Part shown: piece by piece, positions 1-7,420 of the stretch
Numbering within the stretch: the first letter of the stretch is position 1
Layout: each line of letters begins with the position of its first letter
From: Ruminococcus albus 7 = DSM 20455
Lineage (GTDB): Bacteria > Bacillota > Clostridia > Oscillospirales > Ruminococcaceae
NCBI RefSeq assembly: GCF_000179635.2
Contig: NC_014827.1
Coordinates: 1 to 7,420, forward strand
Length of the DNA stretch: 7,420 bases
Reading direction: 5' to 3'
Translations under genes and position numbers: made by a program
Notes under the pieces: model-generated
What the model was told of the DNA's origin: nothing
The model's input: only the letters and a program-made list of their open reading frames with translations
Database searches by the model: none

Positions 1-7
1 GTGGAGA

Positions 8-376
8 ATGTATATGCAGGAATTTGAAATAATATTTTATGAAAAGGCTGATGGGACAGAGCCGGCAAAGGATTTTATATTAAGTCTTGATACAAAGATG
101 AGAGCTAAAATGTTCAGAACAGTAGAGCTTCTTCAAAAAAACGGCAACAGATTAAGAGAACCGGAATCAAAGCCTATAGAAGACGGTATAATGGAGTTAA
201 GAGCAAAAGTAGGCTCGGATATATCTAGGGTCTTGTATTTCTTTGTAGTCGGACATAAAGTTGTTTTGACAAATGGCTTTATAAAGAAAACACAAAAAAC
301 ACCAAGGTCAGAGATTGAAAGAGCCAAACAGTACAGAGCTGATTATCTAAGCAGAAAGGAGAATGAAAATGACTAA
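8..376 (+). CDS. Type II toxin, RelE/HigB-like (phage Gp49-like/DUF891-type) mRNA interferase
   Basis: The 122-aa ORF has a family-typical layout: N-terminal EFEIIFYE..G..P.KDFL, then ELR.K.GSDI.RVLYFF..G..VVLTNGFIKKTQKTP..EIERA. It sits immediately upstream of, and overlaps, a small XRE-HTH gene. GGAG at 3-6 fits ATG 14 better than ATG 8, so the true start may be 14. Confidence 0.85.
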   Translation: MYMQEFEIIFYEKADGTEPAKDFILSLDTKMRAKMFRTVELLQKNGNRLREPESKPIEDGIMELRAKVGSDISRVLYFFVVGHKVVLTNGFIKKTQKTPRSEIERAKQYRADYLSRKENEND

Positions 377-641
377 TTTCAATGAACTTCTCGCAGAGCA
401 GATGAAAGATGATGAATTTCGTAGAGAATATGAAGCACTTGAACCAGAATTTACAATTATGCAGGCTATGATAGATGCTCGTAATTCAAGCGGACTTACG
501 CAGAAACAGCTTTCAGATCGTTCGGGTATAGCACAGGGTGATATAAGCAAGCTTGAAAACGGAAATGCTAATCCGTCAATAAGAACTTTACAACGGCTTG
601 CAAATGCTATGGGCAAAAAACTTAGGATAGAGTTTTTATAA
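363..641 (+). CDS. XRE-family helix-turn-helix antitoxin (HigA-like)
   Basis: The 92-aa ORF has an HTH core, GLTQKQLSDRSGIAQGDISKLENGNANPSIRTLQRLANAMG. It overlaps the toxin stop by 14 nt. AGGAG at 357-361 sits 7 nt before ATG 369, so the start is 363 or 369. Confidence 0.85.
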   Translation: MKMTNFNELLAEQMKDDEFRREYEALEPEFTIMQAMIDARNSSGLTQKQLSDRSGIAQGDISKLENGNANPSIRTLQRLANAMGKKLRIEFL

Positions 642-651
642 TAACAATTAT

Positions 652-697
652 AAAGACGGACTACCGCAGCAGCGGACAGTCCGTCTTTTTCTTTTTT
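652..697. terminator. Bidirectional rho-independent terminator between convergent genes
   Basis: Perfect 11-bp stem AAAGACGGACT (652-662) / AGTCCGTCTTT (678-688) with a 15-nt loop. A T-run follows on the plus strand. The A-rich left flank gives a U-rich tail for the minus-strand transcript. Confidence 0.75.
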
Positions 698-706
698 GTC
701 AGCCCA

Positions 707-991
707 TTATTCGGGCTTATTGTCGGGAAAATCATTCATAGCCTTGTTAAAGAAGCCGCCCCTCTGGTTCTGACCTTTGAGGAACGCAACAAGACGTTCG
801 ATATCACCATCTGCATACTCTCTGCCGAGTACGCTGTATACCGCACCGCCGATCTCTATCAAGTGCCGTGTGCGTTTTTTTCTTTCGTCCGCTGACTTCT
901 GTGCTTTCAGCTTTTTCTCTTGTGCTTTGAGCTGTTTCTGCTTTTCTTGCAGCTCAGCTATTCGTTCTTCATATGTCTTACTTTTTGACAT
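707..991 (-). CDS. DUF3847-like small coiled-coil protein (typical neighbour of MobQ relaxases; putative relaxosome accessory)
   Basis: The 94-aa ORF has an N-terminal Lys/Glu/Gln coiled coil (ELQEKQKQLKAQEKKLKAQ), then RKKRTRHLIEIGGAV...L. From memory this is the DUF3847 pattern. AAGAGG (complement of 1001-1006) lies 9 nt upstream of ATG 991. Confidence 0.75.
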   Translation of the reverse strand: MSKSKTYEERIAELQEKQKQLKAQEKKLKAQKSADERKKRTRHLIEIGGAVYSVLGREYADGDIERLVAFLKGQNQRGGFFNKAMNDFPDNKPE

Positions 992-1397
992 AATTTAATA
1001 CCTCTTTCCCTTTGTATTCAATAAAATCCAGCGCAACCATATCAGGCAAATAGGGTGGCTTTTTAAAACCTCTTTTGTTATATTTAGGCTTGTATTTCTG
1101 TATGTAATATCTCTCATAATCTGCAAGCGAATTTAGATTGGGTGTTTCTGCGCACATAATATAAGACACTTCTTCCCAAAATGGACTTTCTTCAATGTGC
1201 TTTGACATTCTATTTGCTATGTTTTGAGTGTGTCCAACGTAGATCACTATATTATTGTTATTATAGAACAAGTATATGTAAGGACTTCTATCATATAAAA
1301 TACAATTAGGCTCATAAATAATGTCATCAAGCCCAAGTGCCTTTATTCGATACCATTCTTTTAAAGCTTCTAATTGAAAATCTCTAAGCATATACAT
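978..1397 (-). CDS. GIY-YIG domain nuclease (small, free-standing)
   Basis: Motifs appear in order: YIYLF-(8 aa)-IYVGHT, an Arg in NRMSKH, then a Glu in YERYYIQKYKPKYN. This is the GIY..YIG..R..H..E..N layout. The track's TTG start at 1436 is actually the -35 hexamer of its own promoter. The real start is ATG 1397 or ATG 1391, with GGTGA just upstream. The 3' end overlaps the DUF3847-like gene by 14 nt. Confidence 0.75.
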   Translation of the reverse strand: MYMLRDFQLEALKEWYRIKALGLDDIIYEPNCILYDRSPYIYLFYNNNNIVIYVGHTQNIANRMSKHIEESPFWEEVSYIMCAETPNLNSLADYERYYIQKYKPKYNKRGFKKPPYLPDMVALDFIEYKGKEVLNYVKK

Positions 1398-1407
1398 CAC
1401 CAGTATA

Positions 1408-1436
1408 ATTTTATCATATATACATTGATTTGTCAA
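1408..1436 (-). promoter_or_regulatory. Sigma-A type promoter for the GIY-YIG/DUF3847 operon
   Basis: On the minus strand: TTGACA (1436-1431), a 17-nt spacer, then TAAAAT (1413-1408). The predicted TSS is only a few nt from the GGTGATG start region, so the leader is very short. Confidence 0.6.
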
Positions 1437-1443
1437 GTAGGTA

Positions 1444-1472
1444 TTGACAAACTAAGCGAAATTTGATATAAT
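1444..1472 (+). promoter_or_regulatory. Consensus extended -10 promoter for the relaxase operon
   Basis: TTGACA (1444-1449), a 17-nt spacer, then TATAAT (1467-1472), with TG at 1464-1465 (TGnTATAAT). Confidence 0.8.
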
Positions 1473-1480
1473 CATTTCTT

Positions 1481-1556
1481 AAGAGCGCAGCGAATAGAAA
1501 TGCGCACTTATACACCACATTCGCTACGCTCACATGGTGTATTTAAGTGCGCTCTC
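1481..1556 (+). other. oriT, MOBQ type, with predicted nic core TAAGTGCGCTCT
   Basis: TAAGTGCGCTCT (1544-1555) differs at one position from the MOBQ nic consensus TAAGTGCGCCCT of RSF1010/R1162, pIP501 and pGO1. It is preceded by IR arms TACACCA (1511-1517) / TGGTGTA (1535-1541). A longer IR spans 1502-1517 / 1535-1552 with a 2-nt bulge. Interleaved IRs are also present: AGCGAAT 1489-1495 / ATTCGCT 1519-1525, and AGAGCGCA 1482-1489 / TGCGCTCT 1548-1555. By analogy the nick falls at GTGCG|CTCT, about 1551/1552. Confidence 0.7.
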
Positions 1557-1620
1557 CGAGGGCAAGAGCGTTCCCCTCTTGACTTCCCTTTTTATTTTTC
1601 AGAGAAAGGAGTGTTGCCAA

Positions 1621-3027
1621 ATGGCAATCTATCATTGCAGTATTAAGATAGGCAGCAGAGCAAACGGACAAAGCGCAATAGCCGCAGCAGCGTATCGAGC
1701 AGGTGACAATCTGAAAGATAAAGAAACTGGTTTAGTGTCCGACTACTCCCGAAAGGGCGGCGTTGTGTTTTCCGAAATCTCGTTGTGCCAAAACGCTCCT
1801 GCCGAATATGCCGACAGGGCTACTCTTTGGAACGCAGTTCACGAAATCGAGAAAGCCAAAAACTCACAGTTGTGGCGTGAGTTTGAGGTGGCACTTCCGC
1901 AGGAGTTTAGCCGAGCCGAACAGATAGACACAGTTCGTGGATTTGTCAAAGGCTTGACCAAGCAAGGAATGTGTGTGGATTGGAGCTTGCACGATAAAGA
2001 GGACGGAAACCCACACGCTCATATCATGGCTACTATGCGGAGCATAACCGAGGGCGGCAAATGGGCACCCAAGAGCCGCAAGGTGTATGACCTTGACGAG
2101 AACGGCGAGCGCATTTTTCAAAAAGTCGATAAGTCGGGGCGCAAGCAGTACAAGAACCACAAAGAAGATTACAACGATTGGAACAAGAAAGAGCGTGTCG
2201 AGGAATGGAGAGCTGCGTGGGCTGCTTGCTGCAATGAAAGGCTTGCCGAGCGTGATCGGATAGATCACCGCAGCTATAAACGGCAGGGCATAGAGCAAGA
2301 GCCGACTATCCATGAGGGATATGCAGCAAGGAAAATCGCAGCCGAGGGTAAGCCCTCGGAGCGTGTTCGCATAAATGAAGAAATCCGAGAGAGAAATAAT
2401 ATGCTGAAACAGCTTGCCGAGCAGCTGCACCACATCGAACAGCAGCTTGCCGAGCTTATCAAGGAGAAAGGAAGTGCAGCGATCAATGCAGGAAAACAAC
2501 GAATTGCAGACCTACTCGCCCGAAGAAGTCGAGCAGTTGATAGCGATGACCGAGGACTTGCAGACGGAGAACGAACAACAGAGAGCCGAACTGAACGAAC
2601 TACGGCAACAGAAGCAGACCGCCTTATCAGAGAATCAGAAGCTGAAAGACGAGCTGCACTCCGCAATGTTGGACTTGAAGAAAGTGGAAGGACAGCACAA
2701 GGAAACGAGAAAAAAGCTGAACACTCTGCTACACGGTTACAACCCACAGAACAACCAGACACAGCAGCAATCTTCGGAGCTGCGGACAGCCTTATCCAAG
2801 ATACAGACACTAACCAAGAAGCTGTCAGAGCAGCAACGGCAGACACAGACAGTACTATCCGACAATCAGAAACTAAGGTCACAAGTGCAGCAGCTCACCG
2901 CCAAGAACGAGAGCTTGCAGAGCAGCGACGAGCAGCTGAAGAACGCCGAAGAGCTGAAGAAGCAGAGCGCAAGGCAAGAGCAGCAAGCGAAAGAGCGAGA
3001 AAGACGAGCTACGATAGAGGCAGATAG
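1621..3027 (+). CDS. MobA/MobL (MOBQ) family relaxase; the C-terminal ~180 codons are doubtful
   Basis: AGGAG at 1607-1611 lies 9 nt before ATG 1621. The N-terminus MAIYHCSIKIGSRANGQSAIAAAAYRAG parallels RSF1010 MobA (MAIYHLTAKTGSR...), with the candidate catalytic Tyr at residue 25 (codon 1693-1695). The His-triad motif HDKEDGNPHAHIM is at about 1990-2028. The track start at 1534 lies inside oriT and has no RBS. The frame stays open to TAG 3025-3027, but only through a T-poor tract where every frame is open. Confidence 0.85.
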   Translation: MAIYHCSIKIGSRANGQSAIAAAAYRAGDNLKDKETGLVSDYSRKGGVVFSEISLCQNAPAEYADRATLWNAVHEIEKAKNSQLWREFEVALPQEFSRAEQIDTVRGFVKGLTKQGMCVDWSLHDKEDGNPHAHIMATMRSITEGGKWAPKSRKVYDLDENGERIFQKVDKSGRKQYKNHKEDYNDWNKKERVEEWRAAWAACCNERLAERDRIDHRSYKRQGIEQEPTIHEGYAARKIAAEGKPSERVRINEEIRERNNMLKQLAEQLHHIEQQLAELIKEKGSAAINAGKQRIADLLARRSRAVDSDDRGLADGERTTESRTERTTATEADRLIRESEAERRAALRNVGLEESGRTAQGNEKKAEHSATRLQPTEQPDTAAIFGAADSLIQDTDTNQEAVRAATADTDSTIRQSETKVTSAAAHRQERELAEQRRAAEERRRAEEAERKARAASERARKTSYDRGR

Positions 3028-3667
3028 GGCTAGACGAGAAGCAGCCGCAGCAATCGCAAGAGCCGAGCAAAAAGAAGAAGCGGCGATAATAGCCAAGAAC
3101 GCAGCGGAACATACCAAGCAGCAGCAGGAAAGTATCATCAAAGAGAAAGCAGAAGCCTTAAACAGGCAATATCAGGTGGAATGGAACGTTATTGGTGTTG
3201 CCCTTATCGTGTATAGCTTATTTGCTACCGTGTTCACCGCCATTAAGTCAAAACGCTGTATGTCTGATATTACCGCAGCAGGAAAGCTAATAGTTAAAAT
3301 CGCAAAGGGAATAGTTCATGTGATAACTGCCCTTGCAAGCCGTGTCGGAAGTGTCGGAGCGAAAATCCCACAGCCCATAGTGTCCACGATCGTGAGCTAT
3401 TTGCTAATGGCACTTATTACAGCGATATGTGTTGTTGTTATCCTTGCACCCTTGTATTTGGGCATTAAAGCTATTTCAAACTGCTATACGCTGCATTGTT
3501 GGGACGAGGTAAGTCCATTGGTTGCCCTGGTCTGCCTTGCAGTTCTTGTGTGGGGAGCTGAACTCATGCCGTTGAACATCGTGCTGCTGATGATACTTTC
3601 ACACGCAGCATACATCGTTGTCCGTTGGTACATAGATGGTTGGAGAGAGGCAAGAGGACTAGCATAA
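2486..3667 (+). CDS. Gln/Glu/Lys-rich coiled-coil protein with polytopic membrane C-terminal domain (function unknown)
   Basis: The SD-like AGAAAGGAAGTG (2465-2476) precedes ATG 2486. About 230 aa are heptad-like coiled coil with a duplicated motif: QTALSENQKLK (2615-2647) and QTVLSDNQKLR (2846-2878). Four to five hydrophobic helices follow from about 3181 (VIGVALIVYSLFATVFTAI; IVSTIVSYLLMALITAICVVVILAPLYLGI; LVALVCLAVLVWGA; LNIVLLMILSHAAYIVV). Confidence 0.7.
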   Translation: MQENNELQTYSPEEVEQLIAMTEDLQTENEQQRAELNELRQQKQTALSENQKLKDELHSAMLDLKKVEGQHKETRKKLNTLLHGYNPQNNQTQQQSSELRTALSKIQTLTKKLSEQQRQTQTVLSDNQKLRSQVQQLTAKNESLQSSDEQLKNAEELKKQSARQEQQAKERERRATIEADRARREAAAAIARAEQKEEAAIIAKNAAEHTKQQQESIIKEKAEALNRQYQVEWNVIGVALIVYSLFATVFTAIKSKRCMSDITAAGKLIVKIAKGIVHVITALASRVGSVGAKIPQPIVSTIVSYLLMALITAICVVVILAPLYLGIKAISNCYTLHCWDEVSPLVALVCLAVLVWGAELMPLNIVLLMILSHAAYIVVRWYIDGWREARGLA

Positions 3668-3688
3668 TGCCCTCAGAAGCCACCGTAA

Positions 3689-3759
3689 GCCACACAGAGC
3701 CACGCTAATCTTAATAATATAGAATCACCCCTTACACTCTTGAAACGCCACACAGAGCC
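3689..3759. repeat. 13-bp direct repeat GCCACACAGAGCC (3689-3701 and 3747-3759) in an intergenic region
   Basis: Both copies are exact. CTCAGAA is also duplicated (3672-3678 and 3761-3767). AATGCCCTC (3666-3674) can pair with GAGGGGCATT (3773-3782), which is followed by T5. Confidence 0.6.
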
Positions 3760-3868
3760 GCTCAGAACGTGCGAGGGGCATTTTTACAGCCTTTTTCTCG
3801 CGGAGATAGAAATGTATTGGTGAAGTTGGTACTATAAACATTTAATTGAAAGCGTCACAAAATCAGTA

Positions 3869-3897
3869 TTGACAAATGGAGATTTATGTGCTATACT
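3869..3897 (+). promoter_or_regulatory. Strong extended -10 promoter upstream of the replication module
   Basis: TTGACA (3869-3874), a 17-nt spacer, then TATACT (3892-3897), with TG at 3889-3890. It shares the context GTATTGACAAA with the relaxase promoter (1441-1451 vs 3866-3876). Confidence 0.7.
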
Positions 3898-3904
3898 GAA
3901 AAAA

Positions 3905-4019
3905 AGGTAAAAAAACTTATTGATAATCTAAGCCCCTTATACCGTAGGTATTCTGAGGGGGCTGACAGAGTAGGTAAAAAAACTTATTGATAATCTAAGC
4001 CCCTTATACCGTAGGTATT
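3905..4019. repeat. Two perfect 48-bp direct repeats (3905-3952 and 3972-4019), period 67 bp
   Basis: AGGTAAAAAAACTTATTGATAATCTAAGCCCCTTATACCGTAGGTATT occurs twice without mismatch. The copies are separated by 19 nt (CTGAGGGGGCTGACAGAGT). The first copy starts about 8 nt after the -10 box. Confidence 0.95.
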
Positions 4020-4042
4020 GAGCGTGAGCGTGTGTGGGGCGG

Positions 4043-4099
4043 TTCTTCTTTCTTTTGGTTCTTTTCTTTCTTCTCCAAGAAAAGAAGAAAGAAAAGAAC
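4043..4099. repeat. Homopyrimidine mirror repeat plus perfect 17-bp homopyrimidine/homopurine hairpin
   Basis: Mirror repeat: TCTTCTTTCTTTT (4044-4056) / TTTTCTTTCTTCT (4062-4074). Hairpin: GTTCTTTTCTTTCTTCT (4058-4074) pairs perfectly with AGAAGAAAGAAAAGAAC (4083-4099), with an 8-nt loop CCAAGAAA. Confidence 0.9.
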
Positions 4100-4137
4100 G
4101 TTACCCGCAGTAATGATGTTATATCCGCATAAGTGAG

Positions 4138-5556
4138 GTGTTCTGCTTGTCCGATAATGTATTGAATAACTTCCGTGAGTGCTATGAGCTGCTTTCCAAC
4201 GTGTACGATCAGGTCAATGGCGAGGACTTCTATCGTTATATCTTCCCCGACAACGAGAACTCTGGTGAGCTGTCCAGCGATTTTTCTCACCCTAACGCTA
4301 TTTATCTGTATCACGATGAACAGGACGAGGGTGCAAAAAGGCGTTTACGCCGCAGGATAATGCTCAATGATACGTGGGCTTCTGATTATATGGACTATGT
4401 TGAGGGGAACGGCATGACTTTGTGCAGCGGTCTGACTTATCATAGCCGCAGCAACAAGCTCCAGTATGCTCAGACCATGAACGCACTCATTTTTGACCTT
4501 GACGGTGTCGGGCGTTCTGAATTGGAGCACGTTTTGGAGCGTACAACAGGTTCGGGCGATGTTTACCGCAGTATTCCTAAGCCGACTTTCATTGTTTTGA
4601 GTGGGCGAGGGCTTCACTTGTACTATGTTTTTGATGAGCCTATCGCCCTTTATCCCAACATAAAGCTGCAATTGAAGTCCTTGAAACACGATCTCACATT
4701 CAGAATATGGGAGTATAAAGGCACTTCGCAGGTCGAGAGTATTCAGTATCAGAGCATCGGTCAAGGTTTCCGTATGGTCGGCAGCACTAACAGCAAGTAT
4801 GGGAATACCGTCACTGCCTTTAAAATCGGCGGTAAAGTCAGCCTTGATTTCCTCAATAGCTATGCTATTAAGCCCGAAAATCGGGTTGATGTTAACCGTC
4901 CGTACCGCCCGAGCAAAATTGACCGAGCAACCGCAGCGGAGCTTTATCCCGAATGGTATCAGAAAGTTGTTGTTGAGGGCAACAAACGCCCTAACAAGTG
5001 GAATATCGGCTATCGTAAGAAGAAGCAAGTCAAAGACTATGCTCTTTATGAGTGGTGGAAACGCCGTGTGACCGAGATTGAGGGCGGACACCGTTATTTT
5101 TACCTTATGTGCCTTGTAATATACGCCTGCAAGTGTGATGTACCGAAAAAACAGCTCAAAGTCGATATTCAGGCGTGTTTTGAAGTCCTTCGTGCTTATA
5201 AACACAATAACGAGCTGACACAAGATGATGTTGATAGTGCTATGGAGTGCTATTCAAAGGATTATTATAATTTCACGATAGCTGATATCGAGATCTTGAC
5301 CGATGTTCGTATCGAGCGTAATAAGCGGAACTATCAAAAGCAGGAGTGGCATTTGGAAGATATCCGAAGTAAAAAGGCAAATATGAAACGTAGAGGTCAG
5401 CCTTTTAGAAATGCCGAGGGCAGACCAAGTAAGCAGCAGATCGTACTTGAATGGCAGCAGCTGCACCCTATGGGGCGCAAAGTTGATTGTATCAGAGATA
5501 CTGGTTTGTCAAAGCCTACCGTTCTCAAATGGTGGCGAAAGGAGTTTGAAGCATGA
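4138..5556 (+). CDS. Replication protein with AEP-type primase-polymerase (Prim-Pol) core, PriCT-like region and C-terminal HTH
   Basis: AEP-like motifs: ALIFDLDGV (DxD), LSGRGLHLYYVF (sGxGxH) and GFRMVGSTNSKYG (R.xGS.N.K). EGGHRYFYLMCLVIYACKCDV resembles PriCT. The C-terminal GRPSKQQIVLEW...GLSKPTVLKWW resembles a resolvase/Hin-type HTH. The start is uncertain: GTG 4138 overlaps its own GAGG, whereas TTG 4147 sits 6 nt after GAGGTG (4135-4140). Confidence 0.75.
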   Translation: MFCLSDNVLNNFRECYELLSNVYDQVNGEDFYRYIFPDNENSGELSSDFSHPNAIYLYHDEQDEGAKRRLRRRIMLNDTWASDYMDYVEGNGMTLCSGLTYHSRSNKLQYAQTMNALIFDLDGVGRSELEHVLERTTGSGDVYRSIPKPTFIVLSGRGLHLYYVFDEPIALYPNIKLQLKSLKHDLTFRIWEYKGTSQVESIQYQSIGQGFRMVGSTNSKYGNTVTAFKIGGKVSLDFLNSYAIKPENRVDVNRPYRPSKIDRATAAELYPEWYQKVVVEGNKRPNKWNIGYRKKKQVKDYALYEWWKRRVTEIEGGHRYFYLMCLVIYACKCDVPKKQLKVDIQACFEVLRAYKHNNELTQDDVDSAMECYSKDYYNFTIADIEILTDVRIERNKRNYQKQEWHLEDIRSKKANMKRRGQPFRNAEGRPSKQQIVLEWQQLHPMGRKVDCIRDTGLSKPTVLKWWRKEFEA

Positions 5557-6104
5557 GCAAAACCATAAAGCAGATCGCTGACGAGCTGGGCGTGAGCAAA
5601 GACCGAGTAAAGTATCTAGTGAAAAAATTACCCAGTGGGTGGGTAGAAAAACGGGGAAATATTACCTACATAAATGCTGATGGTGAACGGAATATCTATA
5701 TGCTAGAGGGAAAAAAGTGGGGAAAATCTGACGAAATTACCCATATTGAAACCGAACTTGATCGGGTAATTTCTACCCACTTACCCACCGAAGAACAGAA
5801 GAAAGATATGGAAATTGAGAGGTTAAAAGCTAGGGTTGCAGAACTTGAACGCCAATTAGAATATGAAAGGGCTAATTCCGAAGAGAAACAAGCTCTTTTG
5901 AAAGCGTGGAATGATGAACAGATACAGCAATTTAATCGCATAATTGAGGATAATAAAAAATTATTACAGCTTATAGACCAAGAACAGCAGCTGCATTTAC
6001 GTTCGATTGAGAGTAAAGATAAAGGTCTTGCTATCGAGGAAAAGCAGCCCGAACCTAAGCGGCATTGGTGGCAGCGTAAACGAAAGGAGCCGACCGAGGA
6101 ATGA
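5553..6104 (+). CDS. HTH plus coiled-coil protein (DUF536-like plasmid replication-associated type)
   Basis: ATGA stop/start overlap with the upstream gene. GGAG at 5541-5544 lies 8 nt upstream. N-terminal HTH: TIKQIADELGVSKDRVKYLVKKL. The C-terminal coiled coil ends in LLQLIDQEQQLHL, which from memory resembles the DUF536 signature. Confidence 0.7.
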   Translation: MSKTIKQIADELGVSKDRVKYLVKKLPSGWVEKRGNITYINADGERNIYMLEGKKWGKSDEITHIETELDRVISTHLPTEEQKKDMEIERLKARVAELERQLEYERANSEEKQALLKAWNDEQIQQFNRIIEDNKKLLQLIDQEQQLHLRSIESKDKGLAIEEKQPEPKRHWWQRKRKEPTEE

Positions 6105-6307
6105 ACGAGCCGACAAAAAAGAAGAAAGGCGGAGCGAGGGCAGGAGCAGGCGCAAAGCCAAAATACGGCTGCAAGACCGTGACAATGCGTGTTCCTGCTG
6201 ATATGGTGGACGAAATCAGGGCTTTTATCTGCAAGAAAAAACATATCGAGCCGAAGCCTGAGCCTGAACAAGAGCTAGAGGGGCAAGTTTCCTTTAGCGA
6301 TATATAA
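6101..6307 (+). CDS. Small basic ribbon-helix-helix-like DNA-binding protein
   Basis: ATGA overlap with the upstream gene. The 68-aa product has a Lys/Gly-rich N-terminal tail (KKKKGGARAGAGAKPKYG). TVTMRVPADMVDEIRAFI fits a beta-strand/helix RHH pattern. The assignment is by pattern only. Confidence 0.55.
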   Translation: MNEPTKKKKGGARAGAGAKPKYGCKTVTMRVPADMVDEIRAFICKKKHIEPKPEPEQELEGQVSFSDI

Positions 6308-6319
6308 GGAGGACTAACA

Positions 6320-6718
6320 ATGGATATCAAGTTTTACAATGAAGAACACCAAAAGGCATTTTACAGCATTTGTAAGCGAATGAAACACCTTGACTGCTAC
6401 CATTTTTCGCTTGCGTATCTTCTTTCTCTCGATAAGGTACTTCGTGAACATACCGATGAAGTATTCGACTTCAAAGAGGACTGTATAAAACGTGAGGGGC
6501 TGCACAAAGGCTTTCAGACAGGCACTTCGATGAAAACAACACGCCTTGCCTTTAACCTTTGGAATGGCTGCTATGATGACGGTGAAACCTACACGAATAA
6601 GGACGGCTATGAAACGGAGCTGCCGAGCAGCTACTACTCGCCCGATCAGATCTTCTGCTGCAAGGACTATGCACCGTACTACTGGCAGGCTATTCGGATC
6701 CGTTTTGAATTGAATTAG
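6320..6718 (+). CDS. Uncharacterised conserved protein, DUF6075-like
   Basis: AAGGAGG at 6306-6312 lies 7 nt before ATG 6320. The 132-aa product has features I recall from the DUF6075 family of Firmicutes mobile elements: N-terminal F.NE.H...F, D.YH...AYLLS, W..G, and FCC..YAPYYWQAIRIRF at the C-terminus. Confidence 0.65.
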   Translation: MDIKFYNEEHQKAFYSICKRMKHLDCYHFSLAYLLSLDKVLREHTDEVFDFKEDCIKREGLHKGFQTGTSMKTTRLAFNLWNGCYDDGETYTNKDGYETELPSSYYSPDQIFCCKDYAPYYWQAIRIRFELN

Positions 6719-6725
6719 TATAGAA

Positions 6726-6755
6726 AAAAGGCGAAACAATAACGTTTCGCCTTTT
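6726..6755. terminator. Bidirectional rho-independent terminator
   Basis: AAAAGGCGAAAC (6726-6737) / GTTTCGCCTTTT (6744-6755) is a perfect 12-bp stem with a 6-nt loop. Its outer 4 bp come from the flanking A-run and T-run. Confidence 0.85.
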
Positions 6756-6757
6756 GA

Positions 6758-6988
6758 TCATTGTTCGATATTACTTTTTTTGACTAAAATCCAATCACAA
6801 GGAAATATATGTTTTTTGTCTGCTTTATAAACTAGTATTAAAACAAATATCCATATATGTTTGGTTTTTACTACGTTATTATTTCCTAAAGAGTCCCTTA
6901 TGATCATTGCAGAGGGTCCATCCTTAGAATTAAATATATCTTGCTGTTGTATGTGTTTTAGAATATAATTTTTTTCTTGTAATTTCAT
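6758..6988 (-). CDS. Hypothetical small protein (weak call)
   Basis: Internal ATG at 6988 gives MKLQEKNYIL..., 76 aa, with one hydrophobic stretch (HIWIFVLILVY). No SD, and only 2 nt after the upstream stop. AT-rich. No recognisable domain. Confidence 0.3.
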   Translation of the reverse strand: MKLQEKNYILKHIQQQDIFNSKDGPSAMIIRDSLGNNNVVKTKHIWIFVLILVYKADKKHIFPCDWILVKKSNIEQ

Positions 6989-6990
6989 TA

Positions 6991-7233
6991 TTAAAGTTTT
7001 ACCGTTGAGCTGGCGTTTCCTAAGTAAGCCTTTCCGCCTGCAATAGTTGTAATGTAGACGTTTTTCCAACCAACCTTTACTTTCTTGGTGTTTTTCGGAA
7101 TTGAAAATGATTTTGTAGAGCCATTTGCCTTGTTATATCTTCCATTAAGGTCTTTGTATTCATCTATTCTGCCTGAAAAATAACTTTTGGGTTTTAATAT
7201 TGATGTGTTACTGCAGTATATTGTTCCAGACAC
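6991..7233 (-). CDS. Hypothetical beta-rich ORF, possibly a 5'-truncated gene remnant (weak call)
   Basis: The only start is GTG 7233, with no SD. The same frame is open upstream to about 7405 without any ATG. A promoter-like element lies at 7283-7311. Confidence 0.3.
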   Translation of the reverse strand: MSGTIYCSNTSILKPKSYFSGRIDEYKDLNGRYNKANGSTKSFSIPKNTKKVKVGWKNVYITTIAGGKAYLGNASSTVKL

Positions 7234-7282
7234 ATTGGTTATCTGTGTTCCTGTTGCGCTCCAATAGAGATGAGCTTTATCT

Positions 7283-7311
7283 ATTATATCACTTTTTTGA
7301 GTGATTGTAAA
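7283..7311 (-). promoter_or_regulatory. Candidate extended -10 promoter reading leftwards
   Basis: On the minus strand: TTTACA (7311-7306), a 17-nt spacer, then TATAAT (7288-7283), with TG at 7291-7290. The region carries the inverted repeat ATCACT/AGTGAT (7288-7293 / 7300-7305); the distal arm lies in the spacer and the proximal arm overlaps the last base of the -10. Confidence 0.5.
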
Positions 7312-7362
7312 AACAGAAATAACACTTTGTATTTGTAATTTGTGAATTTTTCTCCAATAGCA

Positions 7363-7391
7363 TTGACAATATAGGATTTATCCTATATAAT
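7363..7391 (+). promoter_or_regulatory. Consensus promoter reading out of the right end of the window
   Basis: TTGACA (7363-7368), a 17-nt spacer, then TATAAT (7386-7391). The target gene is outside the window. Confidence 0.6.
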
Positions 7392-7414
7392 TAATTATAG
7401 GATAAATCCTATAA
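7369..7414. promoter_or_regulatory. Two 20-bp palindromic operator-like sites
   Basis: ATATAGGAT-TT-ATCCTATAT (7369-7388) fills the -35/-10 spacer. TTATAGGAT-AA-ATCCTATAA (7395-7414) covers the predicted TSS. The centres are 26 bp apart and are joined by the palindromic AATTAATT. Confidence 0.8.
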
Positions 7415-7420
7415 TTTGAT

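Follow-up and report, generated by a model that had tools for sequence, protein, structure and literature searches.

Background

Relaxase genes that are overlapped by accessory mobilization genes in another frame have been described before. In RSF1010, the prototype of the MOBQ group, mobB lies inside mobA in another frame (PMC2200642), it has been stated that the 'mobB and repB ORFs ... overlap mobA' (PMC5572225) and, going by the title of Parker & Meyer 2007 as it is cited in PMC3297438, MobB is needed for the type IV transport signals of the relaxase. In ColE1-type plasmids two ORFs overlap mobA entirely and one partly, and of the products MbeB is a part of the relaxosome and MbeD is a putative entry-exclusion protein (PMC5935869), so that a relaxase gene harbouring a membrane-related function has a precedent.

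The locus described here lies in a window of 7,420 nucleotides (the whole stretch of DNA that was analysed) from Ruminococcus albus 7, where the 3' part of a MobQ relaxase gene is overlapped by a gene for a coiled-coil and membrane protein with a DUF6040 domain. The nearest precedent is mobB inside mobA of RSF1010, and the original prediction that the arrangement is unusual for a MOBQ relaxase was therefore overstated. As in RSF1010/R1162, a presumed accessory mobilization gene in another frame overlaps the 3' part of the relaxase gene, and the relaxase is of the same family, scoring above the cut-off of the MobQ HMM. Unlike mobB, which is small and fully nested, the DUF6040 partner has 393 aa and runs 640 nt beyond the relaxase gene, and it encodes a polytopic domain without detectable similarity to characterised families; the hosts are Clostridia and not Proteobacteria, and the relaxase has no primase domain. 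In ColE1 the out-of-frame accessory genes mbeB and mbeD likewise overlap the relaxase gene mbeA, but there the relaxase clade is MOBHEN, mbeB and mbeD are small and nested without sequence relation to the DUF6040 gene, and a coiled-coil/membrane architecture is not reported for their products. The downstream ORF has the features of an accessory gene within a relaxase gene, that is, another frame and an SD and ATG of its own, with an overlap that is partial and not nested. Homology of its product to MobB, MbeB or MbeD was found neither in Pfam and NCBIfam scans (E ≤0.01) nor by Foldseek against the PDB.

Results and discussion

Organization of the locus

As had been predicted, the relaxase frame stays open to its TAG, a second frame begins at ATG 2486 in +1 relation to it [(2486-1621) mod 3 = 1], and the out-of-frame overlap, put at about 540 nt, measures 542 nt (Table 1). 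The downstream ORF is open from 2408. GTG 2474 is in the same frame 7 nt behind AAGGAG and is an alternative start, the equivalent of which was used by the gene caller in the relative P0121 (N-terminus MQRSMQENNEL); the overlap could therefore be 554 nt in the window lineage. Antisense ORFs in the overlap, such as that at 2274-2882 on the minus strand, were rejected as by-products of composition; they have stops in other lineages. A megablast search of the locus against PLSDB gave no match.

Table 1. Coordinates of the features of the relaxase-DUF6040 locus within the window
Feature	Position	Strand	Details
Sigma-70-type consensus promoter	1444..1472	+	TTGACA-17-TATAAT, with TG; 12/12 matches
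MobQ relaxase ORF	1534..3027	+	Likely start ATG 1621, stop TAG 3025-3027; 468 aa
oriT-like nick-region motif TAAGTGCGCTCT	1544..1555	+	Preceded by inverted repeats; between promoter and relaxase SD
Relaxase Shine-Dalgarno (AGAAAGGAGTG)	1603..1613	+	7 nt ahead of ATG 1621
Most conserved block of whole locus	2461..2580	+	SD, ATG, both N-/tail-encoded motifs
Internal extended Shine-Dalgarno AGAAAGGAAGTG for downstream gene	2465..2476	+	
Downstream gene (coiled coil, then DUF6040 membrane domain)	2486..3667	+	393 aa, +1 frame
Overlap, probably dual-coding	2486..3027	+	542 nt = relaxase aa 289-468 / downstream aa 1-180
Overlap middle, hypervariable and mosaic	2581..2820	+	Holds first copy of duplicated unit and low-confidence linkers
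Duplicated motif copy 1, QTALSENQKLK	2615..2647	+	Relaxase frame ...DRLIRESEAE
Arg/Glu/Ala-rich C-terminal relaxase helix (aa 395-467)	2803..3024	+	AlphaFold pLDDT up to 90
Duplicated motif copy 2, QTVLSDNQKLR	2846..2878	+	Relaxase frame ...DSTIRQSETK
Membrane-spanning helices of DUF6040 domain	3176..3634	+	Hydrophobic segments at aa 231-383

The relaxase scored 223.2 bits against NCBIfam NF041496 MobQ and 276.7 bits against Pfam PF03389 MobA_MobL, above the respective cut-offs of 200 and 26.7. In 44 relaxase homologues Y4, H124, D125, N130, P131, H132, and H134 are invariant, and the protein carries the N-terminal catalytic Tyr of motif I and the three-histidine motif III, as these motifs are summarised in PMC12857230. 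Its catalytic domain (aa 1 to about 240) is followed by a long helix at aa 247-303 and then by the tail. The tail had been described as R/E/A/T-rich and packed with CGA codons, and it is indeed rich in A, R, E, and T, with CGA making up 13 of its 30 Arg codons compared to four of 23 in the N-terminal part. The C-terminus is basic (...RKTSYDRGR), the last 20 aa containing 8 K+R and 3 D+E.

The downstream protein matched Pfam PF19506 (DUF6040) with an E value of 1.6e-31 and 110 bits against a gathering threshold of 23.4, profile positions 9-232 of 233 being aligned to aa 168-391. The predicted order of a coiled coil and then membrane helices was borne out in that AlphaFold gave a long helix at 98-254 and, across the hydrophobic part, helices at 256-288, 297-338, 343-356, and 365-389; helices were predicted in both frames of the overlap. 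Both copies of the duplicated QT(A/V)LS(E/D)NQKL(K/R) motif that had been noticed earlier are present, their DNA is 74% identical across 35 nt, and short-form homologues have a single copy. Apart from DUF6040, the Pfam and NCBIfam scans (E ≤0.01) of the downstream protein returned only coiled-coil noise, a Foldseek search of the PDB with the DUF6040 model gave no hit at E ≤0.001, and a full-text literature search retrieved no paper naming DUF6040. The N-terminal module MQENNEL... is also found on proteins with other membrane domains (e.g. P0146).

Conservation of the arrangement

The DUF6040 gene occupies a separate frame in 26 related loci, and in every one of them this frame is +1 to the relaxase, with overlaps of 290-533 nt, relaxase identities of 53-88%, and downstream identities of 27-85%. 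Six further loci (L069-L074), five of which are annotated plasmids, are likewise +1, and over the 32 loci the overlaps span 281-635 nt; the 635-nt overlap is that of L069, where a different membrane protein has the same N-terminus, and those of the five annotated plasmids, pCD-METRO included, are 281-485 nt. In the 26 loci and in L069-L074 the DUF6040 gene is directly downstream of the relaxase gene and co-oriented with it. From these comparisons, the arrangement is general for relaxase-DUF6040 pairs, both frames being kept open and the start signals being conserved. It was also suggested originally that an indel or assembly error of 1 nt had split one ancestral ORF. This is a formal possibility, but the +1 relation with a long overlap recurs in 32 loci from isolate genomes, complete plasmids, and metagenomes of many studies, and the identical 468-aa relaxase was found on 20 contigs, which makes an error so extremely improbable that we regard it as refuted.

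In the C. difficile metronidazole-resistance plasmid pCD-METRO, the ORF3/ORF4 pair has a homologous DUF6040 partner (E 6e-29), the Rep is homologous with 35% identity, the relaxase C-terminus is 42% identical over 55 aa, and there is a +1 overlap in which GGAGG is followed after 9 nt by GTG 1682 and the relaxase stop is at 2016, which amounts to 335 nt. The catalytic domain of its relaxase, however, is PF03432 (MobA/VirD2-like) and not MobA_MobL.

The block at 2461..2580 encodes INAGKQRIADLLARR...DGER in the relaxase frame and MQENNELxxYSPEEVEQL...TENEQ in the downstream frame, and its nucleotide identity is 91-97% to L019 and 78-86% to L002 compared to 45-80% in the flanks. The part that follows, 2581..2820, shows the opposite behaviour, as it is 44-67% identical to L015, with gaps amounting to 36 nt, when the remaining locus is 92-100% identical.

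Promoter and start signals

The consensus promoter upstream of the relaxase gene likely drives the relaxase/DUF6040 transcript. On the + strand before 3869 no further promoter-like site scoring above 9/12 was found, and the internal start is not preceded by any promoter-like site, nor are the relaxase and DUF6040 genes separated by a terminator-like one. The motif TAAGTGCGCTCT, which we take to resemble the RSF1010-type nic sequence, marks a putative nic site.

The extended SD-like sequence that had been noticed before ATG 2486 was confirmed as the internal SD of Table 1, 11 of the 12 positions of which are presumably complementary to the 3' end of Firmicute 16S. It is kept in nearly all lineages at a fixed spacing to the ATG, which is 6 nt, or 9 nt in the window lineage, and what is conserved across the relatives is the SD GAGAAAGGAAGTG together with the downstream ATG. 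The invariant relaxase residue N29 (alignment A1) is the AAT-G codon that contains this ATG, and in 13 of 27 sequences a TAA stands immediately 5' of it.

These start signals also bear on another reading that had been offered, a programmed +1 frameshift at AAG GAG AAA G (2461-2470) that would produce a relaxase-membrane fusion of about 680 aa with the junction peptide ...LIKEKEVQRSMQ.... The +1 frame is open from 2408 in the window lineage, which makes a fusion formally possible, an SD-like hexamer stands immediately before AAA, as in prfB +1 frameshifting, where a codon able to re-pair in +1 follows closely on an SD-like sequence, and the contig L035 encodes an in-frame relaxase-DUF6040 fusion. 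We nevertheless consider a frameshift very unlikely. In the sequences with a TAA right before the ATG, no fusion could arise from a shift at 2461-2470. Variation in the preceding codon means that the AAGGAG hexamer is not conserved, and the conserved element is GAGAAAGGAAGTG at the distance of a ribosome binding site from the ATG. Unlike in prfB, where the comparison also fails because the site here is not conserved and the +1 frame is blocked in 13/27 sequences, there is no stop, slow codon or other pause signal in the zero frame, which is open for 180 more codons. The RNA fold of 2440-2600 was less stable than shuffled sequence (z +1.17), which lends no support to a stimulatory structure for frameshifting or to a cis-acting RNA as the cause of the high conservation there, and an Rfam scan of the window at gathering thresholds gave no match. 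As for L035, it is a single contig in which the relaxase-frame ...ADTTAS is joined to DLQAFCG... of DUF6040, and it was rejected as an ancestral fusion in that it is a deletion derivative relative to the L007 type. The expectation that homologues would reveal the relation of the frames was thus answered in favour of separate frames in 32 loci, and a single continuous frame was encountered only in this derivative.

Both frames of the overlap are maintained

Over 16 lineages there is no stop in the overlap in either the relaxase frame or the downstream frame, but the third sense frame has 199 stops and the three antisense frames have 53, 30, and 118. Beyond the end of the relaxase ORF, most lineages show 2-8 stops in the relaxase frame within 150 nt. 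Codon choice in the downstream frame is altered: T-ending codons are 101 of 1998 in the overlap (5%) compared to 142 of 750 over the 50 codons beyond it (19%; Fisher P 1e-26), and none of these 101 stands before AA, AG or GA, whereas 62 of the 142 downstream of the overlap do. When the downstream protein was held fixed and synonymous codons were sampled from the parts outside the overlap, the relaxase frame was open in 0/1000 trials in the window, and the same result, 0/1000, was obtained in 18/18 loci tested. In the reverse resampling, of the downstream frame given the relaxase tail and normal codon usage, the probability of an open frame was 0.04 or less. When the codons of the window were merely permuted within the overlap, the relaxase frame was open in 4.7% (P 0.047), and in the window lineage T-ending codons are still rare (8%) for 50 codons past the overlap; the case therefore rests on the comparative data.

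Rates of change point the same way. In at least 5 pairs, relaxase-synonymous changes in the overlap occur at about 0.2-0.4 of the adjacent single-coding rate and downstream-synonymous changes at about 0.3-0.5 (also at least 5 pairs), so that synonymous change is suppressed in both frames; in the pair of the window and L015 the comparison is reversed, and since recombination has made the middle of the overlap mosaic such comparisons with the flanks are not clean. Nucleotide identity jumps at both borders of the overlap. The NN/SN ratio of the relaxase frame in the overlap is about 0.8-1.6 compared to 1.2-1.8 for a fictitious frame, which indicates that amino-acid-level selection on the relaxase tail is weak, and the downstream frame is moderately constrained there (0.57-1.0). 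As the NN/SN and NN/NS ratios are weak and biased in controls, with 0.9-1.8 for the fictitious frame, the statistics of stop codons, codon choice, and flanking synonymous rates were relied on instead. The codon-usage likelihood of which frame is ancestral had an equal value for both frames.

These data allow the view to be weighed that only the DUF6040 frame is functional in the overlap, that the functional relaxase ends near aa 285-300, and that the open 180-codon tail is a by-product of the composition of a T-poor coiled-coil gene. In keeping with it are the relaxase-frame NN/SN of about 1, the abnormal third positions of the tail (A 52%, G 9%) with their excess of CGA codons, the T-ending codons that stay rare past the overlap in the window lineage, and the short relaxases of 270-293 aa among the relatives, whose existence means that the tail is dispensable for the catalytic core. 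We think that it is unlikely all the same. The four unused frames have 30-199 stops in the same T-poor DNA, T-ending codons are avoided exactly where they would make stops in the relaxase frame, resampling never left that frame open at any locus, and downstream-frame synonymous changes are about halved in the overlap. The relaxase stop is at a homologous position among relatives and the basic ...G-R terminus recurs, and in P0048 and P0061 the same tail is present and the frame continues through it to encode another domain, of about 230 aa. An early relaxase stop, which the original prediction had named as the case that would speak against overlapping genes, occurs only in P0119, a decayed chromosomal remnant beside a split integrase, and in P0064, which has a different C-terminus and whose contig ends about 130 nt past the gene, and in none of the DUF6040-linked loci.

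We therefore return to the genuine overlapping pair that was among the readings first proposed. With 32 independent loci, the stop statistics, the conserved SD and ATG, and the suppressed synonymous change in both frames, it is very probable that the overlap is a real, evolutionarily maintained dual-coding region from which one transcript would give two independently initiated proteins. Long overlaps on the same strand in bacteria are usually annotation errors, and this one, for which the support is good and the conservation spans 280-635 nt, is a useful natural case of dual coding, which can also be probed directly by experiment, for instance with stop codons that leave the protein of the other frame unchanged.

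Proposed expression and role of the two proteins

The single transcript from the promoter at 1444-1472 would carry both genes. Ribosomes starting at ATG 1621 would make the MobQ relaxase, the last 180 residues of which are predicted to form a partly disordered linker, then the long Arg/Glu/Ala-rich helix and the basic C-terminus. Other ribosomes would start independently in the +1 frame at the strong internal SD 2465-2476 and ATG 2486, and this internal initiation would produce the separate 393-aa protein with its N-terminal coiled coil and polytopic DUF6040 membrane domain. By analogy with MobB of RSF1010/R1162, the DUF6040 protein may be a mobilization accessory factor that brings the relaxase-DNA complex to the membrane or the coupling protein, and the basic relaxase tail may serve recognition or transport. 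The shared DNA would keep both partners together when modules recombine.

A more tentative idea, which we hold to be rather doubtful, is that the overlap is a portable 'docking module' that encodes the relaxase tail and the coiled coil of the DUF6040 protein as partners. If so, the two would interact with one another or together contact the coupling protein of a helper conjugation system, and the relaxase-DNA complex would be tethered to the membrane, and because both partners lie in the same bases they would be inherited and exchanged as a unit. This would explain why the arrangement is present on two relaxase families (MobA_MobL and MobA/VirD2-like), why no part of the locus is better conserved than the first 120 nt of the module, and why there is a recombining hypervariable middle cassette, which may set specificity.

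Annotation of DUF6040 genes

The annotated DUF6040 starts in pCD-METRO, pRGI00363, M. gnavus, and A. rectalis are 23-92 nt before the relaxase stop, the overlap being merely 23 nt in the RefSeq annotation of pCD-METRO. If these starts, which agree with those of PGAP, were correct, only the relaxase frame would be functional over most of the overlap, and the coiled-coil ORF would be untranslated up to a DUF6040 start near the relaxase stop. The Pfam DUF6040 model, which begins only at aa 168 of the window protein, and the DUF6040 representatives of 205-265 aa, which are common, would fit with this. It is nonetheless quite unlikely that the gene starts there. The annotated starts have no SD, but the first start codon of each ORF has one, which in the other plasmids is GGAGG, AGGGGG or AAGGA 6-10 nt ahead. 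The window has no ATG in the downstream frame from 2666 to the relaxase stop, and from TTG 2915 to GTG 3176, the latter being within the first membrane helix, this frame offers no start codon of any kind. Against late starts there are also the conserved ATG and SD, with a stop right before the ATG in about half of the sequences as given above, the absence of stops from the downstream frame over 16 lineages, and its low probability of being open by chance. Similarity, moreover, runs through the N-terminal extension, from aa 87 in the comparison of the window with pCD-METRO, and tblastn matches begin upstream of the annotated starts.

With two independently initiated genes as the preferred reading, the trimming of the DUF6040 gene to an overlap of 23-92 nt at SD-less starts means that public records, including that of pCD-METRO, probably miss 70-160 N-terminal residues of the protein, and the Pfam domain boundary probably misses its N-terminal part too. 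The true gene structure matters for understanding mobilization, as the DUF6040 family is not small, with 628 clusters at 50% identity, and in Clostridia of gut and rumen it adjoins the relaxases of small mobilisable plasmids, some of which carry resistance, pCD-METRO being clinically relevant. Many family representatives of 310-400 aa match the DUF6040 profile from its N-terminus, which likewise argues against a start near the relaxase stop.

Organization of the relaxase and downstream genes

The window, a contig of 7420 bp from Ruminococcus albus, encodes a relaxase with the same sequence as the database entry 'MobQ family relaxase [Ruminococcus albus]'. It is hit by the Pfam profile MobA_MobL (E 2e-82) and scores above the NCBIfam MobQ cut-off. 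The downstream ORF lies in the +1 frame and overlaps it by 542 nt (2486-3027), and the last 224 residues of its product match DUF6040 (Pfam, E 1.6e-31). All features noted in the original prediction were recovered, namely the Shine-Dalgarno (SD)-like AGAAAGGAAGTG at 2465-2476, two copies of the QT(A/V)LS(E/D)NQKL(K/R) motif (2615-2647 and 2846-2878), four to five membrane helices in the downstream protein, and an excess of CGA, which accounts for 13 of the 30 Arg codons of the relaxase tail versus 4 of 23 upstream. In AlphaFold models the relaxase has helices at 247-303 and 395-467 (pLDDT of up to 90 in the second) and two linkers modelled with low confidence, and the downstream protein has helices at 12-81 and 98-254, the latter running into the membrane helices. 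The 393-aa downstream protein was missing from a collection of 5.8 billion proteins, where its closest match was 85% identical, while the relaxase was found there on 20 contigs, and this suggests that the downstream gene was left uncalled in the source records.

Coordinates of features in the window and in related loci (L numbers)
Sequence	Feature	Position	Strand	Remarks
Window	Gp49/HigB-like toxin gene	8-376		14-nt overlap with antitoxin gene
Window	HTH antitoxin gene	363-641
Window	94-aa protein, weakly DUF3847-like	707-991	-	divergent from relaxase
Window	152-aa GIY-YIG nuclease-domain protein	978-1436	-	divergent from relaxase
Window	divergent promoter	1436-1408	-	11/12 match
Window	sigma-70-type promoter	1444-1472	+	12/12 match, with TG; sole consensus promoter
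Window	oriT-like nick-region motif TAAGTGCGCTCT	1544-1555		preceded by inverted repeats; between promoter and relaxase
Window	relaxase ORF	1534..3027	+	conserved start ATG 1621 (MAIYHCS...), preceded by AGAAAGGAGTG
Window	second ORF	2408-3667 (open)	+	+1 frame; ATG 2486
Window	472-aa protein	4138-5556		no Pfam match
L070 (pCD-METRO, NZ_OM972905)	upstream SD and start in open frame	1682-2016 (first start to relaxase stop)		annotated start later
L072	upstream SD and start in open frame	1965-2308 (first start to relaxase stop)		annotated start later
L073	upstream SD and start in open frame	1444-1928 (first start to relaxase stop)		annotated start later
L074	upstream SD and start in open frame	2405-2685 (first start to relaxase stop)		annotated start later

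Conservation of the arrangement and of the start signals

Of 64 related genomic and metagenomic loci that were compared, 26 have a DUF6040-like gene whose frame is separate from that of the relaxase, with relaxase identities of 53-88%, downstream-protein identities of 27-85% and a relaxase frame that extended 290-533 nt beyond the downstream ATG. In all 26 the downstream gene was +1 to the relaxase, which refutes the suggestion that an assembly error or a 1-nt indel had split a single protein. Overlaps of a long form (497-542 nt) differ from those of a short form (290-359 nt) by an internal duplication, about 80 codons long, which can be read in both frames. At 50% identity the DUF6040-like family falls into 628 clusters, and in many representatives of 310-400 aa the profile match begins at the N-terminus of the profile. 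The sole in-frame fusion, L035, was set aside because it derives from the L007 type by a deletion. In L069 (360-2009) a 549-aa downstream protein overlaps the relaxase tail by 635 nt; it has the N-terminal MQENNEL module in common with the downstream protein of the window, but its coiled coil is much longer and its multi-pass membrane domain is a different one, without a Pfam match. In L068 (2949-4819; 99.7-kb contig of Ruminococcus sp. YE78) a truncated relaxase of 272 aa, 84% identical to that of the window, adjoins an integrase split into parts of 184 and 122 aa, and this locus resembles an integrated mobilisable element in decay.

GAGAAAGGAAGTG is kept at a fixed spacing from an invariant ATG, and the invariant residues K23, G24 and N29 of the relaxase alignment correspond to the SD and the ATG in the other frame. 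It had also been proposed that a +1 frameshift at 2461-2470 fuses the relaxase to the membrane protein. In 13 of 27 sequences, however, TAA lies immediately 5' of the ATG, so that a +1 shift would terminate and no fusion is possible in them. The AAGGAG hexamer itself lacks conservation, RNA surrounding the proposed site is unstructured (z +1.17) and has no match in Rfam, and the zero frame is kept open for 180 codons past the site, which a frameshift mechanism does not need. Thus, the evidence is against a programmed frameshift. In the lineage of the window, GTG 2474, located 7 nt past AAGGAG, is an alternative start, and a gene caller picked it in one homologous protein (P0121).

Open reading frames and composition

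Across 16 lineages no stop occurs in the overlap in either the relaxase or the downstream frame; the unused frames contain 199 stops in the third sense frame and 53, 30 and 118 in the antisense frames. Because the overlap is T-poor, a control for composition was needed and four tests were run. A T-ending codon of the downstream frame creates a stop in the relaxase frame if the next codon starts with AA, AG or GA, as about 40% of codons do. T-ending codons made up 101 of 1998 (5.1%) in the overlap versus 142 of 750 (18.9%) in the next 50 codons, which belong to the same coiled coil (Fisher P 1e-26), and AA, AG or GA followed 0 of the 101 in the overlap versus 62 of the 142 downstream. Total T content is similar before and after the relaxase stop, so the depletion concerns that codon position specifically. 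When the downstream protein was held fixed and resampled with normal codon usage, the relaxase frame was open in 0 of 1000 trials for each of 18 loci; permutation of codons confined to the overlap gave P values of 0.001-0.10, and reverse resampling for the downstream frame gave 0.04 or less. Past the relaxase stop its frame regains stops immediately (2-8 per 150 nt in most lineages), and the downstream frame has dense stops upstream of its ATG. The contrast is weaker in the window's own lineage because T-ending codons remain at 8% after the overlap.

In single-coding flanks the nonsynonymous/synonymous-type ratio was 0.1-0.8 for the real frame and 0.9-1.8 for a fictitious shifted frame. In the overlap it was about 0.8-1.6 in the relaxase frame and 0.57-1.0 in the downstream frame, and therefore constraint at the amino-acid level is weak there and somewhat stronger in the downstream frame. 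Changes synonymous in one frame occurred in the overlap at about 0.2-0.5 of the synonymous rate found in the neighbouring single-coding stretch of that gene (pairs L019-L023, L001-L024, L007-L008, L007-L037 and window-L019). Compared with L019, nucleotide identity is 60-80% in the flanks but 91-97% at 2461-2580 and 2761-3000, and positions 2581-2820 are 44-67% identical to L015-L018, with 36 nt of gaps, the remaining locus being 92-100% identical. Segments in the middle of the overlap are common to lineages as a patchwork, in which the right half resembles the L019 type and the L015 version the L001 type. This pattern suggests that the middle is a mosaic cassette undergoing recombination or diversifying exchange within the dual-coding region, and such a recombining cassette weakens the rate arguments.

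Further evidence suggests that each frame is in use, and the helices predicted for both proteins and the DUF6040-like representatives of 310-400 aa described above belong to it. The relaxases P0048 and P0061 (652 and 641 aa) keep the tail and extend beyond it, without a change of frame, by a further domain of about 230 aa, and the MQENNEL... module is the N-terminus of P0146, P0147 and P0149, whose membrane domain differs. L065 (3840-4274) and L066, with a tail-bearing 652-aa relaxase whose added C-terminal domain of about 230 aa is uncharacterised, are without a DUF6040 gene; they nevertheless retain an open +1 ORF of 144 aa (MQENNELPTYSTEE...) that is fully nested, an arrangement like that of RSF1010 mobB.

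Annotated plasmids and known nested mobilization genes

Five annotated plasmids with the complete gene (C. difficile pCD-METRO, one each from Waltera intestinalis and M. gnavus, pRGI00363 of an uncultured bacterium and an A. rectalis megaplasmid) all have the same arrangement as the window. In each, the first start of the +1 ORF lies 281-485 nt upstream of the relaxase stop, with a good SD (GGAGG, GGGGGAG, AGGGGG or AAGGA) 6-10 nt before it. The deposited DUF6040 starts of four lie 23-92 nt upstream of the relaxase stop and have no SD, and the Waltera record has neither gene annotated. Truncated gene calls probably underlie the Pfam DUF6040 model of 233 positions. The relaxase of pCD-METRO, unlike that of the window, belongs to Pfam family PF03432, but its last 55 residues are 42% identical to the window's tail and end in SYDxGR, and the DUF6040 proteins of the two align over the part that begins at residue 87 of the window protein (E 6e-29). 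The relaxase-DUF6040-Rep backbones of pCD-METRO and the window are syntenic despite differing catalytic domains of the relaxases. ORF4 of pCD-METRO was described solely as hypothetical (PMC6992631). The 472-aa window protein is 35% identical to pCD-METRO 'repA' and to the equivalent Waltera plasmid ORF, and has a weak, primase-polymerase-like match to ligD_pol.

MobB of RSF1010/R1162 is encoded within mobA in another frame (PMC2200642, PMC5572225), and ColE1-type plasmids have mobB and mobD within mobA (PMC5935869). By the title of Parker & Meyer 2007 (cited in PMC3297438), MobB is required for the transport signals of the relaxase. The arrangement in the window would work in a similar way but differs in family membership, as Pfam and NCBIfam profile scans and a structure search gave no similarity to MobB, MbeB or MbeD, and a full-text search of one literature collection found no mention of DUF6040. 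The partner in the window is a large polytopic DUF6040 membrane protein that reaches past the relaxase gene, and the overlap module occurs on two relaxase families in Clostridia.

Probable expression scheme of the two genes, and neighbouring genes

Apart from the consensus promoter at 1444-1472, no promoter-like site above 9/12 precedes the internal start; the two genes are not separated by a terminator, and two ribosome-binding sites are conserved. A probable scheme is that one mRNA would give two separate proteins from two initiation sites, and we consider it likely that both frames are translated and functional. By analogy with MobB of RSF1010/R1162, the membrane protein may assist mobilisation as an accessory factor, and the tail of the relaxase, basic and helical, may serve in recognition or transport. 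The TAAGTGCGCTCT region resembles an RSF1010-type oriT nick region. In L065 and L066, too, the relaxase has a DUF3847 gene upstream of it, and the toxin/antitoxin pair at 8-641 looks like a plasmid addiction module.

Follow-up and report, generated by a model that had tools for sequence, protein, structure and literature searches.

A conserved unit in the leader of a primase-type rep gene of Ruminococcus albus as a candidate plasmid origin and Rep-binding site

Two perfect 48-bp direct repeats lie upstream of the rep gene in a stretch of DNA of 7,420 nucleotides from Ruminococcus albus 7 (contig NC_014827.1, positions 1 to 7,420), referred to here as the window. [quoted passage not shown] This element, designated the unit, contains an invariant 13-mer (TTGATAATCTAAG) and offers a concrete candidate for the origin and Rep-binding site of these replicons. 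Sequence comparison marks it as a cis element belonging to a little-studied branch of an initiator family that is already known; unusual about it are a core that is invariant across phyla, its placement in the rep leader and its coupling to a promoter.

None of the papers in the searchable literature contains the 13-mer; older work on pAR67, pDB2011 and pTet/pCC31 may mention direct repeats ahead of rep. That literature provided nothing useful on the origins of pAR67 or pCC31, and no published description of an origin was found for the Rep homologues.

The window and its rep gene

The window is apparently a complete small mobilisable plasmid. Its features are listed below.

8-641: Gp49-like/HTH toxin-antitoxin pair
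Minus strand: genes for a DUF3847 protein and a GIY-YIG protein
1534-3027: MobA/MobL relaxase
Elsewhere in the window: DUF6040 membrane protein
3869-3897, plus strand: rep-leader promoter of the sigma-70 type, with TTGACA (3869-3874) and TATACT (3892-3897) separated by 17 nt that include TG
3905-3952, plus strand: unit copy 1, a perfect repeat matching the family-wide unit and logo
3909-3915, plus strand: A-tract of copy 1
3920-3932, plus strand: invariant 13-mer TTGATAATCTAAG of copy 1
3933-3936, plus strand: C-run of copy 1
3939-3951, plus strand: clade-specific hairpin ATACC-GTA-GGTAT of copy 1
3953-3971, plus strand: 19-nt spacer CTGAGGGGGCTGACAGAGT, which varies among close relatives
3972-4019, plus strand: unit copy 2 (13-mer at 3987-3999), without a promoter of its own
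4020-4042, plus strand: clade-conserved segment GAGCGTGAGCGTGTGTGGGGCGG after copy 2
4058-4099, no strand assigned: polypyrimidine/polypurine palindrome, perfect over 17 bp and with a loop of 8 nt, situated between the units and rep
4147-5556, plus strand: rep, AEP-type initiator (primase domain, helical domain, C-terminal HTH), given as 4138-5556 in the ORF listing
Downstream of rep: three small genes, for an HTH/coiled-coil protein, a 68-aa protein and a DUF6075 protein
6720-7420: non-coding region

The repeats form one 48-nt direct-repeat family in the output of the repeat finder (two copies, 100% identical, 3905-3952 and 3972-4019, spacing 67), which bears out a preliminary description of this DNA that had reported two perfect 48-bp repeats with a period of 67 bp. 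The chance expectation for a 48-nt identity is about 1e-22 by our own arithmetic (about 2.7e7 position pairs x 4^-48), and the identity is therefore not attributable to chance within 7.4 kb. The promoter at 3869-3897 is near-consensus (score 11/12), is kept in close relatives and would place the start of rep-leader transcription at about 3904. As had been described, the repeats begin about 8 nt past the -10 box (at the 8th nt after TATACT); they lie about 130 nt ahead of rep, and the units span approximately +2 to +115 of the inferred transcript. The segment 3800-4000 is the most AT-rich part of the 3500-4400 profile, and the A/T-rich stretch 3909-3929 has a GC content of about 0.32. No DnaA boxes were found near the units and no minus-strand promoter within 3900-4140, and a megablast of the repeat and leader region (3600-4200) against PLSDB gave no match.

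The palindrome at 4058-4099 is a candidate unwinding or hairpin element. It is kept in the Ruminococcus clade and half-deleted in the relative L002, whereas other inverted repeats take its place in the human-gut clade, so that it is not universal in the family. Partition genes were not found in the window, neither a helicase nor a second initiator was identified there, and a scan for tRNA or tmRNA returned none. A CRISPR array, which calls for three or more repeats of 24-40 nt, spacers of comparable size and cas genes nearby, was rejected: the repeats number two and measure 48 nt, a single spacer of 19 nt separates them and cas genes are absent, in agreement with the initial remark that the copies are too few for CRISPR.

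Rep more likely starts at TTG 4147 than at GTG 4138, the position first assigned to it, because the RBS GAGGTG lies 6 nt upstream of the TTG and the relative L005 has an ATG at the aligned position. Its designation as a PrimPol-type protein proved apt on the basis of AEP motifs, fold matches and a published family listing. The motifs DLDG (I), SGxGLH (II) and Q..FRMVGS (III, with Gln) are invariant across 31 homologues, and an alignment with the LigD polymerase domain covers motifs I and II. An AlphaFold model (pLDDT 71.5) shows a helical region at residues 300-420 followed by a three-helix C-terminus; its best fold matches are the RepB' primase, LigD-pol, the pRN1 primase and PriS, with RepB' (3h20) as the top structural match. 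Residues 11-239 are identical to WP_013483969.1 (Ruminococcus albus), a protein listed by Kazlauskas et al. (PMC5862659, supplement) in the AEP family RepE/RepS, the members of which uniformly comprise Prim+PriCT_1+HTH (PMC5862659). Among Pfam families none was assigned to Rep: the Replicase/PriCT_1 models do not match, and there was no Rep_3 or RepA match.

The recognition helix of the C-terminal HTH (GRPSK...TGLSxxTVxKWW) is conserved. Hin reads hix, and by analogy this domain may be Hin/resolvase-like and read TTGATAA in the same manner, which we take as a lead; weak Pfam matches to HTH_7, HTH_23 and HTH_28 occur in a few Rep homologues. A fold search of the C-terminal half of Rep against the PDB, aimed at the DNA-binding domain of ColE2 Rep or at Hin, gave no significant match, just generic HTH fragments, a sequence search of the HTH against the PDB returned nothing, and no correlation was seen between recognition-helix sequence and 13-mer variants.

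The family is large: a homologue search collected 2392 proteins at E<=1e-3. Homologues are mostly annotated as hypothetical or as an HTH protein/regulator. R. albus AR67 (97% identity) and further rumen and gut Clostridia encode close homologues. Carriers of the family are small mobilisable plasmids from Firmicutes of the rumen and the human gut, plasmids of Helicobacter and Campylobacter, and resistance plasmids found in Staphylococcus, Listeria, Enterococcus, C. difficile (cfrC), Proteus and E. coli.

Conservation, copy number and placement of the unit

About 100 loci encoding Rep homologues, denoted by L numbers where needed, were fetched for comparison. The layout of the unit in these loci is an A-tract, N4-5, TTGATAATCTAAG and a C-run, often followed by a short variable hairpin. 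The 13-mer occurs exactly in 51 of 62 distinct upstream regions on the rep-sense strand and in 0 on the opposite strand, the chance expectation for these regions being 6e-4. With up to 2 mismatches allowed in the 13-mer, 72 of 76 loci have at least one same-strand unit in the 700 nt preceding rep, and the unit persists down to about 53% Rep protein identity. The conservation check suggested at the outset thus shows a unit kept family-wide; the accompanying idea that relatives lacking the repeats would count against a role for them applies to the repetition, which is absent in many relatives, and not to the unit, which is almost never absent.

A logo built from 83 unique units is asymmetric, with a conserved core of about 32 bp (positions -10 to +21) that reads, in order, AAAAAA (-10 to -5), T-n-TA, the 13-mer, CCCCC and T-a-t-A, while an A-run (-20 to -16) and a G, together spanning -20 to -13, are found in promoter-proximal copies only. 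The 48-bp repeat of the window is this family unit plus a clade-specific hairpin. Representative units from other hosts are as follows.

Listeria pDB2011: 2 units, exact 13-mer
C. difficile pCd13_cfrC: 1 unit, exact 13-mer
E. hirae pS2-7-a: 1 unit, ATAAG variant
Aerococcus pUMB7049: 3 units, TTGATAATATACG
H. pylori pHPv225d: 3 units, TTGATAAATATAAG
C. coli pCC31: 2 units, ggtaaaaaaaactcaTTGATAAGATTAG

The part common to nearly all variants is the A-tract, N4-5 and TTGATAA, the exception being L013 with TTGAAAA. The backbones that bear the unit have different relaxases (MobA/MobL, MobV and MOBP); since relaxase type varies while the unit stays, the unit goes with Rep and not with oriT, and its identification as an oriT was rejected. 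The possibility that the 13-mer is a -35 element (TTGATA) was also discarded, as no conserved -10 follows at 16-18 nt.

One unit is present in 45 of the 76 loci, two in 19, three in 5 and five to six in 3. Spacings elsewhere are 39-42, 56, 66-68, 71-77 and 87-116 bp (67 in the window) and show no helical phasing. Given that a single copy is the commonest state and that spacing is unphased, the units look like independent sites and not like a cooperative array. The orthologue of copy 2 lies 151 nt from rep in L008, L017 and L019 and 152 nt in L018, and plasmids whose Rep proteins are 90-97% identical share the two-copy arrangement with unchanged rep distances; the duplication therefore predates those lineages and has been maintained and homogenised. 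Among the six closest two-copy plasmids, the two copies of one plasmid resemble each other more than orthologous copies of different plasmids do: identity in the 5' flank amounts to 14-15 of 15 positions within the plasmid in five of the six (9 of 15 in L008), and to a mean of 10.7-11.5 of 15 between plasmids. This pattern argues for gene conversion, and the 48/48 identity seen in the window is the extreme of a trend of concerted evolution.

A promoter-like site (score of at least 9/12) ends no more than 35 nt upstream of the 13-mer in 42 of the 83 unique units (51%), versus 6% of random positions, and the gaps between promoter and 13-mer cluster at 19-28 nt after the -10 box. Each repeat has its own promoter in L012, L013, L030, L098, L099 and L100. 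Other arrangements also occur: L035 and L050 have 5-6 promoterless units with 39-42 bp spacing, one unit lies upstream of the rep promoter in L003, L005 and L020, and the -35 box of the rep promoter is covered by an inverted-repeat operator in L027 (10 bp) and L020 (8 bp). In L037 the order is rep, an intrinsic terminator, three units, an inverted-repeat block and then the promoter of an unrelated toxin-antitoxin, a layout which indicates that the unit block there is a free-standing cis element and not a rep leader. There is no intergenic space downstream of rep in H. pylori pHPv225d.

The unit as a candidate origin and the competing readings

Rep-binding iterons or an origin had been among the roles first proposed for the repeats. 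The comparative data favour an origin or Rep site and speak against a classical iteron array, as 45 of 76 loci are single-copy, the units are unphased and the initiator is of the AEP type. In the proposed mechanism Rep would bind the double-stranded unit as a single asymmetric site; part of the recognition of the invariant 13-mer would probably fall to the conserved C-terminal HTH, and that of the flanking A-tract to minor-groove or bending contacts. Rep would then open the adjoining A/T-rich stretch, and the leading-strand primer would arise there, either through the primase activity of Rep itself, as for ColE2 Rep, or, as with pAMbeta1 RepE, from a transcript that the coupled promoter initiates 13-21 nt upstream. 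The two copies would represent duplicated independent sites kept alike by gene conversion, not a cooperative iteron array. As the site lies within the first 115 nt of the rep transcript, its occupancy by Rep would feed back on rep expression, and concurrent autoregulation of rep is likely because the units sit in the rep leader. Against the origin reading stand the lack of significant similarity of the unit to the pAMbeta1 or ColE2 origin, the location of those two origins downstream of rep and not in its leader, a PriCT_1 domain that Pfam does not detect, a C-terminal model devoid of a significant PDB match and a recognition helix that does not track the 13-mer variants. An operator would, equally, be expected to show promoter coupling and a position in the leader.

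A more elaborate version, possible but doubtful, regards promoter and unit together as a self-contained, transcription-primed origin cassette. RNA polymerase would start 13-21 nt upstream of the putative Rep site, and Rep bound to the 13-mer would capture or process the nascent RNA, or hand over to its own primase, to give the leading-strand primer. Each cassette would be an origin carrying its own primer promoter, and multiple origins would be present as tandem cassettes (L012, L013, L030, pDB2011, pHPv225d and pUMB7049) or as tandem units behind one promoter (the window). Rep occupancy would also throttle rep mRNA, so that initiation and the supply of initiator may be coupled at one site.

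That the units are an operator only, which binds Rep or another plasmid protein, blocks RNA polymerase and autoregulates rep, is unlikely, as is the corollary that the true origin lies elsewhere, for example at the palindrome 4058-4099 or in the non-coding region 6720-7420. Such an operator would account for the position of the units just past the inferred transcription start, for promoter coupling throughout the family and for the loci in which every repeat has a promoter of its own. It would not account for L037, where the unit block lies downstream of rep past the terminator and rep does not follow, for the units upstream of the promoter in L003, L005 and L020, or for the promoterless units of L035 and L050. 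The rep promoters of L027 and L020 have operators of their own over the -35 box, not all loci possess the accessory HTH genes downstream of rep, and no other non-coding element shared by all Rep loci was found. The autoregulatory roadblock envisaged in the preliminary description hence persists as a possible secondary effect of units placed in a transcribed leader and fails as the whole story in view of L037.

An RNA element, that is, a structured 5' leader or short RNA that is bound by Rep, serves as primer precursor or template, or controls translation or stability of rep, appears improbable. Units usually begin near the inferred transcription start, and the leader folds better than shuffled sequences: the MFE structure of 3904-4137 has -69.8 kcal/mol (z = -4.2), much of it owed to the palindrome 4058-4099. 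This fold contains the pairings anticipated earlier, AGCCCCT at 3931-3937 with AGGGGGCT at 3956-3963 and GCCCC at 3999-4003 (printed as 3999-3903, an error in the coordinates only) with GGGGC at 4036-4040, as well as the inner mini-hairpin ATACC-GTA-GGTAT at 3939-3951. The GGGGGCT of the 19-nt spacer is thus able to pair with AGCCCC of copy 1, and the GGGGC of the segment 4020-4042 with GCCCC of copy 2. Across the family, 36% of units show a perfect hairpin with a stem of 5 bp or more in the 30 nt that follow the 13-mer, versus 14% of shuffles and 4% of upstream control windows; these hairpins come after the C-run and start at +19 to +21, and the stems differ by clade (ATACC/GGTAT, ATAGCC/GGCTAT, AGCCC/GGGCT, GTAAC/GTTAC and TATGC/GCATA). 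The folding energy of the unit, in contrast, exceeds that of shuffles (-7.5 kcal/mol) by a small amount and has no strand asymmetry (-9.0 for the plus and -8.6 kcal/mol for the minus strand). RNAalifold on 22 units gave no consensus structure because the hairpins are out of register, and the most conserved part of the unit, the 13-mer, is invariant and unpaired and so gives no covariation. Promoters are missing from some units and lie downstream of others, the leader has no antisense promoter, and no complementary target of the 13-mer above chance was found within the window. At E<=1, Rfam returned just chance-level miRNA/sRNA matches, on the palindrome and a terminator. The minimal DNA origin of pIP501, moreover, includes a short inverted repeat as well (PMC4981023). 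The initial suggestion of a structured leader or template RNA fares poorly in view of the absent consensus structure and strand bias, the promoterless units and the absent Rfam match.

Quite improbable is a function that the repeats exert only as a multi-copy array, whether as classical iterons with cooperative Rep binding, as handcuffing sites for copy-number control by plasmid pairing or as a centromere for partition. Direct repeats upstream of rep, present in 1-6 copies and subject to concerted evolution within each plasmid, are what such an array would display; the predominance of single copies, the unphased spacings, an initiator other than a winged-helix Rep and the lack of partition genes in the window speak against it. 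A recent neutral tandem duplication without function of its own would explain why the copies are perfectly identical and why a single copy is apparently enough in most relatives, but it is very improbable considering that the two-copy state is shared at the same rep distances at 90-97% Rep identity and that the unit itself is under very strong constraint.

Comparison with known initiation systems

The closest functional parallels to the origin proposed here are found among plasmids with a single-site AEP initiator, and by analogy the unit may work like these origins; it is not callable homologous to them, owing to the absence of origin sequence similarity, its position upstream of rep and an alignment with RepE over motifs I-II only. 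The pAMbeta1 initiator RepE binds a single 25-bp site as a monomer and melts the 15 AT-rich nt beside it, and a transcript crossing the origin is needed (PMC4981023; PMC5703833). The Inc18 proteins RepE, RepR and RepS (of pAMbeta1, pIP501 and pSM19035) resemble the Rep of the window in combining AEP, helical (PriCT-1) and HTH domains and share its RepE/RepS label (PMC5862659); the single asymmetric unit of most relatives, the adjoining A/T tract, the upstream promoter and the frequent hairpin, comparable to the short inverted repeat of the pIP501 minimal origin, may be further likenesses. In contrast, the Inc18 origin lies immediately downstream of rep whereas the unit lies in the rep leader, except in L037, and the promoter is more than 1.5 kb from the site in Inc18 and 19-28 nt from it here. 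The unit has no sequence similarity to the pAMbeta1 origin region, the RepE alignment over motifs I-II has E = 1e-4, and the leader studied here shows no arrangement of a CopR-type repressor with antisense RNA and attenuator.

ColE2 Rep binds one asymmetric origin, unwinds it without a helicase by means of PriCT-1+HTH and makes the primer itself (PMC5862659). The ColE2-P9 protein, with an origin of 32 bp, thus resembles the initiator proposed here in being a plasmid-specified AEP primase with PriCT-1 and HTH that uses a single asymmetric origin. Its origin, with a query sequence confirmed at 100% identity in PLSDB, is however not significantly similar to the unit (p = 0.06-0.39) and is located at the 3' end of rep, and the Pfam Replicase/PriCT_1 models miss the Rep of the window. 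Replication of ColE2 is not known to depend on transcription.

Classical iteron origins (pPS10, F, R6K, RK2 and P1) likewise have direct repeats beside rep, which are presumed Rep sites, evolve in concert and can also autoregulate rep when they overlap the promoter region. They differ in having several phased repeats of 17-22 bp and winged-helix Reps, as opposed to a span of about 32 bp, one typical copy and an AEP protein here; an origin of this class was rejected, since the need for an array, the phasing in multiples of about 10.5-11 bp and the winged-helix initiator are all lacking. RSF1010 is comparable through its primase RepB', the top structural match of the Rep model. Its ssi sites (ssiA and ssiB) comprise a hairpin and a conserved single-stranded segment, to which the 13-mer followed by a hairpin bears a superficial likeness. 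Unlike the window, where neither kind of protein was identified, RSF1010 needs the iteron-binding initiator RepC and the helicase RepA, and its two ssi sites are on opposite strands whereas all units are on one strand.

If the origin reading is correct, the unit would add a third architecture, in-leader and promoter-coupled, to those of the few studied primase-type plasmid initiators. It provides a starting point for vectors in hard-to-transform Ruminococcus and Lachnospiraceae, and a marker for spotting these replicons in metagenomes. In IMG/VR, a 17-mer in A-tract context was found solely in 3 contigs, all of which encode Rep; 6 other exact 17-mer matches, without A-tract and without Rep, look like chance or coding matches.

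Concerted units and the inverted repeats preceding rep

The two copies of the 48-bp unit (3905-3952 and 3972-4019 in the window) evolve in concert, as do those of several loci fetched for their Rep homologues (L002, L008, and L017-L019). The variable 5' flanks of the units (GGTA or GTGA; CTTA or ATATA) are alike within a plasmid and unlike between plasmids; the 3' ends of the copies retain position-specific signatures. Two kinds of inverted repeat occur near the units and rep, the primase-type (AEP) replication gene:

Window 4058-4099: perfect palindrome of 17 bp, polypyrimidine/polypurine, with arms GTTCTTTTCTTTCTTCT and AGAAGAAAGAAAAGAAC around a loop of 8 nt, in the stretch from the units to rep
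About 60-250 nt upstream of rep in L007, L035, L046, L054, and L097, also in L013, and at 2125-2230 in L037: nested inverted-repeat block

The palindrome is kept across the Ruminococcus clade (L001, L003, L005, L008, L017-L019, L025, and L026), whereas L027 and L028 carry a variant of it and L002 has lost half of it. Since no T-run follows it on the 3' side, an intrinsic terminator is ruled out; possible roles are DNA unwinding, cruciform formation or single-strand initiation.

Human-gut relatives (L007, L035, L046, L054, L097; L013; L037) lack the window-type 17-bp palindrome and carry in its place a conserved block of ~150 nt with nested inverted repeats, including GGAGAAAGTC...GACTTTCTC, GGTAAACCC-loop-GGGTTTTCC and AAGGCGGC...GCCGCC. 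Changes in the GGTAAACCC/GGGTTTTCC stem are apparently compensatory (AAACCC/GGGTTT, AAACCT/AGGTTT, AAACCCC/GGGGTTT), and the block may act as a structured RNA or form a second part of the origin. The gene order of L037 (1857-2100) deviates in that rep overlaps the 3' end of the preceding reading frame, which by its sequence looks like a gene for a coiled-coil protein. An intrinsic terminator (CCCCCTGGCTATTCAGGGGG with a T-run) comes after rep; the three units occur only beyond this terminator, and the block is again located 3' of the units, though without a rep gene behind it.

Promoter and start of rep

A motif, GT(A/T)TTGACAAA(T/C)(G/T), recurs near promoters of the window (263-276, 1441-1456, 1611-1624, and 3866-3879). 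In relatives the -35 box of the rep promoter lies inside an inverted repeat (e.g., GATTTTGTCA-N12-TGACAAAATC in L027), of which the window retains only GTCA/TGAC (3854-3857 and 3870-3873); this arrangement, together with the recurring motif, suggests a shared dimeric repressor.

Translation of rep probably starts at TTG 4147 rather than at GTG 4138 (window 4138-4149): the ribosome-binding site GAGGTG precedes 4147 by 6 nt, and the codon aligned to this position is ATG in L005 and GTG in L003. One small reading frame precedes it:

Window 4114-4137: tiny ORF ATGATGTTATATCCGCATAAGTGA (MMLYPHK*), with its stop within the rep ribosome-binding site

This ORF is probably not functional, because it is kept in the closest relatives only (MMLYQHK in L002) and is absent from L003 and L005. 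In the Campylobacter coli plasmid pCC31 (L112; 3740-3900) the annotated repA start, 3835, falls within the second unit/promoter region; translation probably begins near 3890, after the ribosome-binding site GGGAGTGAGGTG. The published pCC31 entry describes a protein of 382 aa, shorter than its relatives, with Prim and PriCT_1 domains and without an HTH.

Other elements of the plasmid backbone

Three further elements were located:

Window 3728-3790: inverted repeat CCCCTTACAC...GTGCGAGGGG, then CATTTTT, downstream of the DUF6040 gene
Window 7363-7391: promoter matching the consensus at 12/12 positions, overlapping the 18-bp palindrome
Window 7370-7387 and 7396-7413: perfect 18-bp palindrome TATAGGATTTATCCTATA / TATAGGATAAATCCTATA, overlapping the promoter

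The 3728-3790 repeat, a candidate terminator or oriT hairpin, is kept in MobA/MobL backbones with DUF6040 (L003, L005, L017-L019, and L025) and absent from the MobV backbones L002 and L008; it does not belong to the Rep module. The relaxase ORF (1534-3027) and the ORF holding DUF6040 (2414-3667) overlap by ~600 nt in different frames; as the DUF6040 match is limited to residues 192-415 of the latter, the real gene probably starts near 2990-3030.

Across the window ends, the promoter and palindrome (7363-7413) stand directly upstream of a Gp49-like/HTH toxin-antitoxin pair (8-641), and the palindrome is probably the operator of this operon. The continuity from 7363-7413 to 8-641 suggests that the window is a circular plasmid.
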